A stretch of DNA of 63,006 bases, filler included, from Globobulimina sp. (taxonomy: Eukaryota): NCBI GenBank assembly GCA_003354225.1. It is 16 parts of 16 records of this genome, joined end to end, with 100 filler letters (N's around TTAATTAATTAA, not from the genome) between each part and the next. Parts side by side here need not be neighbours in the genome. Positions count along the whole stretch, not along the records: positions 27,624 to 31,468 come from PIVH01002005.1; 15 more parts are not named here. One strand, 5' to 3'. The notes under the pieces are model-generated. The model did not search any database and was not told where the DNA came from. It saw nothing but the letters and a program-made list of their open reading frames with translations. Positions 1 through 63,006 of the stretch are shown piece by piece (within the stretch, counting starts at the first letter, position 1; every line of letters begins with the position of its first letter). The position numbers and the translations under genes were made by a program.

Positions 1-1494
1 TACGGTTTACATGGCATCGGTGCTTCTTGTGGTGATATCATCGAATTTGATATATAGCCGGAACTGTCTGTATACGTAGTGGCCGGCGATTGTGTTTGCT
101 GCCTAAAGACTGGTATTCGAATGCCAATGCCTGAGGATGTCTCATTGTTTGCATCTCGATTTAATTTATAATCATAGTCAATATCTTCAGAACTTATATC
201 ATCGAATGATATGGTTGAACCTAAACATAATGCATATTTTCCTAAATCAACATCACATTTCTCGTGTATTGCATTCTCTTTTATTGTTTGCATATTGAGA
301 GAATTGGTGGCAACGCGTTCTACCACAACTGGACTGTTCTTAGTCTGTGCAGAAACATTTGTTGTTGCACGATCGTTGCTGAATATGTGATGATTTGTGC
401 AAGTATAAATACGTTGAAAATGTGTGTTGAAAAACGATCGATTTCGAACAAAATTGAACATGTAAAATATGGAGCTACAACACCAAAATAAAGGGAAATA
501 CATGGAGACTAAATCATGTTTGTTATGGTCAAAATGAATGACGTTAACATCAATATACGTTATGGAGGTATCAAATGCACAAAATATGGATAAGGTGAAT
601 ACAGATAATGAGGATATAATTGTGGATGAAATAGAGCAATACGCCATAATATATACAGATCGAATCATTGTGTCTTGGATATTTGAAGCGGCGACAGTAT
701 CAAATGCTGAATTTGATATAAATGATACAAATGTTTTATGCTGATAACGAGGCTGAAAATAGAGATGGAGCTATCGCTAAAATGCACATACTGCATATAT
801 TAATTTGGTGTAATTCTACCAAATATATACAGCAGCAACAGTTTACGACAGGATCCTTATTCAAAAACGGATGTTTGTGATAACTCCATCAATATTCAAT
901 TCAGCCATCGTAATCAGTATAAATTATGCATCATAAATGTAAATATGGCATACTTGAAAGTGTTGAATATTGTTTTAATAACATTTGAATAAACTTATAC
1001 TGCCAAAATATATTACATGATACATACATTATAACCATACACGGAAATAACCAGTAAATGAAATGTAATTGACACACAAATAAGGAAATATAAATAAACG
1101 CAAATACTGAGAATTTTTTGAAAATTAATGTTGTTTTAACTCTTCGACGATGTTTCGTGTATTGCTGTAATGTGCAATATCTATGGAATGAGAATAATGA
1201 TTCACAGCATGACGATAATATTATGCCGTAACAAATAAGCCAGATAATTATGCTATTTGTAACAGCAAATATTTCTGTTTCTATAATTATAATACATACA
1301 GATAATAGTAACAAATAAAATAAATATATTGTCCATAACGAAGGATAAAATGCTAGTGAGTTTTGCCGTGGTGTGATTAAATTATTTGAATTCTTCCCAC
1401 AACAATAAACATTTACTATAAAATGTGATGTGAAATGTATAGTGGTACAGATGAATAACAGAACAGCAGATATTGCACTGATTAAAATAGGCAT
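1..1494 (-). CDS. Multi-pass (7TM/GPCR-like) membrane protein, intron-containing, 3' end truncated
   Basis: ORF 931-1494 has about 5 hydrophobic helices and an 'FSFHRY' motif after the third helix. Donor GTATGC at ~953. Further hydrophobic and cytoplasmic-tail reading frames continue to position 1. Exon structure not fully resolved. Confidence 0.5.
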
Positions 1495-1618
1495 GAACCT
1501 TTATGTAAATTATTAATTAACTTAAAAACACTAGCTATGAATTTTAATACATCGTAGCAAACAAAAACACAAAACAAGTTGTTGACGTTCAATGATATCG
1601 ATATTTTAAAAGCAAGCA

Positions 1619-3479
1619 CTAATTCCTCAATGACAGCTTCTGTACCACTCCTTTCTTCATCATGCCATTGAGTGAATTTTGCAATGTCTTATATTTATCA
1701 TGTATTTGTTTCGCTTTTTTCCAAGACCCTCTTTTGTAATATTTGACATACAAAAAATAACATAAACATAAAACACCCACAATTGCAAAGGACCGATACA
1801 TTGCACGATATGTAAACCAATTATCCCCGGCCTTGCTTTCATTGTTATTGTCGCCAATATCAAATTCCTCAAATTCCTTAAATTCCTTCAATTCGTTTTC
1901 ATCAAATTTAGGTTCCATTGCTTCGCATTCATTCTCCTCCTCATTGATATTATATGTATGTACGTCATCATTAAACTCGACAAAACTGACATCGCTGGTG
2001 CTGTCGTGCAAATTTTCTAGCTCGTCGTGCAAAGAGCTGCCTGCATCACTTTCCAATTCTAAGTCATCCAACGAACTCGCAGAGTAACTCCCTGCCGCCT
2101 TCATAGTGTTCATACGATGCAAATACGAATGCATTGCATCTTTCTTTTCATACTCAGCTAAATTCGCTTTCAATTTGCCGTAATGAATCAATTTACGTTT
2201 CAATGATTTATTCTCTTCGAATAATTCCTCCTTTTCCAAACTCATTTTATCTAATTTTAATTCAATATCTTTGTATTTCTTATTCATTTCATTCATTTTA
2301 TTTTTTAATTCATTGTCAATGTGATTGGTTTTGGATAATTTTAATTGTGATTCAATAATGTCTTGTAACTGCTTGTTTTCTTTGGTCAATGAACTCATTT
2401 GTTTTTGTTGTATGGTTCTTTGTTTTACAGTTTTGTCATATTCTGCTGATTTTCGATCTAATTCCTCGCGTAATGTAACTATTTGAAGCTGTACAAAAAA
2501 AATAGAATTTAAGCAGTATCAAAAGAAAAACAAACACCAATATATTTCACAAATATAATATAATGTTCCTATAAATAAATTACATATTTTTTGTATTTAT
2601 TTTGAACAATGTGTGCGTTGTAATTAGTTGGTGCGTGTTAACAAACATTCGTTTTGAATGTGTGCGTTATCTATTTTCTTCGTGTCCGGCTTAATTGTTT
2701 CTTGTGTGTGGCTCAATATTTTCTTGTGTGTGCACACGAAATAAGTATAACCCACACACAAAAACGAATTATCACCGCACACCAAAAAATAAATCACAAA
2801 TCACAAAAATCGAATCATCCAATTCCCGAACCATGGAAATGAACAAAAGTGAAAAAAAATATGTAATTTGTTCATTATATTGTGTTTCTCCAACTTTCTC
2901 GTGTATACATTTTAGTGCTCTTCGTTTTTGAAGTATAAATTGGATAAAACAAACTTGTAAAAATCTCGCATTTGCTAATTTGCGCTCATCATCACTTAAT
3001 TTCGTAGTTAATTCTATATAGGAATTGTTTATTGATTCTTTTGCTTGTTGCACTCGATTATACTCCTTTTTATATTCTTCGATGGTACCTTCGAAGTTCC
3101 TTCTTTCTTTCTCAAATTCTAATTGTATACAATCATATTTCTCAACAATTTCATTCAATTTGTCGATAGCTGTGATGCCATGATTAATTATCCAAAAATC
3201 CAATGCATACAACAATGTCACAGTTATTTTTGTCGATGGTAATTTATTTTCGTTTCTTATTGATTGTATCATTGATTTTAATTCAGATGCAAATTGTATT
3301 GGATCTTTAGAGAATGCTGATACATTAAAAGTTGGTGATACATCTTCATCATTGTTTTTGGTTTCAGGGAATATTCCTGATTTGATGACGTTTGGGACTG
3401 ATCGATGGCGCTTTTTTTTATGTTTTTTTTCTACTGGTTTCAGGCTTAGAGGACTAAACGGAGGAAACTCATCTGACAT
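1619..3479 (-). CDS. Coiled-coil protein with a C-terminal transmembrane anchor (spliced)
   Basis: ORFs 2772-3479 and 1619-2398 can be joined by a GT (~2954) to AG (~2490) intron. K/E-rich heptads and a single TM segment 'FAIVGVLCLCYFLYV'. Confidence 0.6.
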
Positions 3480-3530
3480 GATGTTAAGTAAAGTAAAATT
3501 TAAAAAATAAGTAAAAAACTATCATCAAAA

Positions 3531-3847
3531 TCAACGCTTGAAATTACGGTAGGAAATGGCAGACATTGCACTTACTGCCAGTGATACAAGATAAGTTTTA
3601 AAGTTTTCATACTGACTTGAATATTTCCACCAAAAATTATGTGTATGCTCATCTTTAGGACCAACACCCCACCATCTTTCAGTGAGGTGTCCATCTCCGA
3701 TCCATTGTTGTTTAAATTTGCCTTTTAATGCTTTAACCTCATCCCATGTCTTTCTATTATTATGCTTATCAATTAATACTCCCACTTTATTGAAATAATG
3801 AATGCCATGGCCACCATCACAAATTGTCGATACATGCCAGTGTACCA
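3531..3847 (-). CDS. C-terminal fragment of an unknown protein
   Basis: Frame is open from the contig edge to the stop at 3531. Trp-rich, no recognisable family. Confidence 0.4.
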
Positions 3848-3947
3848 NNNNNNNNNNNNNNNNNNNNNNNNNNNNNNNNNNNNNNNNNNNNTTAATTAAT
3901 TAANNNNNNNNNNNNNNNNNNNNNNNNNNNNNNNNNNNNNNNNNNNN
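3848..3947. other. Artificial contig spacer (N44-TTAATTAATTAA-N44). It recurs at 7795, 11741, 15687, 19633, 23579, 27524, 31469, 35414, 39358, 43301, 47244, 51186, 55128 and 59068
   Basis: Identical 100-nt blocks with a six-frame stop linker. The flanking contigs decrease steadily from 3847 to about 3840 nt, as expected for a length-sorted concatenation. Confidence 0.99.
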
Positions 3948-4188
3948 GAATTTAGTTGCAATATTAATGCGGAATTAACAATGAAAAGATTCAAACAAAC
4001 AATATGTAACTCACTCAAACTGGTTCAGAAGGGATTATATATTTTATTAAGATTGGCTCAACCAATAAATTGCTATGCAAAGCCACGAGATATCATTAAT
4101 ATTTTACTGTCACTTTACCAGATCATCGACAACCTCTCCTCCAAAACGCATGGATTGACATTTGATTCACGTAATAAATTTTTTAAAA

Positions 4189-5844
4189 ATGAAAAGGGCG
4201 TTTAAAAAACTAGCTAACTTAAGCCAGACACAAAAGACTAAACCACAGCCCCCTCCACAAACAACCAACAATCCTCCAACGACAAAAAGAGCAGTAATCA
4301 AAATATTTAGACGATTACAGCAGCAAACCATGTCTGGAGATAACGCAAACGATCAAAGCATTCGATCCCATTGGGATAAGCAGAAAGATGTCGTCCAAGA
4401 GAAATTAGGTCAAACTTGGACTGAGATCAAGGAAATCCAAGATAGGGATTTATTGATGGTACATTATATGAAATTGGATGCGTATCAAAGAACAATTTTT
4501 ATGCGCCAAATCAAAGTGGATCAGGCAAGAAATATTAGTGAAGAATTAGAAGCATTATGCGATCGACAAGAAAGCCAACGACGGCAACGAGAGACCGAGC
4601 AACAGCCATTATCGAATGAGCAGATCCAGAATCTGATGACGCAACAATCCCAGCAGGGATATCAACTTACGTATAAAAACAAAAAAATAACAACATTTTT
4701 TGAAGAATTTGGTTAGTCATTGACGTCACGGCCAACTTAGAACGGAAAAAGAAGCGATATTTTTAATGTAAAAAAACATATAAAAATATACGCAAAATCG
4801 CACCTTTTCACCCTTCAGATGATGCAGAAAATGGGTGGAATGATGCAGACATTCACGGGATCACTACAAGACCAATGCGGACAGATTAAGGAGACCACCA
4901 AAGTGGTTTCAACATATAATACCAACAAAGTCCTTAATATAGAAATGCAGAAAAAGCATTTGATTGAATTATATCAGATCGCAAATGCATTGGCAACATT
5001 GGATAATAATATAACGGCATTCCAAGTGAATCGAGCGCGATGCGCTAAAGCCAACAAAGGGAAGAAATCAATCGAAGATCGAGTCCCTTTTGACGTGAAC
5101 GCCCCGGCATTCACAGAATTAGCCATATTGGCATTGATAGAGGCTTTACAGCCACAATTAGAGAGACAGCAATTGAGTATGAACACAGATGCATTGATTG
5201 AGAGTTTAAAAGATGCCGAGAAGGAAGAGCCGGATGAAAACATCAGGCGAATGATAGACATCTTAGGGCAACAAAAGTTGGCTCAGATGGCAATGGAAGA
5301 CATATTGAAGACAATTGCATGGGTCGCAGAGAGGAAATTCTTTGAATTAAACGATGAAGCAAAGAAATTGCAGCAGCTATTACATGGAACATTGAATAGA
5401 ATGAGAGAAATGAAAGAGAGAAAAGAAAAGATTCCGCCAATTTATGCAATGGAGGAACTCAAAAAATTAGCATATCATACAATCGATCAAGAAGTCATCG
5501 ATAAACTGATTGATTCCTTGCAAAAGGAAGAAAAGAAAGGGCGGCAGTGCCCGTTTGATAAAAAGAAGGGAAAATGCCTCGATTATTGGCATAACTCATA
5601 CTGTGGAAAGGGATATCATTTAAACGGAACATGCGGACAATTGGCGCATATCCCAAATCCGTTAAAAAAGAGACAGAGAGGCTGGGAGCAGCCATATGGA
5701 AAACAACAGCAACAGCCACAGCAACAGCAGCCATCCCATAATAAAAACAATTGGAATGGAGGATATAATCAACAGCAATATCCACAAAACGGTCCAAACA
5801 CTGGAGGGCCAAACGCAAACAACAGAAATTTCCATAGAAGATAG
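4189..5844 (+). CDS. Gag-like protein of the DIRS/Ngaro element (ORFs 4162-4716 and 4819-5844)
   Basis: Helical Q/K/E-rich ORFs upstream of RT. C-terminal 'CLDYWHNSYC...TCGQLAH' Zn-finger-like motif and a Q/N-rich tail. Confidence 0.55.
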
Positions 5845-6166
5845 ATAAAAGAGTCTATCCAACAAAATATTATGTGGTAGGAAATAAAACGAAAATTCTC
5901 ATACTATTTAAGCAAATCCTTAATTTTTTCTTTTTCGAATATGCAAAGTCAAATATATTGAGTGCTTTTTTACATTTCTGTTTATCGCCAAAAACGCGTT
6001 TTTCTCGTTTTCGGAGATCAATAATTTCCATAATTACTCCCCGTTTTTATTTTTTTACACTTTTCATTTAAAACAATATTCACTCTCTATTTGAATAAAA
6101 TTAAACAAATTTTCACAGGAACAAACCTATAAATCAACACATCCGAAAGTCAGAGGCAATAAAAAA

Positions 6167-7794
6167 ATGAGGGCAATCTATGAAAAATGGAAAGATATGG
6201 ATGTCCCAAAAATACCCCCTCAGTGGGATTTACCAGCAGAAAAATTCATACATGCAATGAATACATTGCCAGATGGAAAAACGGGAAATATAGGTTTTCC
6301 CGACAAGGCCGACCAAAGAAAAATGGAGTCCTTACTAAAAAACGGCGCCACAATAACCAGAAACAAGAGCCCGACCCTTGAGACGAAAAACGACATTGAA
6401 TATCCATTAACGATCGATGAGCACATCAAAAAATGCGAAATAATCCAAAAACGCATCAAAGACAAAGCAATGTGGGGGCCTCATCACCAAAATAATATGC
6501 CAGAGGGATACGAAGAATATCACATAAATCCGATATTCATGAAAAATGACACGCCCATTGACAAGCCAGAAAAGCAAAAGCATCGAATCATAGTCGACTG
6601 CTCCAAATCAAATACCATTGGATTTGCCCCGAATGATAACATATTTGACGACGAAAAAAGTTGTCAATATACAACAATATTGGATATAATTAGATTGATT
6701 GTTAGATTAAAAATAAAATGGATGGTTGCAGCCGATGCGCAAAATGCATTCAACCGAGTCCCCATAGAAAAGAGTTTCATAAAATGGTTTGGAATAAAAG
6801 TGGGAGAATGGATCTTTTTATGGACAGCATTGGTTTTAGGCGTCGCGTCCAGCTGTAATATATATTCATTATTTGCAGCAACGGTCGCATGGATCATAGT
6901 GAATTCATTCCAGTACTTATTTTATATTGGAACGGCCTGTGTATTAAGAAACTATTTAGATGACTTTTTTGCAGGTCATCATAGTGAGGAAAAATGCTGG
7001 CAGCAGTATTACGCAATAAAATGGACATTTAAGTGGTTGGGGATACCAACACAAGAACGAAAAATGATAAGTCCGACACGCATATTGATATGGATTGGAT
7101 TTATAATAAATTGCATAGAAAATATATTGGCAATACCGAGAGTAAAAATTATTAAAACAACAATAAAAGGAAATGATTTATTGGTAGTACATAAAAATAA
7201 GAAATTCGCGACGGTGCGCCAGATATCATCATTTGTAGGGATATCAAGGCACGTTTCGTACGTACATTATTACATCATTCCGGCCCTAAGAAGGTTGGAG
7301 GAGGCCATTGCCGGAAAGCAACCCAATGATACCGTCAGAATAACGATTGAAATGGCGCGGGATATCAAAGTGGTATTGGATCCTATAACAGACCCAACAA
7401 AGAATAGCATACCATTCGACTGGTTACTTTATGATAAGGCCAGAGCTGATATAAAAATAGAAACGGACGCATCTGGAAAGATAGGAATGGGAGGAATAGT
7501 AATGAAGGACGGAGGCGCTTTCTACGCGGCCTTTTATGACGAACTCAGGGATTGGGACCATCAGAACCCGCCCGATATTGTATACTTAGAGCTATTGGCA
7601 GTTTATATAATGCTGAAGCTCGATCCGGCCCAATGGACAGGAAAAGCAATATTAATATTATGCGATAACGCCGCAGTCTGCTCGATTGTGGCTAAGAAAA
7701 CTGCCTGTTTTTACAGGAAAGATTTACAGGAATTAATAAGACGAATGTGTACATTATGCAACGTCTATTGTTACTATATGTGGATAAATTGGAT
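6167..7794 (+). CDS. Reverse transcriptase-RNase H (DIRS/Ngaro-like), 3' truncated
   Basis: RT motifs HRIIVDCS, ADAQNAFNRVPI, LVLGVASS and YLDDFF. RNase H motifs ETDASG, YLELLAV and CDNAAV. Confidence 0.9.
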
Positions 7795-7894
7795 NNNNNN
7801 NNNNNNNNNNNNNNNNNNNNNNNNNNNNNNNNNNNNNNTTAATTAATTAANNNNNNNNNNNNNNNNNNNNNNNNNNNNNNNNNNNNNNNNNNNN

Positions 7895-8616
7895 AAATAA
7901 CTTATCAATGATAGCAATATACATAAGTTATCTTCTTTATTTATATAAAAATCATTTAAGGATTTAACTGATCCATAAACAATAACACTTCCTGCCACAC
8001 CATTTTTGTTTTTTTCATACAGAGCGCACAAAGTTTGTTGTTTCGGAAAACAAAACTCTTGCGACGATATTAAAGGAATTACATTTTCCGAAATTATGCC
8101 TAAAGTACAACCAAACGGATATATCACACACGATGTTGTTGCTTGATTCTTCTTTTTGGTTTTATTTACAACATCATTCATGGTCTTATTAATTATGCAA
8201 TTTTCAATTTTAGCTTCTTTTGGATGAAAATAAGATTCGCTGTAAACCATTCGGATCACACAATCATAATTAAGATTTATTCCAAACTTTCGGACTAAAG
8301 TATTTAAATGTTTTTGCTTCAATTCGTCACTATCTTTCTCTGTTCCTTCCCTTCCGAATATTAATAAATTACCACCGTTTTCTACATAATTACACAAACT
8401 CCGTATTTCGTGCGAATCGAATGGTTTAGTCGCTGCTGATAAAACTACCAAAGATATATCTTGCAACCGATCAAAATTTAATTCACACTCTTTGTCAATT
8501 TCAACTTTATACAGTGATTGTAATCGGCGGTAAAAAGTCTTATATTTACTGACATTGGATAGATCACATTCTTTTGAATGGTCAATCAATATTTTTGCAG
8601 AGACCTTACCATTCAT
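7895..8616 (-). CDS. IFT52: Intraflagellar transport protein 52, N-terminal GIFT domain (3' truncated)
   Basis: Motifs KILIDHSKE, YVENGGNLLIFGREG, FGINLNYDCVIR, YFHPKEA and IYPFGCTL match IFT52. Confidence 0.88.
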
Positions 8617-8698
8617 TCACTTATTCTGAGAGTTTTTATTTCTAGCTACAGTGCTCTGGAAAAACTATTAAAGATTAATAAATATTTATTTTTTGGTA

Positions 8699-10018
8699 CT
8701 AGTCTGTAGTGTGATCTGTCGCCGGAGTAACAAATATTTTATCAATCGCATGGATTGATAACCTAGAATTGGCTGAAGGTGTATCATATTGGCAACGTTT
8801 AAATGTAGCATCATCAAAATCGTCCCTGTGATTATAAATGAAAGGTTTGTTTTTGTCATCCATATCATCAACAATGCAACAACCACAACAAACCAATGCA
8901 ATGATGGAATCTCTCCGTATCCTTCTACAACATTTGGAAGGTACATGAATCCATACAATCAGCACAAAACCAATCAGAACGTCAACAAGATAATGGGCAA
9001 TATAAGCATATAGATTTGGATACGGTGAGATATATAACGGCTCGGTGAAATCTGTCCAATCAAAGCTCATAGACGCGGACACCAAATCATATGACACAGC
9101 AATCAAAAAAACACACATCAGCAGCAACATTACATCCATTTTACGTTTATTATATCTCAAGATTTTATAATTGCGTTTGCTTTGCTGTTCGATTGTGATT
9201 CTTTTGCTTAATTCTCTGAGATCGATATCTTCCGCATTCAAAGATAAAATGGAGGCACCGTCCAATGAATCATATACAGTTTGAATGGATATCGAGTCGT
9301 TTGATTTGTTTCCATGTAATCCATTATGTGATTTTATTTCGTTTGCTACAGTTTTTCGTATGTTTGATAACGTAGGCTCTCCTAATTTATTTTGCGAAAC
9401 ATAAAATAAAACATTTTTTTTCTCCAACATTTTCACGTTTTGTTTGCTGCAATTTACCACCGTATGGAGCTTACAATTAATATCACAGAGAGCAATGAAT
9501 GTGGTCAAACAGCCGGTCATCATAACCAGATCTAACACAAAATCAAAAAATGCGAAAAACCGACCGTTTCTGAAGAATATGGCTAATGAATAGGATAGAA
9601 TTAGCGCCAAAATGTCAAACACCATGATGCCATACCAAGTGTAATGAAACCATTTTGGAGATTGGCGGAATGAGTTTGAAGAATATTCATTGTAGCTCGA
9701 ATATGGGGCGCGTTGATGGTATATGGCATCTACGGATTTTATGACAAAATTAAAGGTTGCCCAGGAAGCTACACATATACTAATGGCGATTGAAAAACGT
9801 AATATAAGAACGATAAGATGATCAGCAAAAAACTGATAATGTAAAAGTACAATAATGTCTAAGATCCATGCAGATGTACAATAAACTGCTGTCAAATATC
9901 GATCTTTAAGTCTTGGATCGTGAATTGAAGATATACAAATTTGTTGAATTGATGAAGTAAATAACAACCATAATACTGCATTGAAGCCTATTTGGTATTG
10001 CCAATGGATCACTTCCAT
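8699..10018 (-). CDS. 7TM GPCR-like membrane protein
   Basis: Seven hydrophobic segments, a long third cytoplasmic loop and a Cys-rich juxtamembrane tail. Likely start at MEVIHW (10018). Confidence 0.65.
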   Translation of the reverse strand: MEVIHWQYQIGFNAVLWLLFTSSIQQICISSIHDPRLKDRYLTAVYCTSAWILDIIVLLHYQFFADHLIVLILRFSIAISICVASWATFNFVIKSVDAIYHQRAPYSSYNEYSSNSFRQSPKWFHYTWYGIMVFDILALILSYSLAIFFRNGRFFAFFDFVLDLVMMTGCLTTFIALCDINCKLHTVVNCSKQNVKMLEKKNVLFYVSQNKLGEPTLSNIRKTVANEIKSHNGLHGNKSNDSISIQTVYDSLDGASILSLNAEDIDLRELSKRITIEQQSKRNYKILRYNKRKMDVMLLLMCVFLIAVSYDLVSASMSFDWTDFTEPLYISPYPNLYAYIAHYLVDVLIGFVLIVWIHVPSKCCRRIRRDSIIALVCCGCCIVDDMDDKNKPFIYNHRDDFDDATFKRCQYDTPSANSRLSIHAIDKIFVTPATDHTTD

Positions 10019-10027
10019 TACTAAAAC

Positions 10028-11381
10028 ATGAGTAACAGCTTTAAAACTTTTTTTAGTACCCAACATAAACATTTTCTAAGCATGGACGAGTTTGTAGATA
10101 AATTGCTAAACGAATCGGACCAATGGATCACTAAAAATGCGTTGAATGATAAAAGTATTTTTAAATCAACACTACAAAAAGTGTTTAATGACTTACCTGC
10201 ACCGTCAAAAGACATCCTATCGAATAATCCAAATATTATTAATTCTTTATGGATAAAACTTGAACAAAAATATGCTGAATCATGTAACGATAAACATCAT
10301 TTTTTTTCGGACGTTGATATTAATCAATACCTAAATCAACAAAACCAAGATGTAAACCAAAAGAAAGCATTACAATCAAACCAAGCGTCATTAAAACATT
10401 ATGATGATTGTATGAAATTGAATCCATTTTTCAAATGTTATAATAACATTTCTGATCAAAACTTGAATGATTTATTGGATGTTTTATTAAAAAGTAATCA
10501 ATGCAATGACGAGTGGCTCTCATTAATCCAATACAGATTTAATCAGTTATTATCAAATAAAAAATCAAAGTCAAAAAAATTATCAACTCAAACAATTCGC
10601 CGTCTATCCCAAGTTTAGTATTATTTGTGTTTTATGTTTTATATTTTGTATTTATTATATGATTAATCATCAAACAACACAGAAATTGTATCGTTTATTT
10701 TGTCATAATCTCGGACTAAAATGTAATGATAAAAAGCGTAAACAACCCGTTTCTTTGTTATTTAATCAAATATTCTCATTGTGTGCGGATAACATATATT
10801 GCACCGACTTATCAATGAACATCTTATCATTTATTCGTATTTTGTTCGAATACAAGAAAGAAAATAAATGTATTGCTATGAACGTATTAATCAGGAAATT
10901 ATTTGAATTAATTATCTCGCGCTACAATTCGAGCAATAAATGGACCAATACGCAGCAATTAATATTTCTGTGGACTGTGTATGAATACAATGGCAACGAT
11001 CATATCCATAAAAAAGACTTATTCAAATTATTGAAATGGAGCGAATCTGTTTGGTCTTTTAATGAGTTAACCACTGTTTTTGCTGATAAATGTATTGACT
11101 CATTTGCCGATTTTATAAATGTTATTTACAAATATAATATGTTATCGTCGGTCTATTTTAATGAGAATGAGAGTGATAGCGACAGCGACGATGATTACGA
11201 TATTATGGGTATCGAGAATGAAGTGGCCAATGTTGGCAATGTGAATGATCTAAAAGATGAAGATTTGTTTACTGTGGATATGAACAGTGATAACAAAGGA
11301 AATAAAAGATTGAGGGATGAGAACAATGATTTGGATGAAGCAGAACCAGCCGCAAAGAAACAAAAAACAAATCAACCATAA
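10028..11381 (+). CDS. Unknown, probably nuclear, protein (two exons)
   Basis: ORFs 10028-10618 and 10659-11381 are joined by a GT..AG intron (~10613-10682). Acidic tail and an NLS-like 'PAAKKQK'. Confidence 0.6.
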
Positions 11382-11840
11382 GTTGAGTGTATGTTTTTTT
11401 TATGTATATATATTAAAATGATGAATGAATGCCATCTGATTATTAGTGATGAAACACAAACAATATATTTTGATATGTTATGAATGGAGAGATTTCATTA
11501 TTGTCTGTAACCTTGTTTGGTATATTGAGTTTATATGATATCCAAAATGTAAAGGCAGACATAGATTTTTTTATTTTTTGAGAGAGAGACCATGTCAATT
11601 TATATTGTGTTGATGCCATTTGGCACTGCTATATATTCTGAACACCAAATTCATTCTCGATATCTATATCATGCACAAAAAAAACAAATCAACATTACGA
11701 TTATTTAACAAAAAAAAACTAAATGATATATATACAGATGNNNNNNNNNNNNNNNNNNNNNNNNNNNNNNNNNNNNNNNNNNNNTTAATTAATTAANNNN
11801 NNNNNNNNNNNNNNNNNNNNNNNNNNNNNNNNNNNNNNNN

Positions 11841-11903
11841 AGTGGACCGTCAATTCGTCCAAGTGGACCGTCAATTCGTCCAAGTGGACCGTCAATTCGT
11901 CCA
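11841..11903 (+). repeat. 21-bp tandem repeat x3 (encodes SGPSIRP), cut by the contig edge
   Basis: agtggaccgtcaattcgtcca repeated three times, in frame with gag. Confidence 0.9.
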
Positions 11904-14900
11904 CCACCACAACAACCTATGAATCACGGTCGTAATCATGAAGAAAGACCGCCTTCTATACGTCCACCTAGTGTCAGACCGTCTTTTCCTCCACCACAAA
12001 GACCGTCGTTTCCACCACCATCTCATATTCGTCAACCTTTACATTCACAAGGATTGCCTCCAACACCATTGAATCGTGTAACTCTTTTACAAAGAGGCCA
12101 AGCAGCTCCAACAATGCAAACTGACGAATGGACTAAATTAACTCAACAGGCAGAAATGCTCAGAAATGCATTAGCCAGTATTGAAGAACAACGAAACAAT
12201 TTAAGCCAACGAAGACCTGCCACTTCAGATCAAGCAGCAGAGGAACGTAGAGAAAGTGTTACAAACTTCAGTAATTACTCTACAAGACAAGCAGCTGGAG
12301 TATCGAATGCCGAAAATCAATTTTGGGGTGGTTTTTCTCAAACTGAACCACAAAGGTCAAATACCAATGTGCCCCCCAGTGCCCCATATGGCAATGTACC
12401 TGGAGTACATTTTAATTTTCCACCGCCACCAGAACCAATGGCTTCGTCCCAACCGCCAGGACCACCTCCACCACCAGCAACAGGTTATGGTAGTCCATAC
12501 GGCGCTGCGACCGGCCCCCCGGACTTCGACCGATTTGGCACTCATCCAGCTCAAGTTATCACTGAATCATTGCAATCAGTAGCAAATCAAATTGCCAGAT
12601 TGAAAGAGACTGATGCTCAAGTACCTGCTTGGCTCAGATCAGCCACAGGATTAAAAGAATTAGACATAATCAAAGACGACATTAAACAATGGATCCTAAA
12701 ATTTGAAATGATGGCAGCTTATCTCAATGCTAAAGATGATATCACCAAAGTTGCTTTTCTCACTAGTAAACTTCCTAGTGCTTGCCTCACGGTACTACAA
12801 ATGCAACCCCCCGAAGTTCTCGAAGATTATGATGAAGTCAAACGTATTTTAATTACTCGATTTGCTGACAATCGTACACCAGCTGAAAGAATCGATGAAC
12901 TCAGTACGGTAAGACAAGGTTCAAATTCAGTTCAAGAATATATCCAGAAATTTGAAGGAAAAATGATGCATTGTTGCCCCCCCCAAATTGGAGATGTGGA
13001 ACCATTATTATTAAATGTCTTTCGTCAAGGTTTAAATCAAAATGTTAGAACATGCTTCAAAATTCTCAACAAACCATCTCATATGAGTCTACAAGATGTG
13101 TTCAAATATGCCATTCGAGCTGAAACGATGACTAAAGATTCAGATCTTAAATCAATCTTCCCATCTTCAGAGAGACAAAGTTATGATCGACCTCGACCTC
13201 GAACAGCGGACCGTTCGACAGCTGGAGGGGGAGGTGGTGCATCCAACCGGAGCGACAGTGGTACTCGTCCTGTACGTACTTTGCCCCCATATACACCGGG
13301 CGGAGTCGAAAAGCCGAAAGAATACTTGGATTCAACAGCTTGGGATGAATGGCTTAGTCACCACAAACCAGTTTATGAAAAAGCAGCCGGAGACGAACAA
13401 TATGATCGGGCTTTACGAAAATATGATCAATTACAAAAAGATAAAGCTCAAACGCCCCCTGTTAGCCCATCACGGAATCCATCACGAAAAATGCGATCTA
13501 CAAACACAAATGCCGAAGTAGTAAATCGTACACCCGAAGAAATGAATCAAATTGTCAACAGAGATCAATTGTCACCAAATGTGCAAGAATATTATGACAT
13601 TCTTGCTAAGACTGGCCTGAGTGTTACATGGCAAAATCTGCAGGATTTTATCAGCCGTGCTGCAGTCGAGATGTTGACTGACTTGCAGCAAAACGGTAAA
13701 TCGACGGTCAGCATAACCACCCCATCCATTCCCTTGCAACAAAAACAAACGCCACAAGTCACCATTAACCCTAATGAAAAAGTTATCTTTATCCAGTCTA
13801 ATTATGAAAAGTTGGTGTCTGTTGCAAGACTTACTTATATTTTATGTAAAATTGGCCGCGCTGAATGGACCGTATTTATTGATTGCGGCGCCTCTATGAA
13901 CATTATTGGTCCAGACTTATTCCAACACATTTGTCATATCAGAAATAACAAAAGAGTCATCTTTCCCTTAGCAGAACCCCTTGAAGTGAAAGGATGGACG
14001 AATGACAAAGATTATTTACATGATGTTGTTGAATTAGAAGTTGAATATGGTGGGACAACTACTAAAATAGTAGCCTTTGTCGACATGAATTCGGAACACT
14101 CACTTACTTTGGGACAAGCCGGCCTTACTAGCTTCCCATTGGCTTTAATCGATCTACGAACACGTCAAGTTTTGACCCCTAAATTGCCAATGAACGCCGA
14201 CCAATGTGAATTCATTGAATTGCCTAAAGGAGACACAGTTGCTATTCAAACCAGGAGTGTCGCGGATGACGGAACCAAGAAAGTCATTCCACAAAGTGAG
14301 AATCAGTCCACATGGGACCAAGCCATCAAACCAACCATTCCTTTGGCCCCTCCTGTATTTTATCGTGCATCAACCCCTGACAACAACTACCCCGAATTTT
14401 GGCAGGAACCCATCACTGGGGAACAATTTCCAGTTGACCAACAAACTGGATTGCCATACCCCATATCTAATGATGCCACTAACGAACGCTGTTTCCCTGG
14501 AACACCAATGGGTGATATGATCATTCGGGCCAGCATCGAATCACAGAAAGTGGCCAAACAATACAACTCTGACACGCCTAATCAACCACTCAAAATGGAC
14601 ACCGCTGAATTTGCCATTCCTACTGAATCAATTGAACATAACGAAAATTCAGTCAAAACACCCATAACAGCCCATTTCAAATTACGAAAAGCTGTACATT
14701 TGGCACCAGAAACGTCCAGACGAGTAAAAGTCTTTTGTAAAGAAAATTTTAAACAAGGTGAGGAAATTTTATTTGACCCTAGTAGTAATTTAGCTGAAGA
14801 AGATCTAACAGCGCCCACCTCTTTACTACGAATGCAACGAAAAGGGCAAGCTGTCATCATATTGGAAAACCCCAGCACTTTGCCGGTCATTTTGCCAGCA

Positions 14901-15686
14901 AACACTGAAATGGGAACGGCAGAACCATATCATACAATTCTGCATCCTATTCTTGATGATCAGACAGAGGTTGACAATTTGGATGAATCGGACCTCACTG
15001 AACATACTTGTCATCAAAAAGTTCGTGAATTGTTGAAGAAAGATCGGCCAGACTTTACCCAAGAAGAGCGACTTCTAAAAATCCAAAAACGACATGCTGA
15101 TGGAAGAGTGACAGAACAAGCCACAAAAGTTGCTATTCAAAGAGCACTAGCGTGTGAACTGGTAGAAAATCAATACGCTAAAACTAAAGAAACTCTCACC
15201 AAAACCATCGCTCCACTAACTCAAGAAGAAAGAATCCAAAAGTTGAAAGAACAAACAGACTTAGGACATCTGGAGCCAGAACTAGCAGACAAAGTCATGA
15301 AATGGATTGTTGAACATGAATCATGTTTTAGCCTCAGTAACAGCGACTTGGGAGAATGTGATGTATGGCTACATGAAATCGATACAGGTACAGCCGATCC
15401 GGTAAGACTGCCGATGCGGCGCCTTCCTCATGCACTCATTCAAATTGTGGAAGATGAAATTAAAAGTTTGCTAGATGCTGGAATAATTCGTCGTGCATAC
15501 ACCGATTGGGTCAGCCCAGTAGTACCAGTAATCAAGAAAGATGGTTCTATTCGAGTCTGTGTCGACTACAGAGAATTAAACAAAAGAACCCGCCGCGATG
15601 AATTCCCCCTGCCGCGGATTGACGAATTGCTGGACGCCATCGGAATTATCAAACCCAGATATTTTTGCAAATTGGATTTCACCAAA
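11841..15686 (+). mobile_element. Ty3/Gypsy LTR retrotransposon gag-pol (capsid, aspartic protease, RT N-terminus), truncated at both contig ends
   Basis: Capsid 'RQGSNSVQEYIQKF' and protease 'VFIDCGAS'. RT motifs 'HEIDTG..PVR', 'WVSPVVPVIKKDGSIRVCVDYRELNK', 'FPLPRIDELLD' and 'YFCKLDF'. Confidence 0.95.
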
Positions 15687-15786
15687 NNNNNNNNNNNNNN
15701 NNNNNNNNNNNNNNNNNNNNNNNNNNNNNNTTAATTAATTAANNNNNNNNNNNNNNNNNNNNNNNNNNNNNNNNNNNNNNNNNNNN

Positions 15787-17564
15787 TGTACATGAGCACC
15801 CACTGTTTGTTGAGCACCCAATGTCGGTGTATCATCGCCTTGCACATACATTTGATCATCACTATCACTGCTTATATCCCCTACATTGTGTCCTCCAGCA
15901 CCTACAACAAAATTAGAACATCAAATCATTAACAACTATAACAAAAATGTACCTGCTGTGGCATGTTGCAACTTTATATGCTGCGCAGCCATATCATAAG
16001 CACCAACATTAACATCAACAGATACATCCGGTGTTGGATATTTATGTTCCTGTACAGCATCCAAATTAACCGGACTCATTGAGGAACCCTTCGAATTCCG
16101 AATATCACCATGCGTACTGGGTGTCTGTGTACGTTGTCTTTGCGGCACTGGATCACCATACATATCCTCATACAAATCAGCATTAAATGAGCCTTCATCC
16201 ATACTCCCCTCGCCACTTTGGGACGGAATCTCGCTTGATTCGCGTCGGTTTTTTTTGCGCTTTTTGACGCGTTTTCGAAATAAAATGCGGAGAGGAACAC
16301 CGGCCGCAACTATCCGACGATATATGTCCTTGCTACCAATACCTTCAATACTCTCACCGTTGAGAGCTACCAACTTATAACCTACTTTCACGTTATTCTG
16401 CGCCGCTTGGCCGTCTATTTGCACTTTACTGACATATAAACTATATCTGTCTTTTTTCATTGTTCTCATGGCCATTCCAAATGGTTTCGACGTAAATATC
16501 ACATGGAATTCGTCACGAAGCGGCACAATTAATTGTGGCGATGTGAAGGTGCGTGGTTTCTTACGTGATACCATTTGAATATTGACGCTGTTTAAAGGCA
16601 GGGACATTGCATTCGGTCGCGTCATATTTGGAACTGCGGCTGTTTCATTCGTAGAGGAGACACTTAATGGATGGATAGAAGCAGGTTTTGGTTTTAATTG
16701 TTGTCTGGATGAGCTGCTTTGAAGTGCCTGCTGCGAGCTGGAAATCTGTTTTTTGTGGAAACAGCACCGTTTTTTTAAGAAACAGATGTAACAAATTAAA
16801 CAGCAGATTAAAAGTGATGCTGTTAAGCCAATGACAGCAACGAATTTATTGGCATTGGATTTGTCCAGCCATCTATATATTGGATTGTCCTCAACAACAT
16901 TTGACTGTGAATCGTCTTCTTCGCCATTGTCAGTCGCAGCCATTGTCAAGTTGCCACTTTCAGTGTTTATTAATTTTCTTTTTACTATGTATTGTGTATA
17001 ACAACATTTAGGGTATTATGTAACGAGGAGATAATGAACGTGATTTATTTAACTGTTGTTATCGTTTATATGATGCACAAATCCTTGATGCTGTTGGTTT
17101 GGAGCCGTTGTTAATATCTCAGTGGATGGAAACGTTATTATCGTAGCTAAAATAGACAATGAATTGTCACAGTTATTGTGTAAATGGACGGGACAAAACA
17201 TATTTATTTCGTGGTGGTTAGTATTTTCATCCCATACAATGATTGATTTAATAGTCACATGCTTAGAGCTTATAATATGCATTTTGTTCATTATTAATTC
17301 ATTTTGTGTTTCTTTATTTGTAGTTTCTTCAATATCACATGCATACAAATGATTAGCTTTTGATGGTTTAATAGTACATTCATACATCGAGTTATTCCAA
17401 TATAATGTTAGTACAGTTGGTATAGGCTGTGATCTAAAATCATCATTGGTTATAATCCCAAATGAAATAGGTTCTATGCTCGTTGAATATGCACATAAAC
17501 ATGACAACAATAACAGAAAAAACAGATCCCACAAAACTAACGTTAACTGATGTGACGACATCAT
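15787..17564 (-). CDS. Single-pass membrane protein with signal peptide and cytoplasmic PDZ domain (spliced)
   Basis: Signal peptide in ORF 17049-17564 and TM 'FVAVIGLTASLLICCLICYI'. PDZ motifs 'KPFGM', 'LYVSKVQ..GQAAQ..VKVGYKLVALNG'. Exon joins are inferred. Confidence 0.65.
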
Positions 17565-17792
17565 TTAAAGCTTATAAAATTACAACGAGGCGCAAAAACA
17601 ACGTACCAACATATTTCCTCGTCGCTTGCTTTTCCACCTACCAAAGCACTAAGAGACACGAAATAGTATTAAATAAAGTAGCGTGCCAGAATATGCATGC
17701 GACGTTTTTTGTTCATGAAAAATACCAATGTTCGGTTAACAAATTCAGATTTTTGATATATAAATAAACATGTACAATAGTGTCGAGATCAC

Positions 17793-18848
17793 TCAAGGCA
17801 ATTCATTAACATGTATTGTCTCTACTGTGCACGTCAACGAAGTTACAGTTTCCCTTTTGGCAGTATCATAGAGAGCACAAGACTCGCAAAGAGTAGTATC
17901 CTTTTTTGATGTCAACAATGCAATCCCAACCAGAATCAGTATCAACGCACTAAAAAACCCCAATTTTTTATCGCTCCGTGTAATATCCCAAAATTCACCA
18001 AAATAAGTGTAACCAATAGCGCATGCACACAATACTCCGCCAACTCTAAATATCGGAATAATAGTCGCCACATTATAATATTTCATCGCTTGTTGTTTAA
18101 AATATTCTAATCCTGAATTCGCGACAGCAAACGCAAGGACACAATACCAAAAAAACCATTCTTGATACAATTCCAAGTTTTTATGATGTTTCATCAATGA
18201 AAAAAATGATTTCTGAATCACCAAATTCCAACACGAAGAGTACGTAGCCAAATAGATATAACTTATCAACACCGCAGTTGTGCCGATCGCGACTTTCTTT
18301 TCTGTCTTCATACTTTGAACATTTGTGTTTAAATGGATATAATAGTTCAAAAGGACACAGCAAATCAATGCTAACACAGTCAATGCTAATTCAAAAATCC
18401 AAAACGAAGCTACGAAATATCTACCTTGGAAATAAGTGACCAAACCACGTATATCCTGTCCGTCTGTTTGTGACTTTCCTTCCTGAGGGCCACACAACAC
18501 AACCATAACGCAGCCAAAAAGAATGATGAACATTCCTTGGATATCTTTCATGCGTATTTTTTCATTCAAAAACTGCGCCGCAAAGATAGCATTCCAAATC
18601 AATGTCGTAGTTTCTAATGTGCCCACCACAGACAAACTGCCGTAGGCCAAAGCTGCACCGCCGATAATTGATCCAATCAAATAAATGACTAATCCGGTGA
18701 TCCAGATTTTGCTCTGATACAAATAAGTGTCTTGAGTTAACTCGTTGTGTGCTTTTTTCTGTATGCAATTACCGACAGCCCAGATTACAGTCGCAATCGT
18801 TGCTAATGTTACTGCTGTATAAATGTTCTCTGCTTTTTCTGCTGACAT
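17793..18848 (-). CDS. NIPA-family (DMT superfamily) Mg2+ transporter-like protein
   Basis: About nine TM helices. Motifs 'GNCIQKKAH', 'WITGL', 'ALAYGSLSVVGTL' and 'FAAQFLNEK' are typical of NIPA. Confidence 0.85.
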   Translation of the reverse strand: MSAEKAENIYTAVTLATIATVIWAVGNCIQKKAHNELTQDTYLYQSKIWITGLVIYLIGSIIGGAALAYGSLSVVGTLETTTLIWNAIFAAQFLNEKIRMKDIQGMFIILFGCVMVVLCGPQEGKSQTDGQDIRGLVTYFQGRYFVASFWIFELALTVLALICCVLLNYYIHLNTNVQSMKTEKKVAIGTTAVLISYIYLATYSSCWNLVIQKSFFSLMKHHKNLELYQEWFFWYCVLAFAVANSGLEYFKQQAMKYYNVATIIPIFRVGGVLCACAIGYTYFGEFWDITRSDKKLGFFSALILILVGIALLTSKKDTTLCESCALYDTAKRETVTSLTCTVETIHVNELP

Positions 18849-19732
18849 GATGGCAAAGCAAAAGATTAAATGTTTTTTTGAGTTTGATTCGCCGCAAAAT
18901 GTAAAATGCGAATAGCCGGAACTGAAAGATCGAGTAAGCTGCGGATACTTTGTCCGTACTCGTATACTAGCATCAGGAAGATGGTGATAACAAATACATA
19001 GGATCTTCTAAATTCTGAGTACTGCAAAGTGTAATAAACCTAAACCGCAGCTCACAGTGTCAATTTTTTCCCACAATTATCACATTGAGAAGGTTTTTCC
19101 GATGAATGGACTGCTTGATGTATTGAAATTTTCTATGTATTCTATTGTTTAAATATAATTTTATAAGTTTCTATGTATTGAAAGATCCATTCTGTATCAT
19201 CTGTTCCTTGAAACTTATTCAATATACTTGTTAAATATCTGCACAGAGGGCGTTGGGCGTTTCTGTGTGGTGGTGAATTAATCATAATGTTTATGATGTG
19301 TTAGTGCTAGTACTTTTTGGTTGCAAACATAATTTGGAAGAAACCTCAAATGATTGTGACCAGTTCAACTATAATACTACAAGGAAAAACTTTGAGTTTT
19401 TTTTACTAAGCTTGCCCTAATGCCCTTTCATTATGTTCAAATCCTTAAAAGATGTAGCGAGTGAAAGTGAATCTGCAGCATTATCCATAAGTATAGACGA
19501 TGATGATACATATGATGCAAGCGATAAACCAAAAAAAATAAAAGAAAACAAGTCAGTGAATCTTATCCGATCACTTTCATACAATATTAAAGAAAAATTG
19601 CAAAAAAAAAAATTCGATCGCCTGGAACTTGANNNNNNNNNNNNNNNNNNNNNNNNNNNNNNNNNNNNNNNNNNNNTTAATTAATTAANNNNNNNNNNNN
19701 NNNNNNNNNNNNNNNNNNNNNNNNNNNNNNNN

Positions 19733-19942
19733 GTATTGGATGTGAAACGTGAGAACCGCGGCCCCCAAATTGTACTTTCCCGGGCGCAGTCGAACTTTAT
19801 TAAACGGCTTTTTCAGATGGAAGTTCCGGAGATTTACGAAGGGATTGTTGAGATAAAAGCCATTTCCCGTGATGTTGGAGAAAGGACAAAAATTGCGGTT
19901 TATTCAAAGGATGAAAAAGTGGATTGTGTCGGTGCTTGCGTT
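19733..19942 (+). CDS. nusA: Bacterial transcription factor NusA fragment (S1/KH1 region), broken at the junction with eukaryotic DNA
   Basis: 'GPQIVLSR..F..EVPEIYEGIVEIKAISRDVGERTKIAV..VDCVGACV'. The expected continuation 'G.RG.R' is absent. Confidence 0.9.
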
Positions 19943-20185
19943 GCTTTCATTTGTTTCTGCTGACATAGTTTATTTCAACTCGAGATCGTGTGGTATATTA
20001 ATTATATACAGATGAAGTGCCGTGCGATATGCAACTAATGACAGAGGTGATACAGAAAACAAATTAAAGATTTTTTGTCTGAGGAAATATTAATAAAGGT
20101 GGAAAACTGTTGTTTTTGCAAAATGCAAGCTTGCTGAACCCAGACTTAGACCCAGGAAACGAGAGTCCTTTTAATTAGATTGAGA

Positions 20186-21541
20186 ATGTTGAGCGGAATA
20201 TTTTTTTACAATGAATCAGGTGATCTGATATTGGGCCGATTTTATAAATCCGATATGAGCAAATTGGTTGTCGACGCATTTAAAGAAAACGTATTAATTC
20301 CTCGTAAATTTGACAAACCGGTTCAACTCATTGATGGCTTTTCTTTTTTATTTGTTCGTTCCGGCAGTATGTATGTCGTCGGGGCCACGGGAACCAACGC
20401 CAACGCAAGCTTAATATTTCAATTTTTATACGACATTATTGCTTTATTTCGGAGCTATTTCGATGATAAATTTGATGAGCAATCATTTCGAGATCATTTT
20501 ACTTCAATTTATGAATTATTGGACGAAGTAATGGATAACGGTTTTCCTCAAATAACCTCTGCAGATTTATTGCAAGAATATATTAAAACGACAAAGCGAA
20601 ACAAAACAAGCAATGGGAACCGATTCCAATCGCCAGATCAAAAAAAGGAGAAACCAGCAAATGAAATAACCGCAGCAATCACCGGACGAATGGATTGGAG
20701 ACCACCTTCGAATTATAACTACAACAAAAATGAAGTTTATTTAGACGTGTTAGAAAATGTAAACCTATTAATGTCTAAAAGCGGCGACATATTGAATATA
20801 AATGCAACTGGAAGGGTTTTGATGAAAACACTGTTATCCGGAATGCCCGAAGCAAGGATCGGAATAAATGATAAATTATGTATAAAGAATGCGAGCACAT
20901 ACAATGACAAAGCAAACAACAAATTAAATAGTAAGTCATCAAAAGGAACTAATTATATACATTTGAACGATATCAAATTGCATCGTTGTGTTCGTTTGGG
21001 TCAATTTGATGAGGATCGGTCCATTTTATTTGTGCCACCCGATGGAGAATTCGAGTTAATGAGATATTCCGTATCAAATTTAAGTTTGCCATTCCATGTT
21101 CATGCAAATATCATAGAGAGAGGCGATCCGACCACGCGAATAGTGTACGATATAAGATTAGAAGCAAAATTCCAGTCATCCATGTATGCGACAGATGTTT
21201 TGTTATATATTCCAACGCCAAGAAACGCGAATAAATGCAATCTGCAAGTAAGTCACGGAAAAATAAATTATGAACCAACACTACATTGTTTAGTGTGGAA
21301 AAGTAAGAAAATATATGGAAATCAGTCGGTATTAATGAAAGGAGAGGTGATTTTAACGCGTTTGATGGTGGATAAACAATGGGCGCGGCCACCAATTAAA
21401 ATGAAATTTGAAGTGAGGATGTTGGCTGCTTCTGGAATGAAGATAAGATATTTGAAAATTACAGAAAAAAAGTTAGGATATAAAACTGCGAAATGGGTAA
21501 GATATTTAACCAACGCTGGGAATTATCAAATTCGAATCTAA
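20186..21541 (+). CDS. AP2M1: AP-2 adaptor complex mu subunit
   Basis: N-terminus 'MLSGIFFYN..GD.IL.RFY'. Motifs 'YELLDE.MD.GFPQ', 'KNEVYLDVLE', 'HRCVRL..F..DRSI.FVPPDGEFELMRY' and 'KWVRYLT.AG.YQIRI'. Confidence 0.9.
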   Translation: MLSGIFFYNESGDLILGRFYKSDMSKLVVDAFKENVLIPRKFDKPVQLIDGFSFLFVRSGSMYVVGATGTNANASLIFQFLYDIIALFRSYFDDKFDEQSFRDHFTSIYELLDEVMDNGFPQITSADLLQEYIKTTKRNKTSNGNRFQSPDQKKEKPANEITAAITGRMDWRPPSNYNYNKNEVYLDVLENVNLLMSKSGDILNINATGRVLMKTLLSGMPEARIGINDKLCIKNASTYNDKANNKLNSKSSKGTNYIHLNDIKLHRCVRLGQFDEDRSILFVPPDGEFELMRYSVSNLSLPFHVHANIIERGDPTTRIVYDIRLEAKFQSSMYATDVLLYIPTPRNANKCNLQVSHGKINYEPTLHCLVWKSKKIYGNQSVLMKGEVILTRLMVDKQWARPPIKMKFEVRMLAASGMKIRYLKITEKKLGYKTAKWVRYLTNAGNYQIRI

Positions 21542-21898
21542 TATATTAATATTTAATGTTAGTGTTTATTTATTTAATTGAAGCAAATATTATATGATTT
21601 ATATCGTTTTAAATTTATTATTTACGAATAGATTTCTCAGTTTGCAAAATAAAATGCAAACTAAAAATCTCGGAAATAAACACACGCAGAGTTCGCCGTT
21701 TAGAAAAAAGTTAATATATATTTTATACTCGTTAAAAATAATTAACCCTTTAATTCTAGAAACAAACACCACAAACAAATCATTATTTTCTCTGCAAAGA
21801 TTTACATACTCGTTTTATAATATTACTTCAAGTGCTACGCCTGCTAGTTCTATGTATACGCATATGAAGGTTTTTAGCCCAATACGTTTTAGTAGTTA

Positions 21899-22093
21899 AA
21901 CGATGACTAGCTCACTTCAAGAAAATCTTAATATCAGCGTTCTCACCTCATAGACGACAGTGCAAGGATAGATTTTTCCAGGATCCTAGCATATGAAAGA
22001 AGAGACAAATCTATGCAATAAAGGTAAACATTTGTCGTCTATGAGGTGAGAACCCTGATATTAAGATTTTCTTCAAGTGAGCTAGTCATCGTT
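21899..22093. repeat. Inverted repeat: 61-bp arms with 2 mismatches around a 73-nt loop (hairpin-RNA or MITE-like)
   Basis: 21899-21959 is the reverse complement of 22033-22093 except at two positions. Confidence 0.92.
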
Positions 22094-22222
22094 AAACAAA
22101 CTTATATTTCGGGATGCAAATCGATGGCAAAATACACGTAGACTTTTTCTCCTTGCACACAATTATTATTAAGATTCGCCAAATAAAATGAATTCAGTTC
22201 AGTTCAATTTTAATCAGTGACA

Positions 22223-22632
22223 TCAATCAAATCGTTTGAAATTATATTGCTCCCTCATAGGGTCCGTACCTCCTAAATAATCAAATTGATCGATGTTTCC
22301 ATCTCTGCCCAACAACACGTCCATACCAAACGGAATTCCTCTGTGCATTGGTGTTGGTTTCGCTTTTCTTAACACATATTCGTCCATATCTTGCCTAAAT
22401 GCAGCGTGAATACCATACATTTTTGCTAATCTCTCTTTTAATTCTGTCCGTTGTCTATGTAATATTTGTTGATGTACAATTTGTAATGGATGTGGTGCAC
22501 GCATTGAATTTGCTGGACGCGTTGAATCAAATTCAACCACTGATTTTTTCAATTTCCCTCCAATTGGAATCGTTGCCTTATTATTAAATTAATACCATAT
22601 CATATTATCAATGAATAAAAACATCATACCAT
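22223..22632 (-). CDS. POMP: Proteasome maturation factor UMP1/POMP
   Basis: 'HPLQ', 'LAKMYGIHAAFRQDMD' and 'DVLLGRDGNID..DYLG'. The first exon is ATG only, and intron 22577-22629 restores the frame. Confidence 0.8.
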
Positions 22633-22836
22633 TATTGATTTTTTATTAAAAAAACAAGTTTATTCGACGATCGAAAATTAAATGATGATGAACTCACTCA
22701 AACAATAACCAACTAACAAAAAAAACTTTTTGTCAAGCATCATTTTGTTAGTGATCTTGGCACCAATCAGTTATCCATCAATCTCAATCACTCTCAATCT
22801 CCAACCAAAACCAAACCAAACTAACCACATCACACT

Positions 22837-23578
22837 ATGTCAAAGAAAGCGAAGAAAGCGAAGAAAGACTCCGAAGACCAAGACAACGACGAAGAATATC
22901 GCGACCGTCAAGACCGATGGTCTGGCTTTCATTTCACGCGTTTGACGTGCATTAGCATCTTGACCCTGATCATCATGATCGTAGCCTTAATCTTGGACAA
23001 TTTATCAGTATGGGGCAAGAACCGCGAGTGCACCTGGTTCGAATGCGCGCAATCACAGTGTTCCTGCGGCAGCCAATCTGGCGACGCCTTCGACCATTAT
23101 CCCACTTGCGAGGCCAACGGCGAATGTGGATGGCGCACTGGTTACACCAAATGGATCCAGCCCGCCCCAGCCTCGCCGGGCTGTCCGGGCTGCTCAGATG
23201 GCACTTATTGCGTGGAAGGCAGTGCTAAGTCGAGCAGCAGCGGCAATGCCTGGGAGAGTGCAGTGGTTAATTGGGACTCTGAGTTTAATTTCGCCGACTT
23301 ATGCAAGGACAATGACGACGACGATGCCTGTATGGCCATGGACGGCGGCAATGTGTATCTCGCCTTTACCATTTTTGCCATCATATTCAATTTGTTCACG
23401 TTATGTCTCATCGCTCCACGTATGTATTATACGCAAAATCGCAGGTTGTACCATCGCAAAATCGCAATAATATGATACTATGACAGTGTATTGCAGGGAT
23501 TCGAGTATATTTCCCTGCGAAGTTTGCAACGAAAAGACGCATATTTTCTTGGGCTGTTTGTATTTCTGTACGTTTTTT
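22837..23578 (+). CDS. Claudin/tetraspan-like membrane protein with a Cys-rich extracellular loop (3' truncated)
   Basis: TM1, a Cys-rich loop containing 'CGW', 'LC..C' before TM2, then a probable intron. Confidence 0.5.
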
Positions 23579-23709
23579 NNNNNNNNNNNNNNNNNNNNNN
23601 NNNNNNNNNNNNNNNNNNNNNNTTAATTAATTAANNNNNNNNNNNNNNNNNNNNNNNNNNNNNNNNNNNNNNNNNNNNGTTACAAACATATCGACAGTTT
23701 CTATTGTTG

Positions 23710-25203
23710 CTAACCCAAACATTTCCTTTTATAATAGAGATGTGTAATTTGTGCAACTTCTTTAATTTTTTGAACCGCGCCCAATATTTGTTCTCTTGTA
23801 TGGTTGGCAGAGATACAAAATCTTATTCTTGAGAATAATATTGGCACCGCAGGGAACCCAACAACAACAACAGCGATACCTCTTTGTATTAATAAGCGCG
23901 ATGTCATGGCGATTTTTCCAGGATTACAAACAAGCATTGGCAACACAGCAGAACCATCGTCACCAACCACATATAAACCGGCGGCATCCAATTCATGTCT
24001 CATTAAATTACTCATATCATGCAACTGCTTTATTCTTTGTTTACCTTCATTCGAATCAATCACTTGAAACGCAGACAATATTTGCGATACACACGGCGGC
24101 GATAAACCAGCCGAAAACATTTGAGATGCACAGATTAAACGAATGGATTGAATTAAATCATGGCTCCCCGCAATATAACCGCCAATGGAACCGAATGATT
24201 TTGTAAAAGTGCCCATTAAAATGTCAACATCTTTGGTGTCCACATTGCAATATTCAGTCACTCCTCTTCCGCTCGCACCGACTGCGCCGATACTATGAGC
24301 TTCATCTAAGTATAAATAACATTTATATTTCTTCTTTATTCTGATAATGGACTCTAAATCGCATATTTCCCCTTCCATCGAATAAACGCCTTCAACAATA
24401 ATCAATATCTTTTTCCATGGTCGATGGGTGCGTGGTTGTCCACAAATAATTGCTTTCCTTACAATGGATTCTAATTTTTCCATATTGTCGTGTGGAAAGG
24501 TTTTAATTTTTGCGCCCGAGGTACGCGCACCGGTCACAATGGAATTATGATTAATGGCATCGGAGATAATTAGATTGCCTTTACCGCCGACAAGGGCAGG
24601 TATGGCGGTCGCATTTACGCCCCAACCCATACCAAACACCATGGCGTCATCCACCGATAAATATTTTGCTACTGTTTTTTCTAATTTATTATGTAATGAT
24701 GTGTTCCCACCGTATAACGGCGCCGTGTTAGTGCTACAACCATATTTTCCTAATGTTTGTAGTACATTTTTTTCGCACAATGGATGTCCGGGTTGCCCAA
24801 ATCCTAAATAATTATAAGAGGATAAATTTAAACATTCGTTATACTCATTGCTATTAAATGCATTGTTATTTATCAAAGACTCATATACATCATCTCGTAG
24901 GTGACATTCACCATTTTCTGGGAGATTGCGTTTAAGACATTTTATGGTGCCAGCAGCGGGCCCCGTTATTGGTCTATTAAAACAATCTATAATTCGACCA
25001 TATAAGCGTCTGCGAAAGAATCCTTCAAAATCACTTGTAATCGGTGCATAACCATCTGGTGCGGGTTTCGCCCATCCAAATGCTAAATCTATCCAATCGC
25101 GTGCATAACCTAACACTGTCAATATACCATATCCTAAATATGTTGTTAATTGAATGATAATATTGATATCTGTCTCAATTGGAACTCGTTTCACGTGTGG
25201 CAT
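23710..25203 (-). CDS. LCB2: Serine palmitoyltransferase catalytic subunit (LCB2/SPTLC2)
   Basis: 'LNLSSYNYLGF', 'GQPRTHRPWKKILIIVEGVYSMEG', 'YLDEAHSIG' and the PLP-lysine motif 'GTFTKSFG'. Confidence 0.95.
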   Translation of the reverse strand: MPHVKRVPIETDINIIIQLTTYLGYGILTVLGYARDWIDLAFGWAKPAPDGYAPITSDFEGFFRRRLYGRIIDCFNRPITGPAAGTIKCLKRNLPENGECHLRDDVYESLINNNAFNSNEYNECLNLSSYNYLGFGQPGHPLCEKNVLQTLGKYGCSTNTAPLYGGNTSLHNKLEKTVAKYLSVDDAMVFGMGWGVNATAIPALVGGKGNLIISDAINHNSIVTGARTSGAKIKTFPHDNMEKLESIVRKAIICGQPRTHRPWKKILIIVEGVYSMEGEICDLESIIRIKKKYKCYLYLDEAHSIGAVGASGRGVTEYCNVDTKDVDILMGTFTKSFGSIGGYIAGSHDLIQSIRLICASQMFSAGLSPPCVSQILSAFQVIDSNEGKQRIKQLHDMSNLMRHELDAAGLYVVGDDGSAVLPMLVCNPGKIAMTSRLLIQRGIAVVVVGFPAVPILFSRIRFCISANHTREQILGAVQKIKEVAQITHLYYKRKCLG

Positions 25204-25275
25204 TGTTGTTGTTTTTTAGTCAGTAAGAACTTTTTCCAATTTGTAAACAACTCAATATATATATCTGCATGAAAC

Positions 25276-26058
25276 ATGAGGCAATTAATAATCTTTATAC
25301 AATCAATATTGTATCACTATGAAAGAAGGGCAAACGTAAATCTTCCACACAATGTTAGAATTATGATAATTGAATTCAGCACAATATCGTTTTCAAAAAC
25401 TCATCATCAAAATAGTTTATTGGTGTCAGCGTCAAAGATAATATTAAATAAAGGAAAAACCATTGATTTAATGGTTTGCAATTTTATGAGTAATTCTCTA
25501 TTACCAACATCTCAAACAATTACATGTTTTTTAGATTTTCCAATTAATTTTGTTCCATTTTCAACATTAATAAATATAAAAATTCATTTCCGTATAAAAC
25601 GTAGAAAAATAAACAATGATTTGATGAAAAACATGGAAGATTTTACTTTATTGGATTGGACAAAAATGAATATGGACGATAATGACCATTGCCATGTAAA
25701 GCCTCGATGTTTATGGTTTGGATTAATTGAAATGCGCTCAAAAGATTGGTTTAAATATTCCTCAATGATTCCAGCGCCTGGCAATAAATGGACGGCTGAT
25801 CATATTTCACAAAATTCAAAAGTTATAATGGATTTATTATTAACATTTAAAAATAAACAATCCAAAAAAAGAGGAATTACATTCACATTTATTGATAAAT
25901 ATCAACATGATAATGATGGATATCAATATTTTTTTAGCCTAAATAAAAAGCAATTTTCCGATGAAAATTTTGATTCAAATAGAAAATGGTACATTGCATT
26001 GCAATCACTCTCCAAAGACATCATAAATGTTGAAAAAATTGAATGGCGAACCCAATAA
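25276..26058 (+). CDS. Hypothetical protein
   Basis: 260-aa ORF with an ATG, no recognised domain. Confidence 0.55.
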   Translation: MRQLIIFIQSILYHYERRANVNLPHNVRIMIIEFSTISFSKTHHQNSLLVSASKIILNKGKTIDLMVCNFMSNSLLPTSQTITCFLDFPINFVPFSTLINIKIHFRIKRRKINNDLMKNMEDFTLLDWTKMNMDDNDHCHVKPRCLWFGLIEMRSKDWFKYSSMIPAPGNKWTADHISQNSKVIMDLLLTFKNKQSKKRGITFTFIDKYQHDNDGYQYFFSLNKKQFSDENFDSNRKWYIALQSLSKDIINVEKIEWRTQ

Positions 26059-26164
26059 TTGTCAGAGTCACCTCACTCAGTCACTTTTCAGTCTTCACTC
26101 TTATATCCTAAATCTTGACTGCTATTCTGTTCTGTTCTGTTCTGCAACATAGCTATTAAATATT

Positions 26165-26698
26165 ATGATTTTATCTGCTTTTAATCTGACCAATGCGATT
26201 GGTAGCATAGGTGTCGTATTATCATTAATCGCTTATTGTGTAATACGTCGTATAAATAATGGAGGTCAAACTCTATCGCGGTTGTGTTGTTGTGCACGAA
26301 CTTGTTTTATTGTCGGTTTATTAAAAATGGGGATTGGAATTTTCGAGATAACATATTTTAGTTCAACAGGCGGTACATGGTGGGGATGGATATTGATTTT
26401 ATTTTCGATAGTTTGGATTGTTCGTGGTAATAAATTTCGAAGCCAAGCAGCAAATATCTCCGCTGGATATCAATCATTTAATGAGGAAGCAATAGCAAAC
26501 ATATCAAACAATACAAATAATACAAATAATATACAACCACGAAGTATAATATCTAATGCTCCGCAAGTTGTGATTGTGTCTGAGAATTCGAATGCATCCC
26601 TGGGCACTCTATCCAGTTCAATATATCCGGGAGGGGTTGCGGCGCCAAATGCATTGCAATTGGATCAACCTCTAATTCGAAACGCAGTTAAGTTATAA
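26165..26698 (+). CDS. Small multi-pass membrane protein
   Basis: Three hydrophobic segments and an N/S-rich tail. Confidence 0.55.
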   Translation: MILSAFNLTNAIGSIGVVLSLIAYCVIRRINNGGQTLSRLCCCARTCFIVGLLKMGIGIFEITYFSSTGGTWWGWILILFSIVWIVRGNKFRSQAANISAGYQSFNEEAIANISNNTNNTNNIQPRSIISNAPQVVIVSENSNASLGTLSSSIYPGGVAAPNALQLDQPLIRNAVKL

Positions 26699-27623
26699 TT
26701 AAATTATAATATACTTACTATAATATATAATATAATATATTATAGGTTCCGCCATCACCATTTATTGGTACACAAGGTAGTAATTCATATATTGTACCAT
26801 CAATACCAATGGCTATTACAATAACACCACGATCAGGTTCAAACACACCAATTGCAATCAGTGATGATACGCAGCCCCACGCTGAGGACTCAATTTACAT
26901 TTCAGATGATGACAAAAATGACATTGAACCGGAAACGCCCAAAGGAGCGCCAGAAAGAAAAACATCGGAAGGAAATGTTAGCTTTTCATAAATCATAATT
27001 GTAATGTACCACTGTTTAATTTAATTAAATTAAGTTATTCTCTGTATTAAATTACATACATATTAATATATTATTTTATTGTTTTTTGTGTGTTATTTTT
27101 GAGGAAATGTTTAAATCTTCCAAATTGTTTCGTTTTTATGACTTTAATTTTGTTTTGAGATTTTTATTTATGCGATGAATTTCGTCGTATATGAGTTTGT
27201 CGTAATTTTAAGGGATATGAAATCTGTAATTTGTTAGCCTCACATTCCTATACTCCAAATCTAGTCAGCAGTAAAATTAGAAGTAGAGGCCATGGGCAAC
27301 TATCTCTCAGTTGAAATGGCAAAACAATCACGAATTCAATTTTTTGTTTTATTATTTTTAATTGATGTTTATGATACAGTTCAGTACAATATTCCGTTTT
27401 TGTTATCTGGTAAAAAAAACACCACTTCAATCTATATAAAAAAACAAAGTATTTGCACGAATACCCAGCCGCACCAAAAGAAGACGAAATTCATAAAGTC
27501 ACAGAAAAAGGTGCATTTGCTAANNNNNNNNNNNNNNNNNNNNNNNNNNNNNNNNNNNNNNNNNNNNTTAATTAATTAANNNNNNNNNNNNNNNNNNNNN
27601 NNNNNNNNNNNNNNNNNNNNNNN

Positions 27624-27970
27624 AGAAGAAGAATTGGAAACAAAACAAGATGATCACTGGCAATGTTTTGATAGAAACTTAAAAAAACAACGATTTTGTA
27701 TTGAGTCGAAAAGGAAGCAATTCCCGAGGTTTTCTACGCGGTTTGAGCCGCAAACAAATAAATTTAATATTGACATGGTAATAAATAATAATAATAGAAT
27801 TGATTTAGATACTCTGTTTCAACATATTTCCAATACAAAACAAAACATTTGTAGTGCGCATCATATTCATATCAATGATTTTAAACATTATATATCTGAG
27901 CAGGAATTTGATAGTGATGCTTTAATGCAAGATTTCAATCAACAGCCAAAACTGTCAAACATCTTAAGCT
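27624..27970 (+). pseudogene. Host gene fragment interrupted by the putative transposon end
   Basis: Protein-like sequence ('YISEQEFDSDALMQD...SNIL') up to 27970. From CACAATA onward the frame reads like translated non-coding DNA. Confidence 0.45.
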
Positions 27971-30900
27971 CACAATATTGTTTTCGATTCGATTTTTTGC
28001 ATAATGGTTGGATCTGGAAAATAAAAAATAATAAGGTTCTGGACATCGGATTTCAAAAATTCAAATCTCTCGAGAATCCTGAAAGAGTCAGGAAAACGTT
28101 TCTGACAGTTAGAATTTGTGGTGTTAAACTTGAATTTTCGTTATTTTATACTTTTTTATTCATTTAGTCCAAAGTCAAAAACAATTTAGTCAATTTACCC
28201 ACATTTATGTCTGGAGCTGTATCTCACAACTTCACGAGCAAGCTGTACGTGTATATTGATGACGAAAATACACAGTCGCTCCATGAACCGCTATTTAAAG
28301 TCACGGGCTATATAGAAAGACCCAAATATGAACATTTCGAGGCATATAATCACAGTGTGACATACGGTACAAAATATAATCCAAAACATCACAGAAATGT
28401 CTTAAATAAATGGACTAAAGACCTCGCGAATAAGAAATATAATCATTTAAGAGTTAAAAAGAGCATAAAAGTGGATAAATTATCATCAGCGTTTGAAGCC
28501 ATTGAAGAATATGTTATAATGCATGGAACAGACCAATTGGCCATAGCAGTGGCAGCAATTGATACGGCTGCAACGTTAAAAAAATGTAACTCAAAAAAAG
28601 GCAAAATAAATCTCACCAAAGACATTGAAGAATTCAGCAAAGAATACAAGAAATTCCTATCAATCACCAATATACCAAAGGTTCCAAAGACTCCGATGCC
28701 CCGCAAAAAGGTTATATATACCAATGACGACGCACACAGTGATGAACAAAGCACCCAATCATTGCTAAGATCAATATCTAAACAAATATCAGCTATGAAA
28801 GAAACCATTGAACACAAACAACCGGAAATATTTACGCCAATGCCGTCCAGGACAATGACAAAAACACCAATAAGTTCCACAAAGACACCAAATACACGCT
28901 CATTGAAAGAATATCAAAATATGAATCCATTGGAAATAATTCGACATTTTGAAGAAAGAGAGAGAAAAAAAAATGCAGAAACACGCATTTTAATTGAGAA
29001 AAATGCCGTACTTAATTATAAAAACGGCGAATTAATAAAAACCTCAAAAAACCTCAAAAAACAAGTAAAAAGATCAAAAGATGCATTTACAAAATTAACT
29101 GGAAAGCAATATAAAAAGAATAAATTGAAAGCAAACGTAAAAAGCAGGCAAATGCATTCGAGAGAACAAGAAGCATTGGAATTAGTTAAAAAATGTGGAT
29201 TTGTTTCAGCGAATCCATTTATTTTGAAACAATTTAAAAAAATGTATAAAAATAATAAAATGTTTAAAAAAGAAATAAATAATATTGTGATGCCGAATAT
29301 TGTTATTTTGCTGAATAAAGGAATAAAAAATGATGAATGCGATCCAGAACAAGTTGAATTATATTTTACTTTAAATATTTGCGCCCATAATTCCATCCGT
29401 GATCAGTATACAATGCGCATAGGAATATGGGAAAAATATTTCGATAAAAAAAAGAATAAATGGCGCCAACGAAGAAAGAAAGATAACCGCGGTATATTTT
29501 TATCAATGGGAGTATCACCAAATCAATTCAGAGATATGCAACAACGTTTTAATGATAAATATCCATCATTGATGTATGTGAGACCGGAGCCAAACATATG
29601 GCATTTGGTCAATCCTATTGCTTGTATCATAACATATGCACAGGAATGGATGCAAAATACACAATTATCAGATGTTTGTGTGTTCCATGAAGATAAATTA
29701 AAGGTACATGTTTTTTTAGTTTGAAATCTTTTTATTTTGAAAAACTTTTTATTTTTGAAACATGTAACATTTTGTTGTGTTTGTTGTGTAACATTTATAA
29801 TATAATTGTGTCTGTTGTGTTTGTTTCCCTTTCAGATACAATATGCGAATGAATTGGCTGCATTGAGTGATGGACAGAAACTAACAATTAAACCTGAGAA
29901 TGTATTTAATAATGAATTGCAGATTGATGCATTTCCAATTGGTGGATGTATATTTACCTCAGCATCACATTTTATATATGTTTTATTTGAATTTTTTTCA
30001 AAACACGGTGCCTGTCCATTATTGACTGTTATTCCTGCGTTTACCACAGTCTCTGATAAATCAAAAGAGAGCAAAACTGTGTTGGATATTTTAGAACCAT
30101 TCCATAAAATTATGGAAGATGATGGAATAGTTATTCCCTCATTAAATTTACCGATTGAAATAAAAATAAATATTTACACATTTATTGGTGGCGATGCTGT
30201 GTTTGTATCATGGATACGGGGTATGGGGAATCATAATTTTGTCTATGGGAAATTATTTAACACTGTGAAATTTACAAAAGACCCATTAATTGATACAATT
30301 CCAGATATTTATCCATATAAATTGAAGCCAACATGGTTTAAGGAAGGGACATTTAAATTGATACGGAGCCTGAGAAGAATTGATAATTGGAAAGAATATC
30401 CAGAGAGATTATTGCCACACACTTTTATTGGTCGGGTGTGTTATGGAACACATCAATATGCATACAAGAGATTGATAAAAAAAATAAATGATGATTATGA
30501 AGGAGATGATTGCCACGCAAATCGATTGGCTGCAGCAAAAGAATTAGAACAAGCAGTTTTATATGACGCACATCGTCGCGCCTTCAATGAAGCACCGACA
30601 TTTGAAAATTTACATGCAAATAATGCATTATCTGGGTTTATGGCATCTCGGATAGAATGGAATGCAGAAAATCAATGGGGTCTGAAAAAAGATAAAATTG
30701 AAGCTGCGTTTACGATGATGGGAATAAATAATGCCACTAAGCAGTTATTGAGTGGTTTTATGACAAAAAAAGTTATAGAATTGATACCATTTCATTTCCC
30801 AGGCAATATTTCAAAACAAGTCTGGAGAAAATTATATCTTTTGTGTAAATTTATCTTGATGTTTTTATTAAATAAATCAAATATTATTCAATGTTTAGTA

Positions 30901-31468
30901 TTTTTAATTATGATTGAATGGATGCAATATGGTTTATATGTATTGCATATTCGAGATTGTTCAGACCAATCCGTTATTGATCAGGTGAAACAATGTCAGC
31001 TCAATAATAAAATAATTGATAATATATTCGATCATTTTTTCCCACATCATAAGACATCATATTTATTACGATATATTTATGAAGCATTTCCTGAAATGTT
31101 ACATTGGATAAAATATGGATCGCATAGAAAGGAAGGATCTGTGGTAGTAATTAAGCAAACAATTGAAGCGGTGAATAGGAGATCAAAGCGATTTGGTAAA
31201 CATGGCACAAATAAAACAGATCAAGCACCAAAAAGGATTTTATTTATGCACCATGTATCCAATTTATTAGGTTTGAAATATGGAGTTTGGAATATTCAAC
31301 AGTCAATAAATCGCAGCAAAAAACAAATTTTTTTTGATGAAGAAAAAGATCCCGGTAACTATGACATGCAAAATTATTCAACAAAAAGTGATATTGATTT
31401 GGAATCTTTGTATGCTGCTTTAAAAACGATAGATTCGATGGAAATACCAAGGAATATCGCAAGTGAAT
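27971..31468 (+). mobile_element. Putative Transib/RAG-like DNA transposon (left end plus transposase; right end not in the contig)
   Basis: CACAATA terminus resembling Transib TIRs and the RSS heptamer, followed by a RAG1-like transposase gene. Confidence 0.6.
28207..31468 (+). CDS. RAG1/Transib-like DDE-fold transposase, >1040 aa, two exons (intron 29704-29835), 3' truncated
   Basis: A phase-0 GT..AG intron fuses the two ORFs in frame. The motifs GGDAVF..IRGM, PTFENLHAN, FPGNISKQV, KTSY..FPEM and EGSV..KQTIEAVNRRSKRF occur in the same order as RAG1 core motifs. Confidence 0.7.
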
Positions 31469-31568
31469 NNNNNNNNNNNNNNNNNNNNNNNNNNNNNNNN
31501 NNNNNNNNNNNNTTAATTAATTAANNNNNNNNNNNNNNNNNNNNNNNNNNNNNNNNNNNNNNNNNNNN

Positions 31569-32232
31569 CAGCAGACAGTTAAGAATACGATTTCCAATGA
31601 CACCTCTATCGTCGAGGGAGCTGCCAAGACAACAAAACGTTGAACAATCGCCAGATGTGCGCGTCGCTCACTTTTCTACGCCAAATATAGATAAAAATGG
31701 TATTATATGACTGAATTAATGAGCAAATGCATAATATAATGTAACAGATATCACTTTTGATGTTGGTATGGACCGAATGAAGAGCATAGGGAGCGATGAA
31801 GAGGATGGCCCAGAAACGAAAAAGAAGAAGAAAAAGAAAAAGAAACATAATAAAGCGGCGCATAGACTGTTTTTGAAACGAGATGACAGTTTCGATGGAT
31901 TCTCATTGGAACATGACAAGGAAAAGGAAAAAGAGAAAAAGAGTCATAAAATATATGCCAAGGACGACATGATTGTGAGCTCCGACGAGTATAATACAGA
32001 CGAGCATAATCAGAATAGTCTGGATACGAAGAGGGTGGTTTCTGCCAATACACTGTTGTCACAGAATCGGATAATGCGGAAAAAACAAATCATTGTACTG
32101 AATGCATCAAAAGTAAAAAAGAAACGGGTTGTGAGCCCAGCGCCAATTAAATCAAAATCTGAATTTCAACTGTTATTAAGGCCGACTATGTCCGCCGATG
32201 CTATTGCCCTCAAAAAAAAGAACCAAAAGTGA
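31569..32232 (+). CDS. 3' part of an unknown Lys-rich protein
   Basis: ORF 31768-32232 is preceded by an intron-like segment ending in ACAG. Confidence 0.4.
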
Positions 32233-32399
32233 TATTTTTTGTTGATGTTTTGTGTCCACAGTCCTCGAACAGATCCGAAAGTGTGATTAAATTAATAAGT
32301 GAGGTCAGATAAATGAAATAAAAAAACTCTACATTTGAGTCTGAGAAAAGCAATGTCAGCTTGTTTGTCCGTTGCTTAACGTACCACGAACAAACGATA

Positions 32400-35336
32400 A
32401 TGACGAACAAAAATGACACCAACACCACCGAGTCCCAAGCAGATATAGACGGTGTAACCTTTGCCTATCGCTGTGATATTTGTTGGCAAGAATTGGATGA
32501 TACCGACATTCAGTTCAAACCCTGCCAGCGCTGTCATTTGCAAGTCTGCTTATTTTGCTTCAACAAACACACCACTCGCAAGGAATCATATGCTAAAACT
32601 TGCCCCAAATGTCGCGAACCCATCGACATGGACCAAATCATGAAGCAAAACCCCAACAATATGAAAGCCAAAGCCAACCCGCTTCGAAACAACAACAAAA
32701 AGAGAAAGAGGAAGAACAAAAAGGAAAACAAGGCCGATCGCGACACCACAGACAACAACAGCAACTCCATCGACATCGACGAAGAAGTGCCCAAAACGGA
32801 TTGGAAAAATTATCTCAAAGGGCGCTTCATTTCGCGCGACTCCATTATCGTCGCGCCGGTGATCGCCAAATTCAACCACGAGGAGGCCATTAGCGACAAC
32901 TTCAAAGTGTACGGCCGCATCACTCGCATCAATATGTGGGACGACGAATCGGCGCATATTATGTACGATAAACAATACTTTGTATGTAATTATGTGCAAT
33001 GTGCGAAAATGCGTAATTATATATAATGCGCCTCGACGCTGACAGGCCGATGCATTGGTGGACAAAATACAAGACGTAGCAGTGCGATATCAGGGACAAT
33101 TCGGTCTAATGTCTGCCAAATATCATTTTCGACGGTATTCTACGTGTAAATAATGTAAACATAGGCATATATATTGTATATACTATGCAGTCCATGTGAG
33201 GAGTTTATGGACCCCGAACGGCGCTGTCCTATGCAATGCAGGAAATTCCATGGTCCCTATTACAAGCTGGACTTCATCCCTTTGGACGAGTATTTGGATG
33301 AAGAGACGCGGGAACAATGGATCCAACACAGACGGAAACATGTCGTATGTGCTATTTCTTTGCTGTTTGTGAATGTGGGTGCTATGTATAAACAATTTCA
33401 TAGTCAGGCACAGTGAAGGCGCGCTATAAGAAATTTAGGAAGAAATTCATGGACGGCGCCAGTTTGCCGATGCCTGGCGATGAGAGCAAGAAGAAGCGAG
33501 AGCGGAGAGAGATGGACAATAATTATTATGCATATGACGAATACGAGTATGAATATTACGAAGATGGCGACTATGGATCCGGATATGACCGACGATATAA
33601 TGCACATTCACATGCACAGAATATGAACATGAATATGAATACCAATACGAATACGGTGACTTTGAAGTATAACGCCATGGGCAAAGCCAATAAATTATTA
33701 GCTTTGGACGACTCATTACAGAAACATATGCGACATCGACCAGGACAGCCCTTGCCGCCCTCGAGACCGCCACCACCGCCGCCACTGCCACAGCCACAAC
33801 CACTGCCTCTGCCCCACTCACAGCAGCACTCACAGCCGCACCCGCACCCACAGCCACACTCACACTCACAGTCACAGCCCCGTGCAAGCGATGACATATC
33901 GGACAAATCAGAGAGTATTACGGGTAGTAACAATGATGGAAATAATAGCAATTCTGGCTCGGTTGGGTCACAAAAGAGGACTCGGCCGCCAATACATCAC
34001 ACCACATCGGCCCAAATGCGGCCGTTTATGGCGAGCAACCCCAACATATTCAGTCAGCGCCATGGGAACAATAATGGTGGGCATAGCAGTCTGGTGAAAG
34101 GCAAAAAAGTTCAAAAATTAATGACTATGCAGAAAATGTGCAGAACTCAATCGGAGGACAGCAATGTTAACTTGCGCAAAATGATGCAACTGCGATCTGT
34201 TAAGTGCTGTGTTCAAAGCTAACATTTTTTGTATTGTTTTGCTGTGTGTTTGTTAGACGAAAAGTGATCCGGATTGCGAATATAATGCAAGTATGCATGG
34301 CATGCATGGCAGAAAGAGTCCATATCACGAACATGGCAATGGGTACAATAGTCACAACCGCGGTGACTACAACAAAGCCTTTTCGTCCTCAAGCAGCAGT
34401 TTGCAGAGACTATATTCCTCCGCACCGCCCTCGGCGCCAAAAGCAAAGCCCAAATCGAAAACCGTTGACTTACTGAAGTCACTCAAGAAAAAGAAACGAA
34501 AACAGCGCAGCAAAACCAAACCAAAATCCAAATTACAGCCCACACGGCAGCCCATCCCACATCATATCCCACACAAAAAACACGCAATCCATCACATCAT
34601 ATCTCAGCCAGTCATGCCCAAAGAGGCCCTGTCCAGTTTTAAGCCGCATAACAACCTCAATCTACACGTAAACCCCGCCTCTTTTGCCAACAATACGCTC
34701 ACTTTCAATCCCTATAATAACTATTCATTTGCCCCCAATCCCGCGCCCCGAACCTTCACTGCGGTGAGCCCCAAAAAATCCAAATTAAACGCAAACGCGG
34801 CGTCGTATAAACCATTAAGTGCCACTACGGCCGCCGCGGTCAAACAGAGTAAGAATTGCAACGTCTTTAAACTACCGCACATCCACAATATAAATAATAT
34901 AAATATACTGAACGTGGATTATGATTTTGGTGCAGCGCTAAATGAGAGCCATTTGGATTTGAAAGACCACGAAGACGAGAAAGAGAGCATGCACTTCCAT
35001 AACGAGATAAGTTCAGACGATTCGTCTGACGATGAATATGATATTGGCGTGAAATGGAGCATGGCTTCGTTATGGGACAAATTGTGTGACCTCATCAAGA
35101 AACAAAGGCCGACACAGCCGCAATGGCAGCATATTCGCAAGTTGCTAAAGGCCGAAATGAGTGTTAATGATTGGAAATACGTGAAAGAGAACAAGTTGAT
35201 TAAGAAAATCAAAGCGAAATTCCGCATGGAATTTGGGCAAAATAGCGATGCCGCTGCCGCTCCGATAGCAGCTGTGCACGTTTCGGGTGGTGACGGCGTG
35301 GAGGGTTTGTTGAATGGATTGGATTTGCGATTATGA
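32400..35336 (+). CDS. NOT4-like RING / RRM / zinc-finger protein with long low-complexity regions (multi-exon)
   Basis: C4C4 RING 'CDIC..LDDTDIQFKPC.RC..QVCLFC...CPKCR'. RRM-like 'FKVYGRITRI'. CCCH-like 'CEEF..C.MQCRKFH'. Several short introns. Confidence 0.7.
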
Positions 35337-35513
35337 TACCGAATATAGGAACAAGTCTATTTGCTTTTTCAACTTTCTGTTTCTTAACGCCTAGAGCTTT
35401 AAAATCCCATGGANNNNNNNNNNNNNNNNNNNNNNNNNNNNNNNNNNNNNNNNNNNNTTAATTAATTAANNNNNNNNNNNNNNNNNNNNNNNNNNNNNNN
35501 NNNNNNNNNNNNN

Positions 35514-37446
35514 CAAAAAAATTATATGTTCAAAATCATGGATATCCATTTTGTTGGCTTTAATACCATCCACTAATTTAAGCGTAAAAAACATTGTTTT
35601 AAAATGTATACTAAAAATAATTGATACTGATAACGACAACAACGATGATGATAATAAACCATTACGCAACAAATTAGAGAATAAACCATCACTTTTACGA
35701 TTCTTAGATGAATTATTTTGTGACTCTCATTTTCCATTTTTATTACAATTGTCATTTGACACACAAAATATAAATCAATTTACCTTAATTGCAATCAGTC
35801 GGATTGTATTAATTTTATCTGAAAATATGCCAATTTCCACATTATTAATGGATAGAAATAATGGACGGAATCAATTACTATCTGCATTGGTTGAATTTAC
35901 ATTAAATCCAAACCAAGAGATAAAATTAAATGGTGCAGCAGCAATATCCTGTTTTTTATCGTCGTCAGATAATAATAATAATAACAATATTCCTTTCAAA
36001 ATATTACAGTCATCACAAGATAACCGTGGTTTAATGGCATTTTATGAAATGATAACAAATAAAACGATATCAACATTTGTTAATAAAAATAGATATTTAA
36101 ATGCAAACAACGTTGAAGAAGAAGAAGCCATCGGATATGCAGTGATCAGAGCACTATCATTATTATCAAATAATATACAATTTACAAAAGATTTTGTGTC
36201 AACACGCAATGGATTAGCGATTATTACAAATGAAATATTATATGGTATTGCTACGCAATCATTTGAAGCAGCGCAAATACTTCGAAATGTCTGTAAACAA
36301 CAAGAAAATATTAAAATATTTTTAGCTGAACATGGATGTAAATGTTTATTGAAATTTATTTCTTCGAAATCAATCCAATTACAATATTTAGCTGCTGCAA
36401 CCTTAGCGGATATTGTTTATCATGCCACGGAAACAAATGTCAATAATAACAATGATGCTGCGGCAGAAAATTTATTTGTATTAACAACGGAACATTTATC
36501 ACCATTTATGACTACAATCAGTGATTGTTTATTAGTTTTGTTACAAAGTGGTTCGAATGATAAATGTGTGACTATTCCAACTGTAAAATCATTAAATAAT
36601 AATCAGAATGATAAGAATGAGTTAAATGGACGTAAATTGGTTGGAATTTGCTTAAATTTAATGCATCGGCTATGTATTGACAATGATAACTGTAAAAAAT
36701 TAATTGTTGAATCCGGTGCCATCAAACCACTTTGTATTAAATATCGCGAAGCAATAAAATATAAATATGAGAGAGAGCGTGAGTTAATATTAAATATTTT
36801 GAAATGTTTATCAACATTTAAACCGACACAAATTCAATTTCTACAACAAAATGGTGATAATATTTTGAATATTTTAGTGAATCAACATACATCCAACAAT
36901 GATGAGAATGCAGCACAAATAATATCATCATTATGTAAAAATGTAGCAACGCATAAACTTATCGCAACAAAAAAAATCTATTCGTCATTATTATCATTAC
37001 GACATTCACAAAACAACCAAGCTAGAAAATTATCAATGGACACATTATTGACATTTTTAGAAAACACATTAATTTATGAGTATGTGCGTAATGATGTTGA
37101 TTTAGCCCAAACATTGGCGGCAATCTCAAAGTTTGGTGCTTCCAAACATATAAAATCGAGAGCCACAAAAATTATTAAAAATATGTTAGGAAATAAAGCT
37201 TATTTGGAGATTACACAAAATCAGAATAGCAAGAATAAGAATAAAAATACGCATAAATTCGCTAAACCGAAACTAATCAAATCACCAAAGATACAAAAAA
37301 ATAATAAAAATGAAACCCACGAAAAATCGGAAAAAAAGGAAATAAATGATAAGGAAAATGAAGCAATAAATAATACACAAACTATTGAAAAGTCTGTTGA
37401 TTTTTGGCATGATCAAGAACAACAAGCAAAGAACACAACAGATTGA
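35514..37446 (+). CDS. Armadillo/HEAT-repeat protein (5' truncated)
   Basis: ARM-like motifs 'QYLAAATLADI' and 'KKLIVESGAIKPL'. Confidence 0.7.
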
Positions 37447-37821
37447 CTGTACATTATTGTTTGAAGTATATTTAAAGGGTTTTGACTTGTCTTGCATTAA
37501 AAGTTCAAAGTACAGCAAATCACAATATATAAATACCCACAGCCACCCAAGGATTGTGTACAGAATAATAAGGTTAATGTAAATCAGATATTCAAATTGT
37601 TTATTTTTTCTGCCATTTACTACTTTGTTAATTAATGTGGGATCATCAATGTCCCATTGATATGTTCCTTGCCTTACTGACATGTTTGCACTGCAGCCTC
37701 GGTATAAATATAAAAGTCAAAAACTTAGATGGCAGAAGTACTAAAACGGTCTACAAACTTTCAACGTAGTTTATATAATTTATAATATTATGATTTATGT
37801 ACAAGGTCAAGAAGCTAACTA

Positions 37822-39357
37822 TTAATCAGTTAATTGCACATAATCATCCTGCGAATGCGATTGTGGTGCTCGATATCGATAACCACTTAAACCAACATAT
37901 TGGATTTGATCACTCATTTTCTTTGGTTTGCACAAACTCCATAAATCATTAAATCTTGTTTTTATCAGCCACAATAATGAAAAGAATATTTGATATATCG
38001 ATGGGAATGCCAGTATCGAAAAGAATATTATATGCGGATACACCTTCTGCGAAAACGGTTGAACGGAAACTCCAATGAGAATATCAATAAATATTACACC
38101 TAACAATATTTTAATTGTAGTTGCTTTTGGATTATTATTCTTTGCTTCACTATCTTTGTCCGGTCGCGTTCCCCAACTTAAATCATGAACATTTGCAATC
38201 GCATTGATAAAGAAAAATGTCACATAAAATGGAGCATATATAAAATAATGAAAGCACGTTTTTAATAAAATAGTGACGGTCTTAAAATCTTTACTAACTA
38301 ACGGTGCCAAGATAAATGATTGCATAAAAAATGTAATTTGAATCAAAATAACTGCATAATTAAACAAGCTAGAAACGATGTTATTATTTGAAGATGAATA
38401 ATTCGGTCGAAATACAGCAACCATTTGGAGCAATGTGCCAAACAATGTCAATAACCCAAACATATACGATATGATTAATGTTAACTGTACGATTGTTTCC
38501 TTTTTGATAAATTTTATTCTCGTTTGTCCGTTTACAAAATAAATAAATGTCAAATACATGATCCATGAGATCGACATAAATATCCCTATTGTTATTGTCA
38601 TTTTTCTTTCTTTAGCACCATCATCAATTAATATTAAATCTAATATTTGTGCTAAACCATATTTGAATGATATGGTAAATATCAATGGCGGAGATAATGC
38701 GACTACGATATACATCAACAGCTGCATATACCAACAGGATAATACATAATACCTTCGAAATACATTTACTTTCCATTCTGAAAATGATATTTTGCGTAAT
38801 ACAAATAATACGGTAGCAATACTGCCATTTAGCCATCTGTGGTTACACAGGTTATTGCAATCAGTATACTGTATATAGACATATTATGTATGTACCTCCT
38901 TCGTTGTTTCATTAATTGGGTTAAATCTGGTATTGGATCAAAATAAAAAATGCAGTCAGCTACTAATGAATGTCGAACTGGGTACTCTGTATTCAATATT
39001 GATGATATTGTTAATATTCTATCTTCAGCCAATTTCATATTGCCTATTTATAAAATTTATAAATATAAAATACAAACAGTACGCTTACATTTTGCAACTT
39101 GTTTCCAAACAATTGAGGCGATCACTGAATGGTTATCTGTTATCACCACTGTTATAAAGGAACATATGTACGTTGTTGAAAAACACGTTATCGATCCAGC
39201 AGTGTTTGGAAACAAAGTACAACTGCGAACTGCAAAATACTTCCGGTATTAAAACAAAAACAAATAATCGTCACAACAACAAAATAGACAAAACCTATCT
39301 CAACACAAAGGAAAAATGTATTACCTAATACTAAATCGACATTATTCGGATCAGTTT
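37822..39357 (-). CDS. Chitin synthase (GT2), C-terminal half, multi-exon
   Basis: 'LAEDRIL', QRRRWLNGS (reconstituted across intron 38837-38895), TM helices and 'HDLSWGTRP'. Confidence 0.9.
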
Positions 39358-39457
39358 NNNNNNNNNNNNNNNNNNNNNNNNNNNNNNNNNNNNNNNNNNN
39401 NTTAATTAATTAANNNNNNNNNNNNNNNNNNNNNNNNNNNNNNNNNNNNNNNNNNNN

Positions 39458-39576
39458 GACACCAATTATGATCATTTAGTGGTACCCTCCGAAGGTACCC
39501 AACATGATTATGGTTGTAACAATTGAAAAATTTGATTTTTTTCATTTTTTTTTTTACAAATCACAGCACATATATT
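39458..39576 (+). repeat. 119-nt terminal direct repeat (other copy at 43182-43300); contig is circular in the assembly
   Basis: Identical sequence at both contig ends. Confidence 0.95.
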
Positions 39577-39716
39577 GCAGTTTAGTGACATAAAATTTTT
39601 TTTTGAAATTGGTTCAGATTTCTTCATTATAGATGAACATCAATATATCTTTTTTTTTTTTTCACGTCCATCTGTAGGCAAACTAAATGATCAGAATTGG
39701 TGTCTTTGCTACGATG
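39458..39716. mobile_element. MITE-like element of about 270 bp spanning the circular junction (left TIR 43170-43204, right TIR 39682-39716)
   Basis: 35-bp inverted repeats CATCGTAGCAAAGACACCAATT(A/C)TGATCATTTAGT with 1 mismatch, flanked by ATA on both sides. No coding capacity. Confidence 0.65.
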
Positions 39717-40431
39717 ATATATGTATATATCCCATAAATGTATTTTGCCAAAAAATGAACACTAAAAGTAGTAATTGACATTAATAATGTCGTCAGACAG
39801 TCAGACAGCCAGACAGTCAGACAATAAGACACACGCCCACACGCCCACACGCCACCACCCACCACACACCACCCCCAACCCCACCCCACAGATAATTGAC
39901 AGTAACGATGTTTCAGATTCTAGCGAGGCGTCGCCCATTAGATTTGTATTCAATGATATCGAGGGAAGCCACTCAAGAGATTCGATTCAAGAGAAAGAGA
40001 ATGAGTTTCAAGAATATTAATCATATTGTTTTGATTTGAAATCAATTAAATGATCGATGTTTTGTTTTACTATATATTTACAATTTATATTGCTTAATAA
40101 ATTTTTTTGATTGGTTAGCTTACCATTTCAATATATATATATATATGAATTAGGTGATATAGACAAACAGTCTATTTATTGTTTTGCAACTGTTTTTTAT
40201 GTATAAACATAGTGATATGAAAAATCAACCTTTCACCTTCGTCTTTTAAAATGTGTTTGACAAACTGTTTTTTGATTTGACAATAAATTAAACTACATCA
40301 TGACATCTTTATATTCACAACAATGATTATCCAGATCATGATGCGTTGATGTATAAAATTTACATCATGAGTTTCAACACAATTCAATTTTACAAACAAT
40401 TAAATTATATAAAATAAATTAAAATAAGATA

Positions 40432-41511
40432 ATGTGTCTCTCACTTTTTGGTTCTTGTCTCCAAACAGAATTAGGTGGAACTCCACATCCACAAAACATA
40501 AAAGCAAAGAAATTCAATTCCGGTCAAAATGATATTATAACAAGAATCTGCGCATTGGATGATTCAAAATTAATATCTGGGAATATCGATGGTACATTAT
40601 TTTGTATTGATTGGCTTGCAAATACATCCGATATCATAGCACATCAACAACAACAACAACAACACACTGCGAGCATCACAGCACTTGCACACAACAAAGA
40701 AGATGGATATTTTATAAGTGCATCGAGAGATAAATCGATTATATTATGGGATGAAGCACAAATACAAGATCTAGAAAAACAGCAAGAAATGGCGCCAGTA
40801 ATGATATCAAAACAAGCACACGATTTAAGTGTTGTTGCCATGGATGAAAATACAAGAAACAATAAATTATGGAGTGGCGGAAGAGATTGTTTTATTAAGT
40901 TATGGGATATCACAGAAACGAAAGTCATATTTGGCAAAGAAATACACCGCAACATACCACAACATATTTGTGTGAATAATAATTTACATTTTAATAGCAA
41001 TTTGATGATTGAATGTTGTCAGGATTTAAAATTGCGAGTATGGGACGATAGGCAAAATGATGTAATTCAAACAATACAAACTGGCCCAAATATTCCATTA
41101 TGTTGTGATATTGCGGACGATGGAATAAATGCAGTTGTATCATTTAATGGATTTAATGGCAACGGATGCGAATTGAAAATGTACGACAGCAGAAAATGGA
41201 ATGCAAATGACACAAATTGCGAAATATGGACACAAAATACTGCACATGAACAAGCTGTCACTGTTTGCAAATTTATAAATCAAACATCTCCAACAAACTA
41301 CAATATATTATCTGGCTCAAAAGATAAGACATTGAAAGTGTGGCACACTCAAAACCACCAAAGTTTTACCTTGCAATTAAATGAACCGATCAATGACATA
41401 TCAATCACCAATGATATTGCCTATATTGCATCCAATAATGGTGTAATACATGTAATCAAACTCTCCACGCATTTTGAAAAACAATCGGAAATTATCGCTG
41501 TTTCCTCATGA
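40432..41511 (+). CDS. WD40-repeat protein
   Basis: Repeats 'HTASITAL..FISASRDKSIILWD', 'SGGRDCFIKLWD' and 'SGSKDKTLKVW'. Confidence 0.9.
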   Translation: MCLSLFGSCLQTELGGTPHPQNIKAKKFNSGQNDIITRICALDDSKLISGNIDGTLFCIDWLANTSDIIAHQQQQQQHTASITALAHNKEDGYFISASRDKSIILWDEAQIQDLEKQQEMAPVMISKQAHDLSVVAMDENTRNNKLWSGGRDCFIKLWDITETKVIFGKEIHRNIPQHICVNNNLHFNSNLMIECCQDLKLRVWDDRQNDVIQTIQTGPNIPLCCDIADDGINAVVSFNGFNGNGCELKMYDSRKWNANDTNCEIWTQNTAHEQAVTVCKFINQTSPTNYNILSGSKDKTLKVWHTQNHQSFTLQLNEPINDISITNDIAYIASNNGVIHVIKLSTHFEKQSEIIAVSS

Positions 41512-41717
41512 AAGAAATTAAAAAAAGTCAACAATTTTATTTGTTGATTCTTGGAATTCAATTTTTTGTGAGATTATTATTGTGTGATATCACGGTCTAA
41601 AGTTTTTCACTAAGAAATCAATCAATCCCTAAATTAAATAAATTAATAAAAAAACACTAAGAAATCAATATGATATCTCCTCGGAATTTAATGATCGATA
41701 TGTGCACTCATTTCAAT

Positions 41718-42854
41718 TCAATTCAATTTCTCATTCAACAAATTCCGCGTCATTTCCCATAGCAACAACTGTGCCGATTTACCCTTTTCATCCACATTAT
41801 GTTCAAATAAATCATTTCTAATTTGCTGATTTGCAGGGTAACAATTCTCCCAATAACCTCCTGCTGATTTCTTAAACTCCTCATCGGAAATAGTAGCAGT
41901 CCTAACTGTGGTAGCAGCGCCCTGCGATGCTGTCTTTTGGAACATTTGGCCAAAGATCAGAGGATATAACGCCTTTAGAGCCACAATAATGCGCGCCGTG
42001 TCCCGGTCTAATTCCGTTGCCGTGGGACCAGGTGATATTGACACAGCGTATACATTCTGTTTCGAAAATCTTTTGTTATATTCCATTGCAAACAATACAT
42101 TACAAGCTTTGCTAAATCCATACGATGTGGGAAACGGGTCATAGTGCCTTTGATTGATATATATTGTATGTGCCAGTGATGCATTTACCAGCCATAAATG
42201 TATTGGTTTAGGAGCAAAATGATGTGCTTCGCTGGAGAGAGAAATAACTCTTGTTATATTTGAGTTTGCTGCAGCGGCAGAATTAACTAATAAAGGGGTT
42301 AATAACATGGCTAAATAAAAATGTCCAACATGGTTGACTCCAAACAGCATTTCTAGTCCATTTTGAGTGGTTTTATACTGCGACTGCGACAGTGCAAATA
42401 TTCCGGCATTTAATATAAGTTGATTTAGCTGACTGTATTTAGAGTGAAATGTATCACTAAATTGTTTGATAGAATCCAATGATGCTAAATCTAATATAAT
42501 TGTATCAATCCGTTGTTGTAGCTCTCGTTTGGATGCATTTTTGAAATTTTCTACCAATAATTCTGCGACAATATCGTTTTTTGCATTGATGCATTTTTGT
42601 GGATTACGGCATGTCATTATGACAGTGGCGCCATGGGATAGTAATATTTGAGCGGTTGCTTTTCCAATTCCTGTATTGCTACCGGTTACGATGATAATTT
42701 GTCCTGTTAAATCTGAATTAGTTGCAGCAACATCTGCTGTGGTGTTGAAGTTGAACTCTCTTTGATCTCCATATTTTATATACAATTGTAATCCGACAGC
42801 GAGAAGAACAAAGATTGCCGTGCAATATCTACACGCTTTGAAGCAAGACACCAT
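41718..42854 (-). CDS. Short-chain dehydrogenase/reductase (retinol dehydrogenase/WWOX-like) with N-terminal TM
   Basis: TGSNTGIG, LDLASL.SI, LILNAGI, FGVNHVGHF and the catalytic YGFSK motif. Confidence 0.93.
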   Translation of the reverse strand: MVSCFKACRYCTAIFVLLAVGLQLYIKYGDQREFNFNTTADVAATNSDLTGQIIIVTGSNTGIGKATAQILLSHGATVIMTCRNPQKCINAKNDIVAELLVENFKNASKRELQQRIDTIILDLASLDSIKQFSDTFHSKYSQLNQLILNAGIFALSQSQYKTTQNGLEMLFGVNHVGHFYLAMLLTPLLVNSAAAANSNITRVISLSSEAHHFAPKPIHLWLVNASLAHTIYINQRHYDPFPTSYGFSKACNVLFAMEYNKRFSKQNVYAVSISPGPTATELDRDTARIIVALKALYPLIFGQMFQKTASQGAATTVRTATISDEEFKKSAGGYWENCYPANQQIRNDLFEHNVDEKGKSAQLLLWEMTRNLLNEKLN

Positions 42855-42909
42855 TAAACTAAAGTTTTCTGTACACAAAGAACCGACTAAGCAACAAATG
42901 AACTAATTA

Positions 42910-43070
42910 AGAAACCTATATAGAAACCTAGAAATCCAGAAAGCTATAAAACATAAATAACTACAAAGCTACTTTGTTGTAGAAATCTAGAAATCTAGAA
43001 ATCCATAAAAAAATGAAAAACGTTGTTGTAGAAATCTAGAATTCTAGAAATCCATAAAAAAATGAAAAAC
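42910..43070 (+). repeat. Upstream tandem repeats (AGAAATCT/AGAAACCT units; ~47-bp duplication)
   Basis: tgttgtagaaatctagaa(a/t)tctagaaatccataaaaaaatgaaaaac occurs twice. Confidence 0.8.
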
Positions 43071-43400
43071 CTGTGTTCGATTATGCATGGCAGCTGTGTT
43101 TACATTCCATATGTTATATTATGATATGATCTGACGTGAATATATACTTACTTATGGAATATATGAATACATCGTAGCAAAGACACCAATTATGATCATT
43201 TAGTGGTACCCTCCGAAGGTACCCAACATGATTATGGTTGTAACAATTGAAAAATTTGATTTTTTTCATTTTTTTTTTTACAAATCACAGCACATATATT
43301 NNNNNNNNNNNNNNNNNNNNNNNNNNNNNNNNNNNNNNNNNNNNTTAATTAATTAANNNNNNNNNNNNNNNNNNNNNNNNNNNNNNNNNNNNNNNNNNNN

Positions 43401-45099
43401 CAATCAACGTTATAAATCATTAGATTCTAAAAACAAGTCCGATGTGGATGAAAACGAAGAATATAATGACCCAGCAACTGCAAAATGTATACGAGAGAGT
43501 ATACAGAGTAGCAATCGTCAGAAACAGCAGAGTTATTATTCCTATTCGCAAGCTTCTATGTCCACCAAATATACAATGAGCAGTGGGGCTAAATATTCTA
43601 TGGTGAATACGTACAATTTTCGGGAGATAATTAAAAAGAAATCGTATCCGCAATTGGATAGTATGGGCTTTGATGAGATATTGATGTCATATCAGTACAA
43701 TGTCGATAAAAATTGTGTGCGTTTTAGTGATGAGCATGGAATATTAAATGGGAAATATTGTTGGGGACAGAGTTTGATACCCAATGTTAAGCAAAAACAG
43801 TCAGAAACGTTTATGATATTGGATATTGAGCCAAATATAGCGGTGATGAAGGAAATGAGCCGTAAGAATGTCAATTTATGCGTCGTATTGGATGTTGGTC
43901 GGGCTATGAACAAAAGTTTTGATGATGGAAAGAAGAAAATTGATGCGGTGAAGGGAATGATTGTAGATATTATTCAAAATATATTGGTGAATGAGGAGGA
44001 CAGGTTTTGTTTGATTGCTTTTGGAATGAATGTGAAGGTAATAAATGATCTGTGTTTTGTGAATCAAAATCAGTTTAATAAATCAAACTTAATATCGTTG
44101 ATACGGAATGACATATTTTGTGAAGTAAATACTTTGGAATCGCAACGCGTTGATTTTAGTGGTTATCAGAATGCGGTCTCCCAATTTCGAAAGTTATCGG
44201 CTGGCTTTAATAACAAAAATAATATTTGTACTGAAAATTTTGAGAATCGGATCTTATTTGTGACCACCACTCGATTATCACAGCAAGTATTGGGTGAATG
44301 TGCGGGATGTGTAAAGGATGGGGTTTATAGCACATTTATTGGTGTTTCCAATGTGTTTAGTTTACAACAGACAGCGTTGGCCGGTATCAATGGCTGTAAT
44401 TATTTCAATATCAATTCGTCTGAACAGGTTCGCGAGAAAATACTATTACACTTTGAGGAGATTATAACTCCGGTGATATTTGACTTGAATGTTACGTTGA
44501 AGCATAATGGTAATCGCTGTGTGGAGAATATCTATAAATTGAATTTGCAGCAAGAGAATGATGCGCAGTGTCTCACCAAAACAATGTTTTTGCAAAAGGA
44601 AAGGTATGATATCGATGTGGATGATGATGACCGGCTGTATAGGAATGTCAATAATCGATATTTATTATTGATAAAGTTGTTGAATAATAATAATTATAAT
44701 TTTGAGCTATTTTTAACATATAAGAGTGCCTATGATGGCACGGATGAAAAGATCAAGAATAAAATATCAGTTTCGTTACAACGGAGTGTGAACAGTGATG
44801 AAGAAGAGGAGGAGAATAAGGATGATGCCAATGAGCTATTAAATGGATATAATAATAAAGAGGATTATTATGATAATAGTTCGATGAGGAAAGCGATTGT
44901 ATTGTTTAGGTATATTCGTGTGTTGCGGGAATGGATTAAGAAACAAAAAAATGGAATGAAACAAGCCAGTTATGTATCGGTTGAATTTCAAAATAAGTTT
45001 CAGAAATTTCATAAGTATTTTAAAAATGAAGCGGCTTTTATAAATGATGATAAATCGTTGAATCAAGAAATTAATGTTTTGTCGGGCTTGTTGAAATAA
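43401..45099 (+). CDS. von Willebrand factor A domain protein with a degenerate MIDAS motif (5' truncated)
   Basis: 'RKNVNLCVVLDVGRAM', 'EDRFCLIAF', 'ENRILFVT' and 'YSTFIGV'. Confidence 0.8.
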
Positions 45100-45294
45100 T
45101 ATAAATTTGAGTGTGACTATACTTTGTTCTTTATTTTTTATAACCATAATACAAATGTAATTTCTTTCTTTTAAATTTGTAATTTTTTTTGTTTTTTTTT
45201 CGATTTTGTGTTTGTGTGTGAATAGGTGGAAATCACTTCAAATCAATAGTTTCTGGATATGTTGAATTTCTCAGACTAGAACATGGACCTTTGG

Positions 45295-47243
45295 TTATTT
45301 GTTTTCGATCAACACAGTATCCGCGACAAACAAGTCGAGCTTGCCGCCGCCGACCGCCAAACCTTCCTGGACGGGGATTGATCTCGAACGGAAATGATTG
45401 AGCAGACACTCTTGAAAATCAGCTTCATCTTTCACGCCCGATACGATTTTACTGCCACTGTACCACGTGTCCATGAAGGCAAACATCGCTTCCATGGTTT
45501 GGCGAAAAGCCAATAGATCTTTATAGGTTAAACCACCTTTGAGTCCCTTCTTCAGACGACTTTGCAGCTTCAATGGCAAGCCCGGGTTTTCGGACACCCA
45601 GCCTTCCGGGATCGCCAGATCGTTGCGCTGAAGGCTGAGCAGCGACTCTCGTTTAGTCTGGAGCTGAGTTGCCACGTCTTGATCAATGACTTTGTGTTCC
45701 ACAAGTTGATCCAGCCATTGTGCTCCGATGGTCTGACCGGCTTTGATGTACCCGTCGGCATCTTCGTTCATCACGACACCAAACTTAGCCAGGAACACGA
45801 CTTTGGCTGCAAGTGCGACAATCGGAAGGACCTCGCGCGGCGCGAAGACATACCCCGTTCGCTTCTGAAGGTCGTATGCATCGGCCCATTTGACCGGATT
45901 GAACGAGAACTCGGGTATTTTCAACGACCCGTCCGGATATCGCGCGAGGATCCGAATGGCATCCGCCTTGCGGCTGGGTAGATCGACGATGAGGTGTTCC
46001 GGGCCAATCTGCTCCAACGCCTTTGAAATACCATCCAGTTGGTCTCTTTTCTTCTTTGCCCCGGACCCGCGGAGCGCCTCTACGGCCAGAACGGCAAATT
46101 CATAGATCCTTGTGCCGAGATCGTACCGCTTTGACAGTGTTTCCAGGTATTTCAGAATTCGCCGCCACTGCTCGTCTCGCGTCTTTTTCGCCGTGTCAGC
46201 GTCGATTTCCGCAGGAACGGCAACAAATCGGGACCGGAACGCAAAGGCTCGATGAAGAAGGCGACGTTCGAGGATACCACGGGCAAGAGCCGCCGCGGGG
46301 TTAGATGTTGTCTCAAAAGCCGAATGGGTGACATTCTGCGAGATGATATTCAGAAGTGTGTCATCTCCGACCGGCAAAAATATCTCGTCGAGATCAAGTC
46401 GCCTGTTGCGGTCACGTTCGACAACCAGCAGCATTCGCTGCACCATGGCTTCGGCGGCTCGCACCTTGTGATGATGATAAAGGCGATCATACAGGAATGT
46501 TCTGCCGATAAGCATCTGCTCGAATGATCCGAAACCGGAGGCAGCAATTCCAATCTGCAGAACCGGGTGTGGGTTCCGTTTTGCTATGCGTTGCCGCAAT
46601 GCATCGTCGGCATTGGGCGTGTTGTCATTCCGAACCTGAAGAACCTCAAGGCGCGATAGCAACCGATCCGTATCGAACCCAATTTTGAGCCCAGAGTGGT
46701 ATGCATCACGGGCCAGAAAGTCCATTCTGTCAGCATCGAGCTGACCGCTGATAACCGTCGAAAGATGGTCAGCCCCCGGACCTTCAATTGCCCCTATCAC
46801 GCAGGCAACCAATTGCTCCTGGAGGCTTTCAATATCTGCCTTTCGAGGGATATTAAGCTTGTCGTTGCTGAGTAGCACTTTGACGGGTTCGGACATTATG
46901 ATCATCACAGAGATGATCTCCGACACAGCTGGTGATTTATTTAGCCGATATTCGTTCTTCAGAAAGTCTTGTGCCGCGATGATATCGGCCCGCCATCCGC
47001 ACACAGATTCGTCCGCGTTCCCCCCAAGTGGCGATATGACTTCCAGCACTGGCTCGATCGCGTGACTGAACGGACCATGGCCGAGATCGTGGAATATTGC
47101 AGCCAGCCGCAATCGATATCGGTCTTCGTCCTCAATTTTTGGCAATGACAGATCTGCTGCGCCCTTTCCTTCATTCCAGCGAACGATTTGGCGGTTGAGT
47201 GCACTAACCATTTGTTCTGTTGCACCGACAACACCAATTGCAT
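45295..47243 (-). CDS. Bacterial HD-domain phosphohydrolase (SAMHD1/dNTP-triphosphohydrolase-like) with a C-terminal PD-(D/E)xK-like domain; 5' truncated and probably 3' truncated
   Basis: '(H)AIGV', 'RLAAIFHDLGHGPFSH', 'QLDADRMDFLARDAYHSG' and 'LYDRLYHHHKVRAAEAM'. C-terminal 'EADFQ..L..HF...QE....GGKLDLFV..VLIENK'. GC-rich and intronless, unlike its flank. Confidence 0.88.
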
Positions 47244-47343
47244 NNNNNNNNNNNNNNNNNNNNNNNNNNNNNNNNNNNNNNNNNNNNTTAATTAATTAAN
47301 NNNNNNNNNNNNNNNNNNNNNNNNNNNNNNNNNNNNNNNNNNN

Positions 47344-50336
47344 CAGTGTTCCCGTTGCTGTGTATGGAGGAGAAGGAGGACGAGATTTGGACGCGAATAC
47401 GCGATGATTACCATGAGTTGTATCCGGAAATGAACTTAGAAAATACGTGCGGGCCCGATGGCGATCACTTTGCCAACAATTTGGTGACTACCTTTGAGGT
47501 CCCATTCTACGGCGGCGGCTGCATGTTATTGCCGTATTTCTTCACTGCGAACCAGGAAAAGGAGGAAGACATCAAACAACTCAGCGGCGGCGGTTATGGC
47601 TATTTTATGAATGAAAAGTATCAAATTATGCGGGTGAAATACAGCATCAATAGCGCCATGGCGCGGATTCATTCGGATATTGAATATTATCAGAAACAGC
47701 AGAAAGAAGCGGAGGGGAAACGCATAAAAATGAATATACGTTTGGCTTTCAGCGAGTATCGCAATGGGAATCAGGGCAAGCCGCGAGCTCATCGGTTGTC
47801 GCATAAACTGATCAACGAGAAACACAACATTTTGTCTGCGCAGATCTGTGTGATCAGTGAAAGTATACTGAATTTGAAGCTGTTTGATACGTTTTCTAGT
47901 TCGAATATCATCCAATCGACGATCAAACAGATTGGCTTTGATACCAATAAAATGAGGTTGGGCATCAACCAAATTTATATAAAGCTGCAGACGTATGACG
48001 ATTACATTGATTTTTTGAAACAATCGCCGTGCAGCGAGGAAGGGAAGAATGTGTGGCATTTCATACACAATCAAAAGAAGTGCGACATTATCCAACATAG
48101 GGAATATTTGCAGATTGCGCATGAATTATATAATTATTTTACAAATAACCAGGATGATAATGACCATTATGGACAGAAACAAAACGAAAATGAAGCGGAG
48201 CATGACAGCGATGACTATGACACCAATGACGAAGAGGAGGATGACGAAGAATGTTATACTGTGGATTCGCGGTCGAGTTTGAGCAATTTTGGTGATTCTA
48301 ATCATAATATGTATCAACAAAAATACTTTTGTTTAAAAAATGTGTTTGTTCCAAAGTTGTTGCAATGTGTGATTGCTAAACGCGGCGACATCGAATATAT
48401 GAATACCTTTGGCAACGATGAAAACGATACTTTTTTTATGAAAATCGGCGAACTCCAACAGATTTTGACTGAATTGCCAACGTTTTTGAATGTATTTTTA
48501 TCGCATTTGACGGAGAAATGTTGCAATAAATTGAATGAAGAAGAGCCGGAAGAAAAATATAACATTCATTTTAATGGAGCCATTGCATTATCCATCAAAG
48601 AATCCAATATTCTGATTGCAAACGAAAAGGATGAATTGGTGTATCAGTTAATTACTATTCGTATCTCGTTGGAGATATTCCAGTGTATCATGAACAGCGC
48701 ACAGCAGTATCGACTAAAAAATAAAGCTTTTATCCAAAATATATTCGACAAATTCAATCGGACGTTGTGGAATTACACCAGTTATATGCGCCATATTTCC
48801 ATGCAATTGTGCCAGATCATTGTGCCATTTATGCATAAAATCAGTGGCTTAATGTCGTCGGTTTGCTCTTCCTCGTTAGGCTCCGCCCGTTCGTATAATG
48901 GTAATGCACAGGTTATTGATACGGATAATAATTATTATGATTATATCTTAAAAAAAGAAAAGAATGAAATCTATAGGAATTTAAATGAGATCTCCCGAAT
49001 GATTATGGAATCGTATCAGAAAGAATTGGATTTAACGCAACATCAATATCAAGATTCCAGTGCCTATGATGCGATCAATAAGAATTTTCAGGCGGATCGA
49101 ACGTATTTAATTGGTAATTTGTATGATTTGTTTCCACGGAATACCTCGAAACAAAGTCTAGATCGCTGGAAAACTGATTTAGTGAAGGATTCGGTGAATA
49201 AAATTGCTTTTGATTATGGCGATTGTAAATATTTGGTGTCGTTGTGCGATTTTGAGACAATGAATGTTAACATTCAACAAGCTCATCAACAGGAAAATAT
49301 ATTTAATATTTGTATTCAACGATTTATTGACAATTTGAAACAGTATAAACATCAATTTATGCAATTTTATTTCCAACAGCATCAAGATACTATTAATTCA
49401 TTTTTGTGTATTGATATTCGACGGTCTGAGATTTGGAAAACGCATAAAAATAATAATGACGAAGCGGAGGATATTGACGCATTGTTAAATGAATGTATCT
49501 CTATTTACATTAATGAGCACAATAACGATAATTTGTCGATAATTGATGAATATTCGTGGATTCATAATGTGTCCATTGGTAATTATACGCAAACCGCCAC
49601 CAAATTGTTTAAGATGACAAGTGATGAAAATCTAAATTGTAATCAAAATAATTTAGATCAGCAAACTGTGTCGTTGTCCATTGCGAAATTGTCTGTTTTC
49701 ATGGATGAAAATAAGGAGAATATGAATAATATCGATTGTGTGCAGCAAGAATTATTGTGGATGAATGCAAAGCAATTATTACGAAGCTATGCTCCGCATA
49801 AATATGAAAATGAGAAGATATTAAAAAAAATGAGCAAAAGTAATATTGTCAAGAATTTAATTAAAGAGTCTCTGTCCAATCACCGGCAAAATCATCAGCA
49901 AAAAGGCCTAAATCTGCAACATATGGAACAAATATTATCATTGATTTTCAATTTTGAACCGTATTCCAATGATATCAAGGATTTGAATGATAACTCTTTG
50001 ATTGTATTTTTCATTGAAAACGTGATAAATTGTAACAAGAAAAGATGGGATACATTGGATTTAATGATTGAGCCAAAGAATCGCGCCCAGGATACCTCAA
50101 TGTATCAGATTATAAATACGACGGTTATTTATGACATAACAAAGTATTTATTTAATCGCAAAAACCAGGCAAAGTTTCTTGAAAAGAGTCATAATATAAA
50201 AATGAATGTCTATCAAGAGGACCACTTGTGGGAGTTATGGAGTTTAGGCGTAAATTATTCTACTACAAACAAGCCTGATTCGAAATATTATTATGCAGTA
50301 CGAACGTTATCGTTCGCGCAAAGTCCAATGACCTAA
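47344..50336 (+). CDS. Nucleoporin Nup133-like protein (5' incomplete)
   Basis: About 1000 aa and mostly helical. C-terminal 'IAFDYGDCKYLVSLCD', 'YSWIHNV..GNY..TA..L' and 'SLSIAKLS' resemble the Nup133 C-terminus. Confidence 0.65.
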
Positions 50337-51066
50337 AAAATGATCGACAATAAAAATATTATATAGTTTGCTTTTTGTTTTGCATTTTCTTATTTTAGTA
50401 TTTAAACAACTTATATGTTGGTATTGGATTAGATCTAAAAAACATTAATAATATTATTAGTCATGTCATTGCGCAAATAATTGCGATTCAGCTCAAATGT
50501 TTACATTGCGAGCGAAGCGAGCCAGGTACGAGCACGAAGTGCGAGTGTCCGTCAGATCACAAAAACGAGTCTTTTTATCAACAAGTCAGTTTTTTATAAA
50601 GACAGTTTTTTACTTTACAAAACAAAAAACTTTACTTTTTTGAGTCGCCATGGAATGGACATCTGGACATTTGGATATAATAAACACAAAAAGTGCCCGC
50701 TATAGATGAAGCATCGTTGTTGCCCCGTCTGTCGGATCTAATACGTCCATTGGTCAACTCCTAAAATAGGTTCAGCATTATTTACGGCCAAGCGCTGCCT
50801 ATGTTGTGGATATAGTGGCAAGGGCGCTTTTTGTGGGACATTTGATGCTATTTGGTGTATTTCAGCGTGTGTCTCCAAACAAATCAAATTTATATTAACT
50901 TTTTGAATTATAAAATATACAGACAGTCGATTCGCACAATCAGCTAAATATAGTTTCTTTCATTTGCTTATAATCCAAATTCTATAGCTGCTAAGATGCA
51001 GACACCGATGCTAATGAGCCAATACATAAAAAATCACATACATAAAAAAAAAGAAGCAGTTTATCG

Positions 51067-51185
51067 CAGTGTTCCCGTTGCTGTGTATGGAGGAGAAGGA
51101 GGACGAGATTTGGACGCGAATACGCGATGATTACCATGAGTTGTATCCGGAAATGAACTTAGAAAATACGTGCGGGCCCGATGGC
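51067..51185 (+). repeat. 119-nt terminal direct repeat (copy of 47344-47462); contig is circular in the assembly
   Basis: Identical sequence at both contig ends. Confidence 0.95.
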
Positions 51186-51285
51186 NNNNNNNNNNNNNNN
51201 NNNNNNNNNNNNNNNNNNNNNNNNNNNNNTTAATTAATTAANNNNNNNNNNNNNNNNNNNNNNNNNNNNNNNNNNNNNNNNNNNN

Positions 51286-52205
51286 CAGACATAGGCACAG
51301 ATACAGATTTATCAAATATAAATAAAACGACAGCGACCGCGACCGCGACAGCCACAGCCACAGCCACAGCAACAACAACAGCCACAGCAGAAGTATCACC
51401 AATAATAAATATATGGGCATCGAATTTGAATGAAGCAATGTCATCGATTGAGGATATAATCGATAAGTATCCATACATAGCATTAGATACAGAGTTTCCC
51501 GGCGTGGTGGCTCGTCCCGTTGATTCTTTTCGCCATTGGTTAGGTTATGGGTACAGATTAGTAGCAAATAATGTAAATATGTTAAAATTAATCCAGTTAG
51601 GATTAACTTTTTACAATGAAAAGGGAGAGACGCCATCGCCGCACAGTACCTATCAATTTAATTTTAAATTTAATTTATCGCAGGACATGTTTGCGCCGGA
51701 CAGCATTCAATTGCTCATTAAATCTGGCATTGATTTTAATAAATTGAGTAAATATGGAATAAAACATAATAAATTTGCAGAGATAATAACAATGAGTGGT
51801 TTGGTGTTAAATGATGATGTTCGATGGATATGTTTTCATGGTTCCTATGATTTTGCATATTTAATAAAAACGTTATGTTCGAGGAATTTACCTCACAAAG
51901 AATGTGATTTTTTCTTTTATTTGCAAAAATATTTTCCATTTATTTACGATTTAAAAGTATTATTAAGAAATGTCCATTGTATTAAAGGTGGCGGATTACA
52001 AAAGTTGGCAAACAAATTAAATGTAAAGCGGATTGGAGCGAGTCATATGGCCGGATCTGATTCATTATTAACTGGCAATGTATTCTTTAAATTAAGAGAG
52101 TTATATTTTGAGGAGTTAATGGATGAAAAAAAATATTTAAATACATTGTATGGATTAGGAAATTCAAATTTTGTCGGTCATCATAACGCGTGGTATTTCC
52201 ATTAG
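51286..52205 (+). CDS. CAF1: CCR4-NOT deadenylase subunit CAF1/POP2 (CNOT7/8)
   Basis: 'YIALDTEFPGVVARP', 'LKLIQLGLT', 'FHGSYDFAYL' and 'HMAGSDSLLT'. Confidence 0.95.
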
Positions 52206-52306
52206 TTATGGACTTATTATTATTCATTCACACACACACTGAAACAAAACATATTGTTCTTATTACATTGTATCATTTTTAATTTAATTATTATAAATCC
52301 TTGCGC

Positions 52307-52789
52307 TCATTCCAATGCTTGCGGTTTGATAAAACAGTCCTTAGCCTCACTCGTCACATTCCCAACATTCCCGTCGGTCTTTTGTCGTTTACACTCATTC
52401 CCTGTTATTATATTTTTGTCTGCTTCATCTGATTGGAATTCACTCAAATTACGTTTTTTGTTATTTTTATTTTTATTTGGTTTTATTTGGTTGTGTGACT
52501 GTGATATCGATTGATTCCTTATGGTTTCGATTGATTCTTTTTGCATTTTCTCAATTGGAATATTAAAACTGCCAAATGATTTTCTTCCTGTCCGATACAT
52601 CATATATTCGTCCCTTCGATCATCGATAATCAGTGATGATTCTGCTGCCTCTGATTGGATCCATTGCATTGCCTCAATTTTCGCTTTTTTATCATTTTGT
52701 TTTGTTTTTCTTTTTTCTGAGTTTGTTTTTCTTTTCATGAAATTCATATTTTTTAAACGCTTTGACATTTTTCTCTTTGTGTTTGACAT
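52307..52789 (-). CDS. MPP6: M-phase phosphoprotein 6-like exosome cofactor
   Basis: 'MSKRLKNMNFMKR', 'GRKSFGSFNIPIEKM' and C-terminal 'FIKP'. Confidence 0.75.
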   Translation of the reverse strand: MSNTKRKMSKRLKNMNFMKRKTNSEKRKTKQNDKKAKIEAMQWIQSEAAESSLIIDDRRDEYMMYRTGRKSFGSFNIPIEKMQKESIETIRNQSISQSHNQIKPNKNKNNKKRNLSEFQSDEADKNIITGNECKRQKTDGNVGNVTSEAKDCFIKPQALE

Positions 52790-52896
52790 GGTTTATCTTT
52801 ACAGTTCACTTCACAGTTCACAGTGTTTGATCAATGTCAACAATGTTAGGATTATTGTTTCACAAACCGGAGGATTTCGGTGCCGCAAATTTTGTA

Positions 52897-53977
52897 ATGG
52901 ATTTCCAAATGGACATAATTGACATAAATAATGCAAATATATTAATAAAAAAAGGACCAAATTTAGATAAACTAGACAAACACGACAAAAATCATATCGC
53001 TTCAACCGTATGTTTTGTTTTGTTTTGTTTCGCTTCGCTTAAACTGAATTGTATCATTAATTGATTTAAAAAATTAAAAATAAAACAGATTATGGAATTA
53101 TGGGAAGATACAAATACAAATACTTTATGTATGAGCCCCAATTCAATTAAAAAATTTTTATGTTTGGGATGCTGTATATACATAATTTTATTAATTTGTA
53201 TGATTGGAGTGCTTGAATCTCATTTACCAATTTTTAAAACTGATAAAATAAAACAAATTGTTGCTATTGCATTGGGCCTTGTTTCTGTCATTGTTCTTGC
53301 GATTATTTTATTTGGAATGTTATTTGTTATGCAACAAAGGTACAGTATATATTTAATATAATATATTTATCTTATCCTTGCACATTAAGCTAAGTACCAA
53401 GTACAGATTAGCAGTGAAAGAGAAGTGGAGACATCGTTTTGTAAATAATTTATGTTCATATCTTGAGATGCTCAAGCAACAGTATCCAAACTTAACCTTT
53501 TCTATCCTGTATCCAATGCATATCTATTCGCGAAGGATAAAAACGTCGCGATCCATATCGCCACCCATTCATTATAATAATGATAATGATAATGATAATT
53601 TAAATTACAATGATAATTACAATGATAATGATAAGCAATTGCGCGGCGATGAATATATAAGTGCGATTTGGTGTTATTTGAGGGTTTCAGAAGGAAGCAT
53701 CGTGACATCCGATGTTGAACCAATCTATCAATCAACGCATGTAAATATGAGGAGGGAGAGTTTCAGTGATTTTTCAAGGATTACTGGTATTACGGGACAA
53801 TTTTCATTACAAATTGAGGATGATGTCAGCAATAAAAAATTAAATACAAAAAAACGGAGCACTGCTCTTAAAACCAAAAAAACTAAAAATACGGGTAAAG
53901 CATCAAAAAAAGGGAGTGTTCAAACTGGCCGATTTCCTATGCTCGCTAAAAAAATGGGATATAAACAACTCACTTAA
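52897..53977 (+). CDS. Two-TM membrane protein, multi-exon
   Basis: Three consecutive ORFs separated by short GT-AG segments. Two hydrophobic helices. Confidence 0.5.
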
Positions 53978-54095
53978 CAAGAAATTTGATTTATATTTAA
54001 CAATTATAATAATTGTGTCCATTTATTGTCAGATATCAAAGCGTGAAATTTTTGCTTCACATCAAACCTAACTTAATTAAGAAAAGTTTAAAATA

Positions 54096-54813
54096 ATGGC
54101 TTGTAACCAAAAATGTTGCTTTTGGTTATTTTTTGCATTAATAATGTTGACAACAAATGGATTTTTATTTTATTGTGGATGGTGGCTGCCTGTCCAAACA
54201 AACAAGCATCGTTTACGATGTAACCAATTAAAAGGATTTGAAATGTATACAATTGATAAAACAGACTGGTTTAGATATATTACTATTATATCTTACTATT
54301 ATATCATACGCACAACATTTACCATATAATTATAAATACTGTATTGGATCACCTACAACGGTTAACGTTGAAAATAAAATCCAGATTCATTATCATTACA
54401 ATTCATTAATTTAACTTGGAATGAATTCTCGCAAAATATTACAAACACAAGCAATGCTTTATATATTATTCAATATTCACATAATCATATTTCCGATAAA
54501 TAAAGACATGCTTTGAAGAATATATTGGTGAAAACAATGAATTCAAATGGATTTATTTATGGATATTTTCTTTATCTGTAATACCAATCTTCTTTTCAAC
54601 CCCAGTCATGGATCCGGACAAAGACAAATTGGATTATTGGCAAATTAATAAATATTCATTATCTGGCAATGGTGTTTGCTATTTATTATTTATCGGAAAT
54701 ATGATTATGTGGAATAAATATACATATCCTAATTATAATATGGATGATGATGGATATAAAGATTCTGGTGTGACAGTATTATATTACAATTATTCATTGC
54801 ATTTGTTGCAATA
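54096..54813 (+). CDS. Possible multi-exon or degraded membrane protein
   Basis: Short hydrophobic ORFs 54096-54329 and 54608-54814. Structure unresolved. Confidence 0.3.
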
Positions 54814-55227
54814 ATTTTATCATTGGTTCAAATAAAACGCGGAGAATTGCGAGCAATACATTCTGTTACAAAATCTTTTCGAAAATTACCAGTTATTGGA
54901 AGCGAAAAAGCTGTTAAAGATAACACACGAAATCAATATGATGAAGTTGCGCTGGAGAATCTCAAATATAATTATGGTGATATAATTAATTTAAACTGTT
55001 TGATTTTTTTTGACCTGCAAGTAGCATGGAGCCTGTTGATCAGCAGTGCGAGGACAGTAGCTAGAGCTATAACGCATATCTCGACTAATCTCGTCCTTGC
55101 ACATTTTTTGCTAAACATGACCACTGGNNNNNNNNNNNNNNNNNNNNNNNNNNNNNNNNNNNNNNNNNNNNTTAATTAATTAANNNNNNNNNNNNNNNNN
55201 NNNNNNNNNNNNNNNNNNNNNNNNNNN

Positions 55228-55596
55228 AATATGCAAAATAAAATAGAACCAAGACAAGGAATTCAAAGCAATATTTATAATCCGAGCAAGTTTGAAAACG
55301 TTTTGTTAGATAATTTGGAAAATTGTGTTAAAGATAATTTATTAGCATTGTATGACATTGATGAGAAATATTTTGATGAAAATAAGGTGAGATGGACAGG
55401 GTTTAGGCCTTATACGCCTGATGGATTGCCGTTTGTTGATCAAATAAAACGTATAAATGGATTGTATGTGAATGCAGGACATGGGACAGAAGGATCGAAA
55501 ACCGCTCATGGCACAGCTAAGTTATTGGTCAATTTAGTTGATAAAGCAGATGAAAATAAAAATGTTCTAAAATTGTTATCCATAGATCGTTTCTAA
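55228..55596 (+). CDS. FAD-dependent oxidoreductase (DAO/DadA family), C-terminus
   Basis: 'WTGFRPYTPDGLP', 'GLYVNAGHG' and a terminal 'DRF'. Confidence 0.88.
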   Translation, partial: NMQNKIEPRQGIQSNIYNPSKFENVLLDNLENCVKDNLLALYDIDEKYFDENKVRWTGFRPYTPDGLPFVDQIKRINGLYVNAGHGTEGSKTAHGTAKLLVNLVDKADENKNVLKLLSIDRF

Positions 55597-55767
55597 TAAT
55601 ATTATGGGTCAAAAGATTTCGGATTTACTTTTTGCAGCGTATCCTTTCACTTTTTGAGAGCATTGTTCATATTCTTGACAACATTAATTTCACTTTGTGG
55701 TTATGCGGAAGTTATACAACATGTTACAACAATAATTCAATCAAACAATAATTTATTATAGATAAAG

Positions 55768-56214
55768 TTAGTCAGATTTGCTGTGTGCTTCGTGAGCCTT
55801 CCGTGCCTTTATTGTTTGTTGCAATGCATTTGTTTGGAAAAACAAAACCCAAATAAACATCATAAATGCCAAAATAAACCATATAAATACAATGATTAAA
55901 GTAATCTGAGCGCAGAGTTTCCAGAATGCGTCAAATACCCAAATTGGAAATAAATAATTATTAATAACTGGCGAAATAAAAATACTAAACAGATGTGACA
56001 ATACAATAAATACACAGCCTCCGACAAACATATAATAAATCTCGACGCCGCCTAAGTCGACCACTCCAATCCATTTATGCAATACATCAACCAATTTAGT
56101 TGGATCTCGGAAATTTTCAATTACAATCAGTTCTCGAATAAATGACAAGAAATTAACAAAAAATATTTTAAATAATGGTATCGATGACTTGATTTTCTGT
56201 AGCGAGGATGCCAT
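55768..56214 (-). CDS. Small membrane protein
   Basis: 148-aa ATG ORF with hydrophobic helices. Confidence 0.55.
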   Translation of the reverse strand: MASSLQKIKSSIPLFKIFFVNFLSFIRELIVIENFRDPTKLVDVLHKWIGVVDLGGVEIYYMFVGGCVFIVLSHLFSIFISPVINNYLFPIWVFDAFWKLCAQITLIIVFIWFILAFMMFIWVLFFQTNALQQTIKARKAHEAHSKSD

Positions 56215-56376
56215 TTATTGACAGTTTTTCAAATCAACGATATATTCAAGATATGTAGGTATAGGTAACCCCCACCCCCCACTGTAATCTAACATGACAT
56301 ATGAAACAAAATACTTTATGGTTTTATTATATAATTGAAGTTGTTCATGTATTCTACATAGGCGATTATGCAAAAG

Positions 56377-56428
56377 TCACTATATATAGCGGAGCTCACT
56401 ATGTATAGCGGAACTCACTATATATAGC
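56377..56428. repeat. 19-bp tandem repeat x2.7 with palindromic CTATATATAG cores, between divergent genes
   Basis: tcactatatatagcggagc / tcactatgtatagcggaac / tcactatatatagc. Confidence 0.8.
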
Positions 56429-56530
56429 AACATTTAACAAAAAAAGAAATCGTTTTTCAAATCTGCCTTCAGTGTCTACCATTTTATTCAAAGCAAAGTT
56501 AGCAAACAAAGAATTGAAACAAAAAAACGC

Positions 56531-57307
56531 ATGGCACAGCAGGTACATTCATATGAAGATGTGGTGGATTCGAATGAAGAATCAACTAAAATAAAACAAT
56601 TGATTGACATTGCATTTCAGGAATTGGATGATTCATTCATTCCTTTTAAAACACATCATTCCAATTTAGAACTTGCATACAAAACCGCTGGAAATGACAA
56701 TTTCTGTACAGCCCGAGGTGTTACAATGATGGATGATGTAACAAAACTTGATGATTATTATAAAAGTTTACAAAAAGGATTTGAAGATGTTCTCATTGAT
56801 CACCGAGAGGCAGACAAAAGTATAACAGAATGCAGAGTGGTAAAATGCATTGACGATGATCATCAAATTGTATATCAATCAAATAAATCTGGTTTCCGTA
56901 TTGTTGCACCCAGAGATACGAATTTTATGGCTACAAGATTTAAATTCGAAAATTATGCAAACAATCAAAGGATTGTGGGTCATCTGGGATATTCAATAAA
57001 TGAAGACCATCCATTTTATGTTCCGCCAAAAGAAAAACATGTTCGAGTCTCGACTGCAAGCGGTATAGTATTAAGTGTGGCCAATGGTGATACGAATAAT
57101 AAGGTTCGTGTTTGTCAAATAGTCTCAGTGGATGTCGGCGGGTCTGTTCCTAAATGGATAACGAATAAAGTTATACCGAAACAGGGAGAAAGGGCTAAAA
57201 TGTTTGCTGCAGAATTTGATAAACTCGAAGAAAGATTAAAAAAGAGAGAAAAAAACAATTTTAAACAAGATTATCAACCATTATTTACACAAAAAAATGG
57301 TTGTTAA
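56531..57307 (+). CDS. START-domain lipid-binding protein
   Basis: 'IVAPRD', 'PPKEKHVR' and 'VDVGGSVPKWITN'. Confidence 0.88.
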   Translation: MAQQVHSYEDVVDSNEESTKIKQLIDIAFQELDDSFIPFKTHHSNLELAYKTAGNDNFCTARGVTMMDDVTKLDDYYKSLQKGFEDVLIDHREADKSITECRVVKCIDDDHQIVYQSNKSGFRIVAPRDTNFMATRFKFENYANNQRIVGHLGYSINEDHPFYVPPKEKHVRVSTASGIVLSVANGDTNNKVRVCQIVSVDVGGSVPKWITNKVIPKQGERAKMFAAEFDKLEERLKKREKNNFKQDYQPLFTQKNGC

Positions 57308-57451
57308 TGATGTATTAAATTGTACATCTTTATTTATTAAAGATTTGTTCTGTAATTTATTTATTTAGTATTTTTTTATTTAATTACTTGAATTTATTTA
57401 ATGCTTAAGGTTGCGGTTCAATTAATGAGTGCGTCAGCGATGAGCGATCTA

Positions 57452-57550
57452 GAATCCATTTATGCAATAATACATCAACCAATTTTCAACGATAAGAAAT
57501 TAACCAACATTATTTTAAATAGTAGTAGCTTGACAGTTTTTCAATTCAAC
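57452..57550 (-). pseudogene. Internally deleted remnant of the 5' end of the 55768-56214 gene
   Basis: Shares the blocks aatccatttatgcaata..catcaaccaattt, aagaaattaac and ttgacagtttttcaa with 56068-56238, in the same order. Confidence 0.6.
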
Positions 57551-57625
57551 TCAGGCCTGTCATGCCAAAAAAAATTAATTAATTAACATTTATTTTATTC
57601 ACACATTTGTGGCAAATTGCGCTTC

Positions 57626-59067
57626 CTAAATATTATCTGCATCAAATACAGCAGCAAAAGCGCACATTGTCGGTATTTTTTTTACTTTTTCAAAGAACAA
57701 ATTACGTTTTTCTATGTATTCACTATCCAATTGATGCCAATTTTTAATCTGTGTCCAAATATTTATATTATCAGAATCATCGATATAATTTATTTGTGGA
57801 TCCCAGACTCGCCGAGATAGCGCCTTATTATCTTTCAAGACACCCTGCAAATATGGTTTTATATCATTCCATTTCAACTCATCCTCTCTATACATAAATA
57901 AATATGGTATCCATTTTACGATATCCTTCGGTGTTATACGAATGACACCGCCTGCAAAATGTAGATACAATTTTATTGTTTGTTGAAATTTATGCACAGC
58001 GATACCAATTCTCTTATGATCGCCGCTATTTTTATCGCTGATTGCTTTTTGACTGAAATATCGTTTGACTCTCATTATGTGAAACCAGTGGTTTTTGTCA
58101 TAATCCTTTGAAGGTAATACACCAATGAAATAATGCTATAACTTATTGTCTGTACATTATTATATATCATTATTTTCATTGCTGTACTACCTTAACATAT
58201 TCCTTATCGCTGATATCGACATCGATTTCTTTTTTGCTTATACCAATATACTTTGGTTGCTGTTGATTATCAAACCTCTCATTCTCTGTTTTATTCACAT
58301 CGATGCACCAAATTGGTATCTTATATCCTTCCTCAATTTGTCTCCGAAACGTCGGCCGCAACAGTTTATGCTCAAAAACCGGCGTAAATCTCCCCGTCAA
58401 ACTGTCCATTCTCTTCCTAAAATTAATGCGCACATTCATATTCATTGCAGGTTTGCAATGCTCAATGGACGGAACCTTCAAATCCAGCACAACGCCACAA
58501 TTCAAATCATAGTAATCTTTGAGTAAATGTTTGGTCGTTGCCACTATAAATGCATACATATATTGCTGCGCCTCCAATGAATACCAATTCAGTCTCTCTT
58601 CATCCGACCCTTTGATGCTTATTTCATCCATATAGCCGTCATCGGCATCATCCTCATCAGACTCAGAAACATCTGCCTTATTCTCCGGATTGCGAATACC
58701 GACAATAATCTGCGATAAACGGCCATATCCCAACAAGCGAGTGGCTTGAGATATATTCAAACCCTGTACATAGAGATTAAACTGCTTCCGATCATAGGTT
58801 TTGGCTCCAAAATGCGAGCGGATAAAGTCATAATATTCGTTTTTCACCCGGTCCCTTTCCACTTCGTTCAAATGTAACAGCATATTTCCGTACGTTGAGT
58901 GGTCAAAAGCAATGCAGGCAATGGCGATTTTTAAGTCGACCATCAACAAAGTTGCATTCATACCGAATATGCTGCATAATCTCCGAAAGGCGATGCTGCG
59001 CTGTTTTAAGTCGGGTGGTTTGTCTGTGGATATGTGCAGCTTTTCGATGTTGGAGAGAATCTTATCC
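57626..59067 (-). CDS. Unknown protein (5' truncated; intron 58136-58190)
   Basis: A phase-0 GT..AG intron joins ORFs 58176-58961 and 57626-58075 in frame. Confidence 0.6.
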
Positions 59068-59167
59068 NNNNNNNNNNNNNNNNNNNNNNNNNNNNNNNNN
59101 NNNNNNNNNNNTTAATTAATTAANNNNNNNNNNNNNNNNNNNNNNNNNNNNNNNNNNNNNNNNNNNN

Positions 59168-61025
59168 GATGGCAAAAGGAAAGAATCACAATATACAGAG
59201 GAAATTTATTAGAGAGATTTCAAACTTCATATTTAACCATCACATGCAATCAAAATATGATATTAGATAAAGATTATGTTTTCATATGCAATTTCCAGAA
59301 GCGTTTCTCACCTCAACATTTACGGGGCAGTGTTTCTCGGTTTCTGCAGTTAACATCCGTGGCCATGACTGTATCAATGGTGATGTTGGATTTTGGCAAG
59401 CAAGTTGGTATTCACTTCATATTGATTCTGCCAAAGCAATTTGTAGCTGTCATAGTTGGACTTCAGATGCCAATCAAGCAGGTCATGGTGAAGATAATTT
59501 TGGGCGTTTTGAAATTATTAATGCAGATCATGCATGTTCAAGCAATGATAAATCGACCACTGATCATTGGGTTGGCTCACTCAGAGCCATTACACAAATA
59601 ACTGACACCGATTATGATACCGATGCTGATGAAGATAATAATGTTAAATTAAGCAATGATTATTTGTGGAGCAAAGCATGCAGCAATGTGGATGAAAGCA
59701 GTAAAGAAGTTATTTACGGTGGAAGTTGGAGAGATTGTATTGAGCAATGCGCGGAGTTTGGAAGTGATTGTAAAATGACAAATTACTTTAGTTATTTTAA
59801 AAGTGCCGATGATTCAAGATGTTATATATTCGATGACTTGTGTAAAATCACACAGGATGCAAATAACAACAATGATACAAACAGGTCAAGGATTGCATAC
59901 AATATATTTGAGGAAGAATGTGTTAATTATCCAGCTGAATGGAGAGATAATATCGGTGATTCATGCGATTATTATGAGAGATATGAATGGTGTGATGACA
60001 ATATGATATTAAAAAATAAAAACGAGTTTGACAGTCTAATTGATTCCAGATACGGTTTAACAGCAATCCAATCATGTTGTGAATGCGGTGGAGGATTACA
60101 TATAATGGATAATGTTGCAATGAGCTATGATGATGATTGGACGCGTAATGGAATATTATGCAACTCGAGCTCTGATATTGATGTGTCACTAAAATATAGA
60201 AGGTGGGGTAATTTGGTGTTATATAGTCTGTGTAATTATGTTACGGTTGGTAATGTTTGTGACTTTTTACTTGATACAGAATTTAGAGAAAGAAATACTT
60301 CATATTCGTTGTTCATTTGTGAAAATACGGAAGCAGATCATAGAAATAATACATATGATTTTATAATGGAATTCAATATGAATATTGAAGCAAAAAGCTA
60401 TGAGCTCTATATTAATTCGTTGTGGTTTGATATTGACAAATCATATTATTCAGAATCAATTGATATTAATTATATGAATTATACACAATGTAAACGCAAT
60501 ATTTTAGGCAAAAATAATGAAAATTATAATGTTTCTGAATATTATGTTAATGGAGTTCATGTGTGCTATTTATTAGACACAGACGATTATGCCGAATCTA
60601 GTACTGATAAAGTGCTGATTATACTGATTATATGCTTTGGAATATTGATTGTATGCACTGGAATATGTATTATCACAATATTGATTGGAAGCGGTAAAAT
60701 GTGTTCAAATAAGACCAAGTCAAAAGACAAAAAACAGTATGAAATGGCTGAAATGGCTGAAATGGCTAATAATAATGAAAATGAAAGAGGCAATATTAAT
60801 AATTGTAACATTGCATCAGCGCCAATATTGGAGGGTGGTGATGGTGGAGACGATGAATGTATTATATGTTGTCAAAACGCACCAAATATGTTTAATTATC
60901 CGTGTGGACATGTAACATATTGCAATATTTGCGCGATACCAGCGCTAAAACAAAACGATCGATGTCCAAACTGTAGAGTAAAAATAGAATGTAAACGTAT
61001 TTATAATTCTGGGTTTAGGTCCTGA
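59168..61025 (+). CDS. Single-pass membrane protein with a Cys-rich ectodomain and a cytoplasmic RING-HC E3 ligase domain (5' truncated)
   Basis: Cys-rich modules ('NIRGHDC..HIDS..EDNFG', PAN-like 'CIEQC', 'W.D..GDSC..Y'). TM 'VLIILIICFGILIV'. RING 'CIICC...YPCGH..YCNIC..CPNCR'. Confidence 0.8.
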
Positions 61026-61185
61026 TCGATATCATATGGGAGTTTAATTTGGTTTTTTTGCACTTGTAGTGCTAACTTATTCTCAATACATCATAGAAGA
61101 AATATACGTTCTATGATGGTATCAGTTGCTTTAACTACATTTGACTTTTCAGCGTCAGAAAACATTTGCATGGATACTTTACAAC

Positions 61186-63006
61186 ATGTCAACTAAATCC
61201 AAAGCAATACACGAATATTTTACAGCACCCGAAATAATTTACATCTCCAATGATGATTATTTCAAAAGTAATCAAGACAAATTAGAATTTAGTCATAAAT
61301 ATATCAACATTGACAATTCATCAGTGACTAAGCAATGTATCGATATTGATGAGCAATTTAATGTGGCATATATATGTAATATAAAATTTGAACCATTGCA
61401 AAAGAATTTAGTTTTAAAATTTAAAAACAAGCAAGCAAAGAAAAGAAAACGTAAAAAAAAACACACAGAAGAATCATATTTGAAGATGAAAGTACATAAT
61501 TTATTACATTTTATTCTTGATCGTAATGATACACAACGCTATGACGTGTCGAGTGTTTCTCAATTATTAATTTCCAAAATTAAGCAAATATTTAAATATC
61601 ATATTCAAGACAATCCGTCCATATTCAACACAAATAAAAAACTAATTACAGCCTGGAAATCTAAATTATTTTTCGTTATCGCCTTAGATTTATGTTATGA
61701 AAACATTACCAAATCGCGCAAATATGACATGAATTTTAGTATGCGTCGATTGGAAAAGATAATTGAATATCGAATAAATTATTTCATAGTAACACGCACA
61801 TTTTTTGGCCATACACTTAAATTGGATGGTATTCGCGCGTACGAATTAAATACACATAATTTCAACCAATTAGCATGGACAGAATTATATTTTGATAAAC
61901 GATGTGTTGTTTATGGCGGAGAGAATCTATTAAACTTCAAAGACGACACTTATATGGATTCAACTTGTTCGTATGCAGTACAATTAGGTAATATTGTCGA
62001 TGATATCAAGCAGGTATTGGGAGAGGAAGAGTGTAGTTATAATGTTTCACAACAAATAAATATTAAACAGTTATTGATTGGCAACAGAAATAAAATTATA
62101 AAAATATGTAAAAAGAGTAGACATAATAAAAGTAATAAGAAGGCATCGGCACCGAACAGCGATGCTTTATATATCATAAATAACATCGATAAATGTGATA
62201 TTGTACAAATATATAGCGATAAATGTAGTAATTTATTAGATAGAATGAAAAGAGATTTATTCATTGCCAAAAAACAACGTGAAATAAATACAAAGAAAAA
62301 CGTTAAATTAGAATTGAAAGTAATCAAATTAACAGAAAGTGTAAACAATTTGATAGACATAAAAGAGCAAAAAAAGGAACCGTATCAAAATGAAATTGTT
62401 ACACAACAAAACTTCATCCGAGCACAAGTTGAATTTTATTTAAGTGACTATAATCTCAAGAAAAATAAACGTTTATTACTCAAAATGTCCACTGAACCAG
62501 AAAGGGGTTATTTGCCGGTGGAGGAAATATTAAAATTATTCAATTCATCCATTTCGCACAGCCAATTGTATGAATCGTTAAAAAACTCGCCATATATTGA
62601 TATGATATTACACGAAAAAGAAACTGAAGACGAAAACGATAAAAATAATAAAATGATATATGGAAAAGTCAAGATATTGGGCAGAATGCAGAAAAAAGAA
62701 GATCTCGAATTAGAAGAATTCCATCCAATATATGTAGGGAGAAAACATTTTACATTGTGCTTAAATACAAATATACAAAAACAGAAACAGAAACAGTTTG
62801 CAATTATAAACAACATACAAAGAAAGAAAACATTATCATTCGATTCTGAATTAGGAAATTTATTACGTACATTGCCAATGCATGGCGTGATTGAGTATGA
62901 TGCAAAGAATACATTTTGGATTGTTAAATTGGGAAATGAATGGCAAGAAAATACAGCAAACTTCGCACAATTAACGGATAAAATATATTGCAATGAAGTA
63001 TGGTAC
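61186..63006 (+). CDS. La-motif-containing protein (3' truncated; not in the supplied ORF track)
   Basis: Frame is open from ATG 61186 to the window end (about 600 aa). La motif 'FIRAQVEFYLSDYNLKKNKRLL...GYLPVEEIL' at ~62410-62540. Confidence 0.75.
   Translation, partial: MSTKSKAIHEYFTAPEIIYISNDDYFKSNQDKLEFSHKYINIDNSSVTKQCIDIDEQFNVAYICNIKFEPLQKNLVLKFKNKQAKKRKRKKKHTEESYLKMKVHNLLHFILDRNDTQRYDVSSVSQLLISKIKQIFKYHIQDNPSIFNTNKKLITAWKSKLFFVIALDLCYENITKSRKYDMNFSMRRLEKIIEYRINYFIVTRTFFGHTLKLDGIRAYELNTHNFNQLAWTELYFDKRCVVYGGENLLNFKDDTYMDSTCSYAVQLGNIVDDIKQVLGEEECSYNVSQQINIKQLLIGNRNKIIKICKKSRHNKSNKKASAPNSDALYIINNIDKCDIVQIYSDKCSNLLDRMKRDLFIAKKQREINTKKNVKLELKVIKLTESVNNLIDIKEQKKEPYQNEIVTQQNFIRAQVEFYLSDYNLKKNKRLLLKMSTEPERGYLPVEEILKLFNSSISHSQLYESLKNSPYIDMILHEKETEDENDKNNKMIYGKVKILGRMQKKEDLELEEFHPIYVGRKHFTLCLNTNIQKQKQKQFAIINNIQRKKTLSFDSELGNLLRTLPMHGVIEYDAKNTFWIVKLGNEWQENTANFAQLTDKIYCNEVWY

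Follow-up and report, generated by a model that had tools for sequence, protein, structure and literature searches.

The described systems closest to the gene analyzed here are RAG1/RAG1L/Transib, CMC (CACTA/Mirage/Chapaev), and hAT transposases, and RAG1L/Transib has been reported in protists, fungi, plants, and bacteria (PMC9435367). A DEDE tetrad with a Glu between two Asp residues has been described for RAG1(L), and its ZnB domain has four zinc ligands, which are described as essential core components (PMC10462144). An SxxCxxC motif is perfectly conserved in Transib and RAG1, and the distance from the second Asp to the Glu is 206 to 214 amino acids (aa) in Transib, 253 aa in RAG1, and 325 aa in hAT (PMC1131882).

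An initial annotation described a gene of Globobulimina sp. as a spliced RAG1/Transib-like transposase that apparently lacks its zinc site and has an end resembling a recombination signal sequence (RSS) heptamer. Here we show that the gene is genuine, contains an intron, and is low in copy number in the sequence runs examined, and that it belongs to a small family whose members so far come exclusively from foraminifera or, in a few cases, from environmental contigs. Whether the family derives from a DDE-type transposase is, in our judgment, evenly balanced.

RESULTS

The window, 63,006 nucleotides (nt) in all, consists of 16 unlinked contigs of 3,839 to 3,847 bp each with N44-TTAATTAATTAA-N44 linkers between them and is not one locus. 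The gene lies on the eighth contig (27624 to 31468; 3,845 bp), which has a linker on either side and neighbors unlinked to it. The gene fills this contig and is cut on its 3′ side by the contig end at 31468, with no stop codon. The exons, intron, upstream frame, heptamer, and residues described below are on the plus strand. No kelch family, as would be expected of a RAG2-like partner, was found among the 10 longest open reading frames (ORFs) of the other contigs, which are unlinked to the gene.

Two ORFs in the same frame, 28168 to 29724 and 29806 to 31524, are joined by removal of an intron at 29704 to 29835. The intron is 132 nt long with GT..AG borders, begins with GTACATG, ends with a pyrimidine run and CAG, and contains an in-frame TGA. 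Exon 1 (28207 to 29703) encodes 499 aa from its first ATG, with a Lys-rich middle and no Pfam or NCBIfam family, and exon 2 (29836 to 31468) encodes the putative catalytic half, 544 aa that remain open at the contig end (here called P0001). Counted from the ATG at 28207, the product up to the contig end is 499 + 544 = 1,043 aa, an open frame of 1,043 codons, with the DNA at about 31% G+C. The joined junction reads HEDKLK on the exon 1 side and IQYANEL on the exon 2 side, and P0004, a protein that derives from a transcript of Bolivina argentea, also a foraminiferan, is unbroken over the matching junction (...HEDHLKIQYAEEL...). None of the contigs in the four sequence runs examined skips the intron, and one contig of run X1 spans 28446 to 30570 gap-free; these contigs are of unrecorded kind and do not bear on splicing either way. 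The splice that yields over 1,040 aa, as first annotated, is in frame, has GT..AG borders, and is matched by a continuous Bolivina protein. We conclude that the spliced gene is real.

A further open frame lies upstream (27625 to 28107) in the frame of exon 1. It is open from the contig start, has no Pfam family, and is repeated in the genome in its part up to 27976. The sole separator between this frame and exon 1 is a TAG at 28165 to 28167, and the upstream frame could represent an additional 5′ exon, provided that the 60-nt GT..AG stretch from 28108 to 28167 is an intron.

RAG1/Transib elements have terminal inverted repeats that start with CAC and generate 5-bp target-site duplications, and the RSS-heptamer-like end had been placed at CACAATA (27971 to 27977). 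CACAATA occurs 21 times in the whole window compared to 16.5 ± 3.6 expected, and 21 occurrences were reached in 14 of 100 shuffles. Moreover, in four of four runs examined, contigs were common up to 27976 and then diverged, and collinearity with other genomic copies breaks after this position. CACAAT is therefore part of the shared upstream side and not the start of a gene-bearing unit. The alternative continuation beyond 27976 had no match within the whole window when up to two mismatches were allowed. The contig contains 23 pairs of inverted repeats of 14 to 27 nt, as expected for AT-rich DNA, and one of them, 27970 to 27983 with 29277 to 29290, was rejected as a terminal repeat because its second arm lies within conserved coding sequence. 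We conclude that the proposed end is a heptamer at chance frequency on the side common to other genomic copies.

Exhaustive phmmer search of 1.84 billion representatives found seven relatives of the protein. Four of the seven are from B. argentea, the only named source, and the family otherwise includes a few environmental contigs; the protist host lineage that had been claimed therefore agrees with the named relatives, all of which are foraminiferal. When P0004 was compared to the contig by tblastn, identity was 46% over 678 columns (590 bits), and in blocks, identity to the Bolivina transcript product was 59 to 62%. Conservation includes exon 1, the C-terminal ~180 aa of which are 61% identical to P0004, and a second Bolivina protein, P0003, extends about 119 aa past the point at which the contig cuts the gene. 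The relatives carry an acidic tail. Bolivina members are about 60%, 28%, and 26% identical within the one species, which suggests old paralogues, and two Bolivina transcript forms, P0003 and P0004, have internal deletions. Internally deleted transcript forms are common in transposon families.

Other searches gave few relatives or none. Word-indexed search with P0001 gave two matches among 7,350 candidates, search with profile A2 gave at least two, the same two as P0001, among 8,000 candidates scored, and search with residues 330 to 512 of P0002 gave one match among 79 candidates. Pattern scans gave no relative confirmed by tblastn among 256 matches to the A3 pattern and 194 matches to the A4 pattern in JGI metagenome contigs, 129 matches to A3 in IMG/VR, and 53 matches to A3 in prokaryote genomes. 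A variant with an in-frame 21-nt deletion was present in two of the four runs examined, and word depth in run X1 was 5 to 9 over the gene body compared to 20 to 32 over the upstream repeat; the gene is therefore not a recently amplified element. No report of a foraminiferal RAG1/Transib-like gene was among the papers listed for Transib and RAG1-like genes of protists and for foraminiferal transposases. We conclude that the family is small and that the gene is low copy in the runs examined.

Scored searches, of the HMMER type throughout, did not connect the protein to a known family. Pfam, which includes RAG1 families, reported no RAG1, Transib, or other transposase family at its reporting threshold of E ≤ 10 for whole P0001 and P0002, and no RAG1 or transposase family at E ≤ 10 for eight family members or five segments. 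The same whole proteins, members, and segments gave no Pfam match to Transposase_21, DUF4218, Dimer_Tnp_hAT, or a hAT dimerization/catalytic C-terminal domain, and the sole RNase-H-type Pfam match was rve_3 in one of the eight members at the noise level (E = 0.15). NCBIfam search of six proteins gave nothing relevant. Among PDB sequences, P0001 and profiles A2 and A3 had no matches and profile A4 had three weak matches, all unrelated; no RAG1, RAG1L, Transib, or hAT chain was matched by the family profiles among 177,635 PDB sequences. We conclude that the annotated RAG1/Transib similarity does not appear as a scored statistic in Pfam (E ≤ 10) or PDB profile searches.

Family alignments, with three to five sequences at the columns detailed below and residues numbered as in P0001, contain nine invariant acidic positions: D31, D74, E87, E94, E/D108, D120, E257, E416, and E444. 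The acidic residues are ordered D...E...D...E, and motifs chosen blind in the initial annotation fall on invariant acidic columns. D31 within QIDAFP (29926 to 29928) is invariant in four of four sequences and is a candidate for the first catalytic Asp. The first catalytic position had been annotated at E6 (in NEL), which is acidic in three of three sequences, and by conservation D31, 25 residues downstream, is a candidate at least as good. E87 (30094 to 30096) is invariant in five of five and, on the model of the DEDE tetrad in PMC10462144, is a candidate for its first Glu, flanked by both Asp residues; E94 and E/D108 are conserved as strongly. D120 within IGGD (30193 to 30195), also invariant in five of five, is preceded by a hydrophobic stretch and followed by a predicted helix and is a candidate second catalytic Asp. 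Finally, E444 within QxIE (31165 to 31167) is a candidate catalytic Glu, 324 residues past D120, and Q441, I443, E444, and the subsequent K451 are all invariant in four of four.

Two further motifs lie between D120 and E444. One is E257-N-L259-H260 (FExLH; 30604 to 30615), invariant in three of three sequences, and the other is H320..G323.I325.K327..W330 (30793 to 30825), also invariant in three of three, with H320 invariant in four of four. The motifs aligned to RAG1 by eye in the initial annotation coincide with the family columns of highest conservation: GD120 (5/5), FE257xLH260 (3/3), G323/I325/K327 (3/3), and Q441/I443/E444/K451 (4/4). RAG1 has a D-D spacing and a C-terminal motif order similar to those of the foraminiferal protein.

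Four His residues are invariant (His133, His206, His260, and His320), whereas alignments A3 and A4 and the script alignments all lack an invariant Cys. The positions at which zinc ligands had been sought read YGKL and TSYLLRYIYE, and their reported absence holds in the sense that the family has no invariant Cys. The foraminiferal protein has neither SxxCxxC nor the His pair and hence lacks a ZnB zinc site.

AlphaFold2 models, each built with only six alignment rows, were of low confidence: A2 (544 aa) gave a pLDDT of 37 and a pTM of 0.29, and A5 (residues 1 to 260) gave a pLDDT of 45. In the former, residues 205 to 493 are predicted helical, and in the latter, D120 closes a hydrophobic stretch, with a predicted helix (82 to 96) and two short strands before it and a predicted helix (121 to 132) after it. 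When the model with a pLDDT of 45 was compared to PDB by Foldseek, there was no match at E ≤ 0.001 and the best row was a J-domain (E = 1.3), an outcome that says nothing on the fold because a model of that quality is too poor to inform. Atlas look-up of P0001, a language-model comparison, gave a recognition score of 2461. Ten of the 30 nearest clusters had a Pfam family, and 9 of those 10 had a common family or clan. Five of the best 30 were Transposase_21/DUF4218 clusters (0.92), and four were RAG1 RNase_H/ZnC2/ZnH2 fragments (0.90 to 0.91); PF02992 is carried by 11% of members in the CACTA-type neighbor cluster. The named clusters had only 146 to 151 of 256 features in common with P0001, a level assigned to "chance hits or distant relatives"; coherent named matches also arise for one in three shuffled proteins. 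A second family member, P0005 (residues 1 to 400), had no usable match among named clusters.

DISCUSSION

We regard it as an even proposition that the gene is a diverged, DDE-type transposase-derived gene, and we leave its superfamily unassigned. The C-terminal ~540 residues would then most likely be a catalytic core of RNase-H-like DDE (possibly DEDE) type, strongly diverged and belonging to a cut-and-paste transposase or to a host gene that descends from one. D31, E87, and D120 would lie in an alpha/beta part and E444 would come after a long insert that spans 324 residues and is largely helical, and the Lys-rich N-terminal half might act in DNA binding or nuclear targeting. Fold, catalysis, and any mobility are predicted features of this model. 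If D120 and E444 are the catalytic residues, their distance is within the range of long-insert superfamilies (PMC1131882). RAG1/Transib is the leading candidate for the superfamily, with CACTA-type (CMC) or a new superfamily next in line.

One way in which the motifs could be misleading is if the family is a lineage-specific nuclear protein without nuclease activity and the motif matches are pareidolia, seen on a domain that is conserved yet has no relation to these enzymes, a reading that we place somewhat short of an even chance. All scored homology searches were blank, and low copy number, an intron, and conservation between distant foraminifera resemble a host gene. Moreover, many chromatin proteins have a Lys-rich middle and an acidic tail, Atlas support was in the weak range, and the P0005 replicate had no usable match. 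A nuclear protein of this kind, however, would have to account for nine invariant acidic residues in the order D...E...D...E with blind-chosen motifs upon them, for RNase-H-clan transposases or recombinases as 9 of the 10 named Atlas neighbors, and for the divergent paralogues and internally deleted transcripts of Bolivina.

A narrower form of the DDE reading is that the family is a deep RAG1/Transib branch that has lost the four ZnB zinc ligands and gained a long N-terminal half. We consider this form possible but doubtful. The link to RAG1 draws on motif likeness, which is unscored, and on one weak language-model lead: GD120, FExLH260, G323xIxK327, T407xY409, and E444 with K451 occur in order on invariant family columns, and of the 30 clusters nearest in the Atlas, 4 are RAG1 fragments. 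Consistent with such a branch, invariant E87 lies between two Asp residues as in the RAG1(L) DEDE tetrad (PMC10462144), and protists are already within the reported range of RAG1L/Transib (PMC9435367). Arguing against it, neither Pfam (E ≤ 10) nor the family profiles against PDB returned RAG1, RAG1L, or Transib; the SxxCxxC motif (PMC1131882) and the four zinc ligands (PMC10462144) are both absent; the CAC sequence does not mark an end; and the CACTA-type Atlas cluster scored slightly higher than RAG1 (0.92 compared to 0.91).

The remaining reading places the protein among DDE transposases but in a different or new superfamily (CACTA/Mirage/Chapaev-like, hAT-like, or unnamed), so that its RAG1 likeness consists only of traits common to long-insert DDE enzymes. 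This reading fits the top named Atlas set, the hAT-like spacing, and the lack of RAG1-type zinc ligands but is unlikely, as Pfam matched no Transposase_21, DUF4218, Dimer_Tnp_hAT, or other transposase family and the protein lacks the acidic residue that CACTA-type enzymes have after a conserved LH.

Returning to the DDE reading in its RAG1/Transib form, we tentatively suggest that foraminifera might keep an ancient, expressed, low-copy, zinc-less offshoot of RAG1/Transib with a D-E-D-E center, in which the ZnB ligands were replaced and a new 500-aa N-terminal half was fused, possibly as a domesticated nuclear DNA-cutting enzyme rather than a jumping element. If the family is tied to RAG1/Transib, the superfamily would reach Rhizaria, and the zinc-binding domain, deemed an essential core component (PMC10462144), would be dispensable, such that the family would be a natural test case for the role of that domain. 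The conserved, low-copy, intron-bearing copy would also qualify as a candidate for a domesticated recombinase, and this in organisms whose nuclear cycles are unusual. Failing such a tie, the gene family adds to the orphan families of protists.

Compared to known systems, the foraminiferal protein resembles hAT in its spacing from the putative second Asp to the Glu (324 compared to about 325 aa; PMC1131882) but matched no Pfam hAT family or PDB hAT chain, and no BED or dimerization domain was detected in it. CMC (CACTA/Mirage/Chapaev) enzymes are the best named Atlas neighbors of P0001 and are large DDE transposases of eukaryotes in which a helical region comes after the second Asp, as proposed for the product here, whereas the foraminiferal protein has no Pfam PF02992 or DUF4218 match and no conserved Cys motif past the second Asp. 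RAG1, RAG1L, and Transib differ in having the SxxCxxC motif and His pair, in a spacing of 206 to 253 aa rather than the putative 324 aa (PMC1131882), and in lacking HMM or profile similarity to the foraminiferal protein, whose gene has an unrelated ~500-aa N-terminal half and an intron. The likeness to the same systems, which are known from protists (PMC9435367) and are represented by RAG1 fragment clusters among the Atlas neighbors, lies in short conserved motifs at the places aligned to RAG1 and in an ordered, invariant D, E, D, and distant E, the last of which is preceded by a long insert that is probably helical.

Window structure

The window contains 30 runs of exactly 44 N, which make up 15 linkers of the form N44-TTAATTAATTAA-N44, and the 16 pieces that they separate are each 3,839 to 3,847 bp long and ordered by length. 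The window is therefore a set of unlinked contigs without a continuous locus, and arguments from neighborhood across a linker are void. The gene's contig is the eighth piece (27624-31468, 3,845 bp), and sequence outside those coordinates is unlinked to it. Retroelement genes are carried elsewhere, by the contig at 11841-15686, with a Retrotrans_gag match (E = 1e-07) in a 1,282-aa ORF open over the entire contig, and by another contig with an RVT_1 match (E = 4e-08) at 6095-7792.

Gene model and splicing

The two long ORFs at 28168..29724 and 29806..31524 share a reading frame. The 132-nt interval 29704-29835 has GTACATG at its start, a pyrimidine run followed by CAG at its end, and a stop codon in frame within it; its excision fuses ...HEDKLK with IQYANEL.... 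The nearest relative of the gene product is P0004, a transcript-derived protein of the foraminiferan Bolivina argentea (EukProt EP01084), which aligned to the contig by tblastn with 46% identity over 678 columns (590 bits). Because P0004 both aligns to the contig and reads on unbroken at the matching junction (...HEDHLKIQYAEEL...), comparison with a Bolivina transcript product, rather than RNA from the organism itself, supports the intron. No contig of the four compared sequencing runs skips the intron, which weighs neither for nor against splicing. The initial annotation had joined the two ORFs into a protein of >1040 aa, and the intron features and uninterrupted P0004 bear this out: translation from the first ATG (28207) gives 1,043 aa and reaches the contig end without a stop. 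The related Bolivina protein P0003 extends approximately 119 residues past that position as an acidic tail.

Upstream, the gene's frame runs open from the start of the contig to a lone TAG at 28165-28167. The 60-nt, in-frame, GT..AG interval 28108-28167 could be a further intron, in which case the open frame 27625-28107 would be fused to exon 1 and the protein would be open at both contig ends. In contigs of two of the four runs (X2 and X3), exon 1 lacks 21 nt at 28617 without loss of frame, a variant that is an allele or else a frame-keeping second copy. Within the part of exon 1 that is A-rich and codes for Lys, word depth in run X1 spikes at 29172-29300 (32.8 versus 8.7), and three differing loose ends occur at 29248, 29282, and 29287; both probably reflect low-complexity sequence shared with other loci. 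An inverted copy of CACAATA (29283-29289) lies inside the spike region.

Upstream repeat

A CACAATA at 27971-27977 had been proposed as a transposon end resembling a recombination signal heptamer. The window contains the word 21 times, versus 16.5 ± 3.6 expected, and that count is attained in 14 of 100 shuffles. In each of the four runs, one contig matches the window to 27976 and then diverges, with the same alternative continuation in all four. Moreover, word depth in X1 is 21 to 32 over 27624-28010 and 5 to 9 in the gene body. The shared match and the raised depth indicate that 27624-27976, CACAAT included, is repeated sequence; it looks coding and is present in several variant contigs. The break lies after 27976 whichever side holds the insertion or rearrangement, and a gene-bearing unit would begin ATTGTT, not CAC. 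With the word near chance frequency and CACAAT inside the repeat, the proposed end does not hold. The frame is open across the break and for the first 10 codons (30 letters) of the alternative continuation. The arrangement resembles a coding N-terminal segment common to several genes more than it does a transposon end. The segment may serve a gene family as a common N-terminal exon, or it may be a repeat into which the gene unit inserted.

Protein family and conserved residues

Searched exhaustively with phmmer (E <= 0.001), 1.84 billion representatives yielded seven relatives, four from Bolivina (P0003, P0004, P0005, and P0008) and three unnamed ones from environmental assemblies (P0006, P0007, and P0009). 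P0003 and P0004 are 61 to 62% identical to the gene product and the others 26 to 29%. Pattern scans of JGI metagenomes, IMG/VR, and prokaryote genomes found no further relatives. The B. argentea proteins P0003 and P0004 have their first 86 and last ~119 residues in common and lack different internal parts, so that they are products either of exon skipping or of copies with internal deletions. The contig gene is a real, constrained member of a foraminifer-restricted family.

Invariant residues were taken from columns with at least 3 to 4 sequences present; a column held at most five sequences in the alignment of the N-terminal part and at most four in that of the C-terminal part. Numbered along P0001, the exon 2 product (544 aa, 29836..31468, plus strand), the invariant acidic positions are D31 (4/4); D74, E87, E94, E/D108, and D120 (each 5/5); E236 and E257 (3/3); and E416 and E444 (4/4). 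Spacings are 56 (D31-E87), 33 (E87-D120), 89 (D31-D120), and 324 (D120-E444). Histidines H133, H206, H260, and H320 are also invariant, as are the motifs FE257xLH260, H320xxG323xI325xK327xxW330, T407xY409, and Q441xI443-E444 with K451. All five motifs that the initial annotation had picked from one sequence fall on invariant columns, a coincidence that was not guaranteed, as only 41 columns of family alignment A3 are invariant. Its first catalytic acid, E6, is acidic in 3/3, but D31 is the better-conserved candidate (4/4). The reported absence of RAG1-type zinc ligands was confirmed: neither SxxCxxC nor the four Zn ligands are present, and no cysteine is invariant at these columns.

Searches for a superfamily

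Pfam, RAG1 families included, gave nothing relevant at E <= 10 for both protein halves, for five segments of the protein, or for eight family members singly, among which the best RNase-H-type match was rve_3 (1/8, E = 0.15). NCBIfam gave nothing relevant for six proteins. Against PDB sequences, RAG1, RAG1L, and Transib chains included, P0001 and family profiles A2 and A3 had no matches at E <= 10, and profile A4 had three weak, unrelated ones. AlphaFold2 with only six alignment rows gave a mean pLDDT of 37 for the entire exon 2 product and 45 for residues 1-260; the latter model had no Foldseek match at E <= 0.001, a result without weight at such a pLDDT. An ESM Atlas look-up of P0001 placed a Pfam family on 10 of the 30 nearest clusters: five Transposase_21/DUF4218 (0.92), four RAG1 fragments (0.90-0.91), and one SAP, scores that, like the shared features (146-151 of 256), lie in the range the tool describes as typical of chance matches or distant relatives. 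One clan is common to 9 of the 10. The look-up repeated for P0005, a distant family member, yielded no usable match. Among the homology and model searches, the P0001 look-up is the sole pointer to a transposase, and we treat it as a lead.

Nature of the gene

The D...E...D order, with a final E beyond a long insert that is probably helical, is consistent with a diverged DDE-type transposase. Given that pattern, divergent paralogues beside internally deleted transcripts within a single species, and RNase-H-clan Atlas neighbors, we put at even weight the reading that the gene encodes such a transposase or derives from one. That the protein is no nuclease is a serious possibility of somewhat lower probability. 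Within the DDE-type reading, RAG1/Transib is the leading superfamily candidate, tentatively; the order and rough spacing of the RAG1 core motifs agree with the initial alignment, a lead only. Another or a new DDE superfamily ranks second, with low probability. Low copy, the intron, the in-frame 21-nt variant, and 46 to 62% identity to a distant foraminiferan's protein speak against a recently active element and favor an old copy that was retained and perhaps domesticated. Overall, the splice, conserved motif positions, and missing zinc site of the initial annotation stand, and its CAC end falls away.

Comparison with known systems

RAG1-like/Transib elements are reported (PMC9435367) from a pelagophyte alga, fungi, plants, ctenophores, and bacteria, along with "fragments in several other primitive eukaryotes", so a protist host alone is not new. 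The portion of a broad DDE survey consulted here lists rhizarians as minor hosts and leaves foraminifera unmentioned (10.1101/2021.09.26.461848). Among the papers listed by a targeted literature search, none described a zinc-less RAG1/Transib branch or its presence in Rhizaria; both would be new if the RAG1/Transib reading were true. Transib and RAG1 share a "perfectly conserved" SxxCxxC (PMC1131882) and four Zn ligands count as essential parts of the RAG1(L) core (PMC10462144), whereas the foraminiferal protein has neither. Moreover, the second Asp and the Glu are 206 to 214 aa apart in Transib and 253 aa apart in RAG1 (PMC1131882), versus 324 between the candidate catalytic residues D120 and E444. 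Published work treats the motif, the ligands, and the distance as defining, and the missing motif and ligands and the differing distance disfavor RAG1/Transib membership; the corresponding distance in hAT is 325 (PMC1131882), against 324 here.
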